Positions 1 through 64,000 of a stretch of 64,000 bases of DNA are shown here, one piece after another. Made by a program: the position numbers and the translations under genes. The DNA is from Halobacteriovoraceae bacterium. Its GTDB lineage: Bacteria > Bdellovibrionota > Bacteriovoracia > Bacteriovoracales > Bacteriovoracaceae. Within the stretch, counting starts at the first letter, position 1. Each line of letters starts with the position of its first letter. The notes under the pieces were generated by a model. That model worked only from the letters and a program-made list of their open reading frames with translations. It had not been told where the DNA came from and did not search any database. The stretch covers positions 896,001 to 960,000 of the forward strand of contig CAVRCF010000005.1 of assembly GCA_963719505.1 (NCBI GenBank), read 5' to 3'.

Positions 1-110
1 ACGTTTAATGCGCTCAGCCATTGTAACAGCAAATTTAATTCGCCACAATCCCCTCCTGCGTTTAAAATCGTTTTAATTAATATAACGCTCACAATTTTAA
101 AGGTTTAGGT

Positions 111-752
111 ATGAAAAAAATTGACTATTATTTTGATTTTTTAAGTCCATATAGCTATTTCTCTGTAGTTAATTTAGAGAAATCCGGTTTTTTTAAAAAC
201 TATGACGTCTCTCTAAAGCCCGTCGCAATGGGGACATTGTTCAATTATTTCGAAATGAAAGGTCCAGGAGAAATTCTTCCCAAGCGCCATTATATGCTCA
301 AGCAGTGCTTTATCTATGCGGCTCAAAATAATATTCCCTTCAATCCGCCGGACAAGCATCCTTTCAATCCTCTTTATGCTTTAAGGCTTGCAACAAAAGC
401 TTGTTCAGGAGAAAGACAATTGGAGATGACCTTGCTTCTTTTTAAATCTTGCTGGGAAAAGGGACTCACCCTAGGAGAACCCGAAGATCTCGAAATCATT
501 CTCAACCAGCACGACTTCGATGCCAAAAAAATTCTTGATAAAACGTTTGAACGAGAAGTAAAAAAAGAACTTAAACAAAATACAAAAGATGCCATTGAAT
601 CAAATGTTTTTGGAGTTCCAAGCTTTGTGGTTGAACAAGACCTCTTTTGGGGTAATGATTCTGTTTCAAATTTATTAGCTTTTTTGAAAGATGATTTTGT
701 CGATTGGAATAAAGAGCTTTATCAAAGAAAAATTGAACAGGATAAATTATGA
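111..752 (+). CDS. 2-hydroxychromene-2-carboxylate isomerase / kappa-GST-like DsbA-family thioredoxin-fold protein
   Basis: N-terminal YYFDFLSPYSY motif and C-terminal GVPSFVV...FWGND, typical of the HCCA isomerase/kappa GST family. Confidence 0.85.
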   Translation: MKKIDYYFDFLSPYSYFSVVNLEKSGFFKNYDVSLKPVAMGTLFNYFEMKGPGEILPKRHYMLKQCFIYAAQNNIPFNPPDKHPFNPLYALRLATKACSGERQLEMTLLLFKSCWEKGLTLGEPEDLEIILNQHDFDAKKILDKTFEREVKKELKQNTKDAIESNVFGVPSFVVEQDLFWGNDSVSNLLAFLKDDFVDWNKELYQRKIEQDKL

Positions 753-1126
753 TTTTTCTTTTTTTCTTATTCATCTCCTTTAATTGTTTTGCGACTACGT
801 TTAATTGTAATCTTCAGCTCATCCCAAGAGATAAAGTCATTAATGCTGCTGATTCGAGTCAATATATTCTAGAGTTCGAGGTAAAAACACCTATTCAGAA
901 AAAGAAAGAATTTAGCTTTAAACATTTGAAGGTCACTTTTTATCCTCTTCAAAAAAAGCTCCTCACTGTAAAATTTGAGAATACAAAGAAGAATACTTTT
1001 GTGGCAACTGACTATCTTGCGACTCAAGAAATTATATCCTTAAATACTCAGGACATAGGCTCTTTTATCTGCTGGTCTGAAAAAGCCCAGACCAGTGCCA
1101 AAGACGAAAAATTATCCTACCAATAA
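749..1126 (+). CDS. Secreted hypothetical protein
   Basis: ATGA overlap with upstream gene; hydrophobic signal peptide ending CFA; Cys near both ends. Confidence 0.7.
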   Translation: MIFLFFLFISFNCFATTFNCNLQLIPRDKVINAADSSQYILEFEVKTPIQKKKEFSFKHLKVTFYPLQKKLLTVKFENTKKNTFVATDYLATQEIISLNTQDIGSFICWSEKAQTSAKDEKLSYQ

Positions 1127-2115
1127 AGAGACCCTTTAAGTTTTGCAATCATAAGATTCATCAAATAAACGCAGTCATGTCCATCTGTTATTTTGATAAT
1201 ACCTTCAGAAGTGGTTCTCTGCCATTGAAAGTCTCTTCGATTCAATTCAGGATTTGGAAGGTTAACGGGACACTGAGCTAGAACTTGATCAACGAGTTCA
1301 CTTGAAACTCCATTATTAAAAAAATTCATAAGAGCATTGTCTTCATCTTTCTTATGAAGAAATTTTGCAACTTTCCTCATCTTCTTTTCAATCTTTTTAT
1401 CTTTAATTTTTCCTTCTTGCATATTGAGAACTCTGTACATCAAAAGAGACGAAGCTTTCAAGTGCCTAGGATATCCCGTTTCTGTAACCATCGTTTCTAG
1501 GTGAAAAAGTGTTTTTAAATACCATCCACTTTTTCTAACCTTCCTTGCTAAGCCACCGCCTTGAGGCATGACATCAAGGGCTCCAAACGTGTTGTAGAAA
1601 AGGTTTCTAGCACCAATTGTAATTCGACATCTATTGGCCGTAAATTCAGTACAGAGCTTCTCATCTGCTTCTTCTGATTGGATCCACTTAAACCAATTGA
1701 CAGCACTTTTTTTAACTTCTTCTTTTTCCTCTAAGTCTTTGTTTAAGTGCCCTTTTGCAATAAGGTAAGCGTGTACACCTCGGGCCATATCACGACTAAA
1801 GGAATTTATTTTTCCATCATCAACTCTGGTTACTCCGCGCCACCATCTTCCATTAGTTCCTTGTGCATTTTTAACATCGTCGCAGCGCTTTTTAATTGTT
1901 TCAGCATCATCGGCTAAAACGGCTCCAAGGCAGCCAAGGCCCGCAAAAAGAGTAACGTCATGTTGATGACAATCGTTGACATGCTCTGAATACGAGCCGT
2001 CTGAACATTCTAAAGCCCAGGACTTAACTTGTTCCCGTCTATTTTCTAATTTCTCTAGGAGAATAGGATTGGCGAAAAGGCCAAATGATAATAGCGATAA
2101 AAAAATTGCTTTCAT
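1117..2115 (-). CDS. Secreted Cys-containing hypothetical protein, possibly an alpha/alpha toroid
   Basis: AAGGAG SD before ATG at 2115 (MKAIFLSLLSFGLFA signal peptide); AQGTNGRWWR resembles the QxxxGxW motif of alpha/alpha barrels. Confidence 0.75.
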   Translation of the reverse strand: MKAIFLSLLSFGLFANPILLEKLENRREQVKSWALECSDGSYSEHVNDCHQHDVTLFAGLGCLGAVLADDAETIKKRCDDVKNAQGTNGRWWRGVTRVDDGKINSFSRDMARGVHAYLIAKGHLNKDLEEKEEVKKSAVNWFKWIQSEEADEKLCTEFTANRCRITIGARNLFYNTFGALDVMPQGGGLARKVRKSGWYLKTLFHLETMVTETGYPRHLKASSLLMYRVLNMQEGKIKDKKIEKKMRKVAKFLHKKDEDNALMNFFNNGVSSELVDQVLAQCPVNLPNPELNRRDFQWQRTTSEGIIKITDGHDCVYLMNLMIAKLKGSLYW

Positions 2116-2228
2116 GGAACTCCTTGAAAAAATGGTCAACGAATTTTTACCAAGAATTAACGCGAGGCACAATTTCAATTGAAACCTTTTCAGGGTCTAG
2201 TAATCTAAAGTATTGAAATGACGATATT

Positions 2229-2750
2229 TTAATCGATGGTAAGGGTCAAATTAGTGGAACCTTGTGCACAAACATAACTTCCCTTCCAAACACCTGCAAT
2301 AGGAGAGCCTGATTCAATTTTGATTCTTTTCAGGTCAAAAGTTTTACAGCCTTCAAACTCTACCCTACCTGTGAATTGCATTTTATCTTCTGTGACCTTC
2401 CCAGAAAGAGGTACCATTCCAATATCAACCGAGGGCTTATCTATCCATCTTAGAGATGCAAGATTGAGGCTTCCTGTCTTTTCATTGTACAAGCCCTCCA
2501 TTAAATACTTTCCCTTATACCCAGCCAAACTAAAATCAAAAGTGGCGTTAACCGAGCTAAGAATTTTCTTAGGGACTGGTTTAGGCTTGGGCTTTTCAAC
2601 TTTTGTCTTTGCAACTGGAGTTGGTTTTGGCTTCTGGGGCGAAACTTCTTTTTGCTGAAGAAGTGACACAAATATCATGACAAACAGAAGATCTAGTAAT
2701 GAAGTTAATTGGACGGCGCCTGTCTTTGTGCGCTTGAATTGTCTATCCAT
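2229..2750 (-). CDS. ExbD/TolR-like single-pass subunit with Pro/Lys linker and non-canonical periplasmic beta-domain
   Basis: QLTSLLDLLFVMIFVSLL matches the ExbD TM motif with its conserved Asp; KPKP-rich linker; overlaps the stop of the ExbB-like gene. Confidence 0.75.
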   Translation of the reverse strand: MDRQFKRTKTGAVQLTSLLDLLFVMIFVSLLQQKEVSPQKPKPTPVAKTKVEKPKPKPVPKKILSSVNATFDFSLAGYKGKYLMEGLYNEKTGSLNLASLRWIDKPSVDIGMVPLSGKVTEDKMQFTGRVEFEGCKTFDLKRIKIESGSPIAGVWKGSYVCAQGSTNLTLTID

Positions 2751-3369
2751 TTGAAGAAACACTTACGTCTGTGACGATCTTTTTAAAGTTGGAACTTTCG
2801 TGAATAACTCTTTCAACCTTTGGCCAAAGAATACTTTCACAAACCATAAAGACGATAGAAAAACCAATCCCTAGAATCGTTGTATCCATTGCCAAAACAA
2901 AGGCATTTGATAAAGCTGAAACATCTATCTTTCCCCCTCCGGCTGTTTGAGCGATGGCGAGAATCGTTCCAAGAATTCCCAAAAGAGGAAAGACCTGAAC
3001 AAGAGTGCTCATGACCGATGTGTAGGTTTCAATTTTATAGTGTCTTGTATAGAGAGGACGCTTTGAAATATTTTTTGCATTTTTTGCAAACTCGTATTTT
3101 ACTTCAGGTTCACTTGTCACCTTTCTTCTAATAAAATCGAGTGATGCTTGAATTCTTTCATTAACTGTTTGATCAGAATCTTTATCCGGAGCATCCGTAA
3201 ACCCCTTCATCAAATTATCACAAACATCAGAAAGGACAGTTTCATGCTTTTTTGTCAGAAGCGTGATCATCACAATCAAAAATACTTCGATACCTGCGAA
3301 AATAAAAATAATGGGAAAAATATTGTTCGTCATAAAGTTAAATAATGACTGAATAAAAGATGAATCCAC
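2743..3369 (-). CDS. MotA/TolQ/ExbB proton channel family protein
   Basis: Three TM segments; FPLLGILGTILAI and AFVLAMDTTILG motifs; AAGGAG SD before GTG. Confidence 0.85.
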   Translation of the reverse strand: MDSSFIQSLFNFMTNNIFPIIFIFAGIEVFLIVMITLLTKKHETVLSDVCDNLMKGFTDAPDKDSDQTVNERIQASLDFIRRKVTSEPEVKYEFAKNAKNISKRPLYTRHYKIETYTSVMSTLVQVFPLLGILGTILAIAQTAGGGKIDVSALSNAFVLAMDTTILGIGFSIVFMVCESILWPKVERVIHESSNFKKIVTDVSVSSNG

Positions 3370-3641
3370 CGTGGCTCCTTAAAAAAGACAATTATAAATG
3401 ATGTTTAATAGTTTAAGGTACTTAAAGCTGATGCGTCTAGATAAAACTCAATAGCTGACAGCACTAGTCAGCTTTGTTTTTATTGACTTAAATCATTGTG
3501 AGAAGTAGAAAAAGAGACCTTCCATGGCCAGAGGCTTCATCCATAAAGTAATTGGTAATTTTATTATGTAAGAAGTTTCAGGCTTTGGGAAACTGATGTA
3601 AGAATATAATAGGTTTTTACATGAATATTAATCCAATTAGC

Positions 3642-3668
3642 TAAAATTACTGAAATTTATGTCGATAG
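3642..3668 (+). promoter_or_regulatory. Putative sigma28 (FliA) promoter
   Basis: TAAA-N15-GTCGATAG versus consensus TAAA-N15-GCCGATAA, just upstream of the deaminase gene. Confidence 0.6.
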
Positions 3669-3693
3669 GTTCAGTAAGAATAAACAAATTTAG

Positions 3694-5325
3694 GTGAATA
3701 TAATGAGTGCACAACATATAAAGAAGCTCACGGAGCAATTAATTTCAATCATTAGTGAAACTAATGGAATTACCCTCAACGATACAATCGAGCTGGCAAT
3801 CAATTCAGAGTATTGCAAAGACCATGCGGCTGTAAAAAAATCATTTTCAGAATTCAGACGACTGCTTGCAGGTTACCAACAAAGTGAAGTCGATATCCAA
3901 ACACTTCTGGCCCATCCGGTAAGTGAAGCCTTTAGGTTATTTTTAAAGAGATTTCCTATCCCTTATAGAGAAGAGCATATTCACTTAACAGGTTCTTTAA
4001 CGGCAGACTTTGTGTATCCAAGATTAAAACCTCTGCTTGAAGGGGAAAACTCGGAGATATACTGGGATAAAATTAAAGAAACCTATGGTGAAGGTGTAAA
4101 GATTGAAGATGTCGATGATGTCGATCATCTTCTAAGACTTAAAGATGATGAGCAATTTGATCGCTACCTCGAAATTCTTCTTCTCCCAAAACTTATTCTT
4201 ACAAGTAGAAGTGCCCATAGAGAAGCTGCCTATCATATGGCCTCTGAGCTTTACCACTCTTACAATGTAGGCTTTATAAGACTAAAGTTTACTTTTTCAA
4301 GAGCAACCACTAAATCTTCAGAACAAATTCCCGGTCACGATAAACTCTCCGAAGAAGATGTTGTTATGGGTCTCTTTGAAGGCTTTATGGAGTTTAGAAA
4401 AAAAGTACCAGTCTTCAACTTTGTCCTATCACCATGCTTTAGAAAGGAATCTGATTTTTATGATGCTGAGAATTTTCCTGGAAAAAGGGAACATTTTAAT
4501 CATCAAATCGATCAAATTCTTGAGATCATCGAGAGAAACCCTCATGTGACTAAATTTTTGAGTGATGTTGACACCGTTGGAAACGAAAGGGACCTCTACC
4601 GAAAAGGTCACTTTCAAGATATGAAGATGGGATTCAGAAAGCTTCACTACAAGGGCTTCTCAATTCGATCTCACCACGGAGAGACCTTTCACACGTTAAA
4701 AAAAGGTGTTCAGGCCGTCGATAATGCTATGAATATTTGGCATATCGATACACTCGAGCATGGACTCAGCCTTGGAATCAATCCCAATTTTTACTATCAT
4801 AGCCTCTATCAGAGAGTTATTGAGCAAAACGAAACGGGTATTCCTCTCAAAGAAAAAAGTATTGAGTACAAAGAACTCGATGAAATGGACTGGAGAGAAC
4901 ACGGAAATATTAAAGATAAACTATTCTCAGGAATGCCTTTAAACGAAGTGGAAAAAACTCTTTTCGTAAAGACAAAATTCCATACAGCAAGAGAGGTAGA
5001 ACATTACCAACATGATGTTTTAAACAGAATGCTTAACAAGGGAGTCTCTCTTATCGCACTTCCTTCCTCCAATAAAAGACTGACTGGAAGTTTTGAAGAC
5101 TTTAAGGATCATCCTTTTTCTTGGTGGGAGAAGAAGAATGTTAATCTTGGAATTGGAACGGATAATTATATCACCTTGTGTACAGATTATCTGCAAGAGC
5201 TTCTTATCGTTCTCTATACTGACCCGGACACTCTTAAAATCACAAAGCTTTTAATGGTTGCTACCGGTGAGCAGAGAAGGCCTTTTATCTCACAACTTCT
5301 TTGGAAAATGAGAGACTTCAAGTAA
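3694..5325 (+). CDS. Adenosine/AMP deaminase-family amidohydrolase (RdrB-like motif pattern)
   Basis: Metal/catalytic motifs EEHIHLTGS (HxH), HHGE, EHGL, LPSSN, GTDN; start may be the ATG at 3703. Confidence 0.8.
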   Translation: MNIMSAQHIKKLTEQLISIISETNGITLNDTIELAINSEYCKDHAAVKKSFSEFRRLLAGYQQSEVDIQTLLAHPVSEAFRLFLKRFPIPYREEHIHLTGSLTADFVYPRLKPLLEGENSEIYWDKIKETYGEGVKIEDVDDVDHLLRLKDDEQFDRYLEILLLPKLILTSRSAHREAAYHMASELYHSYNVGFIRLKFTFSRATTKSSEQIPGHDKLSEEDVVMGLFEGFMEFRKKVPVFNFVLSPCFRKESDFYDAENFPGKREHFNHQIDQILEIIERNPHVTKFLSDVDTVGNERDLYRKGHFQDMKMGFRKLHYKGFSIRSHHGETFHTLKKGVQAVDNAMNIWHIDTLEHGLSLGINPNFYYHSLYQRVIEQNETGIPLKEKSIEYKELDEMDWREHGNIKDKLFSGMPLNEVEKTLFVKTKFHTAREVEHYQHDVLNRMLNKGVSLIALPSSNKRLTGSFEDFKDHPFSWWEKKNVNLGIGTDNYITLCTDYLQELLIVLYTDPDTLKITKLLMVATGEQRRPFISQLLWKMRDFK

Positions 5326-5326
5326 T

Positions 5327-5968
5327 TTAGCGTTTGGCCGTTGGAAGTGTGGAAGAACTATAATGTGCAACCTCACGATAGGGATCAGACAAAATAAGAC
5401 TTTGAACCTTAAGGTCTCCTCCAACACGCAAAGAGACCGTTGAAAACTCAATATTATTTTGAGTTTTAACACTTATAGATCCCCTAGCGCCAGCGCCCAC
5501 AATAGCTTTAACCTTGAAACTTCTAAGGTCGGTAGAAGAAAAACCCATTCCCATATTTCTGACAAACTTAAAGTCTAGAGCGTAGGTTCTTTTACCATTT
5601 TTTAAACTATCTGAAATCACTTTAAGTGTTAATGGCTCTGATCTGCGAGTAACGAGTCTTGCGGCCGCTGGAAAGTCTGATCGTGAAATAATGACTCTAT
5701 CTGAGCTTTTTAACTGACTAAAACTAAAGCCCCTTTTAACCCCTGAAGTATCTCTGTAGTGAAATCTCTCTATAGTTCCTGTTGAATAGTTAACCCCCGC
5801 GCAAGCGATCGCTGTCAATGTGATATAGGGAGAATTGATTTTGTATGTCGCAACTTGCTCCCAAGAAAGATTGGAGTAAGCTCTATCCGTTTCATCATCT
5901 CCGCAATTTTCAGTGGCGAAAGAATTAAACGAGGCCAGGATAATGCCCAAAAAAAGAATCAGCTTCAT
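5327..5968 (-). CDS. Secreted hypothetical protein (beta-rich)
   Basis: MKLILFLGIILASFNSFA signal peptide; open frame of about 213 aa. Confidence 0.75.
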   Translation of the reverse strand: MKLILFLGIILASFNSFATENCGDDETDRAYSNLSWEQVATYKINSPYITLTAIACAGVNYSTGTIERFHYRDTSGVKRGFSFSQLKSSDRVIISRSDFPAAARLVTRRSEPLTLKVISDSLKNGKRTYALDFKFVRNMGMGFSSTDLRSFKVKAIVGAGARGSISVKTQNNIEFSTVSLRVGGDLKVQSLILSDPYREVAHYSSSTLPTAKR

Positions 5969-6079
5969 AGTTGAACCCATAAGTTAAATTTATGGAGTTA
6001 AACTAGTCTTTAACAACGCAGAACACAATGAGTGCTTTCTTATTTACAGGGGTATGTTGCTAGACTTTACTGAGACAGC

Positions 6080-6532
6080 TTAATCGTCACTATCAGCAAG
6101 GAGCGACTCGTACTCACTTATGACTCTTTCTTCGCTGTCAGTCTCGCTATTGTTTTTGAGAGCAAAACCTTCTTTTACCCCTCTTAGAACTGAATCAGAT
6201 AAATTGGCAAACAAAGGCTTATCAATAAAATCAAAGACTCCATGCTTTATAGCTTCTTTCATCAGTTGATCATCACCATGAGAAGTGAAGATAATAAAAG
6301 GAACTTCTTCACCTTGAGAACGAGCGGCTTTAATGAGCTCAATCCCATCCATTTCAGGCATTCTAATATCTGTGACGACACAGCAAAGATCATTATTTTT
6401 AGCGATGACATCTAGAGCTTCTACGCCATTTGTAGCCGTTAAAATATTTTCAAAAGAAGCTGACAAAATTTTTGTGACCTTATCTAAAATAAGGGCTTCA
6501 TCATCAACGATGAGAATCTTTTTATTTTCCAC
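6080..6532 (-). CDS. Single-domain response regulator receiver
   Basis: ILIVDDE, TDIRMPEMDG, FTSH and DKP receiver motifs. Confidence 0.9.
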   Translation of the reverse strand: MENKKILIVDDEALILDKVTKILSASFENILTATNGVEALDVIAKNNDLCCVVTDIRMPEMDGIELIKAARSQGEEVPFIIFTSHGDDQLMKEAIKHGVFDFIDKPLFANLSDSVLRGVKEGFALKNNSETDSEERVISEYESLLADSDD

Positions 6533-6542
6533 TGCTCTTCCT

Positions 6543-7766
6543 TTAATTTAGTTTTGATTTTCCAGGATACTTCTTCTTCTCAATAGAGGCTGTTATTTCT
6601 TTTTCTAGGGCCTCTTCTTTTTCATCAATTGTTTTCTTAGACTTTTCTATAGCCTCATCAACTTCTTCTTCTAACTCATCAAAGACTTTAAATTCTTTTG
6701 GAGGATTAAAGATGGCTTGATTCACAAACCTGCGAAGGGCCTTTAAATCTGAAAAATCTCCACCACTAATCATCCCAACGTAGAGGGTTTTTCCTCTTTT
6801 AATAACTTTCTGAGTTGTTGGAATGAGGGTAATGAAAAAATCTCTCGGACATGATATTCTAAAATTTGAATTTATCGGAATCTCGCTTTCATAATAAAAC
6901 GAAAAGATATTTTCTGAAAGACTATTGACCTCGACCTCAAATTCAATTTCAAGGGTACTCATTTGCCCCGTTCGCGCTTTAAATAAAAGAAGCTCTTTAT
7001 TATGACGCTCAAGAATAGGTGATTTTGAAGATTTCTCAATCATCTTCATTAATATTTGACCATCTAATCTCAAACTAGAACTCATGATATTCGTATAGCC
7101 GTAGGCGCTAATCAAGGCAGCAGACTTTGATTTCATATTAAAGAGACATATTGTGGGTGTATAATCTTCTACCGCTTTAATTTTTTCCAGTAATTTTTCC
7201 ATCTGCCGAAAAACCTGTTCACTATCTTCCATGTCGATAAAGATGTACTGGAGCCTAGATGCTTTTATAACCTCTATGAGATGATCCAAAGAGGTCTTTC
7301 TCATAAAAAAAACATCTTCACCTCGATAAAGAGAATTGGTTTCAAGATTATTATTATCTGAACAAACTAAAACACTTTTCGTTCGATGAAAAAAAGTCTC
7401 TCGGTTATCATCCAACCAAGTATCAAGAGTGTCTTCAGAGAAGCCAGTTCCTTCATCTACTCCCCAAGCGCTTTCAAATTTGAGTTCCAATCGATAAGTC
7501 GAATAAAAGTCATAAACTGTAGACTCGGGACTATATTGAGAGAACTCACACTTCACTCCACCCAGAACATCAAGAGCACAGTTAGAGAGGGTTATCTCTT
7601 TCATGTCTTCAAGGGGAGCATCCGTTTCAATATTAATACTTAGTCCATCAATACTTGAGAAAAGACTTTTTGCTTTTAATGTGGTTGGTAAATTTAAATT
7701 TTTTACTGCGGCATAGGTCGTCAAAAGCTTGGGATCTTCGAAGGTTAGAAACTGGATATTATTCAT
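6543..7766 (-). CDS. Hypothetical signalling protein (degenerate receiver-like middle, possible PilZ-like barrel)
   Basis: Central beta/alpha pattern (VLVCSD...YIFIDM); EVNSLSEN...FRI segment resembles the PilZ D/NxSxxG strand; co-oriented with regulators. Confidence 0.5.
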   Translation of the reverse strand: MNNIQFLTFEDPKLLTTYAAVKNLNLPTTLKAKSLFSSIDGLSINIETDAPLEDMKEITLSNCALDVLGGVKCEFSQYSPESTVYDFYSTYRLELKFESAWGVDEGTGFSEDTLDTWLDDNRETFFHRTKSVLVCSDNNNLETNSLYRGEDVFFMRKTSLDHLIEVIKASRLQYIFIDMEDSEQVFRQMEKLLEKIKAVEDYTPTICLFNMKSKSAALISAYGYTNIMSSSLRLDGQILMKMIEKSSKSPILERHNKELLLFKARTGQMSTLEIEFEVEVNSLSENIFSFYYESEIPINSNFRISCPRDFFITLIPTTQKVIKRGKTLYVGMISGGDFSDLKALRRFVNQAIFNPPKEFKVFDELEEEVDEAIEKSKKTIDEKEEALEKEITASIEKKKYPGKSKLN

Positions 7767-7827
7767 GAACTTTTTGTCATCCTCTCCTTTAATATAAGCA
7801 TAACAAGAGCCATAAAATAAAGTTTTT

Positions 7828-8064
7828 TCATTTTATGCTAGTCCATTTTTTTATCCCAAATAGAGACAATAGATATCGAGAATGTTGAGGCGTCTCGACT
7901 AAATAACTATTTAGATCTGCCTTTCGATGAATCTCAGCTAAGTCTATGAGAACAATTTCGAGTTGCTGATCAATATTTTTGAAATTTTCCTTCCATTCTT
8001 TTTCAATGCACTTTAATTCAAGGAAGTTCGATTGTTTAAACTCTAGAAGACTCACTTTCACCAT
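7828..8064 (-). CDS. Small hypothetical protein
   Basis: 78-aa ORF filling the gap between co-oriented genes. Confidence 0.45.
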   Translation of the reverse strand: MVKVSLLEFKQSNFLELKCIEKEWKENFKNIDQQLEIVLIDLAEIHRKADLNSYLVETPQHSRYLLSLFGIKKWTSIK

Positions 8065-8110
8065 ATTAGAGTAGTCTTAGTCGTTTGAAAGAAAAGAAGA
8101 TTTTACGCTT

Positions 8111-9508
8111 TCATTTATTCTTCACCATGCACCCTATAAAAGACTTAATACATTCTGAATCATATTTGGTCACCTGCTCTCTTGACTTAATAAAGTCTCT
8201 CATTGCCTTGATTGGGGTCGTATTCTTTGAGATAACAAACTCAGCGAAGCTACTTGCAAAACAGACAATCTTTGCCAACGGAAAAATCCTTTGACCGGTC
8301 AAACCATTTGGGTACCCCTTCCCGTTTATAAACTCTCTATGTTGATTGATAATCTGCTTAACTTGCTGGGGAACACTGGTCCCACTTAAAAGATTAAAGC
8401 CTTCAGTGGGGTAAGATTCGTAAATTAATTTCTGTGCTGCCGTTAACTCCTCGTAAGCTTTCCCTCTTATCTCGTCGGGAAGATTTAATTTTCCGATTTC
8501 GTGAAGTAAAGCTCCTTGGATAACATACTTCCCACTCAACTCTCCCCCCCACTGCATTCCTGAAAGTGTTATATTGGCGAAAAATGAGGTCAAGAACATA
8601 TAAGATATTTTTTCAGGATTTTCTTCAAAAAGAGCATTTATTAGAGCTCCCGTGCTTTTATCATTTTTTACAATATTATAGAGATTGTCACAAAGCTCTT
8701 TGGTCTGTTGAGTGAGCTTGGAATCAAGACCTTTTAGGTAAACCTCAGAGACGAAGTGATCTATTAATCCTTTTGACGCCGCGAGAGCTTCCACTCCATA
8801 GATCTTTCTCCTCTTCAAATACTTTGTGAGAAATTTATTCATAAACTCTATATACTCACCTCGATCTTTTGTCATAAAGTAGAGATTCTCAACGTCTTTT
8901 TTCTCTTCGTACTCTTTAAGTCTCGCTCTTGAAAATGCCTCTCCTTTATTTAGAAATTTGAGGTATTTATCTTTTCCAACTCTAATATAGAAATCAAAAA
9001 GAGTCGTTGATCCAAGGTAGATTTCACTGATAGCGATTTTTGTAAACTTAGCATCGGAAAGTGTTGTCGCATCTCCAAAGCTTATCTCGTTACCTCTGAT
9101 TGATTCTTGCCACTTTCTCTCTGCGGGATCATCCCTTAAAACATCAAGGATTTTATCATCACTATAAGGCTTTTTTACCATGGTACAAATACCAAGCTTA
9201 GACGACATTTTTTCGTCGAGTAGACCCAGATCTTCCGCCTCTAATTTGTCGGTATAAGTAAAGATAACTCTCGAAGCTGGAGAGTTAATTCTTATAAATG
9301 TAAGGAGATCAAAACTAGAGGTATTCTTGAGGTCGATATCGACGATGATAATTTTGAATTTCTTTTTGCTTATTTCAACCTGAGCACATTTACCAGTTTG
9401 GGCTGTCGCCACGAAATAGCTGGCATTTGTAAAGACCTTATTAAGCTTTTGCGCTAAATCAACATCAATGTCACATATTAATACCGAATCACTCAATGAA
9501 ACAACCAC
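8111..9508 (-). CDS. Receiver + degenerate HD-GYP domain protein
   Basis: N-terminal REC (IIVDIDL, KKP); C-terminal LLHEIGK, HREFINGKGYPNGL, IFPLAKIV. Confidence 0.85.
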   Translation of the reverse strand: MVVSLSDSVLICDIDVDLAQKLNKVFTNASYFVATAQTGKCAQVEISKKKFKIIIVDIDLKNTSSFDLLTFIRINSPASRVIFTYTDKLEAEDLGLLDEKMSSKLGICTMVKKPYSDDKILDVLRDDPAERKWQESIRGNEISFGDATTLSDAKFTKIAISEIYLGSTTLFDFYIRVGKDKYLKFLNKGEAFSRARLKEYEEKKDVENLYFMTKDRGEYIEFMNKFLTKYLKRRKIYGVEALAASKGLIDHFVSEVYLKGLDSKLTQQTKELCDNLYNIVKNDKSTGALINALFEENPEKISYMFLTSFFANITLSGMQWGGELSGKYVIQGALLHEIGKLNLPDEIRGKAYEELTAAQKLIYESYPTEGFNLLSGTSVPQQVKQIINQHREFINGKGYPNGLTGQRIFPLAKIVCFASSFAEFVISKNTTPIKAMRDFIKSREQVTKYDSECIKSFIGCMVKNK

Positions 9509-9605
9509 CTGTATGACAAAAATCTATATGAGTCATAGTATGATGTTAAATCAATGCAGGCTATAACAAAACAGGAATTTGCCTTAAGTTTTCTTAAGGT
9601 GCTCT

Positions 9606-10433
9606 TTATTTAACGTGACCCCATATATCTTCAACCCATTGCGGGTTGTCAATAAACGGATTTCTGTTTCCTTGGTATTTCTCACCGATATCACATCTTT
9701 TCATCTCGTGCTCGCTAACTGGGTCCATTTTGTGCCATTTTACTAATAGTTTGATAAACCAATCAGCATAAACCTGATCAGAAGTACCATTTAGCATGGT
9801 GTGGTTCCAAGAAGTAACTCTATCTTCATATCTTGTTGCAAAATAGAGAAGAGCTCTCGCGATATCACCTTTAAATTCATCAATTGGCTCAAAAACCCGT
9901 CCATTGTAGCCATCAGTTGTATTATTTCCAAGTTTAGAGCCATTGGCTGATACCCAAACTGGTCTATCAACTTCTCCAAATGGGAAGTTTGACCTTCTAC
10001 CATTAACATATCCATCAGTTGGGTAAACGTGGAAGAAGTCAGATCTCATTGGAGCTGCTTTATTAAAAATACCTTGAGGGAAAACATGCTCTCTATTGAA
10101 ACAATCAGATTCTTTCTGATAGTTTCCACACTTTTGACCTTTCTTTGAAAATTGGTAGGGGTCGTATGAGGATGGGTTTTCAGAGTACATATCGACAATT
10201 GAGCCATCTCCATTATAGGTCGTATCTGCATCACTGTTGAAATAGACATTCATCAAAGATCCATAACCTCTATTTATATGAGTTCTTTTGACAATTTTCT
10301 TAAGAGCTGTTTTGAGTTTGTATCCCGAAAGAGATTTTACTTCGTTATAGAAACCTTTATCTGCGACAGCAAAAACTGATGAAGACATAAGAGTGAGTAG
10401 GACTATTGCTTTAAGTATTCTTGGTGATTTCAA
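9606..10433 (-). CDS. Secreted endonuclease I (EndA/NucM family)
   Basis: Signal peptide; NREHVFPQ, SDFFHVYPTDGYVNGRRSN, KGDIARA, QGNRNPFID motifs. Confidence 0.9.
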   Translation of the reverse strand: MKSPRILKAIVLLTLMSSSVFAVADKGFYNEVKSLSGYKLKTALKKIVKRTHINRGYGSLMNVYFNSDADTTYNGDGSIVDMYSENPSSYDPYQFSKKGQKCGNYQKESDCFNREHVFPQGIFNKAAPMRSDFFHVYPTDGYVNGRRSNFPFGEVDRPVWVSANGSKLGNNTTDGYNGRVFEPIDEFKGDIARALLYFATRYEDRVTSWNHTMLNGTSDQVYADWFIKLLVKWHKMDPVSEHEMKRCDIGEKYQGNRNPFIDNPQWVEDIWGHVK

Positions 10434-10614
10434 CTGCTTCCCCTTTTATGTAAGAACAACTAATACAAAACTTAACTTTATCTAATAGATTTGACTGAAT
10501 TCTAAACACTCAATTTCTAAAGAGCAAGTAATTTCTTACGTTATTTTAAGGTCTTAAAATTTTCACATCAAGGGGGAATCACTAAGTGTAATTAAATGTT
10601 TTATACGCAGAGAG

Positions 10615-11277
10615 TTATTTTTTTATAATAGGTCGTTTTCTATTTGGGTACAAAGTTGTGCAAATGGGACATACAAGCCCTCGGCAACCCCTCGCCGTGC
10701 AGTATTCGCGGCCATAGAATATAATTTGAAGGTGAAGTTTATTCCAGCTCTCAATGGGAAACAGTTTTTTTAAATCTTTTTCTGTCTGTTCAACGTTTTT
10801 TCCGTCTGTCAGTTTCCAGTTCTGAGCGAGTCGATGAATATGAGTATCGACAGGAAATGCGGGCATTCCAAATGCCTGACTCAAAACGACGCCTGCAGTT
10901 TTGTGCCCCACTCCAGGGAGTTCCTCGAGATCCTCAAAATTTTCTGGAACCAGACCTCCGTGTTTATTGATAAGAATATGGGAAAGATCCCAAATCGCTT
11001 TAGATTTTCTGGGGCTTAAGCCACAGGGTCTTATGATCTCTTTTATTTGTTCGACTTTTACTTTAACCATATCGAATGGGTTTGAGGCGAGTTTAAACAA
11101 AGCTGGTGTGACTTTGTTCACTCTTTCATCAGTGCACTGAGCAGAAAGCAAAACGGCGATAAGAAGAGTATAGGGGCTTGTATTATCTAGAGGACAGGGT
11201 GTCTCCGGGTAAAGCCTTTCAAGCTCATGCAAAATATACTCAGCTCGTCTTTTTTTAGAAGTTGTATAATTAATCAT
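10615..11277 (-). CDS. nth: Endonuclease III
   Basis: LLSAQCTD, HhH LPGVGHKTA, VDTHIHR, C-terminal Cys cluster. Confidence 0.93.
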   Translation of the reverse strand: MINYTTSKKRRAEYILHELERLYPETPCPLDNTSPYTLLIAVLLSAQCTDERVNKVTPALFKLASNPFDMVKVKVEQIKEIIRPCGLSPRKSKAIWDLSHILINKHGGLVPENFEDLEELPGVGHKTAGVVLSQAFGMPAFPVDTHIHRLAQNWKLTDGKNVEQTEKDLKKLFPIESWNKLHLQIIFYGREYCTARGCRGLVCPICTTLYPNRKRPIIKK

Positions 11278-12275
11278 TTATTAAACTCTTTAAACGTTTT
11301 TGCGAAAAGAGTATCGCTCGCCTCTATCACAGAGAGCTTATTGTTTAAAACATCGGCATGCAGAGAATTTAAATTATTTTCAAAATCAGGTTCATCTAAA
11401 ATCTCGCTATTAACCTTCTCAAAGAAAAGCTCTTTAAGCCATTTCAAGACTTGATCATTTCTCTTGTGATTAATTCTATTGTCTTTATTCATTTTTGAAT
11501 AAAATTCATTAATAAGGGTCCAAATATTATCTAAGCCCTCACCTTTTAAGCCTGAACAAAGAGTAACTGGAGGAACCCAAAAGTCACTCGAGCGCAAGAT
11601 GTGAAGTGCCGATTCATATTCGCCTTTGGCAAGCTTGGCTAACATCATCTTATCCCCGTCGGCTTTATTAATGGCCACAAGGTCAGCTAGTTCTAAAATT
11701 CCTCTTTTTATTCCTTGGAGATCATCGCCAGCTCCCGGTTGCATAAGCACCAAAAAGAAATCTACAAGCTTTGATACAGTGACCTCTGATTGCCCGACAC
11801 CTACAGTTTCAACGATAACGACGTCAAAGCCCGCAGCCTCACACAAAAGGAGACTCTCCCGCGTCTTAGAGGCAACCCCACCGAGGTTCATTCCACTTGG
11901 AGTTGGCCTAATAAATGATTTGGGATTGCTAGAGAGTTTATTCATTCTCGTCTTATCTCCCAGAATACTTCCCCCACTTTTATAACTAGTGGGATCAATT
12001 GCTAAAACGGCAACTTTTAAACCGAGGTCATCTATAAGATAGCTTCCAAAAGTTTCTATAAAGGTCGACTTTCCAACACCTGGAGTTCCAGAGATACCAA
12101 TTCTTTTTGCTGAACCAGTGAGAGGCATAATCTTTTTTAAAACTTCTCTGGCGATTTGTTGATGTTCAAACTTTTTACTCTCAACTAAAGTAATAGCTCG
12201 AGAAAGCGTCGTCATATCGGCATCTTTAATACCTTTGACATACTCATCAACACTTAGGTTCTTTCTCAGACTCAT
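11274..12275 (-). CDS. meaB: Methylmalonyl-CoA mutase-associated GTPase MeaB/ArgK
   Basis: [33 protein letters not shown]; adjacent to the mutase. Confidence 0.95.
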
Positions 12276-14401
12276 TTGTGACCTAATACAACTTTAATTT
12301 TTTTGAGAAGCTCGATCGCAGATTCAGAGATGACAGTTCCTGGACCAAACACAGACATAACCCCCATATCAAAAAGAGTTTTATAGTCGTCAGGAGGAAT
12401 CACTCCCCCAACCACGATGGCGATATCTTCTCTATTCAATTCTTTTAAAGCTTTTTGAAGGGCTGGCACTAAAGTGAGGTGACCAGCGGCCAGTGAACTT
12501 GCCGCAATAAAATGAACATCATTTTCTACCGCTTGCTTTGCCGTCTCTTCAGGTGTTTGAAAGAGTGGGCCTATATCAACATCAAAGCCTAAGTCTGCAT
12601 AAGCTGTGGCCACAACCTTTTGACCTCTGTCATGACCATCTTGACCCATTTTAGCAATAAGGATTCTAGGTCGTCTCCCTTCTGCTTTTTCAAAGGTTTC
12701 AATAAGGCCAGTTAAAATCTTTACACCATCGTTTTCTTCACCCAATGTATTCATATAAACGCCTTTTATAGATTTAATGACAGCTGTATGTCGCCCGTAT
12801 ACATTCTCAAGAGCTGTACTTATCTCACCGACTGTGGCTTTTGCTCTGGCAGCTTTTACGGCCAGATCAAGAAGATTACCTTCATTAGATTTAGCCGCCT
12901 TCTCAATATCGAGAAGCTTTACTTGCACAGCTTTTTCGTCTCTTTCTTCTTTAAGCTCTTTAAGCCTTCTCAGTTGAGCAATACGCACTTTGGTATTATC
13001 AACTTTTAATACGGGAATATCTTCCTCAAAGTCAGGGACATCTTTATTTAGACCGATAATAATTTGTTTTTTAGAGTCTATTCTGGCTTGAGTTTTTGCA
13101 GCTGCTTCTTCAATTCTCATTTTAGGAATTCCAGCTTCAATCGCCTTACTCATCCCTCCATACTCTTCAACTTCTTTGATGTGCTCCCAAGCTTTTGCCG
13201 CAAGATCAGAGGTAAGCTTTTCAATAAAGAAGCTTCCACCCCAAGGATCAATTGTTTTACAAGTGTCCGTTTCATTTTGAATAAAAAGCTGAGTATTTCT
13301 CGCTATTCGCGCACTAAAATCAGTGGGAAGAGCGAGGGCTTCATCTAAAGAGTTTGTATGAAGTGATTGAGTGGCGCCGTGACTTGCGGCCATGGCTTCA
13401 ACACAGGTTCTGGTTACATTATTAAAAACATCTTGAGCTGTTAAACTCCATCCACTTGTCTGACAATGAGTTCTAAGGCTCATGGATTTTTCAAGTTTAG
13501 GTGAAAACATTTTTACGATTTTTGCCCATAGAAGTCTGCCCGCCCTCATTTTTGCCACTTCCATAGGATAGTTCATTCCTATGGCCCAAAAAAACGAAAG
13601 TCTTGGAGCAAATTTATCGATATCAATCCCCGCATCAATTCCCGCTCTGATATACTCGAGCCCATCCGCTAAAGTATAAGCGAGCTCTAAATCAGCTGTC
13701 GCCCCGGCCTCTTGCATATGATAGCCAGAGATACTAATAGAATTAAACTTTGGCATATGGGTAGATGTATATTCGAAAATATCGGCGATAATCTTCATGC
13801 TAGGAGCTGGTGGATAGATATAAGTATTTCTCACCATGAATTCTTTTAAGATATCATTTTGAATTGTTCCTGAGAGTTTATCCTGTGAAACTCCTTGTTC
13901 TTCAGCGGCTACGATGTAAAGAGCAAGAATGGGAAGAACGGCTCCATTCATTGTCATTGAAACACTCATTTGATCAAGCGGAATCTTGTCAAAAAGAATT
14001 TGCATATCTTTAATAGAATCGATGGCCACACCGGCCATCCCAACATCACCTAAAACTCTTGGATGATCAGAGTCATAGCCCCTATGAGTCGCTAGATCAA
14101 AAGCAATCGAGAGTCCCTTCTGACCTTTTGAGAGATTTCTTAGGTAAAAAGCATTACTCTCTTCAGCTGTAGAAAAACCCGCATATTGCCTTACAGTCCA
14201 TGGCTTTGTTCGGTACATGGTTGAATAAGGTCCTCTAATAAAGGGCGCAAACCCAGGAAGAGTTCCCACGTGATCAGAGTCTTCTAAATCAGAAAAAGTA
14301 TATGATTCTTTAAGACTTATTTCCTCTGGAGTCACAAAACTTTTATTGAATTCTTTTGATTTATTCTTTTTATTAAAAATATCTATAGATGAAAGATTCA
14401 T
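12272..14401 (-). CDS. scpA: Methylmalonyl-CoA mutase, catalytic B12-binding subunit
   Basis: [19 protein letters not shown]12-binding GQDGHDRG motif. Confidence 0.97.
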
Positions 14402-15735
14402 ACATTCTCCTTCATAACAAAACTTTTTAAGACACTGAAAATATCTTGTCCCATAAACAGATTACTTGTGATCTTTTCATTCTCATGCGCAAAGTTTCCG
14501 GCTAAGTAAATACTCATTGGATTTTTAGCAGCGACCGCTTCAACATATTTATCGAGCTCTTTTTCATAAGCCGTATCTGTCGCACAGATAATGACATGCT
14601 TATTCTCTTTTAACTCATCTATTGAATGAGCAATCTCAACTTTAGAGCCCACAACTTCAAAGTAATTCTGGCAAAAATTAATTCTTCCCGAAAGCTTCGC
14701 TTCTGTGTCAAAAAGAACAATCGCCACGGGATTTTCTTTGGCCTTAAACTTGGATCTTAATTCATCAAATTCAAAGCTCACTGGTCTTATAGGAAAGAGA
14801 TCATCTTTTATTTTTGGTATTTTAAATTCAGTTTGATAAATATTTTTTAGTGTCTCATCTGGGTTAGCAAAATTATTAACACCGGTGATCGTTATTTTTC
14901 TCTCTCGAGCCAGGGCAAACCTCTTTTGAGCAACGCTCTCTATTTCTTTTGCAAAATCTTGATCTGTTGAGTAATCGAGCGCCAACTTCCAACCTTTTTC
15001 AATCATAGTCTCTGTCATATGTTCAACGCTATAACTGCCTTTAGAATAATCCTTCACTTGAGCGAGATGACTCTCCTCCAGAAGTATCTTGAGGTGGTTA
15101 CGACTTTGTCTTAGTCCAAGACCTGAACAGTCATTTCCAGTCATCTCGGAGTATAAGGCATCGTAGCTATAAGAGCTTATGAAGTCAGCTCCTCCAATAA
15201 TTGCGGCCATTGAGCTTGTCACGTTTCTAAGCATATTAACCCATGGATCGAAAAGAGTTTGTTCTCTTAACGAGTTAAAAGCGTGAATTTTGAATTCAGT
15301 TTTGTTATCGGATTCTTCGCAGAGTCTTTCGAAAAGATAGCGCAGAGCTCTCAATTTTGAGATATTTGAAAAATAAAGAGAATCAAGGGCGACAGAAACT
15401 GATATCTCTTTTTTCTTCTCTATGAGGTCATTAAATTTAACAGTAGCAAAAGCCAACTCTTGAATAATACTCGCTCCACTATTATGGATCTTTGCTAAAT
15501 CGATATCGAAAGAATCAATCTTTGTTCCAGTATTAACCTGTGAGGGAAAAGTTGAAAGCTCGCAAATAAAATCTGTCTCTATCTGAATGGGATAAAGATC
15601 AAATCCCTCCACTGATTTAAAAAGAAGCCTTTTATCCAGATCTTCTGTTTTAAGCATAGCCTTGGTTGCTTCTTCCCAATCCCCAAGTGTTTTCTTAGGA
15701 AACAAGCCTTCGATATTAATAGTGTTATCAATCAT
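14398..15735 (-). CDS. mutA: Methylmalonyl-CoA mutase small subunit (shortened)
   Basis: [37 protein letters not shown]; operonic with the catalytic subunit. Confidence 0.8.
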
Positions 15736-15814
15736 TTTTCCATCCTTAAATTTGATAAAATATACCAAAATAAAGCTAGTTATAAAAGAAAAGTGGCTCT
15801 ACTCTATGCAGCAT

Positions 15815-16579
15815 TTACCGATAATAAGGATGTTGTCTTATTTTTTGAAGGTAGTGAAGGGCTTGTTGCTCCCTAGCGAGCTCGGTGTTGGTTTTCAAAA
15901 AGTCTGGTCTAAACTTTAGAAGATTTAGAAGACTAATAAGTGTTTGACCTACTTCTAATATTGCTTGAGATACTTTTGTTGCGGCTTTAAAACCGACTCT
16001 TTCAAAAACAAATTGATCTTGCCCAAATGTTTTTTTCATTTGTAATCCTGATGCCTTAAATTTAAAAATAAAGTGAGCCTCGACAAAACCCTCGTCAAAC
16101 TCATCCCCTAATTCAAAGTCTTTAAGTTTTCTCTCTAAATAGCTCATCACATGAAAACGCAAAAAGCCGTTTTTAGAGTTAAACAGACTGTTTGAGAGAA
16201 TAAATTTTCCCTTTTTATTAAAGTAGAGCTTTGCTATCACAGCTCCTTGGATGTTGAATTTTTGAAAAGTGCTTGGAAATGTTAATCCCTCATCAATGAC
16301 CTCATAGAGTTCATATTTTTTTGTCCCAGCGTTGCTGAAGATTAGATTTTTAACAAATCCATCTGAGCTCGTTGCCAATAAAGAGCTGTTAAATGCATCA
16401 AAGATTGACGTCTGTTTAGATTCTTCTTTTTTACTTCGCTTTTTAGCTTTTGTTTGAGTCTCTACTTTTGACACTAATTTTAAAGGGATAACCCTATTGG
16501 CTTTATCACTAGGCTTTTGAATGAGTAGCAGTGGTAGATGTAAAATGGATGCCAATAAGAAGAACTTAAAAAGCTTCAA
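15815..16579 (-). CDS. TonB-like energy transducer
   Basis: N-terminal TM with SxxH (ASILHLP), Lys-rich linker, FP...NIQGAVIAKLYFNKKG resembling the TonB C-terminal domain. Confidence 0.6.
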   Translation of the reverse strand: MKLFKFFLLASILHLPLLLIQKPSDKANRVIPLKLVSKVETQTKAKKRSKKEESKQTSIFDAFNSSLLATSSDGFVKNLIFSNAGTKKYELYEVIDEGLTFPSTFQKFNIQGAVIAKLYFNKKGKFILSNSLFNSKNGFLRFHVMSYLERKLKDFELGDEFDEGFVEAHFIFKFKASGLQMKKTFGQDQFVFERVGFKAATKVSQAILEVGQTLISLLNLLKFRPDFLKTNTELAREQQALHYLQKIRQHPYYR

Positions 16580-16582
16580 ATT

Positions 16583-16651
16583 CTACAGACTAAACGAATC
16601 AATGAATAAACCTAAACTGAAAATAACTAAAATCACTATGTTTTTATACAT
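16583..16651 (-). CDS. 22-aa hydrophobic small ORF (MYKNIVILVIFSLGLFIDSFSL), in frame with the TonB-like gene
   Basis: GAGGAG SD upstream of ATG at 16651; ends in TAG followed by AAT TTG, the start of the TonB-like ORF. Confidence 0.5.
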   Translation of the reverse strand: MYKNIVILVIFSLGLFIDSFSL

Positions 16652-16874
16652 ATTGCTCCTCTATTTTTAAAAAGAATAACCTACTCTTAGCCGCTTTTTT
16701 AAGGAAACAGTTGTAACAAAGGGTAACAGTGCGATTAAAAAACTGTCAAAAAATCTGACACCCAATATAGATATTTCCCTGACCCTCGATGGAGATCTTA
16801 AAAAGTGTAAAAATAGAACGAAATAAGAAACAAAAATAATTTATTTATCGGGTTTTGGATTCAAGGAGAATTGA

Positions 16875-17342
16875 ATGAAAAAGGTTTTATTAGCACTACT
16901 TTCCCTCACTTTTATCGCAACTGCATCTGCTCAAGATAGAAGTAGAGTTTCAGGTACTGTTCGTATTGGAGACGGAACAAATGTTATTAGAATCGATGTC
17001 AATTCAAATAATCGCAGTTCAAACACAAACATCAATAGACGAGTTGAAAGACTAGAAATGGCCGTAAGACAATTGCAAAATAGAGTCTATGAACTTGAAG
17101 AAACAACTGTTGACGAGGAAGGGTCTTTCAACTGCTCTGTAACAACTTGTAGAGAATCCACAAGTATCCACTCTGCTAGCGCTAATAATTGTCGATTCTT
17201 CGATATGTATGCCACTGAGTCAGTTAGGGTCTACGCTTATACAGGCGTTGATGCTGAGAGAAAAGCACTAGCAAAATTAAGATCAGATGCTGATGTTAAA
17301 CTTATTCAAGAATCAACTCTTTCATGCCGTGAGCAAAGATAG
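16875..17342 (+). CDS. Secreted hypothetical protein with short coiled coil and Cys-containing C-domain
   Basis: AAGGAG SD, signal peptide, RRVERLEMAVRQLQNRVYELE heptads, 4 Cys. Confidence 0.8.
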   Translation: MKKVLLALLSLTFIATASAQDRSRVSGTVRIGDGTNVIRIDVNSNNRSSNTNINRRVERLEMAVRQLQNRVYELEETTVDEEGSFNCSVTTCRESTSIHSASANNCRFFDMYATESVRVYAYTGVDAERKALAKLRSDADVKLIQESTLSCREQR

Positions 17343-17366
17343 TCAAAATTAATCAAACACATAACT

Positions 17367-17399
17367 GCTTGGACTTGTAAAAGTTCAAGCTTTTTTTTT
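17367..17399 (+). terminator. Intrinsic terminator
   Basis: GCTTGGACTT-GTAA-AAGTTCAAGC stem (one G-U pair) followed by T9. Confidence 0.8.
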
Positions 17400-17430
17400 G
17401 TTGAACATAAACCGCACAAAGGATCGCGAA

Positions 17431-17874
17431 ATGAAATTCTTATTGATATCACTTTTTACCCTTACAAGCTTATCGGCTTTCGCTGAAGATATCGTTTGCC
17501 AGGTTAAACTTATAGACTCGAGCTCTCTTGAGACTCTCTCCGAAAGAGAAATAAGACAAAATTCTTCCGGTATGGTCTCTGGAAGCATTGCCGGTGCAGA
17601 TTTCTATATTGAGTCGGTAAAAAGAAGACTTTTACGTAAACCAATTCCAAGCTCAGTCATCTCTTTTGGAAGAGTACAAAATGGATGGGATAATTCGACT
17701 ACTATTCAATTTTGGAGAAAGTCGAATCCAAATAGACACGGAATTCTTGTCGATTCACAGAATATTGGATCTGAAATAAAAGTCTTTCCAGGTGAAAAAG
17801 TTGAGGAAAACCTTGGAGATGATTATCTGGCCAGCATTGCGTGCAGCTTGCAAGAGAGTCAATATTACTTTTAA
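17431..17874 (+). CDS. Secreted hypothetical protein
   Basis: MKFLLISLFTLTSLSAFA signal peptide; Cys near both termini. Confidence 0.75.
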   Translation: MKFLLISLFTLTSLSAFAEDIVCQVKLIDSSSLETLSEREIRQNSSGMVSGSIAGADFYIESVKRRLLRKPIPSSVISFGRVQNGWDNSTTIQFWRKSNPNRHGILVDSQNIGSEIKVFPGEKVEENLGDDYLASIACSLQESQYYF

Positions 17875-17888
17875 TAATCCTCATTTTG

Positions 17889-17913
17889 CCTGTAGAACAC
17901 TTTGCTCTACAGG
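17889..17913. terminator. Hairpin between convergent genes, probable terminator
   Basis: CCTGTAGA-N9-TCTACAGG; U tracts weak. Confidence 0.5.
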
Positions 17914-17914
17914 A

Positions 17915-18700
17915 CTACTTTAAAGCCGCGATATATGTTACCCAAGCTTCACATTGTTCAGCTTCTTCAGTTGCATAGAACTCACCGTCCCCTGCTCCAT
18001 CGCCGTCATCGCCTTCCCAGTAACCAACAGTTTTAGAGAAACCAGCCTCAATCAAAAGATCTCGAAGCTCCATCATTCCCCACATTCTCCAGTTATAAAC
18101 AAAGACATCTTTTCTCTTTTGCTCACCTTTTCTTTTAAAGTGAATGGCAAAACGACATTCATTTGTCATTGGGTTAAACATCTGACATTCCCAAAAATAC
18201 TTGAAGCCATCGTGAGAGATTATATCTGTATTTTCTTGAATGCTATCTGGTCCACCAAAAAGATCCATAAAGAAGACCCCACCTTCATTTAAAGCTTCAT
18301 GTGCGGCTTTAAAATAGGTTAAAAGGTCGGATCGTTTGTGAAAAATAAAATATGAAAAGTTAAAAGCAAAACAGATGTCCACTTTAGGAGTTCCAGAGTT
18401 TAGAACATTCCCCTCGATATATTTCATTCTCTTTTGTTCTTCACTTGATAGTTTGGCGTAATGATTTTCCACACCATACTCAATCGGCTCTGGATCAAGG
18501 TCTATCCCCCAAGCCTTATGCTCTTTACTTTGCTTAACCCACTCACAAGAAATAGCAGCGGTCCCACAGAAATCTTCTCTTAGGGTCTTAGCTTTTGCTC
18601 CGCGCAATTCTTCGAATTTATCATTAAAGAATTCGACTTCGTTTGAAGGGTTTTGAACACTTTTTTCGTAATAGACATATTTATTGAATGGTTTTGCCAT
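17915..18700 (-). CDS. Class I SAM-dependent methyltransferase
   Basis: LREDFCGT motif I variant, GIDLD, GNV, LNEGGVF. Confidence 0.85.
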   Translation of the reverse strand: MAKPFNKYVYYEKSVQNPSNEVEFFNDKFEELRGAKAKTLREDFCGTAAISCEWVKQSKEHKAWGIDLDPEPIEYGVENHYAKLSSEEQKRMKYIEGNVLNSGTPKVDICFAFNFSYFIFHKRSDLLTYFKAAHEALNEGGVFFMDLFGGPDSIQENTDIISHDGFKYFWECQMFNPMTNECRFAIHFKRKGEQKRKDVFVYNWRMWGMMELRDLLIEAGFSKTVGYWEGDDGDGAGDGEFYATEEAEQCEAWVTYIAALK

Positions 18701-18795
18701 TAGGTACTACTCCATTTGAATCATTTTTAGTTTTTTGATTCAAACAGAGTAGCAAGGTTTTAATTGAACTTTAAGCTATTTGTTTCACTAATACG

Positions 18796-20982
18796 TTATT
18801 TTTTTAAGATGTCCTGAAAGATATGGAGTGTTTCATCTATGACAGGATCTTTTTGTAATAGCTCAACATACTCTTTTTGTGTTTCTTTCTCTGCTTCATC
18901 TCTCGTCTTTTTGAGACCTGAAACTTTTAAATCCTTATTAATAGCTTCAGACTTAAATTCCTCAGACTTCTTAAACGTCGTATCTCTGTATTCTTGAAAA
19001 GACTTTAGGTTTAGTGTTCTCACCGAATCATCTCTTCTTTTCTTGTACCATTTCGTTGCAGCTGTAACTTTCTTAAAATGATCAGACTTAGACGTTCTCT
19101 TTTCACTTTTTTCTTTAATGTCATCAAGATCGTACTTTGCGTCTTCCCACTTTTTGTACTCAACTGAGCCAATTTCTCCGTAAGGAATTGCGTAGTCAAG
19201 AGATCTTTCTCCAGTCTCCATATAACCAAATGGATCTGGTAGAACAATATCAGGTTTTACACCTTTAAATTGAGTTGATCCACCGTTGACTCTATAGAAC
19301 ATCTGAATAGTAATTTTTAGTGCACCAAGAGGAGTAAACTGCTTGCCAGGTGCTCCTGCATAACGATCAAGCCCCACGACAGCCTGAACTGTTCCCTTTC
19401 CATGTGTTTGCTCACCTGAACCAACGACAATTGCTCGTCCGTAATCCTGAAGAGCAGCGGCAACAATTTCTGAAGCCGAGGCACTGAAACGATTGACGAG
19501 GACAACGACTGGCTTTTTAAAATAAATTTTTCCATCAGTATCCGTTAAGACTTCTTTATTACCTTGGAATCCTTTAACTTGAACGATTGGTCCCTTCTTT
19601 ATAAAGAGTCCACTCATCAGTCTTGCATCCTCAAGGGCTCCTCCACCATTATTTCTAAGATCTAAAATGATACCTTGAACATTTTGCTTTTTAAGCTTAA
19701 TGATTTCAGTTTTAACATCATCAGAACAATTTCTACCATCTGGATTTTCGAAATCTCTATAAAATTTTGGAACCACAATGTATCCAATCTTAACTCCGTA
19801 GTTTTTATTCTCTAACACAGAACTTTTTACGTAAGTCTCTTCGATAACAACTTCATCTCTGACAATGGCAATAACTTTCTTCGTTCCATCAGGACTTTTT
19901 ACAGTCAATTTAACCGTCGTTCCCTTCTTTCCTCGAATAAGCTTAACCGCATCTTTTAGACTCATATTAACAACGTCAACGGGCTTTTTATCCCCTTGCC
20001 CAACAGCGAGAATAATATCTTCAGCGGCTAATTCTTTGCCTTTCCAAGATGCACTTCCAGGAATAATCTTCTCTACTTTAATATAAGAGTTCTCTTCTCT
20101 AAGAAGTGCTCCAATACCTTCAAGTTTCCCTGACATATCGATATCAAAGTCTTCTTTTTCTTCTGGAATTAAATAATGAGTATGCGGATCATAGACTCTT
20201 GTAATCGAATTGTAGAATCTATCGAGACGATCATTTCCTTCAATTTCTTTGAGTCTTTTAAAGACTTTCTCATATCTTTTGGCAATCTTCTCTCTCGCCT
20301 CTTTTTCAATTTGAGCATCTGAGAGTTTCTTTACTTTTTTCTTACTCTTTTTGGCTTCTTTTTTCTCTTTGTCCGTTTGGTTCTTACCTAGCTGAGTATC
20401 TTTTTCTTCGATAAAATCAGAAAGAACATCTAACGTTAACATTTTAGTCCATCGATCGAGAAGTTGCTTTTCAGTTTGAACAAACTTTCTCTTTTTAGGA
20501 TCAGTTTCAAATGTCATTTTAGAATCCAGATCGACTGGCTTTGAAAGTAATTTTTTTACGTGAGCTTCAACCGTTGAGATTCTTTTATCTAATATGGACA
20601 TGGCCTTGTTGATAACCACTAAGTCCCCTGACTTTAATTCGTCATCAAACTTCTCTTCAAATTTATTTAATTCACGCACATCTCCTGCAAGCAGAAACTG
20701 TTTACCGTAATCGATTCGCTCTAAAAAGAGTTTATAAGCATCTTCAGACAAATCATCATCAATGGTTTTCTTAGCGTAATGCATATTTTCAAGAGCACCT
20801 TTGAGGATATTCCCTAAGATTTTCTCTTTACTTAGTCGAAGCTCACCTGAGACTAATGCTCCAAGACTTGTCGGCTTTTTATTTTGCTCGGTACTCATCA
20901 TAGACGAGCTTCCCTGAGATAGAGCAAGTGGACTGGCCACAGCCATTACTAAACCAAAGGCCATAAGTTTTAACTTAGACAT
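18796..20982 (-). CDS. prc: Carboxy-terminal processing protease (S41A, Prc/Tsp)
   Basis: YDPHTHY, PDZ GIGA, DLRNNGGG, SASASE, GKGTVQ, GGSTQ motifs. Confidence 0.93.
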   Translation of the reverse strand: MSKLKLMAFGLVMAVASPLALSQGSSSMMSTEQNKKPTSLGALVSGELRLSKEKILGNILKGALENMHYAKKTIDDDLSEDAYKLFLERIDYGKQFLLAGDVRELNKFEEKFDDELKSGDLVVINKAMSILDKRISTVEAHVKKLLSKPVDLDSKMTFETDPKKRKFVQTEKQLLDRWTKMLTLDVLSDFIEEKDTQLGKNQTDKEKKEAKKSKKKVKKLSDAQIEKEAREKIAKRYEKVFKRLKEIEGNDRLDRFYNSITRVYDPHTHYLIPEEKEDFDIDMSGKLEGIGALLREENSYIKVEKIIPGSASWKGKELAAEDIILAVGQGDKKPVDVVNMSLKDAVKLIRGKKGTTVKLTVKSPDGTKKVIAIVRDEVVIEETYVKSSVLENKNYGVKIGYIVVPKFYRDFENPDGRNCSDDVKTEIIKLKKQNVQGIILDLRNNGGGALEDARLMSGLFIKKGPIVQVKGFQGNKEVLTDTDGKIYFKKPVVVLVNRFSASASEIVAAALQDYGRAIVVGSGEQTHGKGTVQAVVGLDRYAGAPGKQFTPLGALKITIQMFYRVNGGSTQFKGVKPDIVLPDPFGYMETGERSLDYAIPYGEIGSVEYKKWEDAKYDLDDIKEKSEKRTSKSDHFKKVTAATKWYKKRRDDSVRTLNLKSFQEYRDTTFKKSEEFKSEAINKDLKVSGLKKTRDEAEKETQKEYVELLQKDPVIDETLHIFQDILKK

Positions 20983-20995
20983 TAAAATTCCTTTT

Positions 20996-21439
20996 TTATA
21001 AATTGTTCTTAAATGTATCTCTAAATAACGATACTATTTTTTTACTATCTTCTATTTTTTCTTTTTCACCTTCACATATGGTCAAGTCTTCTCCTCTCAT
21101 CGACAGGGCATAAACTTCTTTGCAAGTCTTACCAGCAAAGGGTTCTTTCATGTATTTGAGATTGATAAAAGAAGCCACGAAGTCTTCATCAATCTTCTTG
21201 GCTTTAAGATGGCCAACTTTAAAAAGAGGACTTGTATTCTTCCCAACCGTCGCTAAAAAGTATTGACCAGCGGTAGATTTTTTAAGCATATACTCACTGC
21301 CTTTCACCTCTTTAATTGAAAGGACAGTTGATATCGTTCTCAAATCTATATTACTTATTTTTGGAGGCGCATCAAAAGCTTGAGTCACACCCAAAAACGA
21401 CGTAAAAATAAATAAAACAAGACCTACTTTAAATTTCAT
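20996..21439 (-). CDS. Secreted hypothetical protein
   Basis: MKFKVGLVLFIFTSFLGVTQA signal peptide; upstream of prc on the same strand. Confidence 0.7.
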   Translation of the reverse strand: MKFKVGLVLFIFTSFLGVTQAFDAPPKISNIDLRTISTVLSIKEVKGSEYMLKKSTAGQYFLATVGKNTSPLFKVGHLKAKKIDEDFVASFINLKYMKEPFAGKTCKEVYALSMRGEDLTICEGEKEKIEDSKKIVSLFRDTFKNNL

Positions 21440-21519
21440 CCCATCATTGTAACAAAGCCTTGTAAAATAAACAGTAAATACTAATTGCCTCAATTTTGTT
21501 AAAACTGTATAAAATTAGT

Positions 21520-22563
21520 ATGAATTTATATCCATTATTCAAATCACTCGCATTTCAACTAGACCCTGAAAGAGTTCATGACTTGTCTATGGGAGTTTTC
21601 TCAAAGTTACCCAATGTCTCGTCTCTATTTCCCGGCTGGAGCCAAAGTGAAAGATATAATCTGTCTGATGGCCATTTAACGTGGAGCAATCCGATCGGAC
21701 TTGCAGCTGGATTTGACAAAAATGCAAGAGCGATAGACTTCTTCACCAATGTTGGCTTTGGGGCCATCGAAGTTGGAACAGTCACTTTGGAGCCACAAAT
21801 TGGCAATGACAAGCCGCGAATATGGAGATATCCAAGCCTACTATCTATTCGTAACGCAATGGGCTTTCCCAACTTGGGCGCTGAAGCAATATACAATAAT
21901 ATCGTCTCTCATAAAAAGACCTCAACTCCATTGGGTGTCAATATCGGAAAAAATAAAGAGACTTCAGTCAAAGATACTCCTCTTGAGTATGCAAAGCTCT
22001 ATGAAAAATTTGCGCCGATTTGTGATTATCTGGTTATTAATATTTCATCACCAAACACTCCAGGGCTTAGGGAGTTGCAAACGAAAGAAGCGTTTGCAGA
22101 AATTTGTACGGCCGTGAATGAAAAAAGAGTTCTTCGTCCTAAGCCTCTTTATCTAAAGATTTCCCCGGACTCAAACCCCAAGGATATTCGAGATTTGGTA
22201 GAGCTTTCAAAACAGTATAAAATTAGTGGAATTATTGCGACGAATACAACTTCTGATCATCAATTTCAAAAAGGTGGTATGTCTGGGGCCTATCTCAAAG
22301 ACATCTCACACAAGATGAGAAAACAGGTTTGCGAAATGACTAAAGAGACAAAAGATCTCAGTGTCATAGGAGTAGGAGGAATTAATTCGTTTGCTGAAAT
22401 TCTAGATTTTTGGAAAGACGGCGGAAAAATGGTTCAGCTCTACTCCAGTTTTATTTTCGAGGGACCTCAATTACTCACTAATATTCAAAATGAGCTTGAT
22501 CTGTACCTCGACAACTTGGGCTTACAAAACGTTCAACAGCTCGTTGATAGTTTAAATCATTAA
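21520..22563 (+). CDS. pyrD: Quinone-dependent dihydroorotate dehydrogenase
   Basis: GLAAGFDKN, NAMGFPN, NISSPNTPGLR, KISPD, GGMSG motifs. Confidence 0.95.
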   Translation: MNLYPLFKSLAFQLDPERVHDLSMGVFSKLPNVSSLFPGWSQSERYNLSDGHLTWSNPIGLAAGFDKNARAIDFFTNVGFGAIEVGTVTLEPQIGNDKPRIWRYPSLLSIRNAMGFPNLGAEAIYNNIVSHKKTSTPLGVNIGKNKETSVKDTPLEYAKLYEKFAPICDYLVINISSPNTPGLRELQTKEAFAEICTAVNEKRVLRPKPLYLKISPDSNPKDIRDLVELSKQYKISGIIATNTTSDHQFQKGGMSGAYLKDISHKMRKQVCEMTKETKDLSVIGVGGINSFAEILDFWKDGGKMVQLYSSFIFEGPQLLTNIQNELDLYLDNLGLQNVQQLVDSLNH

Positions 22564-23969
22564 AATAAAGATCCAAATTTTTCTAAAAGAGAATTGACGA
22601 TACCTGCTTTCTTTTCTGTGTAAGGAGGATAAAAGTAAGATGTCCCAAGATCGATATCTCGTCTCATGACGCTTCTGAGGTGAGAGAACTCTTCGAATCC
22701 ATACTCTCCGTGATAACGACCAAGCCCAGACTTTCCAGCTCCACCAAAAGGGAGTGTCGGATGACCAACGGCCAAGAGCACATCATTGATAGTCACTCCT
22801 CCATTAGAGGTACTCTCCATAAGCTTATTCATCGAACTTTTTGAATCACTAAAGATATACATCGCAAGTGCGTTGTCGTAGTCATTTATAAAATCAATTG
22901 CTTCATCTATATTGGTATAATTCACAATTGGAAGAACGGGACCAAAAATCTCATCCTCCATAACATCCATCTTCTTATCAATATTTGTTAGAATGGTTGG
23001 ATGAAGAATTCTTTTGTCAGCAATATACTCGCCACCACACTCGAGCTTCGCACCAGCTTCTATGGCCTGATCAACTAATTTTTTTAGCCGCTCACCGTGG
23101 CGATCCGTAATAATATAATTATAATCCTCACTGTGTTCAACTTCTTCACCGTAAAACTCTTTGAGATATTTTTTACAGGCTTCAACAAATTCCGACTCAT
23201 CATCTTTGTGAATTAAGACATAGTCTGGAGCAACACAAGTTTGACCTCCGTTGACGAATTTTCCCCACATTATTTTCTTTGCCGCTTTATCGAGATTGAT
23301 CTTTCTGTCGACAAAAACTGGTGACTTTCCACCAAGCTCTAAAGCAACACTTGAGAGGTTTTTACTGGCAGCCTCCATCACTATTTTTCCTACAGGAGTA
23401 CTTCCCGTGAAGAAGATATGATCAAAAGGAAGCTTTAAAAGTTCTGTAGAAGCTTTTGCATCCCCTTCAAAAACGACGACTTCATTTGAAGTAAAAACAC
23501 TAGAGAGGAGATCAATGACGACCTTATTCGTCTCAGGAGTATACTCTGAAGGTTTTAAAATACTTGTATTTCCCGCCGCAAATGCTGTGAGAACGGGATA
23601 GATCGCCAACTGAAAAGGATAATTCCAAGGAGAGAGAATAAGACAATTCCCCTTCCCCTCTCTTCTTACCCAGTTTTTAGAACCTTTAAATAAAAGTGGT
23701 GACGATTCCTTTTTGTCACTCATCCACAAAGGAAGCTTCTTTTCCAAAAGGTTGATCATACTTATCACGGGCATTATCTCTGTAAGATCCGTCTCTACGA
23801 GGGGCTTATGAAAATCTTTTGAAAGAGCAGCAGCAATTTCGTCTTTTTTTGAGATAAGCAGCTTTTTAAACTTCCTAAGCTTACCAAGCCGGTATGAAGC
23901 CGAAGAATTTCTCACCTTATATTTGTGAGCTTTTTGAGCGCTAAATGCCTGAGTATATTGATCTTCCAT
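22560..23969 (-). CDS. Aldehyde dehydrogenase (ALDH3/coniferyl-aldehyde type)
   Basis: PWNYP, FTGS, LELGGKSP, GQTCVAPDY, EIFGP. Confidence 0.93.
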   Translation of the reverse strand: MEDQYTQAFSAQKAHKYKVRNSSASYRLGKLRKFKKLLISKKDEIAAALSKDFHKPLVETDLTEIMPVISMINLLEKKLPLWMSDKKESSPLLFKGSKNWVRREGKGNCLILSPWNYPFQLAIYPVLTAFAAGNTSILKPSEYTPETNKVVIDLLSSVFTSNEVVVFEGDAKASTELLKLPFDHIFFTGSTPVGKIVMEAASKNLSSVALELGGKSPVFVDRKINLDKAAKKIMWGKFVNGGQTCVAPDYVLIHKDDESEFVEACKKYLKEFYGEEVEHSEDYNYIITDRHGERLKKLVDQAIEAGAKLECGGEYIADKRILHPTILTNIDKKMDVMEDEIFGPVLPIVNYTNIDEAIDFINDYDNALAMYIFSDSKSSMNKLMESTSNGGVTINDVLLAVGHPTLPFGGAGKSGLGRYHGEYGFEEFSHLRSVMRRDIDLGTSYFYPPYTEKKAGIVNSLLEKFGSLF

Positions 23970-24031
23970 TCTCTTTTCCTTTGCAGATTGAGCCTTAGTA
24001 TAAATTAAAAAGCACCAGATGCAAAAAAAAC

Positions 24032-24058
24032 TAAAAGACTAAGTAAATATACCGATAA
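24032..24058 (+). promoter_or_regulatory. Putative sigma28 (FliA) promoter
   Basis: TAAA-N15-ACCGATAA, 30 nt upstream of the lipoprotein start. Confidence 0.65.
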
Positions 24059-24088
24059 AGAATTAGTAATAATCAAAATGGAGTCTTT

Positions 24089-25048
24089 ATGTTTAAATTA
24101 TCATCAGTTTTACTAGCAGCATTGGCCCTTAGTTCTTGTCAATCTTTCAACTCTGTAAGCGAGTATAGTCCGAATCAAAGACGATATATTGCAAATATTG
24201 GTTCCGGAGTCTTAAAGGGATTTATTGATGATATTTCGGCTCAAACTCGTAACTCAACGCAAAGATTCACCAATAAACAAATTGAAAAGAAGGCCCTTGA
24301 ATACATCAAGAAGAATCATAAAAAACTTGGAATAACAAAAAGCCAGGCTGATGAGATTACTTCAATTTATGATGATCTTCCTTATATGAATAAAGTTCAC
24401 AAACACTTAACAAGAAATATAACTGATATTGTCCCTGTAAACTCTAGCATTGCAGAAAAAGCTTATGCTGCTATTCAGAGATCGGGTTCAAGTTTAAATC
24501 CATACAGTGTGGCCGGAAGAGAACTAAGAGAGGGAACTCTTGCAGCTCGAAGCTCAGCTTCACCAAGCGCACCATTAAACTTCGACGACGCAGTTGTAAG
24601 ACAAGAGATTAGAAACGTTGACGATGTCGCTGTAAGAAGAACGTACCAAGATAACTATAAACTTTTTAAATCAAGAGAAGCTGCAGACCCTATTGCAGCG
24701 GCTAATATTAATGAGATCATTGAAAGTGCAACTGTTGTCTACAATAGAACTGGTAAGAGTGCTATGGGTAAAGGCTGTAAAAAGTTTAATGAAAATGCCT
24801 CAAGCGAAGTTCTTGAAGTTAAAGCCAACCTTGATTTAGAATTTGCTATCGCAGTTGAAAAAAAGGCTTTTGAAAAAGCTGGTGGACCTTTTAAACATCA
24901 CAAAGATGTTCCCGCTAATAAGAAACTTACAGTTGAAGAAATAGATGAAATTAGAGTTGCCACTTTTCAAAAGCAGCTCAATTATACGGCTGAAGAAGCG
25001 GCTACAGCTGTGAAGAGACTCAAAAGAGCACCTTGTCAGGTTTACTAA
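24089..25048 (+). CDS. Hypothetical lipoprotein
   Basis: GGAG SD; lipobox LSSC; helical composition. Confidence 0.8.
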   Translation: MFKLSSVLLAALALSSCQSFNSVSEYSPNQRRYIANIGSGVLKGFIDDISAQTRNSTQRFTNKQIEKKALEYIKKNHKKLGITKSQADEITSIYDDLPYMNKVHKHLTRNITDIVPVNSSIAEKAYAAIQRSGSSLNPYSVAGRELREGTLAARSSASPSAPLNFDDAVVRQEIRNVDDVAVRRTYQDNYKLFKSREAADPIAAANINEIIESATVVYNRTGKSAMGKGCKKFNENASSEVLEVKANLDLEFAIAVEKKAFEKAGGPFKHHKDVPANKKLTVEEIDEIRVATFQKQLNYTAEEAATAVKRLKRAPCQVY

Positions 25049-25053
25049 TTTAA

Positions 25054-25401
25054 ATGAACTACTTTGACACAAAGTTTCTTCATATTGTCTCTGTTATTGT
25101 CATGTTCATGTCAATAACAGCAACCCTTTACAAGCCAGAGGGAAAGCTTCATAAAATCCTCTCTGGTATCTTTACTATTATCGTTCTTATCTCAGGAATA
25201 CTTTTACTTCGACGTTTTGGGATTACTTCATCCGGTCCTTTTCCGGCGTGGGTCCTTGTCAAAATGGCCATGTGGCTAGCCGTGGGAATCATATCCCCTA
25301 TCGTTGTCAAAAGGTTTAAGAAGTTTGCACATCTTCTTATATGGCCTTGGATGATAGCGATGGCAATCGCTACGGCCATGGCCATCTACAAACCTCTTTA
25401 G
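25054..25401 (+). CDS. SirB2-like four-TM membrane protein
   Basis: KFLHI, LISG and WVLVK pattern across four hydrophobic segments. Confidence 0.6.
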   Translation: MNYFDTKFLHIVSVIVMFMSITATLYKPEGKLHKILSGIFTIIVLISGILLLRRFGITSSGPFPAWVLVKMAMWLAVGIISPIVVKRFKKFAHLLIWPWMIAMAIATAMAIYKPL

Positions 25402-25404
25402 TTT

Positions 25405-28400
25405 CTAATCATGGTAAGTTCTTACACCGTTATCGATGCTCATACTTTGAGCGATCTTCTCTTCCATGATTTGTCTTGCCCTATTGGCTTCCTCTGTGAG
25501 TGTTCCATTTTGACTAACCATAGATTCGTAATAGTTAATAAGGTCTTCAGAATCTGATTTAAACTTATAGTTAGGGTCAACAACATCTCCCATAAAAGTA
25601 TTTTGTGGGTAAACGGCCATCTTAAAGTTTTGAGCAGTATTTCCATACAAGTAAGCCATTGGACGAAGACCTTCTACAACTTTAGCATGATCCTTAAACG
25701 TTTTATGAAAGGCCTTCATCGTTCCCTTAGACTTTTTAGCCACTTCTTTTAAGACAAGAATTTCTTGATCCGTAAAGTTTTTAAGCATCTGCCCCATGAG
25801 ATCATCACCTTCTCTAACGATAGTTCCTGCTTGGATTCCATTTTTAAAGTCCATCATCTTATCAACAGTCTTGGCAATATTATCAGCTCTGTCTTTAACC
25901 ATTTTTGCTTGCATATCTTTAAGCTCTGTCCACATTTGGTCATTGTCTTTAAGGAATTTTACAAGTCTTCCTTCTTTGACAGCCTTTAGGTATGAACTCG
26001 GTACAAAAGCATATTTTGAGTACTGAATTCCATTATCTAAAACTTCCCTAAAGCCCAGACCACCATTTAATTTAATTTTTTGAACGTATCCAGCTTCTTT
26101 TGAAACAAACTCAGTATAGGTAGTCAGTCTGTCACTTAAAGCTTTCTGATAAGTCTTGATTTCTTCAAGTAGTTGCCAAGGTTTCGTGTGAACTCCCGCC
26201 TCTTTAGCCGCTCTTGATAGACCGATTCTCAAAGGAGCACCGTGGAGAAGCTCAGGAGGAAGAGCTTGGTACCTTGGTTGGTAAGCACGTGCTCTATTAA
26301 TGATCTGCTGACCTTTTGCAACAAGTGCTTTAGGTGCTCCAAGTCTTGCTCTTAGATCTTTAAATCTTTCAATTTTATAAGTCCCTGCTGGAGGTGCACT
26401 GAAACCGCGAAGTTTAGTATTTGTGAGTCTTCTATAAGCCCCGCGACCAACAACACCAGAAGATTTTCCTATATGCTTAACAAGTGCACCGGCGTAAAGA
26501 AAATCCAGTGGCATTAAACCTATTGTCCAAGCTTGCTTAGATTTTAAAGCCGCTTGTTCAGATCTCAACATATCCCAGTCGACAACTTGAGAAAAATCAA
26601 CTTGTGACTGAGCGAGTGATCTTTGAAACTTTAACTGATGAGGCATTTCTACAAAGTGCGTATTTACTCTTGCATAAAGTGAACCGACAACAATGGGAAA
26701 AGAGATAAAGAACTCTAGGGCCAAAAATCCCGAAGCCATTGCGTAGACACCGCCGATAACTCCTGGTGCAGCCGTTCCGCCTGATCCAATAATTAAGACC
26801 ACCGCAAGTGCTACAAGAGCAGCATATCCAAGAACCTTAAGTGATGGCTCAAAGTAGTCTTCATTTAGTGCTTCCCACTTTGATCTTATATCTTTAACAA
26901 TAGCTGTATCAAGATTTTCAAGGTGCTTTGCTTCCTCTTCGCTTCCCCCCATAGGGTTTTTAATTGTCGCTCTAAGAAAGCCTGAAGCTTTAAACATATC
27001 TTTAAATGACTGATCATTTTTATAATTTAAATAATTGGCAACACAAAATTTGTAAAGCTTAGAGCCTGCGTTTTTAATACCATCTTCGATAACATCATCG
27101 ATCATCTCTTTGGCTTTTCTCTCATCTAAATAACCCGTTTTCTTGTTATAAGCCTCAAGAGAGATCTGAGTCAGTAAAGGTGCTTTTTTAGTTTTTGTGC
27201 TTTGATAAGTCGTTGAAGATCCCATCCCATACATTCCATAACTTGGAGTATGCGCAGTATAAGTCTCCGTCCAAGTATAGTCATTTCTTAAAAGAGGTGC
27301 CATTTGGTAAGCCTGACTTGTTTTATTGATTGCAAGAAGCTCTTGGTCTGAATTTTGTGAAGCAAATAAATCTCCGACAATCCCGTTTGAGTATCCCATC
27401 ATATTAAGATTAAGAACGGTCAAGAGTCTATAAACAAAATGGTTCATCGACTTTATTCTCTTCTCTTCGCTTATACTTCTTGCCTTCGTATACTTTAAAA
27501 CTTCCGGCTTTTGCTCAAGTTTCTCTACTGATTTTTTATTTAGAATATTTGCGTTCTTAACAAGTCTTAGAAGCTCATTATTAACTTGCCCGACAACTCC
27601 TTTTGGAGAAATGATCTTACCGCTGTCGTTAATAAAGGTTGGGATGGCAACTTCACCTGTTGTGAGTTTATCTTTATTCCAGCCAGGAGTAACGCCTGGA
27701 ACTTTTCTTGGGACACTTGTGAAATAAGGATGAACTGCAACAGCTGTATTATCGGCAACATTTTCATTTAACCTAGCAACATAGTTAAGAACATTATCCA
27801 TATCTTCTTGTGATACTTCTTGCATAAAGTCACGATTTGAAAGGTTAAAAGGTTTACCGTCTGCAAAGACTGGAAGTCTTGGTCTAGCGACTCTTGTATT
27901 GTCTCTTGGAAAAATTTCTACTCTATTTTGGTATTGTCTTAAAATATAACCTTGAACATCAAAAGGAAATTTCTTATGAAGCTCTTTGGCATACTCTTTC
28001 GTGATTTTTCTAAGGCTTTGTGCTCGCGCAATAGATGATCCTGTGTATTCATACTTTCCATTTTTTTGAACGAGATATTTTTTATTGAAATCTTTGGCGA
28101 TGCTTTCAAAGAACTCACTAAGCTCTTTGGCCCATTCAGGGTTGTTTTCTAAAGCAAATTGAATATCAAAATTACTCTTAAGTTTATTTTCAAAAAACAT
28201 CATTAATTCTTCAACATTTTCTGGGTCAAGACGAAGCATTGTATGAATTTGCTCTTCCTCTTCTAAACCTTTTAAGATTCTTGCCGCTTGAACTGACTTC
28301 TTTACAACACTAAGTGTCTCATTTATTTTTGCTTCACGATTCGCACGTCTAAGCTCTGATTGATTATTATAGTTTCTAAGAGTTGCTAATAGTTTCTTTT

Positions 28401-30030
28401 GAAGTCTTGATCTAAACTCACTTTCGTGAACTTTTGACATGTAGCTCTCTACATATGTTTTTATTCCTTCAAGACCAGATTTACTTACATACGGAAAAGT
28501 TCCTTGAATATTATTAATAATCCCTTCAACTCTTACCTTATAAGCTTCAGTTGCTATTCTTTGAACGATTTTGTTTTTACTCAAAACTCCGTCACTAGGC
28601 ATAACGATAGATGCAAAGTGATCATTTGAAAAAGTATCCCATGCATAGTCTTCAGCTAAAAGTCTCAACTCAGAATCCTCTGCAGCTCTTTGTCTAAACT
28701 GTGCATCCGTTGAAAGAGAGTTATACATGTCATTAGACATATAACTTTTTAAGTCTCTTACTTTTGTCATCACATAGTAGTTCATCTCACTTGCTGCTGA
28801 GTCACTAAGAATTGACTCTTCTCTCGAAGCATCAATAAGCTTTCCCCAGTGCTTTACATAACTAGAGTAGAACGCATCATGTTCCCAAAGGTCAGTCATA
28901 GCTTCTGAATCATTCATCGATCCACCAGCTCCAGGTCTAAATGAAAGAAAGCCCTTTCCGCACTCGCGAACTTTTGGATTTGGTATTGTTGTATTTGTCA
29001 GCCTTTGAACGGCCCAGTGATTTGTAAGAGTTTCCCTAACACCTAGATATTGAACAAGTTTTCCATATTCAACTTTAGTTTTTGGCTTTTCCATAGCCAT
29101 ATATTCGAAAGTCTGTTTATCTTGCTCGCCTATTTCAAACTCAAGATACTCACCATTATCAACAGTCAAAACCTTGTAGTTAACTCTTGCCAGGATCTCT
29201 AATCCATATTGCTTCTTAAGTTTTAAGTTCAATTCCTTAAAATGATCAAATTTATACGTCTTAAGAACATTGTGATTTTTGTGAGCCACATAAGCATAAA
29301 GCTTATGAAGACGAGAAACGATTGTGAGATATCTAAAAGCATGCTTAAGGTAATGAGGAACGTATTTTCCATCCATTCTTACGTTCGCTTTGCCATTATC
29401 AACAAATGTATTTTTAATTCCTCTTAATTTCGCAAGAAGTGTTAAAACAGAGTTTGTATAAAATTCATAAGAAACTTCAAGTTCTTTGTGATCAAATCCG
29501 TTGAGAGAGCTATTTACACCCTGCTTATCAAGCATCGTCATAAGCGCCTCAGCCTCTTCAATTGATGAGTCTAGACCTTTAACGAGAACCTTTGAATTGA
29601 CCTCTCCTCTTAAAGCTGAGGCTTTGCTCATTGAACAACTTGGAGTTGGTATAAAAGCGAGAAACTTTCCACCAAAGTTTTCAAGGCAGTATCTCGTTGC
29701 TGGCTCGTAATCATAAAGAGTACAGTTATTTTTTTGACCATCTTCGTAATACATACAACTTGCTTCAACAACTTTACTTAGTTCTGCTTGAGAAGGAGTA
29801 AAAGTCTCTCCTCTGTAGCTGAAAGATACCTCTTTAGAACAAGTATCAGTTGTATAAAATGAAAGGTAGTCAGCTCCGTATTTTTTAGTACACCATTTAT
29901 CAGCCGCTTTATTTTCAGTAGCAATACATCCTTCAAACTCTGCATCCATCTCAGTCATACAAACGGCAGAAGCATTCAAGGAAAACATCAGTGAAAGTGT
30001 AGCGATAAATAGCGTAAATACTTTAGACAT
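25405..30030 (-). CDS. Large secreted/membrane hypothetical protein (1541 aa) with N-terminal tandem 4-Cys repeat and a hydrophobic hairpin
   Basis: GGAGAG SD, signal peptide to ASA, Cys repeat, LGYAALVALAVVLIIGSGGTAAPG...FFISFPIVVG hydrophobic region. Confidence 0.85.
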   Translation of the reverse strand: MSKVFTLFIATLSLMFSLNASAVCMTEMDAEFEGCIATENKAADKWCTKKYGADYLSFYTTDTCSKEVSFSYRGETFTPSQAELSKVVEASCMYYEDGQKNNCTLYDYEPATRYCLENFGGKFLAFIPTPSCSMSKASALRGEVNSKVLVKGLDSSIEEAEALMTMLDKQGVNSSLNGFDHKELEVSYEFYTNSVLTLLAKLRGIKNTFVDNGKANVRMDGKYVPHYLKHAFRYLTIVSRLHKLYAYVAHKNHNVLKTYKFDHFKELNLKLKKQYGLEILARVNYKVLTVDNGEYLEFEIGEQDKQTFEYMAMEKPKTKVEYGKLVQYLGVRETLTNHWAVQRLTNTTIPNPKVRECGKGFLSFRPGAGGSMNDSEAMTDLWEHDAFYSSYVKHWGKLIDASREESILSDSAASEMNYYVMTKVRDLKSYMSNDMYNSLSTDAQFRQRAAEDSELRLLAEDYAWDTFSNDHFASIVMPSDGVLSKNKIVQRIATEAYKVRVEGIINNIQGTFPYVSKSGLEGIKTYVESYMSKVHESEFRSRLQKKLLATLRNYNNQSELRRANREAKINETLSVVKKSVQAARILKGLEEEEQIHTMLRLDPENVEELMMFFENKLKSNFDIQFALENNPEWAKELSEFFESIAKDFNKKYLVQKNGKYEYTGSSIARAQSLRKITKEYAKELHKKFPFDVQGYILRQYQNRVEIFPRDNTRVARPRLPVFADGKPFNLSNRDFMQEVSQEDMDNVLNYVARLNENVADNTAVAVHPYFTSVPRKVPGVTPGWNKDKLTTGEVAIPTFINDSGKIISPKGVVGQVNNELLRLVKNANILNKKSVEKLEQKPEVLKYTKARSISEEKRIKSMNHFVYRLLTVLNLNMMGYSNGIVGDLFASQNSDQELLAINKTSQAYQMAPLLRNDYTWTETYTAHTPSYGMYGMGSSTTYQSTKTKKAPLLTQISLEAYNKKTGYLDERKAKEMIDDVIEDGIKNAGSKLYKFCVANYLNYKNDQSFKDMFKASGFLRATIKNPMGGSEEEAKHLENLDTAIVKDIRSKWEALNEDYFEPSLKVLGYAALVALAVVLIIGSGGTAAPGVIGGVYAMASGFLALEFFISFPIVVGSLYARVNTHFVEMPHQLKFQRSLAQSQVDFSQVVDWDMLRSEQAALKSKQAWTIGLMPLDFLYAGALVKHIGKSSGVVGRGAYRRLTNTKLRGFSAPPAGTYKIERFKDLRARLGAPKALVAKGQQIINRARAYQPRYQALPPELLHGAPLRIGLSRAAKEAGVHTKPWQLLEEIKTYQKALSDRLTTYTEFVSKEAGYVQKIKLNGGLGFREVLDNGIQYSKYAFVPSSYLKAVKEGRLVKFLKDNDQMWTELKDMQAKMVKDRADNIAKTVDKMMDFKNGIQAGTIVREGDDLMGQMLKNFTDQEILVLKEVAKKSKGTMKAFHKTFKDHAKVVEGLRPMAYLYGNTAQNFKMAVYPQNTFMGDVVDPNYKFKSDSEDLINYYESMVSQNGTLTEEANRARQIMEEKIAQSMSIDNGVRTYHD

Positions 30031-30064
30031 AGTCTCTCCAATACAATAGTAGTGATAACTATAT

Positions 30065-30081
30065 TGCAATGGAGGTGCCAA
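30065..30081 (-). promoter_or_regulatory. Putative sigma54 (-24/-12) promoter
   Basis: Minus strand TTGGCAC-CTCCA-TTGCA matches TGGCAC-N5-TTGCW, 35 nt upstream of the ATG. Confidence 0.75.
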
Positions 30082-30135
30082 CTTAAGCTCAACTGTGTTG
30101 GCCTTTGGGCATCAAATTAGTGCAGCAACTATACA

Positions 30136-30154
30136 GTGTCTAAACTTTTGACAC
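30136..30154. promoter_or_regulatory. Palindromic site GTGTC-N9-GACAC, candidate enhancer-binding-protein site
   Basis: GTGTCTAAACTTTTGACAC about 55-75 bp upstream of the sigma54 site; a similar site lies at 16744-16760. Confidence 0.45.
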
Positions 30155-30163
30155 CTAGGAAAT

Positions 30164-32206
30164 TTATTCAGATCTTCGACTTTCACGGTTTTCTTGACGT
30201 ATCATTCTCCGTCTTTCACCCTTTGAGAACTCAGTCAATCTTTTCAACACAGCCTCATAACGAATAACAGTTCCCTCAATTTGATCGACAGGAAATCGTT
30301 CATCAACACCATGAAATGTAGACAATAATTCAGGTGAAATATAAGCCGGAAAAAATCCATAACTTGGAATTGATTTTACATTTTCGACACCAGCGCTCCA
30401 TGGATTTCTAAACCATGTTGAGTCACTTCCAGCTGGAAAAAGGTACGGTGTTATCATTGTTTTTTCCGTCGCACCAAGCTCTTTTTGAACGTCTTTTACA
30501 GCATCTAAAATATCTTTAAACATTGCGGACTTCACACTCGACTGAGAAACATTCCATCCATCAAGAATATCGATTCCTAAGTCGCGATCCCCTATTAACT
30601 TAAGGAGCTCTTTCCTAAAATCTCCAGCGTGATCGTGAGAGTGCTTGTACTCTTTTGCGGTATGAACAAGTCTACAATCAACCAATGCTGATGCTTTTTG
30701 ATCTTTAAAATTCAAAGCAGAAAACTGACAAGTGGTTCGAAAAAGTCCATCAACTCCAAACTCATCTTCAACACCACTTAGCACGAGATTTTTAACAAAA
30801 GGAATAAACTGGAGAACCTTTACAACTCTTAACAAGAAGTTACTTTTTGATAATGTCTTAATAAACATTTTCGTTGCATTTGTTCGAACAAATTTAAAAA
30901 ACTTTGGATTTTTTACTTTTCGTTTTAATTTTATCAGTCCAAGACGATGAAGCCCTACAGCGACGGCATCAAGAGCGGACTCATTCATTCCTGTAGAGCC
31001 GTGAGATGCTGATCGAGTTTGAACATTTACTTTCAAAAGTCCATTAACAGTCTCTATTTTTGTCTCTACTGTTTTAAAACTTTTCTTAAAGGCTTCTTCA
31101 AAAATAAGATTATCAGCTTCTTTATTTTGACAGTCAAAGTAGAGATTAACCGAAGAAGCGATAACATTGACCTTTGAATTTGGAGTTTCTATTTCTTTTA
31201 AACTGCAAGAATGAGAATAAATATGTTCTCTTTTAGAGATAAACTTTTTTACATCAATGATTTTTGCCCTATTGAGGTTTTCTAACAGTGATTCAAGAGT
31301 GGAGTGAGTAACATCAAGCCATGCACCACCTTTTTCTTCAACAGCTAGCAAAAAGAGATTCCACTTTTCGTTTGGAGTCTTTGCAATCGCGCCACCGCCC
31401 TCATTGAGAAGGAGTGCAGTATTGCTCAGACTTGCAAGCTCTCCACCAGGTCCCATTTTTTTAAGAACACCTATAGCTCCTGAGCCGGATTGTTCTTCAT
31501 CTGCTACGGCAAGAAAATGTATATCCCTTTTAAGGGCGACTCCTTGTAATTTTTGAATATGCATTGAAATCATCTCGGTGATGGCAATACTTTTCATATC
31601 TAGAGCACCACGCCCCCAGATAAAGTCTCTTTCAGGCTCGCTCTCACTTCCCGCAATCTTACCACTCCAAACTAGACTTGGATCTTGCCACTGGTTTGGA
31701 TTAGCACCAACAACATCCATATGATTGAGTAAAATAATTGATTCGACATCGGTCACTTTACTCCAGTCATAGCTATTAGATAGATTAGCCGGAAGGGTTG
31801 CTATAAAGTTCATTCGAGTTTCATTCTCACCCGTGAGGTCTTCCACTTCAATTTTCTTAAAAGCGTAGTCCAATTGAGAAAAAACCTGTTCAAAGAAGAT
31901 AACTGCTTTTTCCTCATTCCCTTTTGGACTAACCGTTTTAATTTTTATGTATTCAGAAAGACAAGTTGTAAAAGCCTTTTCAATTTTTCTTTGGGAAACC
32001 TGATCTGTCTTCCAATTATCTGAAAGAGAAATATCGGCCATATCTCGTGCACAGAGGTCTCCAGCGGCCATGGGGTCAATTTCGACCTCAGCAATAGAAG
32101 AGACTCCCCTAAATTGACCTTCATCGACAATAAATAGTGTCATTCCAGTAAAAATGAGAAGGGCTGTAAAAGTAAATAAAATTAAGTGCTTAGGTTCATT
32201 CATCAT
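30164..32206 (-). CDS. Membrane-anchored M20/M25/M40 metallopeptidase
   Basis: LNHMDVV, WGRGALDMK, ADEE, NEGG, FHGVDER motifs; N-terminal TM. Confidence 0.9.
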   Translation of the reverse strand: MMNEPKHLILFTFTALLIFTGMTLFIVDEGQFRGVSSIAEVEIDPMAAGDLCARDMADISLSDNWKTDQVSQRKIEKAFTTCLSEYIKIKTVSPKGNEEKAVIFFEQVFSQLDYAFKKIEVEDLTGENETRMNFIATLPANLSNSYDWSKVTDVESIILLNHMDVVGANPNQWQDPSLVWSGKIAGSESEPERDFIWGRGALDMKSIAITEMISMHIQKLQGVALKRDIHFLAVADEEQSGSGAIGVLKKMGPGGELASLSNTALLLNEGGGAIAKTPNEKWNLFLLAVEEKGGAWLDVTHSTLESLLENLNRAKIIDVKKFISKREHIYSHSCSLKEIETPNSKVNVIASSVNLYFDCQNKEADNLIFEEAFKKSFKTVETKIETVNGLLKVNVQTRSASHGSTGMNESALDAVAVGLHRLGLIKLKRKVKNPKFFKFVRTNATKMFIKTLSKSNFLLRVVKVLQFIPFVKNLVLSGVEDEFGVDGLFRTTCQFSALNFKDQKASALVDCRLVHTAKEYKHSHDHAGDFRKELLKLIGDRDLGIDILDGWNVSQSSVKSAMFKDILDAVKDVQKELGATEKTMITPYLFPAGSDSTWFRNPWSAGVENVKSIPSYGFFPAYISPELLSTFHGVDERFPVDQIEGTVIRYEAVLKRLTEFSKGERRRMIRQENRESRRSE

Positions 32207-32213
32207 AGTTTCC

Positions 32214-32240
32214 CTATCGGTAAATTTAACAAAATACTTA
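32214..32240 (-). promoter_or_regulatory. Putative sigma28 promoter
   Basis: Minus strand TAAG-N15-ACCGATAG, 7 nt before the M20 peptidase ATG. Confidence 0.5.
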
Positions 32241-32284
32241 GAATTATTGGTGCTTTTTCCAATAACTCGTTGTATAAGATCTCA

Positions 32285-32686
32285 ATGATGACAAAGGTTT
32301 TAGATAGATTTGGTATATGTGTTTCAGGAATATGTGTTGTTCACTGTATTGTCACACCTATCGTTATAATATTATTTCCAGCACTTAACACCTCTCACCT
32401 CTTTCATGAGTGGTTTCACTTAATATTTGGGACTATTGTCATTACTTCTGTTTTGATAGCAGTCTACCCTCATTGTAATCGTCATGGACACAAAGATATC
32501 GTCGCATTTGCTCTTTTAGGAAGTATCTCTATCCTTTTTGCTTTGTTTTTTGGTCATGACCTCAATGAGTATTTTGAGCATGGCTTTACAATTCTTGGAT
32601 CAATTCTTCTCATTACGGCCCATATAAAGAATATGAAGGTTCGTCACGGTAGGTGTGAATCAGAGTGTTCTTCAACGACAAACTAG
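32285..32686 (+). CDS. MerC-domain membrane protein
   Basis: LDRFGICVSGICVVHC, HEWFH, RHGH, AHIKN; four TM segments. Confidence 0.85.
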   Translation: MMTKVLDRFGICVSGICVVHCIVTPIVIILFPALNTSHLFHEWFHLIFGTIVITSVLIAVYPHCNRHGHKDIVAFALLGSISILFALFFGHDLNEYFEHGFTILGSILLITAHIKNMKVRHGRCESECSSTTN

Positions 32687-32761
32687 TATAATCTTTACAA
32701 GCGAAATCAAGAACTTAACTTTCTAGAGTATAGTGCCTTAAATAATTTTTTAAGGAGAACT

Positions 32762-34195
32762 ATGAGAAATATCATCATTTTAATGTCACTAACATTGATG
32801 ACTATAAGCTGCTCTAAATCAAAGACAAGTAGCTCCGGAGTTTCTCGCTTTGAATTTCTCTCACGCTCCCCCATCTTTCCCAAAATTCAAAAAGAAATCT
32901 GTGACAGCAATATTAGTTTCAATTTTTCGCCTAGCTACCTTTCTGCTTATATTAATGGAAGTAGAGACTCTCTTTATATTTTTCAAAATGAATACAAACA
33001 AGAGTCAAATAAAATTGAATCAACTCCCTTTTTTGAGTCCATTCGCTCATTCAAAGAGGACTCAAATGTTATCTTTACCTATGACCCAGATTCTAAGGAT
33101 GCAAATAAACAAGGCTATGTTGCTACTGTTTTAAAAGATGAAAATTTTCCGGGACAAGATGTCGAAGTTTGTCCAGAACTGACTCATATCGAAAACAACA
33201 CAGTGGAGAATGCAACTTTAATGGTTCATTATATTATTAATAAAACCAACAATGGCTTTGTTAATAACGGTATTGTCCTTGATAAGGTGAGCTTTAAAGT
33301 CGCTCCCTATATTTCTACCGCTCAAAGAGTTATCGGAGGGCCTTTCGACATACCAAGGCTTCAGATGAGAGGTGGTGTTAAAACCGATAATGCATCATTT
33401 AACTTTTCGACTAGAGAAATTGTATTTCTTCCACAAAGTGAAGAAGGGATCAATGCTAATCTCTTTGGAAAAGTTCCTTTATGGGAGATTCCAATGGTTG
33501 CCTCTCACGAATTTGGTCACCATGGTTTTAGTTCAATTATGACTCGCCATTTTCAAAAGACGAAGGAGCATAAAGTTCATCTTTGTTTTGACAATCAAGC
33601 AACTGAAACCTTTGCTTCACCTAATTCAAACTCAAGTCGAAAAACAGATATCGATGAAGCTATACGGGCACTCAACGAAGGTTTTGCGGACATGGTTTCT
33701 TACTATTCTTTAACAGATGAAGAAGCTTCTCTAAAAGATATCACTTGCATGGAAGAGAGTCGTGACATCTCTTTTGATAAATTTAAAGATGGTCAAAAGA
33801 AAATATTTTCTTCAAAAGTCATCTCAATTATGAATAACAAAAATGTCATTCCCTCACCAAGAGACTGTAAGATACCAGACTTCCAAGAGATTCACGATTT
33901 AGGCGCCGTCTTCGCATCTGTCGCGGACAAACTTATGTCGAGAACAATAACTGACAAAGCACAGAAGCTATCAATACTTATCAATTGGCTTGAAAAGCTC
34001 AATCAAGAATACGATTCAAAGTTAGCATCTGCAGATATTAAAAATACTTTTGAAATTTCCTACGAACTCTTAGCTAAGGTCTTAGTTGATAAAGGGTATG
34101 AGTCGGATACCGCTGAGCTTTGTACCTTTTTAGGAACTAAGTTCTCGTCGATGGATTCAACATATAGTTGGAACTACCTAAACAATTGCTACTAA
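32762..34195 (+). CDS. Lipoprotein zinc metalloprotease (gluzincin, M4/M36-like)
   Basis: Lipobox TISC; DNASF, HEFGH and ALNEGFAD third-ligand motif. Confidence 0.8.
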   Translation: MRNIIILMSLTLMTISCSKSKTSSSGVSRFEFLSRSPIFPKIQKEICDSNISFNFSPSYLSAYINGSRDSLYIFQNEYKQESNKIESTPFFESIRSFKEDSNVIFTYDPDSKDANKQGYVATVLKDENFPGQDVEVCPELTHIENNTVENATLMVHYIINKTNNGFVNNGIVLDKVSFKVAPYISTAQRVIGGPFDIPRLQMRGGVKTDNASFNFSTREIVFLPQSEEGINANLFGKVPLWEIPMVASHEFGHHGFSSIMTRHFQKTKEHKVHLCFDNQATETFASPNSNSSRKTDIDEAIRALNEGFADMVSYYSLTDEEASLKDITCMEESRDISFDKFKDGQKKIFSSKVISIMNNKNVIPSPRDCKIPDFQEIHDLGAVFASVADKLMSRTITDKAQKLSILINWLEKLNQEYDSKLASADIKNTFEISYELLAKVLVDKGYESDTAELCTFLGTKFSSMDSTYSWNYLNNCY

Positions 34196-34222
34196 AAAAA
34201 AAGGGACTCAAATGAGTCCCTT
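34194..34222 (-). terminator. Intrinsic terminator of rpmE2, probably bidirectional
   Basis: AAGGGACTCA-AA-TGAGTCCCTT stem preceded by an A run. Confidence 0.8.
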
Positions 34223-34246
34223 CTATGTTTAAGAATGTAATCGAAA

Positions 34247-34492
34247 TTACTTTCCTCTTCTGAATTTCTTATTGAATTTATCAACTCTTCCTTCAGTATC
34301 AAGAACTCTTTGAGTTCCAGTATAGAAAGGGTGAGAAGCTGAAGAGATATCAACTTTATAATATGGAAGTGTTTTACCTTCGTGCTCAATTGTATCTTTA
34401 GTTGTAACCGTTGAACCAACAACGACTTTAAAATCAACTGAAATGTCGTGGAATAAAACGTCTCTGTACTCTGGGTGAATGTCTTTTCTCAT
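34247..34492 (-). CDS. rpmE2: 50S ribosomal protein L31 type B
   Basis: [10 protein letters not shown]...[12 protein letters not shown]...GRVDKF; no Zn-binding Cys. Confidence 0.95.
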
Positions 34493-34701
34493 ATTTAAAT
34501 CCTGTTTTTATTGCTCATATACAATAGATTAATGTGTAAAAATGTCTGTGAAATTTATTACGATTCTGACGTTAAGTCAATAAAGTATAGAGACTTATTA
34601 TTACTTTATCGCTTCAACCTCCTTAAATCACACAAAATCCGACAAAAAATATCAAGATTCTATTCAGGAAACTGAAAAGAATCGATATCCAGGGGGAATT
34701 T

Positions 34702-35736
34702 ATGAAAAAACTCTTAACATTGAGTGTACTTACATTATCCATATCAAGCTTTGCCCAAGTTGATTACTCAGCCTGCCAAGAGATGTTTAGCAGCTATGGA
34801 ATTGATCCAGAAGGTAAAATAACAGATTTTCAAGGCAGTGAACTTGTTAAAAAAGAAGTTAAAGATGGAGTTGAGTCTTATGTCATCAAAGGTGGTGGCT
34901 ATGGTGGAATTGGCATGAATCACGACAAAGTCATTCACATCACTAGAGATGAAAAAGGAAATATAGCCTCAATATTAAAGGGACCTCAGGAAGTTTCAAA
35001 AGACCATCTCGAGAAACTAAAAGAGACCCAACTCAATATGCAGGTGATGATGGCAAAGCCTGGGTTAACAGGTCAATATGGTATGGGATATGGCTTTGGT
35101 AGTGGTGAACTCAATGAGCAAAACGCTATGGGGTACAATTTATCTAAAGACGATTTAAAGCAGCTAAAAAAAAATTGGCGAAAAGATAAAAAGTTAACAA
35201 GAAAAGTTAAAAAGATTATTAAAAAAATGCAAGACTCTGGTAAAGGCCAATTCCATATTGGAAGCGAGTCAAAATTTATTGTAAAAGATAATAAGTGTGA
35301 ACGTATTGAAAAAAGTAATAGGTTCTATTCTGAAGCTGACAAAAAAATTGATTCTCATAAACTGCACTCAAAGTCTGCTTGTGAAGAAGTGGCAAAAATT
35401 TATAAAAAGCACCGAGATGAGCTTTATAAATGTGATATGGCCCACCAAGCAGTTTCAAAAGATTTGTATTCGAATATTTCAAAAATTAAAGATATCCAAC
35501 CATTCATGGGGATGGGCATGACTGGAGGATACGGCATGGGAGCAGGATTAGGCAGTATTTCATCTAATCCTATCAATGGCCATGTAGCGGTATGTAAGTC
35601 TAATTATCCATCTCTTCATGAACCGTATGCACTTCCAATGTCTCCAGCTGGCGGTGGACAATCGGGATACGGATCCCCTTATAGTTCTGAAAATACTGGT
35701 TTTGGAATTTCAAATGGATTAGGAATAGGTTTTTAA
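34702..35736 (+). CDS. Secreted hypothetical protein with Gly/Tyr/Met-rich low-complexity inserts
   Basis: Signal peptide SSFA; repeated GYG/YGMG motifs. Confidence 0.8.
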   Translation: MKKLLTLSVLTLSISSFAQVDYSACQEMFSSYGIDPEGKITDFQGSELVKKEVKDGVESYVIKGGGYGGIGMNHDKVIHITRDEKGNIASILKGPQEVSKDHLEKLKETQLNMQVMMAKPGLTGQYGMGYGFGSGELNEQNAMGYNLSKDDLKQLKKNWRKDKKLTRKVKKIIKKMQDSGKGQFHIGSESKFIVKDNKCERIEKSNRFYSEADKKIDSHKLHSKSACEEVAKIYKKHRDELYKCDMAHQAVSKDLYSNISKIKDIQPFMGMGMTGGYGMGAGLGSISSNPINGHVAVCKSNYPSLHEPYALPMSPAGGGQSGYGSPYSSENTGFGISNGLGIGF

Positions 35737-35742
35737 ACAAAT

Positions 35743-35764
35743 GGCTCCTTACGGAGCCTTTTTT
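35743..35764 (+). terminator. Intrinsic terminator between convergent genes
   Basis: GGCTCC-TTAC-GGAGCC followed by a T run. Confidence 0.75.
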
Positions 35765-38321
35765 ATTTCTTCAATGCTTTTTTGACAATATCAATCGCTT
35801 CTTTTTCAGTCAGCTTCACAGCTTTTTCGGCTGTTTTGTACTCATCGGGAAGACCAATGTTTTTTGTTCCAGCTTTTAAGTAGACTCCGTACTTACCGTC
35901 ATAGATTCCAACTTTCTTTTTAAGTTCTTCAATACGGCCAAAGTCTTTAATATTTTTTGCACCTCGAGAGCCACGAGGCTCATTAAGAAGTTCAAGGGCC
36001 CTATCAAGTTTTACTTTATAGAGATCATCTTCTTTTTTTAACGATCTAAAATCTCCATCGTGCATAACATAAGGTCCAAAACGTCCAACGTTGGCAAGAA
36101 TGGGTTTCTTCGTCTCTGGATGAACTCCAAGCTCTCTTGGAAGATTTAAAAGTTTAATTGCCTCATCAAGGTCAGCTTCTTTTGGTTTCATTCCTTTAGG
36201 AAGTGAAGCACGTCGTGGTTTTGGATTTTCCTCTGTTGCCTCACCTAGCTGAAAGTACGGTCCATAGCGACCAACGAGAACATAAATAGGTTCTTTAAAA
36301 TCAGGATGCTCTCCGATTGATTCTGGGCCTCTTTTACTCAGCTCAATAAGTTCGTCGATGTCTTCTGGTTTTAAGTCTGCCGGCGCAATGTCTTCAGGGA
36401 TTGAGGCATGAACCTCTTCAGCCTTTGTATCACCACTGGCAGGACTAATAACATAAGGTCCAAAGCGCCCAACTTTAATTTCAACATGTCCATACTCACC
36501 TTCAAGGTGAATCGTTCTCGACTCTTCAGGGCTAATATTTTTATCTTGTTTCTCAACGGTCTTCTTTAAACCTTTTGCCCCTGAATAGAAGCTTTTCATA
36601 TATTCTAAAAACTCTACTGAGCCATCTGCGATTCCATCAAGTTTTTCTTCCATTTCACTGGTAAAACCATAGTCCACAAGATGAGAGAAATATTTTTCTA
36701 AAAGCTGACATACGGCCATACCGGTAAAGCTTGGAATAAGAGCTGATCCTTCCTTCCTGACGTATCCTCTATCTTGAATTGTAGAAATAATAGAAGCATA
36801 AGTTGAAGGACGACCCACGCCTTCTTTTTCAAGTCTTTGAACAAGGCTTGCTTCCGTAAATCTCGCTGGTGGTTTTGTTTCATGAAAAAGTGCATTCACT
36901 TCATCTTGTTTAATAACCATGCCCTCTTTAAGTTCTGGAAGTAAAACTTCTTTATCATCAAGTGCCTGTTCAGGATCATCGCTTCCTTCGACGTAAGCTC
37001 TTAGGAAACCTGGAAAAATTATTCTGGAACCGTTAGCCGTGAATTCACAATCATCAACTTGGATCTTTATCGCCATATTCATTTTTTTAGCTTCTTTCAT
37101 CTGACTTGCGAGAGTTCTTTTCCAAATAAGCTCATACAATTGCTTCTCTTTTGGATCCTTGAAAGTTATCTCATCGGGGTGTTGAAACTCACTTCCAGCT
37201 GGGCGAATCGCTTCATGGGCTTCTTGAGCCCCTTTGGTTTTTGCTGCAAATTGCCTAGGCTCGTCCGCCAAAAACTCTTTTCCAAAAAGTTTTTCAACCG
37301 ATTGTCTGGCTCCTTCAATCGCCTCAGCTGAAAGATTTGGTGAATCTGTTCTCATATAAGTGATAAGACCTTCTTCATATAATCTTTGGGCTAATCTCAT
37401 CGTGTTTTTAGCAGAAAGACCAAGCTTTCTGATACCTTCCATCTGTAAAGATGAAGTTATAAAGGGCTTTGCCACATTCATCGTCGATTGTTTCTCCTCG
37501 ATAGAGGTTACCGTCCAATCTGACTTTTTAAGTTTCTCGGCTAAACTTTTAGCTGTTTTATCTTTAAGATGTTCTACATCTCGCGTTAGCTTTCCAGTCT
37601 CAGCTTCAAAGTCACTTCCCTTGGCAATCTTTTTACCTTTAACGCTCGTAAGTTTCGCCTCGAAAAGATCTTTGCTTTTATCTGTCACAAAAACATTGGC
37701 CTTGATATCCCAATATTCTGAGCGAACAAAACGCATTCTTTCTCTTTCACGCTCAACGATAAACCTAAGTCCCGTCGATTGAACTCGACCGGCACTTAGA
37801 CCGTAAGCTATCTTCTTCCAAATTAATGGTGAAAGGGTATATCCATAGAGTCTATCTAAAATTCTTCTGGCTTCTTGAGCTCGAACCAGCTTCTCATCTA
37901 GCTCTCTAGTGTCCTCAAGTGCTGCAAGGATCGCTTTCTTTGTGATTTCGTGGAAGACCATTCGCTTAACGGGAACCTTCGGCTTGAGAAGCTCCATAAG
38001 GTGAAATGAAATACTCTCCCCTTCGCGGTCTTCATCGGTCGCAAGATAGATACCTGCACAGTCTTTTAATTTCTTTTTCAGTTCTCTGACAATTTTAGAT
38101 TTGCCTTTTGGAACGATATAAAGTGGCTCAAAGCCTTTTTCTGTATTAACTCCAAGCTTTGCCCATTCTTCTTTCTTTAATTCTTTAGGAATATCCGTAG
38201 CAGATTGAGGAAGATCTCTGACGTGACCCATTGAGGCCTCAACAATATAGTTTTTTGGTAAAAATTTTCGAATTGTTTTTGCTTTTGTTGGTGACTCGAC
38301 GATAACGAGGTATTTTTCCAT
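35763..38321 (-). CDS. topA: DNA topoisomerase I with C-terminal Topo_C repeats
   Basis: IVESPTKAKTI, ATDEDREGE, SAGRVQS, ITYMRTD; repeated GRF/YGPY instead of Zn ribbons. Confidence 0.97.
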   Translation of the reverse strand: MEKYLVIVESPTKAKTIRKFLPKNYIVEASMGHVRDLPQSATDIPKELKKEEWAKLGVNTEKGFEPLYIVPKGKSKIVRELKKKLKDCAGIYLATDEDREGESISFHLMELLKPKVPVKRMVFHEITKKAILAALEDTRELDEKLVRAQEARRILDRLYGYTLSPLIWKKIAYGLSAGRVQSTGLRFIVERERERMRFVRSEYWDIKANVFVTDKSKDLFEAKLTSVKGKKIAKGSDFEAETGKLTRDVEHLKDKTAKSLAEKLKKSDWTVTSIEEKQSTMNVAKPFITSSLQMEGIRKLGLSAKNTMRLAQRLYEEGLITYMRTDSPNLSAEAIEGARQSVEKLFGKEFLADEPRQFAAKTKGAQEAHEAIRPAGSEFQHPDEITFKDPKEKQLYELIWKRTLASQMKEAKKMNMAIKIQVDDCEFTANGSRIIFPGFLRAYVEGSDDPEQALDDKEVLLPELKEGMVIKQDEVNALFHETKPPARFTEASLVQRLEKEGVGRPSTYASIISTIQDRGYVRKEGSALIPSFTGMAVCQLLEKYFSHLVDYGFTSEMEEKLDGIADGSVEFLEYMKSFYSGAKGLKKTVEKQDKNISPEESRTIHLEGEYGHVEIKVGRFGPYVISPASGDTKAEEVHASIPEDIAPADLKPEDIDELIELSKRGPESIGEHPDFKEPIYVLVGRYGPYFQLGEATEENPKPRRASLPKGMKPKEADLDEAIKLLNLPRELGVHPETKKPILANVGRFGPYVMHDGDFRSLKKEDDLYKVKLDRALELLNEPRGSRGAKNIKDFGRIEELKKKVGIYDGKYGVYLKAGTKNIGLPDEYKTAEKAVKLTEKEAIDIVKKALKK

Positions 38322-38455
38322 TCTTTTGACCCATTAGTTTGTAATATGCATTGATAGCAATATTTATTTAGATACTATAATAGGTAAAGCCTCTGATCAT
38401 AAAAGTCAAAAATTAGAACATATTAAATAGAGAAAAAATATCTTAACTCTTTGTG

Positions 38456-39655
38456 TTAGTGAACAGTTGAATCCAGTTTTTTCTTTTTGAATCGTAACGC
38501 TCGTCTCACTCTTTCACTTCCCTTGATTACTTTTCTTCTAAAATTTTTGCCGCTCACATATCCGCGTGCTCTTGATCTGGAAAGAACATAAGCTGATTTA
38601 TTAACGACATATGAACAAAAGTTTACAAGTTCTGGGTCTTTGTTCTCAAGTTTAACCTGCACCTTTTTGTTAACTGTACACATCAAAGTTGAAGCGATGG
38701 CTCCTAAATCGGCAACGAGAGTGACCCCAGTTACTGCAGATGCAACTGACTTAGAAACTAAGCCTATAATAATTTTGGGAGCAAATATTTTTGAACTAAA
38801 GGCTATCAACCCTTCGTGGATTCGAATTCTGGATCTATTACCAAGATCCAGAAGATCAAATTCTGGCCTAAAGGTCATAATTGAATCCAGATCATCTCCA
38901 GATATCTCCCCTACGAAACCTCTGAGTTCTTGATATTCAGGGTGGTCATTTATTAAATTGGCATCTATTTCAAAAAACATCAATTCTGGCCCAAGGGCAT
39001 CAAACGCGATTTCTTGCAGCGTTTTAACTTGTGCATTTTGCTCGAAGTTTCCAAGTCCTAAACTCTTGAGAACCGACTCCCTCGACACGTCAACTTTGGT
39101 GTAGTGTTTAAAAAGATCTTGAATGATAATAATCTGCTTTTCTAAAAGAATATCTTCCACTCTCAAGCTTAAGTTTTCTGCAAAATTCATCAATGTACCA
39201 GTGTTTTTCCAAGCATCGTTGAGCTCACTTTCATGATTCAAGAAGAATTGCAAAAAAGCTTTTGAATCTTGATTTTTACCTGGCTTTTCAAAAAGGCCTG
39301 TAAAGAATGAAGCTATATTGACGAAAGGACGAAAAAGAGTCGTTGATACAAAAGTTGAAGCTTTTCCGGCTCCTCTTAAAATAGAATGAAAGGAAACATT
39401 TCTTTTTTTCTTATCTGTTTTAATCTCATCTGAGAGCTCTTTAAATCCCGCGCTCACTTTTAGGAGAGCTTTCTGAACCTGAGTGTCTTGAGTTATCGCT
39501 TCCGTTTCAAGGTCGCTGGCAATGGTATCCAACTGCTCAGAGGTTAAGGTAACAACCTCTCCATTTTCCATTTCAAGTGAGACCTCTGAGGCCACAGCTG
39601 TGAGTGAAAATCCAAGAAAAAATACTGTTAACAAAATAAAGCTTACGCTTTTCAT
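38456..39655 (-). CDS. Secreted/membrane hypothetical protein
   Basis: AGGAG SD, signal peptide ending AVA, late hydrophobic stretch and basic C-terminus. Confidence 0.8.
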   Translation of the reverse strand: MKSVSFILLTVFFLGFSLTAVASEVSLEMENGEVVTLTSEQLDTIASDLETEAITQDTQVQKALLKVSAGFKELSDEIKTDKKKRNVSFHSILRGAGKASTFVSTTLFRPFVNIASFFTGLFEKPGKNQDSKAFLQFFLNHESELNDAWKNTGTLMNFAENLSLRVEDILLEKQIIIIQDLFKHYTKVDVSRESVLKSLGLGNFEQNAQVKTLQEIAFDALGPELMFFEIDANLINDHPEYQELRGFVGEISGDDLDSIMTFRPEFDLLDLGNRSRIRIHEGLIAFSSKIFAPKIIIGLVSKSVASAVTGVTLVADLGAIASTLMCTVNKKVQVKLENKDPELVNFCSYVVNKSAYVLSRSRARGYVSGKNFRRKVIKGSERVRRALRFKKKKLDSTVH

Positions 39656-39686
39656 ACACACTCCTATAAATCTGTACCTTTTAAGT

Positions 39687-39702
39687 AGCAAAATAGCTGC
39701 CA
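39687..39702 (-). promoter_or_regulatory. Putative sigma54 promoter
   Basis: Minus strand TGGCAG-CTATT-TTGCT, 32 nt upstream of ATG 39655. Confidence 0.65.
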
Positions 39703-39817
39703 CCTAAAGAGATGTATTTTCGGAGACTTGGGATTGGTAATCTGTCTAATTATTCACAACTGTCTATTTATTTTATACTCGAAACCCTAAACCTTTAACG
39801 AGAGTCTTAGATAGTCT

Positions 39818-40906
39818 TTAAAGGAATCTATTCACCTGAAGCCATTTAGCTAAATGGCTTGAGAATTTCTTATTTGCAAGTCCACTAGGGTGCCCATCAT
39901 CTTTGATAAGATAGCGACTTATTTCACCTTCTTGGAGATTCTCTTTAAAGTCATTCTCCATGGCTTTAATAGGAATAATATCTACTTTGTTGGCGGCTAA
40001 GGACTTTAGCATCTTTTTCACAACTGAACTTTTGGGATCGGCATATGGAATGAGACCAAAAACGAATTTACCTTTTGGAAATTGTTCAAGGTAATTTTTT
40101 TTTATTCTCAAAATCAATTCAACAAAAAGCTTTACCTCTTTGTCTGAAGAGGAAGTTAGTTGGTGGGATTCAATATAGCTTCTTGCAAGACCGTTTTGTT
40201 TAAATTTTTGATACTCTAGGTATTCACTACTTTCACCAATTTTGCCCTTGTATACCAATGTCTCACTTACCATTTTATAAAAGGGTCTCCCTTTTTCTGC
40301 CCAGTCCAGATAGGAAGGTGCTGAATTAGCTCGTCGAAATTGGTCACTAAAAAACACATAGACCATAACTCCTTCAGACTCTGTGACGTATCTAGAAAGC
40401 GGGTATTTTTCGAGAAGAAATAAATGATCATGTGGACCACTTCCATTCATTGCCAGATTATAGCTGTGGTAATCTGGAATTATTTTCTGAAGGTTGTAGC
40501 TGAGAGTTTCTTCTGGTGGAAGCCCCAAGCCAAAGGTCCAAGAACACCCCATTAAAAGAATATGCTTTTGATAGGAACGAGTCTTTTTTAAAGGATTTCT
40601 ATAACCGGCACCATCCAAGGTATAATTCACTTTATATATTAATGATCCATCCTCTCTTAAATAAGTGTGCTCAAAATTATGGGCAGGGAGAAGATAGGGG
40701 TAATCCTTCTGCTCACCTTTACTGGGATAAACTAATTTAACATTCTCAATTTTTGAAGCTTTGTAAAAAACGCGCTGAATATCAGGCTTTCTTAGCATCC
40801 GCTCCCTCAATAAAAGAAGACCCGTCAACGTCACCAAAAAGATACTTATCGATACAAGAATTTTTAGGAACAAAATTTTCACTTTAAAATGGTCGCTCAA
40901 AGTCAC
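39818..40906 (-). CDS. Membrane-anchored SGNH/GDSL hydrolase-fold protein
   Basis: MGCSWTFG block I, NLAMNGSG block II, DGHPS block V; N-terminal TM. Confidence 0.8.
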   Translation of the reverse strand: MTLSDHFKVKILFLKILVSISIFLVTLTGLLLLRERMLRKPDIQRVFYKASKIENVKLVYPSKGEQKDYPYLLPAHNFEHTYLREDGSLIYKVNYTLDGAGYRNPLKKTRSYQKHILLMGCSWTFGLGLPPEETLSYNLQKIIPDYHSYNLAMNGSGPHDHLFLLEKYPLSRYVTESEGVMVYVFFSDQFRRANSAPSYLDWAEKGRPFYKMVSETLVYKGKIGESSEYLEYQKFKQNGLARSYIESHQLTSSSDKEVKLFVELILRIKKNYLEQFPKGKFVFGLIPYADPKSSVVKKMLKSLAANKVDIIPIKAMENDFKENLQEGEISRYLIKDDGHPSGLANKKFSSHLAKWLQVNRFL

Positions 40907-41228
40907 ATCGATCTTTTTTTACAACGAAGCTCGTTTTGGAATCTTTGAAAGATGAGTGACGAAAAAATAATTTATAAAGGATAGAAAAAGGAGTAAAGAA
41001 AACAAAGTAAAAACTAACGAGTATGATTTTTGAATTCATCTGTCCAATAAATAAAAACATTCTCTTTTGTAAATTGAGAACTCTGGAATAAAACAGTGCG
41101 AGTATAAACATCAAGGCCAAAACCCAGTGATACGTAAAGTCCTTTCTGACAATATAGAGAATAACGGCAAGACTTATATTACTCGAAACCAAAAAGATAA
41201 AATCATCGCGTCTTTTAATCCAGTTCAA
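40884..41228 (-). CDS. SxtJ-like membrane protein
   Basis: FIGQMNSKIILVSFYFVFFTPFSI pattern; GGAGG SD before TTG at 41228; directly downstream of the carbamoyltransferase. Confidence 0.7.
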   Translation of the reverse strand: MNWIKRRDDFIFLVSSNISLAVILYIVRKDFTYHWVLALMFILALFYSRVLNLQKRMFLFIGQMNSKIILVSFYFVFFTPFSILYKLFFRHSSFKDSKTSFVVKKDRCDFERPF

Positions 41229-43050
41229 ATTTTTCCTCCCAATGTTCATCATTAAATGCCGGCAGCGAAGAGCTTTTCGTCACAACAAAATGCCCCATGA
41301 TAAGGACATCAATATCAGTTCTTCTAAAGCATCTGTAGGCATCTTCCGGAGAACAAACGATCGGCTCTCCTCTAACGTTAAATGAAGTATTAACCAGGAC
41401 TGGGTGACCAGTATCTGCCTTAAATTCAGTTAGAAGTTCGTGCAACAATGGGTGTCTTGTTCTATCCACCGTTTGTAAACGGGCCGAATAATCGACATGA
41501 GTGATTGCTGGAAATTTAGAGCGAATAACATTGAGTTTATCAATTCCAAACTTGTCATCTTCATCTCGATCAACAGAAAGTCTGTAGTTTGAGTTCACCC
41601 CTGTTACAAATAACATATAAGGACTTGGTCCTTTAAAATCAAAATATTTATCGACCTCTTCCTCTGTTACCAAAGGTGCAAAGGGTCTAAAAGACTCTCT
41701 GAACTTTATTTTAAGGTTCATTGTTTTTTGCAGATCAGGGATTTTGGCATCCCCAATGATTGATCGATTCCCAAGTGCTCTAGGCCCAAATTCCATTTTA
41801 CCTTGAAACCATCCTACAACTTTTTTATCCACTAAATAGCCGGAAGCTGTTTTTAACAATTGTGACGCCGATAATTGCTCAAAAGGAATATTATTATTTT
41901 TTAAAAACAATTCAATTTCTGAGTCACTAAACTCCGGACCGAGAAGACTACCTTTTTGGGAGTCTAATTTATTAACGAGTCTTTTATTATTCAGTCCAAT
42001 ATGCCAATAAGCGAGAGCCGCTCCCAGAGATCCACCAGCATCACCCGCAGCTGGCTGAATCCAAACGTGCTCAAAGCCAGACTCTTTTAAGACTTTAGAG
42101 TTTGCAACGCAGTTAAGTGCGACTCCACCAGCGAGACATAGGTTTTTCTCCCCGGTTTTTTTCTTTAAGAAAGTCGTTATATGAAGAATGACAACTTCTA
42201 GGACTTTTTGAACTGAGGCTGCGACATCCATATGAAATGTCTCAAGCTTTGATTCAGCAACCCTCGCCTCACGCCCGAACAAGCTCTCCATTTTCTTAGA
42301 ATACATTTTTAACTTATGCCCATAGGAGAAATAATCCATATTTAAAGAGTAACTTCCGTCGTCGTGAAGGCTTACAATTTCTTTGAGCATGCGCTCGCTA
42401 TAGATTGGACTTCCATAAGGGGCAAGTCCCATAATTTTGTATTCACCAGAATTAACTTTAAAGCCCAAATAACTGGTGACTGAAGAATAAAGAAGACCCA
42501 GAGAATGAGGAAAGTGAATTTCCCAAATGGGAGTTAGGTCTTTACCATCCCCTAGCCAAGCTGTAGTCGTGGCCCATTCCCCCACACCATCGACACACAA
42601 AACCACTGATCTTTCAAAAGGCGAAGGATAAAAGGCAGAGGCTGCGTGGGAGAGATGATGCTCAGAGTACTTGATCTTCATCTGAGGCAGTCCGACTTTC
42701 TTTAGACCTTTCTTAATCTCTCTTTCTAGAAAGATCTTCTCCTTAATCCAGATGGGAACCGAGGCTAAAAATATCTTAAGTCCAAACGGAGCATAATTAA
42801 GATGGGTTTCAACTAGCCTTTCAAAAGTGATAAAAGGTTTCTCGTAGTAAATAATTTCAGAGATATCTTCTTGTGATAAATCAAACTCTTTTAAAATCCA
42901 TGAGATTGAATGAGAAGGAAAACTGGCATCGTGCTTAATGCGCGTAAATCTCTCCTCTTGAACAGCGGCTAAGATTTCACCATCTTTCAAAAGTGCTGCA
43001 GCGCTGTCGTGATAGAAACAGGATATTCCAAGAACGAAGTGAGAGCTCAT
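41215..43050 (-). CDS. O-carbamoyltransferase (NodU/CmcH family)
   Basis: LGISCFYHDSAAA, EERFTRIKH, HHLSHAAS, DGVGE, EFGPRALGNRS, NTSFNVRGEP. Confidence 0.95.
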   Translation of the reverse strand: MSSHFVLGISCFYHDSAAALLKDGEILAAVQEERFTRIKHDASFPSHSISWILKEFDLSQEDISEIIYYEKPFITFERLVETHLNYAPFGLKIFLASVPIWIKEKIFLEREIKKGLKKVGLPQMKIKYSEHHLSHAASAFYPSPFERSVVLCVDGVGEWATTTAWLGDGKDLTPIWEIHFPHSLGLLYSSVTSYLGFKVNSGEYKIMGLAPYGSPIYSERMLKEIVSLHDDGSYSLNMDYFSYGHKLKMYSKKMESLFGREARVAESKLETFHMDVAASVQKVLEVVILHITTFLKKKTGEKNLCLAGGVALNCVANSKVLKESGFEHVWIQPAAGDAGGSLGAALAYWHIGLNNKRLVNKLDSQKGSLLGPEFSDSEIELFLKNNNIPFEQLSASQLLKTASGYLVDKKVVGWFQGKMEFGPRALGNRSIIGDAKIPDLQKTMNLKIKFRESFRPFAPLVTEEEVDKYFDFKGPSPYMLFVTGVNSNYRLSVDRDEDDKFGIDKLNVIRSKFPAITHVDYSARLQTVDRTRHPLLHELLTEFKADTGHPVLVNTSFNVRGEPIVCSPEDAYRCFRRTDIDVLIMGHFVVTKSSSLPAFNDEHWEEKFELD

Positions 43051-43193
43051 TAAAAGAGAGTGTAAATAAATGGAGCGTAGGGATTTCCCGGTGCCACGAA
43101 GATGAAAGTACCAAAAAGGATAAACGCAACCAATATTGGCAGCAGCCACCATTTTTTGCGAATTCTAAGATAGTTATAAAAATGTCTTAGCAT
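43050..43193 (-). CDS. DUF5989 / SxtK-like 47-aa membrane peptide (missed by the ORF track)
   Basis: MLRHFYNYLRIRKKWWLLPILVAFILFGTFIFVAPGNPYAPFIYTLF; RKKWWL and APFIYTLF hallmarks; TAATG overlap with the carbamoyltransferase start. Confidence 0.9.
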   Translation of the reverse strand: MLRHFYNYLRIRKKWWLLPILVAFILFGTFIFVAPGNPYAPFIYTLF

Positions 43194-43302
43194 ATTGATA
43201 TGTTACCAAAAAAGCGGGGATAAGTATAGGATAAATGACTCACCAAACATTTATTAACAAACACTATAGTCGAAGCCTCTAAAAATTGTTTTAATAAAAG
43301 AC

Positions 43303-44763
43303 ATGAAAAAAAAACTGATCCTCCTCATTAGTCTCATCCCCTTTGCGAGGTATGTTTTAAAAGTTTTCTACATCAAGGCGATAAAAAAAATGCGCCTTAT
43401 ATCAGAGGGCTCTGATGATATTTTAGATATCTACCTGATATCGAATATGAGTAATCACGACTTTATCTACGGCAGCAGTGATCTTAATTTACTATTTGTC
43501 GTCAAAGATGAGACGAGTCCAAGAAATTTTTTAAGTGAAACTCGAAAAGAACTTTCAAACCTTTGGTTAACAAGTCTTCTGGTCGATATTAAAAACTTGG
43601 CTGTCCTCAAAGAGAGTGAACTCAAAACCCCTTTAATCAGAAGCTCTATGCTTTACCGCTATAGTAGAAACGATGTCACATGGAGTTCTATTCTTGGCTC
43701 TGAGCCCCTAAAATTTACTTTAAAAGAACAAGATCACCACAATATTCAATATCATTGCTTGGGCAGAGTTCAAAAGATGCTCTTAAATCCCAGAAGAGAC
43801 TTGTTACTCAATAGACACTGGATAAGATCTTTTGGAAAAAATATGTATTTTAGCTTTATCGCTCTTAACCGCTATAACCTTATTGAAGGAAAGCTTGATT
43901 CACGTTGGCATACTCTTTGTTCTAGACTCATGCGTTTTCCCATCTTCGCTCAAGCTAAGTATCGACAGTTAAAAGTTTTAAGTTTGAAGAAACTAGATTT
44001 CAAAAGACCAAAACTAATACCACACCATGTAGATAGCTCGGCTTATAACGATAATCTTATTCACTTTTGCCAAAGCTTACTTGAGTTTCCTATCGTCGAA
44101 GATGTCATTTTAAAGCCCGCCCTCATCCAGCTGGACTCTGAACAGATGAAAGGAAAAGTTTTTGTCGATGTCTTACTTGGACAAAAGGATCATGCCTTTA
44201 ATTTTGATAATCTTCACCATCTACAAAACGGCATAGACAGTTTTTTAAAAGACTTGGATGACACACACCCTCGTTATTTTTTTAGGTTTTCAACTTATGG
44301 ATTTTTAAAAATAAAATGTGAGCAAGTTCTTTTTGACTATCCCTTGGAATATTTTTACCGTGTTCGCTTGGGTCACTCGATGAGAGGTTTCAAGTACAAA
44401 TTCTCTCCAGATCCTAGGCAAATCGATAAGGCCAGTATTCAGTTTATTCTCCAAGAGTTCATGCGCTTTAGATCACTTAAACAAGAGAATTTTCTCATTG
44501 GCTCAAAGTTCATAAAGTCGCTAAACATCATTTATCGCTACCAGCTCCTACTCTCCTACACCAAAGGCCAGGAGTTTGCCGTTTCTCACTCATTTAAAAG
44601 TATTATGGAGGATTTGACTCCACAGCTCTCACAGATGAAACCAAACACCATTGTCGATGAGGAAAGTTGGGTGGTTATAAAAGCTCAAATGCTCTATTTA
44701 TTAAAAAGAATTAGAGATGAACTTGCGACCAAAAAACCTTCGCTTAAAAACTTACAGTTCTAA
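43303..44763 (+). CDS. Hypothetical protein with degenerate Pol-beta nucleotidyltransferase-like N-terminal motif
   Basis: DIYLISN...DFIYGSSDLNLLFVV resembles hG[GS]...DF.PG.SDhDh, with DxD changed to DxN. Confidence 0.5.
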   Translation: MKKKLILLISLIPFARYVLKVFYIKAIKKMRLISEGSDDILDIYLISNMSNHDFIYGSSDLNLLFVVKDETSPRNFLSETRKELSNLWLTSLLVDIKNLAVLKESELKTPLIRSSMLYRYSRNDVTWSSILGSEPLKFTLKEQDHHNIQYHCLGRVQKMLLNPRRDLLLNRHWIRSFGKNMYFSFIALNRYNLIEGKLDSRWHTLCSRLMRFPIFAQAKYRQLKVLSLKKLDFKRPKLIPHHVDSSAYNDNLIHFCQSLLEFPIVEDVILKPALIQLDSEQMKGKVFVDVLLGQKDHAFNFDNLHHLQNGIDSFLKDLDDTHPRYFFRFSTYGFLKIKCEQVLFDYPLEYFYRVRLGHSMRGFKYKFSPDPRQIDKASIQFILQEFMRFRSLKQENFLIGSKFIKSLNIIYRYQLLLSYTKGQEFAVSHSFKSIMEDLTPQLSQMKPNTIVDEESWVVIKAQMLYLLKRIRDELATKKPSLKNLQF

Positions 44764-46485
44764 TTAAATCCCAAAGCAGTGATTGGCTTTATCTTTGTCG
44801 AAAATCTCAATTTGCTTAAGTCTTCTCGGCTCTTTTTCAACCGCTACATTTATTTCATAAATTTTTTCGAGCCTAGCAATCGTAAACTTATAGTTTTTAC
44901 CTGGAACGAGGTAGTGCTCAAGGTTCATGGCTTCAGTTTTAGAGAAACGCAAATCGTTGATAGCAATGATTTCATCTCCTGCATTTAGACCTGCTTTATA
45001 AGCTGGCTCGTCGAGAACGACTTTAGCTAAAGAGGCATTTTGTCCCTCAAACTTCCACTCGACACCAAGATGAGGCTTATGAGTTTCAACCCAAATAAAC
45101 TTCATTCCGTTTTCTTCATAAAGAGTTTCAAAGTCAATATCTTCAGTGGTTGAAATTTTTTGCTCAAATCGGTCTCTAATTTCTTTATTTCCGATTTGTT
45201 CAATCATCTCAAGGACCTCTTCTCTTTCAACTCCTTTGGATTCGTCTTTCTTATATCGATCCCAAAGTTTTGTTAAAAGGTCATTAATAGAACAACCAAT
45301 TTTTACAAGATCAAAATGTAGTGTACTAAAAACAAGACCACCTTTTAAGTAATAACTAATAGAAGAGTTGCTACTATTTTCATCTGGTCGATACAACTTT
45401 ACCCAAGCATTAAATGAAGAGTCTTCTAAAGAGTGAAATTTCTTTCCAGGAATTGAAAAATACTTCTCAAGGTTCTGTTTTTGCATTGTCAGGTACTCTT
45501 CTAAAGTACACAGTCCCGACCTCAGGACAAAAAGCTCATCCATAAAACTTGTCAGTCCTTCGGTGAGCCAATGCAGGCGTGTATAATTCTCTTGTGTATA
45601 GTCAAAAGGTCCTAGTTCAACAGGTCTTATTCTTTTAACATTCCAAGTATGAAAATACTCGTGTGCTACTAGAGCAAGCCAATTAATATAGTCTTTTCTA
45701 TTTGAAAGTCTCCTTCCATCAAACTGGAGGGCCGTAGAGTTTTTATGCTCAAGACCGCCAAATTTATTTTTTACAAAATGAGTCATAAAGAGATAAGAAT
45801 CGTAGGGAATGTCATCAAAATGCTCAGCAACTGTTTCCACAATTGTTTTAATATCTTTTTTAAGATCATATTGATGAGGGTATTGATCCCCATAAAAAAT
45901 AACGTGATGCTCTTTGCCTTCAAACATGAAACCATCTGATTCGTGACAACCGATCTCAATAGGACAGTCGATAAGATCATCGTAATCATTTGCGGTATAG
46001 ATGAACTCATCCCTTTTATCAGATATATCCTTTAGACCCGTGTGAAGCTTTGACCAAAGAGGGGGAAACTTTACTCTGAGGACAGGATCCACAACATTTT
46101 GCCCGACCACTCCCATAAATAACGCTGGACCATGTAAAAAGGCATGGGACTCATCGATATGGCAGGTTCTGACAGTGAGGTCGTGACAATAAACCTCGTA
46201 CTCTAATGAAAACTCTGCACTTTCAGTTTTACACTCTGATCGACTCCAATCAATCTCCCAAATTCCTTTTTCGAGTTGCTCAAAATACAGATACTCTCCG
46301 GTTTTATTAAGAGCTCTTATTGAGCGAACGTGGGATGTGTACTCACGCATTAAATATGACCCAGGGGACCAGCTTGGAAGAAAGAACTTCAAAGTGGACT
46401 GATTTTTTGGTTTTATCGCGTCAATTTTGATCTTTGCGATGTGATTTTGAGGGTTTGTTATCTCTAAAGTATAGTTTAACTTCAT
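44764..46485 (-). CDS. M61 glycyl aminopeptidase with C-terminal PDZ domain
   Basis: PSWSPGSY, GGLEH, HEYFHTWNVKR, EGLTS, YYLKG, PAYKAGLNAGD. Confidence 0.93.
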   Translation of the reverse strand: MKLNYTLEITNPQNHIAKIKIDAIKPKNQSTLKFFLPSWSPGSYLMREYTSHVRSIRALNKTGEYLYFEQLEKGIWEIDWSRSECKTESAEFSLEYEVYCHDLTVRTCHIDESHAFLHGPALFMGVVGQNVVDPVLRVKFPPLWSKLHTGLKDISDKRDEFIYTANDYDDLIDCPIEIGCHESDGFMFEGKEHHVIFYGDQYPHQYDLKKDIKTIVETVAEHFDDIPYDSYLFMTHFVKNKFGGLEHKNSTALQFDGRRLSNRKDYINWLALVAHEYFHTWNVKRIRPVELGPFDYTQENYTRLHWLTEGLTSFMDELFVLRSGLCTLEEYLTMQKQNLEKYFSIPGKKFHSLEDSSFNAWVKLYRPDENSSNSSISYYLKGGLVFSTLHFDLVKIGCSINDLLTKLWDRYKKDESKGVEREEVLEMIEQIGNKEIRDRFEQKISTTEDIDFETLYEENGMKFIWVETHKPHLGVEWKFEGQNASLAKVVLDEPAYKAGLNAGDEIIAINDLRFSKTEAMNLEHYLVPGKNYKFTIARLEKIYEINVAVEKEPRRLKQIEIFDKDKANHCFGI

Positions 46486-46552
46486 GTTTTTCCTTTTATT
46501 AAATTTCTGCTAGATTATAGCAAAGAATTAATCATTTTCCTAAGGCACAAAC

Positions 46553-46954
46553 TTGTTTCCCGTAAATCTAAAAGAACACTACAAATTTGAACTCACTGAC
46601 TCAGCTTTTATGCAGATCAAGTTGATTCAGGAAAATGACTTCACTATTGAAAATCATACTTTTAGGCTCAAGATTGGAGGCAAAGGCTGTGATGGATTTA
46701 CCTATGAGACTGGTTTTTCACAAAAAGTTGAAGATGATATCGTTCTTGAGTTTAATAATAAGAATCAGAACCTCTCGATTCTATTGGATAAGTTTACAGC
46801 TTTCTACTGTAAAGAAGGCATCCTCGATTACTACTTTATTCCTCACGAAAATGAAGACGGTTTCTTTTTTACTAATAGAAATGAACATAAACATCACGGA
46901 AAATTCTTCAAGGACGGAGAGAATATCCCCGACTTTCCAGAGAACGAAATATGA
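46553..46954 (+). CDS. HesB/IscA-like protein lacking the C-terminal CGC motif
   Basis: LTDSA...FRLKIGGKGCDGFTY...LDY...GF; no CxC. Confidence 0.65.
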   Translation: MFPVNLKEHYKFELTDSAFMQIKLIQENDFTIENHTFRLKIGGKGCDGFTYETGFSQKVEDDIVLEFNNKNQNLSILLDKFTAFYCKEGILDYYFIPHENEDGFFFTNRNEHKHHGKFFKDGENIPDFPENEI

Positions 46955-47766
46955 ATTTTGGAATCGACTATAGATACCTAAAAGCATTTCAAATAACTGC
47001 TGAATACCTCAATTTTTCAAAAGCTGCGGCAAAACTTGGGATAGCCCAATCTGCTGTTTCCAGACAAATAAAGCTTCTAGAAGAATCCATGGGCGAACAG
47101 CTGATCATTAGATCATCTAAAAAGGTCATCTTAACTGACAAGGGCATTGATCTGTTAAAGGCCATAGCTCATTTTGAAAAGATGACCGAACAATTATCAA
47201 ATGAAAGTTCATCAAAACTCATAAAGATTGGAATTCTTCACGGGCTTTTAGAGAATTGGTTTCTTCCTATTATTAAAACATTTTCTAAAAATTCAATTCA
47301 CGATTTAACAATTGAAAGTGATACCCCTCAAAAAATGCGTACAGACCTTATCGAAGGCAAGCTTGACCTCATCTTCACGACGGAGAATATCCAAAGTGAC
47401 TTGGTGACGTCTCTGAGACTTTTTGACGAGAAGCTGGTCATCATTTCAAAAAAAGAAATTGATCCAAAAAACCTCAGAGCTCACAGGTGGATCACGTATT
47501 CAGACTCTGACTTCATCTTAAGTTTGAATAAAGTGCACTCAGACAAAATTATCACTGTGAAAAGTATGACTTCAATTATTAAACTGGTCAAAGAAGGTGT
47601 GGGTATCGCTGTTGTTCCAACACACTCTATTATTGGGGAAAAACTTAAAACCTACGAAGTTAAAACAACTTCTAAACATTCTGTATATTTAAGCACTTTG
47701 AATTATCAAAAATATCCTGATCATCTAAATGAGCTGCTAGACCTTATAAAGAAATCTTTGCCTTAA
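46951..47766 (+). CDS. LysR-family transcriptional regulator
   Basis: NFSKAAAKLGIAQSAVSRQIKLLE HTH; substrate-binding domain. Confidence 0.93.
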   Translation: MNFGIDYRYLKAFQITAEYLNFSKAAAKLGIAQSAVSRQIKLLEESMGEQLIIRSSKKVILTDKGIDLLKAIAHFEKMTEQLSNESSSKLIKIGILHGLLENWFLPIIKTFSKNSIHDLTIESDTPQKMRTDLIEGKLDLIFTTENIQSDLVTSLRLFDEKLVIISKKEIDPKNLRAHRWITYSDSDFILSLNKVHSDKIITVKSMTSIIKLVKEGVGIAVVPTHSIIGEKLKTYEVKTTSKHSVYLSTLNYQKYPDHLNELLDLIKKSLP

Positions 47767-48074
47767 TTAAGTGAACAACCATAACGAAGGTCATTTACTG
47801 TGGCCTTAGCAGAGGCAAAGTTATTTTTAAAAATGACTGACCTCTCTTTTTCATCCACTTTATATTCAAACAAGGGGTAACCTTTCTTAACCGATTCCAA
47901 ACAGTAGTTCTTGCCTTTGTTTAGCATAAAGTAACATGAGCAAAACTCCTTTGCCCTCATTGTACTCATCAACATTGGAACTTCTCTCAAAGGTGTTATA
48001 GAGAAAACAATCTGATGAAGAGCACCCAAGAATATAAAAAGACCGAAAGGGATGAGCACAGCTTTTGACTTCAT
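47763..48074 (-). CDS. Small membrane-anchored Cys protein (AKEFCSCYF...RYGC)
   Basis: Coupled to the serine hydrolase stop; N-terminal TM; 4 Cys. Confidence 0.7.
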   Translation of the reverse strand: MKSKAVLIPFGLFIFLGALHQIVFSITPLREVPMLMSTMRAKEFCSCYFMLNKGKNYCLESVKKGYPLFEYKVDEKERSVIFKNNFASAKATVNDLRYGCSLN

Positions 48075-49141
48075 CAGTCATCTCCCTTTAATCCAAGTGA
48101 GCTTAATATTAATTTTACGTACTCTTGTTTATCGAGCTTATTTCCTTTATCTCTAGCAATTCTTACAGCGACAATTTTTTGGGAAGGAAAAATAAAAATA
48201 CTTTGTCCCCCGTGCCCAAGCATCATAATAAGATCCTTAGGAGCTGTTGAAATCTTTTTCACCTCCCCTTTGCAAGGGAAGTTTAGCCAAAAGGATGCAC
48301 CATAAGTTAAATCACTGTGATGATCACAATTATCTGGGTACTGAAAGCTGGAGTTTATACTTGTGGCATAATCCATATAGCTTTTTGATACGACTTGCTC
48401 GTTTTTATAAAGACCTTTATTCATCACGAAAACACCCAACTTTAGAAGCTCCGCGGTAGACATATAGACATATGAAGAGGCCAAAAAATTTCCTTCTTCG
48501 TCCCTTTCAAAAGTAGCCTCAAGACCTAGCTTTTGAAATAAAAACGTCCACGGATAAATGGCCTTCAACTCTTTTGGCAACGCCCTCGCAATAGCTCCCA
48601 TAAGTAAGTTGGTATCACCGCTTGAGTAATGAAAGCGACGCCCAGGATTTGAGTGTTTGAGAGTCTTTAAGACATAGTTTGGGGCTGAGTCTTTAGTTGA
48701 AAAGTAGAGCATTCTCACAACATTAGAATTAAAAGGAGAATCCTCATAGAACTCATTCCAATCGAAACCAGAAGTCATCTCAAGAAGATTTTCAATTCGA
48801 ATTTGATTTAAGAACTTTTGCTGTTTTTTTGGGAAACGTGAAATCTCGGATGCATAAAACTTTGAGATAGAATCACTTTTATTAATATATCCTTGATCTT
48901 GTGCAATCCCAAAAAGGATAGATCCTACACTCTTAGACATTGACCATAGTAAGTGTTTCGTCGTTCGATCACCTTGCTCAAACTTTTCAAATTTCACTTC
49001 ACCATTGTGATAAAGTAAAAACTGTTCAGTCTTAAAATCTTCAACTTTCCCGCTAAAGAGGAACGTTTCAAGGTTATCAAAAACCTCTCCCGATGCTGCA
49101 AAAGAAAACAAAACACAAAGTATAGCTATTTTTAATTTCAT
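48074..49141 (-). CDS. Beta-lactamase-fold serine hydrolase (class C/NylB-like)
   Basis: Signal peptide; WSMSKS (SxxK), YSS, GHGGQ. Confidence 0.9.
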   Translation of the reverse strand: MKLKIAILCVLFSFAASGEVFDNLETFLFSGKVEDFKTEQFLLYHNGEVKFEKFEQGDRTTKHLLWSMSKSVGSILFGIAQDQGYINKSDSISKFYASEISRFPKKQQKFLNQIRIENLLEMTSGFDWNEFYEDSPFNSNVVRMLYFSTKDSAPNYVLKTLKHSNPGRRFHYSSGDTNLLMGAIARALPKELKAIYPWTFLFQKLGLEATFERDEEGNFLASSYVYMSTAELLKLGVFVMNKGLYKNEQVVSKSYMDYATSINSSFQYPDNCDHHSDLTYGASFWLNFPCKGEVKKISTAPKDLIMMLGHGGQSIFIFPSQKIVAVRIARDKGNKLDKQEYVKLILSSLGLKGDD

Positions 49142-49147
49142 CACAAA

Positions 49148-49178
49148 TAAAAAAGGCCAAAGCATATGCTCTGGCCTT
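49148..49178 (-). terminator. Intrinsic terminator after the FKBP gene
   Basis: AAGGCCA...TGGCCTT stem with an adjacent A run (U tract on the minus strand). Confidence 0.7.
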
Positions 49179-49197
49179 CCCTTTATCTTTTTAATTT

Positions 49198-49902
49198 CTA
49201 TTTCTTCTTAGGCTCTTCTTTTCCTGCAATCTTGAAGAGTTCAACCTCAAATACTAAAGTTGCTCCACCTGGAATTTTTGGAGGGGCACCATTGTCACCA
49301 TAACCAAGCTCTGGTGGGATAACAAGTTTGATTTTTCCACCCTCTTTAACAAGTTGCAAGCCTTCAGTCCAACCTTTGATAACTCTATTGAGTGGGAAAG
49401 AAATTGTCTTACCTCTATCAACTGAAGAGTCAAAAACCTCTCCACTTGTAAGTGTTCCGTGGTAATGAACTTCAACAGTATCTTCAGCACCTGGTTTCTT
49501 CCCTTCTCCTTCTTTAAGAATTTCGTAAACGAGACCTGATTCTGTTTTTTTAGCATTTTTATTTTTAGCTAGATAATCGTCAATGAATTTAGATCCGCTA
49601 GACTTCTCATCTTTCGCAACTTTCTCCATTCTTGCTTTAAACATTGTTTGAATTTTCGGTTGATAGACCTGAAGTTCAATTTCAGGTTTAGCACCCTTAG
49701 CTGAATTCACTAAACCTTTCTGAAGAGCAGCAAGTTCTTTATCATTAAGACTTAGTCTTTGAAGGTTAGAGCCTAACATAAAACCCATTGCATAAAATGT
49801 TTTGTCGTCTTCAGAAGATAACTTTACATCAGCAGGATTCTTTCCTTGATTACATGCAGAGGCAAGTAACAAACTTGAAAGTAAAATAATCGATTTTTTC
49901 AT
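49198..49902 (-). CDS. fkpA: FKBP-type peptidyl-prolyl isomerase (FkpA/Mip-like lipoprotein)
   Basis: Lipobox ASAC; VHYHGTL, FDSS, VIKGWTEGL, LGYG, LVFEVEL. Confidence 0.9.
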   Translation of the reverse strand: MKKSIILLSSLLLASACNQGKNPADVKLSSEDDKTFYAMGFMLGSNLQRLSLNDKELAALQKGLVNSAKGAKPEIELQVYQPKIQTMFKARMEKVAKDEKSSGSKFIDDYLAKNKNAKKTESGLVYEILKEGEGKKPGAEDTVEVHYHGTLTSGEVFDSSVDRGKTISFPLNRVIKGWTEGLQLVKEGGKIKLVIPPELGYGDNGAPPKIPGGATLVFEVELFKIAGKEEPKKK

Positions 49903-49984
49903 GAACCTTATCCTTATTTTTGATAGATTTAATAAATAGTTACAATAACGATAGTGATTTTAACCTGATTTGCCAAGAGTTTAC

Positions 49985-50836
49985 TTAAGCGGATCTCTTG
50001 TTAAGTAAAAGCACCAATAACACAAATGAGCCTGCAACCGAACACACCATTCCCACAGGAACTTCAGCACCATAGAAAGGATATTGAAAACAAAGAAAGT
50101 CCAATCCCGACAAAACCACTCCAGTAAGAATTGGTCCCAAGATGAGCTCTCTTCGCATACTGAATTTAAAGAAGCTAAAGCTTCGAATGATATGGGGGAA
50201 GATAAGTCCAATAAAAGAGAAAACTCCAAAATAGGAAACGACAAGACCAGTTAGGAAGAATGAAAGAAGTAAAGACAGTTTTGATAAGTAACTTGTCCTT
50301 AAACCAAGTCCTTCAGCAAATGCAGATCCCACACTCAAAATGGCCAAATCTTTACTTAACCTTAGTACTATTCCAAAGACAATAATAAAAATGATCAGAT
50401 AGAGCCATAGCACTTTCAATTCGAAGTATTTAAAATTTCCAAACCATATTCCAGTAGGAAATTCAAAATTAATAGCGATAAAGAGAAATTGGATGACCGA
50501 AAAAATGCCACCAACGAAAAGATTAAAACCTAATCCAATTAATATAACTTTATTCATATTGAGATTCTTTTTAAAACTTTTTAACGACACCAAACAAAGC
50601 GGAATAAAAAAGAGAAGAAAAAGAGCGAAGCTTAGGTGTTCTATTGGAAACTTAACTTGAACGAAGGTTATCAGAAATTGAGCGACTAAGATGACCAAGA
50701 CACCCAAGCCATCGAAACCGAGAGTTGAGGAGCTTGCCAGTTTATTATTCGTAATAATTTGGGCCAAACTTCCTGAGATCGTGAGAAAATAGCCACATAA
50801 AAAAGAGAGTAAAACTCGAGTGATATCAATTTCCAT
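49985..50836 (-). CDS. FecCD/BtuC-family ABC permease
   Basis: QIITNNKLAS, FAEGLG, FIGLIFPHI, EVPVG. Confidence 0.85.
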   Translation of the reverse strand: MEIDITRVLLSFLCGYFLTISGSLAQIITNNKLASSSTLGFDGLGVLVILVAQFLITFVQVKFPIEHLSFALFLLFFIPLCLVSLKSFKKNLNMNKVILIGLGFNLFVGGIFSVIQFLFIAINFEFPTGIWFGNFKYFELKVLWLYLIIFIIVFGIVLRLSKDLAILSVGSAFAEGLGLRTSYLSKLSLLLSFFLTGLVVSYFGVFSFIGLIFPHIIRSFSFFKFSMRRELILGPILTGVVLSGLDFLCFQYPFYGAEVPVGMVCSVAGSFVLLVLLLNKRSA

Positions 50837-51413
50837 TTATGATAATCCTCCCCTGTTGTTTTTTCATCACAAACTGGACTGGGTTTAACCTTTCAAGTTT
50901 ATCTGATTGGTGCTCAATAATAAAAACACAGCTGCTTTGTCCGAGGTCGCAAAGTTGGTTTATCACTAGTTCCAACTTCTCTTTATCTAAATATTGCAAA
51001 GGTTCATCTAACAGGTAAAAATCGACGTTTTGTGAAATGGCAAGAATGAACTTAACAAGTTGATTCTCCCCTCCGCTGAGAATTTTTACAGAGCGATTGA
51101 CTAAATATTCTATATCAAAATACTCCACCAGTCTCATGGCTTTATTCTTGTCGAAAGAGTCAAAACGCTGGCCCATCATTTCAAGGATATCAATCAGTCT
51201 AATATCGTTAATCGGACTCAAAGGAAACTGGTCCATAAACGCGACTTTCTTCCCTTGGAATACACTCTGCGTTTTGGACTTTAAGTGATTAAAAAAAGTT
51301 GATTTTCCAATCCCATTTTGACCAGTCAAAATATTTAAACCAACGTTAAAATGAATTTCGACATCAACATTTTGGTTGTTTACAATAAAGAAATCAGCTT
51401 GTTCAAATTTCAT
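50826..51413 (-). CDS. ABC transporter ATP-binding protein
   Basis: GQNGIGKST, LSGGE, LLDEP, IEH. Confidence 0.9.
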   Translation of the reverse strand: MKFEQADFFIVNNQNVDVEIHFNVGLNILTGQNGIGKSTFFNHLKSKTQSVFQGKKVAFMDQFPLSPINDIRLIDILEMMGQRFDSFDKNKAMRLVEYFDIEYLVNRSVKILSGGENQLVKFILAISQNVDFYLLDEPLQYLDKEKLELVINQLCDLGQSSCVFIIEHQSDKLERLNPVQFVMKKQQGRIIINGN

Positions 51414-52207
51414 AAATCCAGACCTATTAAAAACTCTAGAAGGTACACTTGTCGAATACCAGGAGAAAGAGCTCCTCGAAATTTTAAATTATATCTATTT
51501 TTCCCGACCTTTTTAAAAGAATTTAAACTTTCACTATCGGACACGGCGATGTGAATAGAATTTTTGGGGATTTTTTTCATAATTTTAGCTGACCATGGAA
51601 CGTATTCAAGTGGGCTTGAATACGTCTTAAGCTTTGTGATAACTTTCAAATCTTCAACGAAGCCATCACCAACAATTAAAAGCTCTGGTGCCTTTTTTGT
51701 AGAAGAGAATTTCCCCAAGTAAAAAAGAAAAACCTTATCAAATTTTATTTTCGAAATTTTCTTTTTTATAGAACTAACTTTAGACTTTATTGAAGAGAGT
51801 TTTTTTTCACATCCCTGCAAAAAACTTTGAAGGATCTCAACGCTTACGTCAAAAGAGGTAAAAGCTCCTCTTTTTCGAGTGAAGACTTCAACGAGATCTA
51901 TACCTTCTACTTTTGAGAGGTTCTTCCTCATCTCTAGACTTTGATCAAAGAAAACAATTTTTTTTGTCTTTGTCTGCTTGTTGAATACTTGCGGTCGAAG
52001 AAAAATCCCTCCCGCTAATTTTTTCACTTTATCTTCTTTTACTGGATGAAAAACAGAGATAGCCTCAACCTCATCTAATAATTCAAGTTCTTCAAGAAGC
52101 ATAGTTATAGGGGAACTCAAAGAATAATAGCTGTATTTTGGTGAGAGCTTGCAGCTTGAGTAAACACTCAAAGGAATAAAGAGAAGGATAAAACTAAAAG
52201 CCTTCAT
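51410..52207 (-). CDS. Periplasmic binding protein (BtuF/FecB-like)
   Basis: Signal peptide; SLSSPITMLLEEL and C-terminal PGIR pattern; first gene of the ABC set. Confidence 0.6.
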   Translation of the reverse strand: MKAFSFILLFIPLSVYSSCKLSPKYSYYSLSSPITMLLEELELLDEVEAISVFHPVKEDKVKKLAGGIFLRPQVFNKQTKTKKIVFFDQSLEMRKNLSKVEGIDLVEVFTRKRGAFTSFDVSVEILQSFLQGCEKKLSSIKSKVSSIKKKISKIKFDKVFLFYLGKFSSTKKAPELLIVGDGFVEDLKVITKLKTYSSPLEYVPWSAKIMKKIPKNSIHIAVSDSESLNSFKKVGKNRYNLKFRGALSPGIRQVYLLEFLIGLDL

Positions 52208-52838
52208 TATCCAAAGCCAGGTTTGCCATTTGATCACAGTGCTCGTTTTGAGGGTGTCCAGCGTGTCCCTTAACCCACTCGAGAACTAAATTGTCTCCAA
52301 TCTTCTGCTTTAAAACATCAAGAGTCTGCCACATCTCTACATTTTCGGGCACTTTCTTATCTGCTTTCTTCCAACCTCGAGACTTCCAACCATCCATCCA
52401 TTTTGAAATGCCATCGACAACATATTTTGAGTCTGTGACCACTAAGATATCAACAGATGCTATTGACTCATTTTTTGCGTTGAGAAATGCGCCTAAAGCC
52501 TTGAGGCCTTCAATAACTCCAAGAAGCTCCATTCTGTTGTTGGTTGTGTTCTTAAAAACTTCGGCCTGTTCAAAGACAATCTCTCCCAACCAATTTTGAG
52601 CAAAACACCCATAAGCGCCTGGACCAGGATTCCCTCGACACGCTCCATCCGAAAAAATAACATACGACCCAGTTTTACCTTTAACAGAAGCTGGGAGTTC
52701 AAAATCGCCACTCTGACTAACACTTGGTTCTTCTAAAGAATCTATAGACTCATAGATTTGACTGAATGCATCACTCAGGGATTCATTCGATAGAGTTTTT
52801 TCAATTTTCTTTAAACTATTATAGAGTTTTTTTTTCAT
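52194..52838 (-). CDS. rnhA: Ribonuclease HI with ~55-aa N-terminal extension
   Basis: DGACRGNPGPG, TTNNRMEL, TDSKYV, WVKGHAGHPQNE. Confidence 0.93.
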   Translation of the reverse strand: MKKKLYNSLKKIEKTLSNESLSDAFSQIYESIDSLEEPSVSQSGDFELPASVKGKTGSYVIFSDGACRGNPGPGAYGCFAQNWLGEIVFEQAEVFKNTTNNRMELLGVIEGLKALGAFLNAKNESIASVDILVVTDSKYVVDGISKWMDGWKSRGWKKADKKVPENVEMWQTLDVLKQKIGDNLVLEWVKGHAGHPQNEHCDQMANLALDNEGF

Positions 52839-52932
52839 CTACGCACCGCAACTATTTTTAGGTATTTTCTTTTCAAATACCCACCAAATATACTAATGTT
52901 ATATCCTTAGAGAATACACGTTTGGAGTAACT

Positions 52933-53430
52933 TTGGATAATCAATATTCGATTAAAGTATATAAGCAATATTTTAATTTTGCATCGTCACACTTTTTAAT
53001 TTTTGATGATGGCTCAAGAGAGCCTTTGCACGGGCATAACTACAGAGTTATGATCAAAGGAGAAGCTCCAAGTTTAAAGGCAGACGTTGTCTTTGATTTT
53101 CTAGACATAAAGCCAATCGTCAAAGAGGTTTGTGACAGTTTAGATCACAAGCTCCTCCTTCCAAAAGAAAACGATAAATTACAAATCCATGAGGACAATA
53201 ATAATTATAAAGTTATCACTCCTGATGAGTCGCATTTTAGCTTCCCCAAGCAAGATGTACTCCTTCTGCCAATACTAAACACAAGTGCTGAGAGGCTCGC
53301 TATTTATATAAATCAAAGAGTCAGAGAACTTACTAAAGAGAGATTTAATTTTGTTTTCTCAACATTTGAAATCGAAGTAGAGGAAACTCCAGGGCAATCT
53401 GCAATATATATCCACAAGGAAGAAGTATGA
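52933..53430 (+). CDS. 6-pyruvoyl-tetrahydropterin synthase family protein, PTPS-III-type ExxHGH motif
   Basis: FASSHF, REPLHGHNY, LDH, TSAE, EET. Confidence 0.85.
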   Translation: MDNQYSIKVYKQYFNFASSHFLIFDDGSREPLHGHNYRVMIKGEAPSLKADVVFDFLDIKPIVKEVCDSLDHKLLLPKENDKLQIHEDNNNYKVITPDESHFSFPKQDVLLLPILNTSAERLAIYINQRVRELTKERFNFVFSTFEIEVEETPGQSAIYIHKEEV

Positions 53431-54113
53431 TTTTTCTAGAATTAGATCCAGGTAAGTCAGTTGAGAACATGGACATTCATGCTTTTCGAACAGATGTTAA
53501 AGCAGACAAGTACCTCTACCTACTTGCCGGCACACACGGTGACGAGGTTGAAGGAGTCTATGTCTTAAAGAAGTTATTTGATTGGCTTAAGGATGAACAC
53601 AGCTTAAGAGATCTTCCTATAGTCGTTGTACCAGTCCTAAACCCAGACGGTTATAGAAACTCTACAAGGGTTAACTCCCATGCTGTGGATCTCAATAGGA
53701 ACTATCCATCAGACAACTGGGTGGCACAAGCAAGAAAAGAAAAATACAACCCAGGCCCTGAAGCCTTGAGTGAGCCAGAAAATAAATTTTTGGTAAAGCT
53801 CATGGATAAATTTAACCCAGGCCTTGTCCTATCATTTCACTCATGGAAACCACTGCTTAACTTTAATGGTGATATAGAAGATATTGCTGAATATCTTTCT
53901 AGCCATAATGAGTACGAAACGGCTGGAGATGTTGGCTACCCAACTCCGGGATCATTGGGCTGTTTTGTTCCGGAAAAATATAAATGTGGCGTTCTCACTT
54001 TCGAGTGCCCAGTCCTAAATGACAAAATTTCTCTTAAAAGTATATGGGAAGAAAATGAAGAGGCTTTGAAAAGCTTAATTCAAAGTAATCTACTCCTCGA
54101 TAAAATAAAATGA
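53427..54113 (+). CDS. M14 zinc carboxypeptidase, murein peptide amidase MpaA-like
   Basis: HGDE, NPDG, DLNRNY, SEPE, SFHSW, GYPTPGSLG, TFE. Confidence 0.85.
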   Translation: MIFLELDPGKSVENMDIHAFRTDVKADKYLYLLAGTHGDEVEGVYVLKKLFDWLKDEHSLRDLPIVVVPVLNPDGYRNSTRVNSHAVDLNRNYPSDNWVAQARKEKYNPGPEALSEPENKFLVKLMDKFNPGLVLSFHSWKPLLNFNGDIEDIAEYLSSHNEYETAGDVGYPTPGSLGCFVPEKYKCGVLTFECPVLNDKISLKSIWEENEEALKSLIQSNLLLDKIK

Positions 54114-54877
54114 TTGCAAAAGCTCTTTCAATAATCTTTTACCCCTTTTCTGTTTTATTATTGTTTGTAAGTTTTACCATTATTGTCATCCCCATTAGCC
54201 TAGTTATATGGCCATTTCAATGGCAAACTCGACTAAAGTATACTGCTCCTTTTTGGAAACTCTTCGGACGCTGTTCAATAAAATTGGTCTGTGCTTGCAA
54301 AACGACAGTCATTGATAGAAGAAATTCAGCAGTTAGAGATTTAAACATTCCACCAGGTCTTTATGTTGCCAATCATCAAAGCTTCGTTGATGTGCCTTTT
54401 TTACTCAGTAGTTTTCAGGTTCCACCGATCATGAAGAAAGAAATTTTATATGCTCCAATCTTTGGAGTTTGTGCCTACTCTGCAGGAGCTATGATAGTTG
54501 ATCGTAAAAAGAACAAATCGAGAAGGCAAACATTTGCATTGGCCAAAGAAAGACTGACAACTTACTACAGCAATCTTCAATACTACCCAGAAGGAACAAG
54601 GCAAAAAAGAGACCTTCCTCCAAGACCAATTGAAAAAATAAAGAAGCCCTTAATGGTCTTTTGCTACAAAAATAATATTCCAGTATATCCTGTTAGTATC
54701 TATGGGACGAGAAAAGTTCTCAATGCTATTGCTATGATTAACTACAGAACCCCTATCGGAAAAATTATGCACGATGCTGTCGTTCCTTCAGAATTTAAAA
54801 ATGAAAATGATTTTTGTCAGGCCATCTGGGATAAGGTTTGTTCAGGTTATTTGGAACTAGAAAAGCAATTAAGCTAA
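54110..54877 (+). CDS. Lysophospholipid acyltransferase (PlsC family)
   Basis: NHQSFVD and YPEGTR motifs; N-terminal TM. Confidence 0.9.
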   Translation: MIAKALSIIFYPFSVLLLFVSFTIIVIPISLVIWPFQWQTRLKYTAPFWKLFGRCSIKLVCACKTTVIDRRNSAVRDLNIPPGLYVANHQSFVDVPFLLSSFQVPPIMKKEILYAPIFGVCAYSAGAMIVDRKKNKSRRQTFALAKERLTTYYSNLQYYPEGTRQKRDLPPRPIEKIKKPLMVFCYKNNIPVYPVSIYGTRKVLNAIAMINYRTPIGKIMHDAVVPSEFKNENDFCQAIWDKVCSGYLELEKQLS

Positions 54878-55804
54878 ATTAAATTGAGATTTTATAACAT
54901 CATCGACTTTAGCTAATCCTAAAATCTTCTCATTCATATCTCGAATCCAATAGTAATCAGATATAAAATCAGCATCCAAAATTTTTGCTGCGCGATCTTT
55001 TTTTAAAATGACTCCATTTGAATACAGTTTGGCTTCTTTATCTTCAAAGTAGACGCTTCCAAAAGGAAGAACCTTATCCATTTCAAGTCCGTGATCAGAT
55101 ATATTCCACTCCTCTCCACTAGGCCAATCCTTGTAGGCTATTGTATTTTTAAGTTCACAGCCTCCCACTTTTTCTCTTACAAGGGAGACCAATGTTCCGA
55201 CGGTCCCTAGGGCATTTGCACAATCAGAAAAAAGAGTTCTGATATAAGTTCCCGAACTGACTTCAAAGCGCATAATCAGATAGGGAAAATTGTATTTAAC
55301 CACTTCCAATTTCGTTATGGTTCTTTCAACTTCTTCCTTCTTAATGTCCACACCTTCTCTTGCCCATCGATGAAGAGCTTTACCTTCAAATTTTGCTGCT
55401 GAGTATTTATGGGGTGCTTGCAAATAATCTCCCAAAAATTTTTCTCGACAAATATTTTCAATAAACTTATCTGAAAAACTTGAAATTTCTTCTTTTAAAT
55501 AGCGAGAATCATCAATTTGAGAGGGATCAACAGTTAAGTCACCTGTCTCAGTCTCGATGCCAAGTTTACCAACGGCAAGATATGTTTTGGGGAGAAATTC
55601 GTGAATAAAATTGTTTAACTTCGCAGCTCCATTAACGCCAATCATGAGGACGCCTGAAGCAAAGGGATCAAGTGTGCCAAAGTGGCCAATCTTCCCATAA
55701 CCTTTTGGTAGGTTTCTTTTAAAATGTCTTACGACATCAAAAGAACTTTTCCTAGGAGGTTTGAAAGCATTAAAAATTAAAGGAGTATTATATCTCTGAC
55801 TCAT
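54869..55804 (-). CDS. truB: tRNA pseudouridine(55) synthase
   Basis: KIGHFGTLDPFASG, YSAAK, SSGTYIRTL; follows rbfA. Confidence 0.95.
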   Translation of the reverse strand: MSQRYNTPLIFNAFKPPRKSSFDVVRHFKRNLPKGYGKIGHFGTLDPFASGVLMIGVNGAAKLNNFIHEFLPKTYLAVGKLGIETETGDLTVDPSQIDDSRYLKEEISSFSDKFIENICREKFLGDYLQAPHKYSAAKFEGKALHRWAREGVDIKKEEVERTITKLEVVKYNFPYLIMRFEVSSGTYIRTLFSDCANALGTVGTLVSLVREKVGGCELKNTIAYKDWPSGEEWNISDHGLEMDKVLPFGSVYFEDKEAKLYSNGVILKKDRAAKILDADFISDYYWIRDMNEKILGLAKVDDVIKSQFNLA

Positions 55805-56159
55805 CACTTTTAGCTTTATTAAGTAGCTTAGTAATGTTCATTTCGTCTTCAAATTGTGAGTCATAAATAAATGTGATAATTGGCGTATGTCTAACATCTA
55901 GTTTTTTGGCCAAAAGAGATCTCATTTTACCGGTTAAACCATCGATAGCTTCTTTTATGTCGCCTCTTTTTCCCGGATCAAAGGTATCCCAGTAAACTTC
56001 AGCCACTGAATAATCAGGATTCAACTCCACCCTTGTCACAGTACATAAACTTAGTCGAGGATCACTGATCTCTCTTCTAAGAATGGAGTTGATCGCATTC
56101 TTAATTCTATCTTGATATGTAATCTTAGGATTTGCCCCAGATTTTTTTTGCCTAGCCAT
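55788..56159 (-). CDS. rbfA: Ribosome-binding factor A
   Basis: ISDPRL...VTRVELNPD...RHTPIITFIYD; between infB and truB. Confidence 0.93.
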   Translation of the reverse strand: MARQKKSGANPKITYQDRIKNAINSILRREISDPRLSLCTVTRVELNPDYSVAEVYWDTFDPGKRGDIKEAIDGLTGKMRSLLAKKLDVRHTPIITFIYDSQFEDEMNITKLLNKAKSDESEI

Positions 56160-56166
56160 TTTTACC

Positions 56167-58780
56167 CTAGAAGTTTTTGTTCTCTTCTAATTTACGTTTC
56201 TTCTCTTCTAAAAGATACGCTTCAATTAAGTCGTTGTTTTTAATATCGTTGAAGCCTTCTAAAGCCATACCACATTCGTATCCGTTAGAAACTTCTTTAA
56301 CTTCATCTTTAAATCTCTTAAGAGTCGAAAGTTTTCCATCATAGATAATTTTACCTTCTCTAAGAAGTCGAATATTACAGCCACGTTCAATTTTACCATC
56401 AATAACTGCAGACCCTGCAATGGTTCCAATCTTCGGAATTGTAAAAGTGTCTCTAACTTCTGCACGACCAATATATTTTTCAATTTTCTCAGGCTCAAGC
56501 ATTCCTTCAAGAGCAAGTGTAATGTCGTTTATTAGCTCATATATAATTGAATATGTTCTAACTTCAATTCCTAAATTCTCTGCCATTTTTCTAGCGGAAG
56601 TAACTGGTCTCATATTGAATCCAATTAAGAATCCGTTTGAGTTATTGGCCATTTGAACATCATTATCTGTAATGGCACCAACTCCACCTGTCAGAACTTC
56701 AACTCCAACTTCATCATTTCCAAGAGCTTCTACAGCATTTTTAATTGCTTCAAATGAACCTTGAACATCTGTTCTAACGATAAGGTTGAGAATCTTTTTC
56801 TCTGTCATATCTTCAGGAGCTTGAGCAAAGAAATCCTCAAGGCTATTAACTTGTGGTTTTTCAACATTTTCAAGTTTTCTTCTGTCAGCAATTCTATTTT
56901 CAACAATTTTTTTGGCTTCTCTTTCATTTTTTACAACGTTAAGAGTATCTCCTGGGCTTGGTACTGTATTGAAGCCAAGAATTTGAACAGGTATCGAAGG
57001 ACCAGCCGATTGAACATTTTGTCCAAGGGTATCCATCAAGCTTCTTGCTCTTCCGTAGTTTTCACCACAGACAATAGCGTCACCTTTTTTCAAAGTTCCT
57101 TTTTGTACCAGGCAAGTCGCAACTGCACCACGACCTGTTTCGAGTTTTGCTTCGATAATCATTCCCTCTGCTTGACCTTTAGGGTCTTCACGAAGGTCCA
57201 TCATTTCAGCTTGAAGTTTTATCGCCTCAAGGAGGTCATCAGTTCCGTCTCCGTTGAGAGCTGAGATTGGAACATACATCGTATCCCCACCCCAATCTTC
57301 AGGAACGAGTTCAAACTCTGTCATTTCTTGTTTTATTCTTTCAGGATTAGCACCTTCTTTATCCATCTTATTAATAGCGACAATAATTGGGCTTCCTGCT
57401 TTTTTTGCGTATCGAATTGATTCTTTTGTTTGTGGCATGACACCATCATCTGCAGCAACGACAAGAACAACAATGTCAGTAACATCAGCACCACGTTGTC
57501 TCATTGACCCAAAAGCCGCGTGACCAGGAGTATCTAGGAAAGTTAAAGTTGATCCACTTACTTTCACTGAATATGCCCCAATATGTTGAGTAATTCCACC
57601 AGCCTCACCTTCAGTGACTTTTGTTTTCCTTAGGTGGTCGAGCAAGGTTGTTTTCCCATGATCGACGTGTCCCATAACTGTAATAATTGAGTTTCTAACT
57701 GGTAGGTGTGATTTATCTTCTTCTTCAACTTGCCCAAGAGCAGCATCTTCATCAAAAGCTCTGTTTTCCACTCTATAATCATATAGAGCCGCTAGTTCAC
57801 TCGCGAGTTCAACACCGATATCATCGTCTTTCTTTAATAAAAGATTCATATCGAGTGCTCTATTTTGGAAAGAAGCAAATTTCTCAGAAAGTTTATTGAG
57901 CAAGATCAGCCGCTGTCGTAACGTTAAACATTTCAACAACTCTTTTCGAGTCTTTAACTTCTGTTATTTCTGTAGACTTAGTTGCACCTGAGAAAATTCT
58001 TCTTTCTTTTCATAGGAGTATAAATCTGTCGGCCCGTAACGACGGTTGCAAGCTTTAAATCTTCATCCGCTCTAACTTGAGTAAGGTCTTTTGTTTTTCA
58101 CTTTCTTAGAAACGATAGCTAGCTAAGATCGCCCATTCGTTTCTTACTATCAGCCGCTGGAGCTGCTGCTGGATTTGAAAACTGCGTTTTTCGCAGCTGG
58201 CTCACTGCTTTATTCAGACTTAGCTTTCTTCCTCTTCAGGTGGAACAAATACTGGCGTAAAGGCATGCATTTTCTCTTTATACACTTCTTGTTTTGGCTC
58301 AGATGTATCTTGTTCAACCTTAGCCTCTACTTCTTTTTTAGCTTCCGGTCTGGAGACAACTTGAAGCCCTTGAGGTTTATCACCCTCATAATTTTCTTGA
58401 GCTTCTTTAGCTTCTTTAGCCTCTTTTTTAGCAGCTTTTTTACGAGTAAGAGTTTTCTTCTTAACGATGATTGTCTTCGGTTGGCTCTCTTTCTTAGGAG
58501 AATCACCTTCATCATCAGATACTGCATCACCATCTTTGCTGCTTGCTTTTTTGACAACTTTTTTCTTCGTCACTTTTTTAGCTGTTTTCTTCTTAACAAC
58601 TTTTTTCTTAGCAGCTTTCGTTTTAGGAGCAAGAGTTGCCATCGCCTTTTCAGATCTCTTCATCAGCTAAGCGACAACCATGTGATTTCTCACATTCAAT
58701 CCCATACCTTTCAGCTGCTCAACCAAATCGATCGCACCAACTCCAATTTCTTTTGCCAATTCAAACACTTTTTTAGGCAT
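56167..58780 (-). CDS. infB: Translation initiation factor IF-2; 5' third broken by several indels
   Basis: Intact G-domain (MGHVDHGKTT, DTPGH, NKMD) in 56167-57939; N-terminus MPKKVFELAKEIGV at 58780 with GGAG SD; Lys-rich linker in another frame. Confidence 0.9.
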
Positions 58781-58824
58781 CTACTATCTCCAGTTTTTCC
58801 TAACTTTTACTTATTTTAATCTAC

Positions 58825-60257
58825 TTACTTTAATTTAAATGCTGCTAACTCTTCTCTTAATCTTTTTTCAGCGTCTGAGAATTTACATCTTCGTCACCAC
58901 TAGCATTACTTGAAGCAGAATCTTTGATCATTCCCATTCTCTGAGACAGGAACTGACCTGAAGCTGAAATGATCTCTGACTCTTCTTCTGGCTCATTAGC
59001 ATATCATCTTTTCAATAGCTGTTGAAGCGGCATGCAATCATTCTTTGCAGCATCTTCTTGTTAACAGTTCTAAGACCTTTAACTAATCTTCAGCGGTTCT
59101 GTTGCAGTAAGGTCAACGATAGACATAACTACCAATTTGAACAAGCACTTGAGCTGTTGCTTCACAACGTCTTCCAAGTTGAAGAGGTTTTCAACAGCAA
59201 ATCTTAACTTTTTCTTGAAGCTTAGCTTTTAGAAATAATATTTACTTTCCAACCAGATAAGCATCGCTGCTAAGTCTTACATTTTGACCACGTCTACCAA
59301 TCGCTAAGGAGAGTTGATCTTCTTCAACAATAACATCTAAGACATGATCTTCATGATTCATACTAATTGATGTAATTTCGACTTGGTGCAAGTGCATTTT
59401 TAACAAAGTAACTTCAACGTCATCATGCCACTTAACAATATCAATTTTCTCACCCTGAAGTTCATTAACAATATTTTGAACTCTTGAACCTTTCATACCA
59501 ACACAAGCACCAACAGGATCAATATCTCTATCGATAGTATAAACTGCAATTTTTGCTCTATGACCAGGCTCTCTAGCAGCTGCTTTAATCTCAATTGTTC
59601 CGTCTTGAATTTCAGGAACTTCAATTTCAAATAGTTTAACTAAAAACATTGGGGACGTTCTTGAAACTCTAATTTCAGGACCTCTGTTTGTCATTACAAC
59701 TTCAGATAAATATGCTTGAACTCTGTCACCAGGCTTAAATTGCTCACCATAGATGATTTCTCTTCTCGTTAATATCGCATCAGCTTTACCAAGATCGATA
59801 ATAACGTTTCCACTTTCATAACGTCTTACGATACCAGTAACTAGCTCACCTTCTCTATGTTTAAATTCAGCAAAAAGAATTTCTCTTTCTGCATCTCTAA
59901 CTTTTTGAAAAATAATTTGTTTTGCTGTTTGAATATCAACTCTTGAAAATTTAGGATCTTCAATTTTTATACCTAGCTGATCACCAATTTCACAGTCTTC
60001 ATCTAAGGTCTTTAGCTGCGCCGTGAGTCAATTTCAACGATGGAGTCTTTAACTGCATCAACGACATTTTTGTATTGAAAGATTTCAATTTCACCATCAT
60101 CTTCATTATATCTGGCTTCATACTCACCTTGAATTCCAAACTTCTTTCTCGCCGTAACTAGAAAGGCTTGCTCTATTGCACCAACGACGATTTCTTTTTT
60201 TATTCCACGATCTTTTCCAAGTAGTTCAATTACTTTTCCTAATTCTGAAAAATTCAC
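58825..60257 (-). CDS. nusA: Transcription factor NusA; frameshifted in this sequence
   Basis: N-domain at 60012-60257; KH motifs AREPGHRAKIAV, GACVGMKGSRV, LAIGRRGQNVRL; C-terminal AEKRLREELAAFKLK ends at 58825. Confidence 0.9.
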
Positions 60258-60267
60258 GTTTTCTCCT

Positions 60268-60795
60268 CTATACCTTAGGTTCTAAGTTTGCTTTTTTCAT
60301 TTGTTCAAATGTGATTGGTAAACTTAATCCATCAATTTCTAATATTATATTCTCTTCATTTATTTCTTTTAATAAGCCCACAAAAGTATTTCCTTTTTGT
60401 ATGGCTTTGGAAAAATCCTTCGTAAGACTCTCATCCAACTTTCCAGTGATGAAAATCTGAACTCGCTGATCTTTCGCTAATTCAAAGTGCTCTTTCGTTT
60501 TCAAGGAGCGGTACATTCCAGGAGAGGATACTTCAAGAACGATATCATTTGGAATCCAATTCCCTTCTTCTTCTTCGAAAAACGGATTCATCGCTCTGGT
60601 CACTTTTACACAGTCATCTATATCAGCAGTATTCGTTTTAGCATCCATAATAAAAACTCTCAGGGTTGATGAGCCAGAGACGTATTCCATATCATAGAGA
60701 ACATAACCATTTTCTTCGGTTGTACTTTTAGAGAAATCATAAAATTTACTCTCAATTCCAGTACGTTTCTTATCCAATTCCAATTTTAAAACCAC
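60268..60795 (-). CDS. rimP: Ribosome maturation factor RimP
   Basis: LRVFI...IDDC...LEVSSPG; first gene of the nusA-infB operon. Confidence 0.93.
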   Translation of the reverse strand: MVLKLELDKKRTGIESKFYDFSKSTTEENGYVLYDMEYVSGSSTLRVFIMDAKTNTADIDDCVKVTRAMNPFFEEEEGNWIPNDIVLEVSSPGMYRSLKTKEHFELAKDQRVQIFITGKLDESLTKDFSKAIQKGNTFVGLLKEINEENIILEIDGLSLPITFEQMKKANLEPKV

Positions 60796-60801
60796 CTGAT
60801 T

Positions 60802-60830
60802 AAAAAAAGGGGTGGTTTAAAAACCACCCC
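60802..60830 (-). terminator. rimP leader terminator/attenuator hairpin
   Basis: GGGGTGGTTT-TT-AAACCACCCC-T7 just before the rimP GTG; upstream TTGTCA-N17-TACAAA promoter candidate at 60862-60890. Confidence 0.75.
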
Positions 60831-60896
60831 AACTTTCGAACTACTTTTATAACAGATTGAATTTGTATCAACATCGACTTAATTTGACAAGCTTTC

Positions 60897-61358
60897 TTAA
60901 AGCATTCGCTGCATCGCAAAAGCATTGTCACCATTTTCGTAAAACTTCTTTTTTTCCACCAGTATTTTAAAACCAAATCCCTTGTAGAAGCTTATCGCGA
61001 CTGAATTACTAGTAGAGACTTCCAGATAAACACTCTTTAATCCCCCATCTCTAAGGTCCTTAAGAGCAAAGTCCATAATCTTTTTTGCTACACCTAAGCC
61101 TCGGTATTGGGGCAAGACTAAGATCTTGTACAAATGGCAAAGAGATTCTAGCTCATTCACAGCATATAGCGCAAAGCAGCGTATTTTACTTTGATGATCT
61201 TTTTCAAAATATAAAACTTGATTATCACTTGATTTTAAACCACTCCACTGGTCTCGACTCCAAGGATTTGGAAAAAAATCCCGGTCCATGCTGAAAAAGT
61301 CATCGATCTGTCCAGAAGTGATATCGCTAGACTCTAAGACGGAAATCATTTTGTCCAA
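60897..61358 (-). CDS. GNAT acetyltransferase, RimI-like
   Basis: FPNPWS, VLPQYRGLGVA, LEVSTSN..AISFY..FGF, FYENGDNA. Confidence 0.85.
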   Translation of the reverse strand: MDKMISVLESSDITSGQIDDFFSMDRDFFPNPWSRDQWSGLKSSDNQVLYFEKDHQSKIRCFALYAVNELESLCHLYKILVLPQYRGLGVAKKIMDFALKDLRDGGLKSVYLEVSTSNSVAISFYKGFGFKILVEKKKFYENGDNAFAMQRML

Positions 61359-61957
61359 TAAACCTCGGAGCTAATTTGAGCGCCTATGGAAAGAAGAAGA
61401 GCTTCAATGGCCTTTACGGCTTTTTTGTACTCTTCTTTTTGCGAAGAACTTGAGTTTTTCTCGTTTAAAAATCTCTTTCTTAAAAAGATCTCTGTCGAAA
61501 TGATAGACTCAAAGTCATCCGAGAAAGTGTTTTCCTTTTTGAAGATATCAACTTTATTGCATTCTTTTTGAGTGGCAATATAAAATGCCTTACTCAGCCC
61601 TTCATTGATAACAATATTATGGCTATCAACATATTGATTCAATTTGGTCAAAAGCATAAAACGAGAAAATGTTTCTTTTTGTGAGTCTTTAAGCTGTGCC
61701 ATATCGAGCTTCTCACTAGAAAATGTATCATCATTCAGACTCAATAAATTTTGAAATTGAATGGCCAAAATAGACTCTGGATAAAGACACTTTAAGGTTT
61801 CAAGTAAAATCCGATTCTTTTTCAAATCCTTTAGACTCGAAACCTCATTTGAAACTTTGTAAATAAAGACATCAGATAAAAGAGTTTTCGAAAAAACATG
61901 CTGGTAAGTGAAAATAAAAAGTCCTCCAATAAGGAGGACTCTATAGATAGTATTCAT
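61346..61957 (-). CDS. Secreted/periplasmic hypothetical protein
   Basis: Signal peptide, helical composition, operonic position. Confidence 0.7.
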   Translation of the reverse strand: MNTIYRVLLIGGLFIFTYQHVFSKTLLSDVFIYKVSNEVSSLKDLKKNRILLETLKCLYPESILAIQFQNLLSLNDDTFSSEKLDMAQLKDSQKETFSRFMLLTKLNQYVDSHNIVINEGLSKAFYIATQKECNKVDIFKKENTFSDDFESIISTEIFLRKRFLNEKNSSSSQKEEYKKAVKAIEALLLSIGAQISSEVYWTK

Positions 61958-61969
61958 TTTATGATTCTA

Positions 61970-63244
61970 TTAAACTGGTGAGCTAATTTCAATGTTTCCA
62001 ATGATTTTATTTGAACTTGAATCATCTTCTTTATGGAATCTAGCATTCACTCGAGGATTAAAAGTATAGCCATCTTTTCCTCTTAGGATATATTTTCTAT
62101 TTCCACCTTTTGGCTCGATAAGTTTTCTTAAACGACTTATCGATGTGTAAATAAGCTTATCGTGAATAAGAGGATTGTATTCATCTTTCCAAATCGATTT
62201 TGCTAAATCTTCTTTGTTATAAGAGTTACCTGGATTCTTAGCCAGCAGGAAAAGAATCTCCAACAAGACAAAACGGTGTTTGAAATCGATTGTCCCAAGA
62301 CTCTTTTCGTGAATAACTCTATTATGTCTGTCCAAATAAAGATCGACACTTGAATCATTTACATCAGCGACCTGATTTTTAAAAATTTGTCTCAGCCGCC
62401 CATAGTCGTGGTTGATTGAATTTAATCCCAACTTAAAAAGCGTCAAAGCTTGATTAAACTCGCCCATCTTCTTTAAAACAATACCCTTACCTAGAAGAAT
62501 ATATCCAAAGAGGTTCCAGCAGTTTTTTTGTTGGAGGATTGTGATCGCTGTATCATAGTGCTCAGTTGCTTCGCTAAGCTTTCCCATTTCTCTATAAAGG
62601 TTTCCATAAAGCATGTGCATACTTCCCTTTAGGAAATCTTTTTTAAGGATATTGAGAAGCTGCTTCAATTGATCTAGATTGTTTAAAGATTCATTAAACT
62701 TTTCTGCTTTAAAACAAGCATTCGATATTGAAAAAAGTGCTTTTGCTATAAGTTCTGGCTCATTTTCAGTCTGAGCTTTTTGATAAGAAAGCTTAAAGTG
62801 TTCGATAGCTTTTTCAAAATCACCTTTATAATTGAAAATCATTCCAACATTGTAGAAGTACTCAGCATTGAGGGAGCCTAAATCTCTTCCAAATTTTTCA
62901 ACTAGGTTCTCGGCTAAATCGATAAACTTATCAGCCTCTGCCTCTTGAAGAGATTCAGAATAAATTCGAATAAGGAAACCGTAGATCTTAAGCATTGCAA
63001 ATGCGTCTTTAGGATAGACTGTTTTATCAAGAGCTCTTAGAAAATAATCTTCTGCATTTTCTAAATCCGCTTTGTCGTAGTAAACTTTTGCAAGTCTGTA
63101 ATACCCTTGCCCCAAGGTTCTTTCGGTGTCTCCAAGGTCAACGTATGACTTATCTGTTTCTTCTAATAAAGAAGTTCTGGCCATAAACCTTTCTTGAAGT
63201 TGTTCTCTTAATTCCTGCTCTGTATTGTTGTTTACAGTTTCCAT
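61970..63244 (-). CDS. TPR-repeat protein with C-terminal OmpR/PhoB-type winged-helix DNA-binding domain
   Basis: Multiple TPR motifs; EILFLLAKNPG..KEDL...IW...YTSISRLRKLIE...GY. Confidence 0.85.
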   Translation of the reverse strand: METVNNNTEQELREQLQERFMARTSLLEETDKSYVDLGDTERTLGQGYYRLAKVYYDKADLENAEDYFLRALDKTVYPKDAFAMLKIYGFLIRIYSESLQEAEADKFIDLAENLVEKFGRDLGSLNAEYFYNVGMIFNYKGDFEKAIEHFKLSYQKAQTENEPELIAKALFSISNACFKAEKFNESLNNLDQLKQLLNILKKDFLKGSMHMLYGNLYREMGKLSEATEHYDTAITILQQKNCWNLFGYILLGKGIVLKKMGEFNQALTLFKLGLNSINHDYGRLRQIFKNQVADVNDSSVDLYLDRHNRVIHEKSLGTIDFKHRFVLLEILFLLAKNPGNSYNKEDLAKSIWKDEYNPLIHDKLIYTSISRLRKLIEPKGGNRKYILRGKDGYTFNPRVNARFHKEDDSSSNKIIGNIEISSPV

Positions 63245-63625
63245 AAGATTTTCCCTATATTGATTGTTCCCCAATTTTCGAAAAACTTACAACAGCTTTC
63301 GCACAATGTAAAATTTGAACAATAAATAGAATCTATCTAAAAATTTGATCTTTTTAAAATAAATCCTTACTTTCATACATCTAAAATTCAAATATTTTCC
63401 TTTAAAAACATACACTTAGTTCACTTCAACTTCATGAGACTTACATTTACCATCAGTTCTAAGGTCCGATTAAGTGAGCTAAATCCCTGAAAATCTTACA
63501 TCAAAAAAATTTATGGAGCTAACGGTACAAGTCCTTAAAGCATTGAAAAAACGTTGATCAATTCCAAAGCTTTATGCTAAGTTATCAACCATCAAAAACA
63601 ATCAACATAATAAGGATAAGGTAAG

Positions 63626-64000
63626 ATGAGTAAAATTGATCTCGAGACGCTTAGACATTCAACAGCCCACGTAATGGCGCAAGCAATTTGTGAACTCTAT
63701 CCTACCGAAACCGTCCAACTTGGTATTGGCCCAACTATCGAAAATGGTTTTTATTACGATATCGATATGGAGTCTCGAATTCTTGATGAAGACCTTATTA
63801 AGATCGAAGACAAAATGAAAGAAATAATAAAAAGAGATGATGAGATCACTCGCTTTGAGGCGACAAGAGAAGAAGCTTTAAAACTTTTTGCCGATAGAGG
63901 GCAAAAGTATAAACTTGAACTAATTAGAGATCTTCCAGAAGGTGAAACAATCTCTTATTACACTCAAGGAGATAAATTCATAGACCTTTGTCGTGGCCCT
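63626..64000 (+). CDS. thrS: Threonyl-tRNA synthetase (5' part, runs off window; no N-terminal TGS domain)
   Basis: MSKIDLETLRHSTAHVMAQA...GIGPTIENGFYYDI...DLCRGP. Confidence 0.95.
   Translation, partial: MSKIDLETLRHSTAHVMAQAICELYPTETVQLGIGPTIENGFYYDIDMESRILDEDLIKIEDKMKEIIKRDDEITRFEATREEALKLFADRGQKYKLELIRDLPEGETISYYTQGDKFIDLCRGP

Follow-up and report, generated by a model that had tools for sequence, protein, structure and literature searches.

An ExbB/TolQ-like gene pair of Halobacteriovoraceae in which the ExbD-like subunit appears to carry a circularly permuted beta-barrel

The way in which 5:2 ion motors turn rotation into periplasmic work is still debated for the Ton, Tol and gliding systems, all of which need separate adaptor proteins. 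One such protein, TonB, consists of a membrane anchor, a Pro/Lys-rich spacer and a small C-terminal binding domain. The passages of PMC9389320 that deal with GldL-GldM and PorL-PorM describe motors in which the counterpart of ExbD (the counterpart also of protein B below) has a large periplasmic part that is not of the ExbD type and extends toward an outer-membrane-associated machine. The gene pair discussed here, called A and B, lies in a window of 64,000 nucleotides (the whole stretch of Halobacteriovoraceae DNA that was analyzed, with positions counted from its first letter); every feature given below is on the minus strand. A full-text search of the literature found no description of this architecture.

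Gene layout and subunit A

Gene A (2743–3369 in the ORF list) encodes 208 amino acids from a GTG start, and an AAGGAG ribosome-binding site can be read in the sequence 5 nt ahead of this codon (3375–3380); an AGGAG-like element lies at the matching place in most of 43 regions upstream of A genes. Gene B (2229–2750 in the same list) encodes 173 amino acids from its ATG codon. A GTG at 2762 would add four residues (2229–2762), and the ATG at 2750 was taken as the start because the B homologs begin there. The start codon of B and the stop codon of A overlap within 8 nt (2743–2750), an arrangement, again read from the sequence, that points to translational coupling. GC content varies little over the region (0.32–0.40), and no signal of horizontal transfer was seen when it was sought there by this measure.

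The first-pass annotation had described a compact MotA/ExbB gene with three transmembrane segments overlapping a gene with a single one, and this is borne out by the overlap, by the three hydrophobic segments found in A with hydropathy windows, and by a match of A to the Pfam MotA_ExbB model (PF01618; 39.1 bits, E 7.7e-10, curated cut-off 22.9), which is the weakest of the ten matches to this model in the genome. A is a divergent member of the TolQ/ExbB type and crosses the membrane with three helices. Compared by hhalign, it matches the genome's own ExbB/TolQ proteins with a probability of 95.1% (E 3.2e-8) and its own MotA with 36.5%. TolQ/ExbB chains head the Foldseek matches of the AF2 model of A (TMq 0.50–0.59), and PomA (0.36) and ZorA (0.31) both rank below them. 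When the A profile was searched against the sequences of solved structures, all rows were at chance level and no ExbB, TolQ or MotA chain appeared at E ≤ 1; A must therefore be very divergent.

Helix 1 (3253–3321) comprises approximately residues 17–39 by hydropathy, within a modeled helix of residues 3–53. Helix 2 (2947–3018; approximately residues 118–141, by hydropathy and model) carries G131, G134 and T135, which are invariant in the A family aligned with the six ExbB/TolQ paralogs of the genome. Helix 3 (2839–2907; approximately residues 155–177, from alignments) has the invariant residues A160, D162 (2884–2886), T164 and G167. A160, T164 and G167, like T135, are conserved in the alignment with the six paralogs, T135 and T164 being invariant there; these two threonines presumably line the ion path, as in ExbB/TolQ. 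Leu159 of A aligns with a helix-3 position at which three of the six paralogs have Glu, and D162, which all 24 aligned A proteins share, lies three residues further on. A cytoplasmic loop of A, G56-F57-x-D59-A60-P61-D62, is also invariant. A complex prediction for A with residues 1–45 of B scored 0.01, where the mark to be reached was 0.32, and it speaks neither for nor against an interaction.

Subunit B and its barrel domain

B has a single hydrophobic segment, and this holds the motif LLDLLF, found in 118 of 120 B homologs. Alignment, model and hydropathy place the membrane helix at residues 13–31 (2658–2714), with an invariant Asp20 (2691–2693). The median net charge of the N-terminal tail is +4, so the helix is probably oriented with its N-terminus inside. 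When residues 6–32 were compared with the genome's own ExbD/TolR proteins by hhalign, Asp was aligned on Asp (77.7%, E 1.9e-5, over 27 columns only); hhalign against the genome's own three MotB proteins gave a probability of 0.3%.

The helix is followed by a Lys/Pro-rich spacer of residues 32–62 (2565–2657) that is predicted to be disordered (pLDDT 57–72, no secondary structure), and the model has no plug helix after the membrane helix. Across the 120 homologs the spacer is 16–56 amino acids long (median 32) and consists of 22% K, 21% P, 15% V, 10% T and 9% E. An earlier description of the protein as periplasm-spanning goes too far, since these spacers are much shorter than that of the genome's own TonB (a protein of 211 amino acids in total); at the median length, the reach of the B spacer may be too short for the outer membrane.

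Residues 63–173 (2232–2564) are predicted, from the AF2 model and from fold and profile searches, to form a circularly permuted, up-down, eight-stranded beta-barrel. In the model all eight strands follow residue 63 (pLDDT 88–95) and there is no helix after residue 31, so that this domain of about 110 amino acids would be all-beta. All 120 B homologs have exactly two cysteines, both of them invariant, which are Cys135 (2346–2348) and Cys161 (2268–2270) here. The Asp of LLDLLF, the Pro/Lys linker and the beta-rich domain with two Cys that were noted in the first-pass annotation are all present in B, and its proposal that the periplasmic domain belongs to neither the ExbD/TolR nor the OmpA type has stood up as well: what B has in common with ExbD/TolR is the membrane helix only, and neither fold was recovered by Pfam, hhalign, the model or the fold searches. 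At E ≤ 1, B matches no Pfam model (ExbD PF02472, OmpA PF00691, TonB_C PF03544 and polyproline PF16031 included); NCBIfam returned noise only and PADLOC nothing. ExbD, TolR, MotB-C, OmpA-C and TonB-C chains are absent from the Foldseek and VIA-align matches listed for the B model, and profiles of B and of the canonical domain described below gave only chance-level rows against the sequences of solved structures.

The fold itself is a familiar one. Up-down eight-stranded barrels of about 110 residues are found in YceI, BcnB-type lipocalins, avidins and the C-terminal barrels of NHBA, fHbp, TbpB and HphA, and the B model matches small soluble barrels with VIA Z of 7–10.7 and Foldseek E of 1.9e-3 to 5e-2. 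However, these differ from the B barrel in sequence (4–15% identity, and profile searches match no solved chain); a common fold is all that they would share with B, and hence no common ligand can be deduced. In the protein Atlas the nearest named clusters are Avidin, DUF6006 and DUF5991 (scores 0.86–0.88, to be read as leads only), the other clusters being labeled "hypothetical protein".

The C-terminal domain is not unique to B but belongs, in permuted form, to a very large family without a name, a point absent from the first-pass annotation. A profile built from 29 proteins of the canonical form matches B in two pieces whose order is swapped: profile positions 57–139 match B residues 65–143 (E 3.7e-20) and positions 28–51 match residues 149–172 (E 1.1e-9). 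The permuted order is found in 120 of 120 B homologs, and the Cys pair is identical and invariant in the B and the canonical sets. A reverse search from the B barrel collected 2472 cluster representatives at E ≤ 1e-3, and homology to this all-beta family in unrelated architectures reaches E values as low as 1e-59. The canonical form carries signal peptides; fusion partners of the family are SLH, dockerin, Cu_amine_oxidN1, proteases, kinases, OmpA and PG_binding_1, and in the Ser/Thr kinases P0262 and P0279 the barrel relative is the extracytoplasmic part. When the 29 canonical proteins were run against Pfam at E ≤ 10, no family recurred among them. A metagenome scan for P0268, a permuted form with a signal peptide, returned only an unrelated hydrolase fusion, and no second copy of the domain was found in the source genome. 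By profile homology, then, the B barrel is a circular permutant of a large, unnamed and uncurated family of extracytoplasmic domains. The modeled structure of the B barrel and its circular permutation of so widespread a family are what is new here. The family comprises at least 2472 clusters at 50% identity. It lacks a structure as well as a name, and both a curated model and structure determination are warranted.

Pairing, neighborhood and distribution

A lies directly upstream of B on the same strand in all 41 loci in which both genes are whole, and in 40 of these the two genes are −20 to +18 nt apart; the single value of −95 results from an over-long ORF call. Because there are 211 B homologs and 327 A homologs (both at E ≤ 1e-3) and the two genes adjoin in every one of the 41 loci, the association is above chance. 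Mean column identity over many genera is 78% for A and 49% for B, consistent with selection.

The first-pass annotation had pointed to the lack of an adjacent tonB, tolA, flagellar or zorCDE gene, and indeed no TonB, TolA, flagellar or Zorya gene is present between positions 1 and 14401 of the window or in the 12 kb that precede it. The same is found elsewhere, and the homologs do not sit in standard TonB/Tol operons: no tonB, tolA, tolB or pal gene lies beside the pair in 44 loci, and among the two ORFs on each side (150 of 153 ORFs scanned) Pfam gave no TonB, TolA, Pal, ExbD or MotB match. A TonB-dependent receptor is encoded two ORFs away in one locus, and a flagellin gene is present in one locus. 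The flanking genes are housekeeping genes that differ between clades; with the exception of an antisense ORF inside A, no other ORF cluster recurs in more than 6 of 45 sources, and the neighborhood of the pair has no conserved effector gene, ZorC/D-like or otherwise. The secreted 353-amino-acid ORF downstream of B (1117–2178) was considered as a third component and rejected; it is absent from the closest locus (L001) and from all others.

Within its own family the pair is present in 17 of the 67 genomes sampled, against 1 of 233 in the rest of the phylum, and this patchiness within the family marks the module as accessory. Some predatory Bacteriovoracaceae are among its carriers. The source genome encodes TonB and TolA elsewhere and has nine other MotA/ExbB-family loci.

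Possible mode of action and relation to known motors

There is perhaps an even chance that A and B make up a self-contained ion motor of the ExbBD/TolQR type, in which the axle subunit is equipped with a tether and a binding module. As in solved relatives, a pentamer of A would surround a dimer of B, and ions crossing between A and B at Asp20, perhaps with the participation of A-Asp162, would turn A relative to B; both the stoichiometry and the ion flow are drawn from homology. With a tether and a binding-type module built into B, the motor might engage a target in the cell envelope directly. Candidates are peptidoglycan or a periplasmic or outer-membrane-associated molecule within ~10–15 nm of the inner membrane, and the motor would pull on this target or move along it with no separate TonB/TolA adaptor. 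The two invariant cysteines might form a disulfide between neighboring strands. In the cell, such a motor could act in predation, envelope maintenance or surface motility.

It is unlikely that the barrel is an anchor only. On that reading it would do for B what the peptidoglycan-binding domains do for MotB, TolR or AglQ/S, holding the B dimer at the wall or another envelope structure while the rotating A ring drives an unlinked partner (a TonB-, TolA- or GltG-like protein, or a gliding or secretion machine whose genes lie elsewhere). The models reviewed in those parts of PMC9389320 that set out an anchored dimer and a turning pentamer would accommodate such an arrangement. It also gains from the nine other MotA/ExbB-family loci and from the separate TonB and TolA genes, whose products could still serve the A-B motor; the invariant loop of A could dock a partner; and PG_binding_1 and OmpA domains stand alongside barrel relatives. 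On the other hand, no conserved partner gene adjoins the pair in the 44 loci, the B spacer is flexible and not a rigid plug-and-linker, and in the fusions it is SLH, OmpA and PG_binding_1 that supply wall anchoring, which argues that the barrel does something else. Standing beside separate wall-anchoring modules in these other architectures, the barrel could have its own role in anchoring, sensing or binding.

It seems quite improbable that the barrel acts as a sensor, opening an A/B channel in response to a periplasmic molecule or envelope damage for signaling, depolarization or phage defense (loosely as proposed for ZorAB). The kinases with barrel relatives are a sensor-like setting, the model of B lacks a plug helix, and the module is accessory and patchily distributed, all of which would fit a gated channel. 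However, A, B and two neighboring genes match nothing in PADLOC at E ≤ 1 (the ZorA and ZorB models were included for A and B), conserved effectors are missing from the neighborhood, the flanking genes are clade-dependent housekeeping genes, and the GC content is flat.

A barrel embedded in the outer membrane, which would make B a covalent bridge between the two membranes, is very hard to reconcile with the protein. The best VIA-align rows for the B model are small outer-membrane barrels (the OprF N-domain at Z 11.3, then OmpA, NspA, PagL and OmpW), but soluble barrels score equally well (BcnB at Z 10.7, designed barrels, YceI and avidins), so that the resemblance at Z 9–11 is common to both kinds. 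An aromatic terminal residue serves as a signal in outer-membrane barrels, and none of the 120 B proteins ends in F, Y or W. The conserved barrel residues in the B and canonical-form alignments are hydrophobic ones, as in a soluble core, and two Cys are invariant. Moreover, SLH, dockerin and Cu_amine_oxidN1, with which the family forms fusions, are typical of bacteria without an outer membrane. The B barrel thus appears, from its sequence and model, to be soluble and extracytoplasmic. Finally, the ExbD-like membrane helix might suggest that B is an ordinary ExbD/TolR or MotB homolog with a periplasmic domain diverged beyond recognition, but this is scarcely credible, being contradicted by a model with no helix after residue 31 and by the profile homology of the C-terminal domain to a different all-beta family, and finding no Pfam ExbD or OmpA match.

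If A and B do form a self-contained motor, a further reading, possible but rather tentative, is that this would be the first ExbBD/TolQR-type motor with its axle subunit as force transducer. B would then be a natural ExbD-TonB hybrid, rotation would act on an envelope target without an adaptor, the motor might serve prey attack or envelope remodeling, and the permutation might have moved the attachment point of the tether to suit load-bearing. Such a minimal two-gene system, with tether and binding domain on the axle, would be a natural test of direct force transmission. From the A-B case it is also clear that a B subunit can have its entire periplasmic domain replaced.

Among known motors, ExbB-ExbD and TolQ-TolR are like the pair in the three helices of A, its helix-2 Gly-Thr and helix-3 Thr, its best fold matches (TolQ/ExbB), the N-in helix of B with an Asp in mid-membrane, and the gene order A then B with coupled translation. 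A differs from ExbB/TolQ in that its profile finds no solved member and in having Leu where three of the six paralogs have Glu, with an invariant Asp three residues later; B lacks the periplasmic domain of ExbD/TolR and has the Lys/Pro spacer and barrel instead, and no TonB or TolA gene accompanies the pair in the 44 loci. With TonB and TolA, B has in common the logic of a tethered periplasmic transducer (N-terminal anchor, flexible Pro/Lys-rich spacer, small C-terminal binding domain). Its anchor, however, is predicted to be an Asp-bearing axle helix and not a peripheral one, its C-terminal domain is an eight-stranded barrel, and its short spacer resembles that of TonB in composition only, with no TonB_C or polyproline Pfam match. 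Like MotB, PomB, ZorB and AglQ-AglS, B is a single-helix subunit whose periplasmic domain would set what the motor attaches to; it differs in having no OmpA-type domain, A is not of the four-helix MotA type, and PADLOC gave no Zorya match. GldM is long, rigid and multi-domain, whereas the periplasmic part of B would be one small barrel on a flexible spacer, a comparison made by description only. The first-pass annotation had proposed a possible undescribed motor class, which overstates the case, A being a divergent TolQ/ExbB by Pfam, profile comparison and fold; the A-B module is best regarded as a variant of the Exb/Tol kind rather than a new class of motor.

The A-B gene pair and its surroundings

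Gene A, which encodes a TolQ/ExbB-type subunit of 208 amino acids, occupies positions 2743-3369 of the minus strand and has a GTG start with the sequence AAGGAG 5 nt ahead of it. It is overlapped on the same strand by gene B, which encodes an ExbD-like axle subunit and can be called as 177 amino acids from a GTG (2229-2762) or as 173 amino acids from an ATG (2229-2750). The shorter call is used here, since in an alignment of 28 homologues B starts at the Met that lies four codons inside the GTG; the B ATG (2750-2748) and the A stop codon (2745-2743) overlap inside an 8-nt stretch, as read from the sequence. The A protein shows three hydrophobic segments. B shows a single one, a helix with the motif LLDLLF (containing Asp20), and also has a Pro/Lys stretch and two cysteines. 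The first-pass annotation had claimed a non-canonical ExbB/ExbD-type ion motor at 2229-3369, and the overlapping frames, the LLDLLF helix, the Pro/Lys stretch and the cysteine pair that it described are all present there.

At E ≤ 1e-3 there are 211 homologues of B and 327 of A; the few with names are hypothetical proteins of Halobacteriovorax or Bacteriovoracaceae. Of 44 loci (one genome per species), all but one have titles of a Bacteriovoracia or Bdellovibrionota type; the exception (L015), from a metagenome-assembled genome titled Flavobacteriaceae, has five flanking gene clusters in common with a Halobacteriovoraceae locus (L014), and its contig is probably mis-binned. Clustering the open reading frames of these loci and the window placed A in all 45 sources and B in 41, the sequence of the remaining four ending within the gene; the next cluster, in 9 sources, is a frame antisense within A, and every other cluster has at most 6. 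A and B are separated by -20 to +18 nt in all but one of 41 loci, and the value of -95 in that one is an artefact of an over-long frame call. Among 300 genomes sampled from the phylum, full-length B, always single-copy, was found in 17 of 67 members of the window's family, 1 of 18 of a second family and 0 of 215 others. The A-B system is real, conserved and unusual, and is limited to part of one bacterial family.

Flanking frames were taken two per side of the pair, and 150 of the 153 were compared with Pfam: none matched TonB, TolA, Pal, ExbD or MotB, one is a TonB-dependent receptor (locus L031), one is a flagellin (L043), and the other flanking frames are unrelated housekeeping genes that vary between clades. 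In L002, a complete Bacteriovoracaceae chromosome, B is immediately followed by two ISL3-family transposase genes (6772-9453). Around the pair, in the window and over the preceding 12 kb, lie genes for a DsbA-like protein, an adenosine-deaminase-like protein, response regulators, an endonuclease and methylmalonyl-CoA mutase, together with two frames that have no family, and about 11 kb off is an ordinary ExbB-ExbD pair in an ABC-transporter/DedA operon. The adenosine-deaminase-like gene (3694-5325, plus strand; 543 aa; a weak match of 31.8 bits) also adjoins A in L001, the locus closest to the window. The familyless frames between B and the DsbA-like gene (749-1126, plus strand, 125 aa; 1117-2178, minus strand, 353 aa, its product Cys-rich with a signal-like N-terminus) look like an insertion, since in L001 the DsbA-like gene directly follows B.

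The sequence TAGAC, which may be a -35-like promoter element, occurs at 3434-3439 (minus strand) and in 10 related loci. Of 43 loci, 11 have it 40-90 nt ahead of the A start; 500 composition-preserving shuffles averaged 2.4 (sd 1.4) and reached 8 at most, the loci being related and hence not independent. Between the divergent A and adenosine-deaminase-like genes there is also a hairpin (3453-3473; 7-bp stem, T-runs on both sides) that is terminator-like on both strands; two such sites were observed versus 1.5 by chance.

Family relationships of the two subunits

The genome has ten MotA/ExbB-family genes: A and those of loci L045-L053, which include TolQ-TolR-TolA, ExbB-ExbD-TonB, three MotAB pairs, three ExbB-ExbD-ExbD triads and the ExbBD pair of the ABC-transporter/DedA operon. 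The Pfam MotA_ExbB match of A is over the cut-off (39.1 bits, E 7.7e-10) and is the weakest of the ten. Profile-profile comparison aligned A with the ExbB/TolQ proteins of its own genome at 95.1% probability (E 3.2e-8, 88 columns) versus 36.5% for the genome's three MotA proteins. In a Foldseek search with the AF2 model of A (pLDDT 79), TolQ and ExbB chains ranked best (E from 1.3e-3, TMq 0.50-0.59); TMq was 0.31 for ZorA and 0.36 for PomA. A sequence search with the A-family profile reached no solved ExbB, TolQ or MotA chain at E ≤ 1, and A is thus a far-diverged member.

Alignment of A with six ExbB/TolQ paralogues from its own genome shows G131, G134, T135, A160, T164 and G167 to be invariant. 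Three of these six paralogues have a Glu in helix 3, whereas A has Leu159 at that place; three residues further on, inside the same membrane helix, the Asp D162 (2884-2886) is conserved in all 24 A proteins aligned and may represent a protonatable site that has shifted. An invariant acidic cytoplasmic loop (G56, F57, D59, A60, P61, D62, S65 and Q67; residues 56-60 at 3190-3204, the rest onward) is specific to the A family and falls in a low-confidence region of the model; a partner or a cation might bind there.

For B, Pfam gave nothing at E ≤ 1, NCBIfam a single noise row (16 bits against a cut-off of 400) and PADLOC no match. With an alignment of nine ExbD/TolR proteins of the same genome, hhalign paired residues 6-32 only, Asp on Asp (probability 77.7%, E 1.9e-5), and with its three MotB proteins it found nothing (0.3%). 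Thus, what B has in common with ExbD/TolR is the axle helix alone.

The predicted periplasmic barrel of B

The AF2 model of B (28-row alignment, mean pLDDT 82) has a helix at residues 16-31, an unstructured part to about residue 62 and eight strands at residues 64-172 (pLDDT 88-95). Foldseek against the PDB gave weak rows only, the best (E 1.9e-3) being the C-terminal barrels of NHBA, fHbp and TbpB, then lipocalin-like proteins. VIA-align (48,161 chains) gave eight-stranded up-down barrels at Z 11.3 to 7 and 4-15% identity, both membrane (OprF-N, OmpA, NspA, PagL) and soluble (BcnB at 10.7, designed barrels, YceI, avidins, hemophilin). These searches establish the fold class of the predicted domain, an eight-stranded up-down barrel, and speak to fold class only, not to function. 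A gene for a YceI-like protein (Pfam 39.3 bits; G000:C5:893444-893926, or L067 9445-9927) lies about 4.3 kb from B; given that YceI is among the soluble barrels matched by the B model, this proximity is probably a coincidence.

When the B profile was searched with HMMER through the full set of 1.84 billion representatives (50% identity), 2472 proteins matched at E ≤ 1e-3, of which 1352 reached E ≤ 1e-10 and 43 reached E ≤ 1e-30. Among these, 150 proteins were listed and 148 classified (the other two, P0063 and P0006, being full-length B from the first search): 120 have a different strand order, here called canonical, 14 are B-type with helix motif and permuted domain, 6 are permuted without the helix motif (some of them fragments, one bearing a signal peptide and another a lipoprotein signal), 5 are helix-bearing fragments and 3 are unclear. 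A profile of the canonical form, built from 29 small proteins consisting of a signal peptide and the domain, matches B as two pieces in swapped order, its positions 57-139 on B residues 65-143 (E 3.7e-20) and 28-51 on 149-172 (E 1.1e-9). The swapped order was found in 7 of 7 B proteins tested with this profile and in 120 of 120 of a larger set; judged from these alignments, the B barrel is a circular permutant of a large unnamed domain family. All 120 B homologues have exactly two cysteines, and the invariant pair is common to both forms; it lies on the first and last strands in the canonical order and on consecutive strands in B, where we infer a disulfide between neighbouring strands.

Fusion partners of the canonical form include Pkinase with FGE-sulfatase, Peptidase_M4, Peptidase_S8, SLH, Dockerin_1, Cu_amine_oxidN1, PKD, Big, Sel1, TPR, PG_binding_1, OmpA, LprI, Laminin_G_3 and alpha/beta hydrolase domains, and the family also occurs alone behind signal peptides and as tandem triplets (among P0246-P0388). 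No Pfam family over its cut-off covers the barrel in the 148 proteins, none recurs in the 29 canonical proteins at E ≤ 10, NCBIfam has nothing for the domain, Atlas neighbours are all "hypothetical protein", and neither profile matches a solved chain. This is a very large extracytoplasmic family without a Pfam or NCBIfam model and without a solved relative by sequence.

A putative motor and its relation to known systems

What was observed of A and B is in keeping with an Exb/Tol-type ion motor encoded by two genes, in which the periplasmic domain of the axle has been swapped for a tether and a binding-type barrel. The complex would be 5:2, with the ion carried by Asp20 of B, perhaps together with Asp162 of A, and the barrel would engage an envelope target directly, so that a TonB or TolA adaptor would not be needed. 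The cytoplasmic tail of B (median net charge +4 in 120 homologues) is consistent with an N-in topology. The spacer is 16-56 residues long (median 32) in the same set and is made of K (22%), P (21%), V (15%), T (10%) and E (9%). As a rule of thumb, an extended chain spans about 3 Å per residue, which for the median spacer plus the barrel gives a reach of roughly 10-15 nm, enough for the wall layer and not clearly enough for the outer membrane. The main rival to a driven barrel is that the barrel merely anchors B and that the A ring drives an unlinked partner; the evidence is compatible with both. A sensor or gated channel is less likely: PADLOC matched neither A nor B nor two neighbouring genes, the flanks of the pair hold no conserved effector such as ZorC/D and consist of housekeeping genes that vary between clades, and the GC content of the region is flat. 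Insertion of the barrel in the outer membrane is likewise less likely, the membrane barrels among the structural matches notwithstanding: several fusion partners of the canonical form are typical of cell-surface proteins in bacteria without an outer membrane, and an aromatic C-terminal residue is found in 0 of 120 B proteins, which together argue for a soluble extracytoplasmic binding-type module.

Full-text literature searches found no description of a B subunit built of helix, tether and barrel. The motor family, as set out in reviews and surveys, includes MotAB, ExbBD, TolQR, AglRQS, GldLM and ZorAB; in these accounts, A subunits carry varied extra domains and non-flagellar B subunits have compact wall-binding folds (PMC12505986, PMC9389320).
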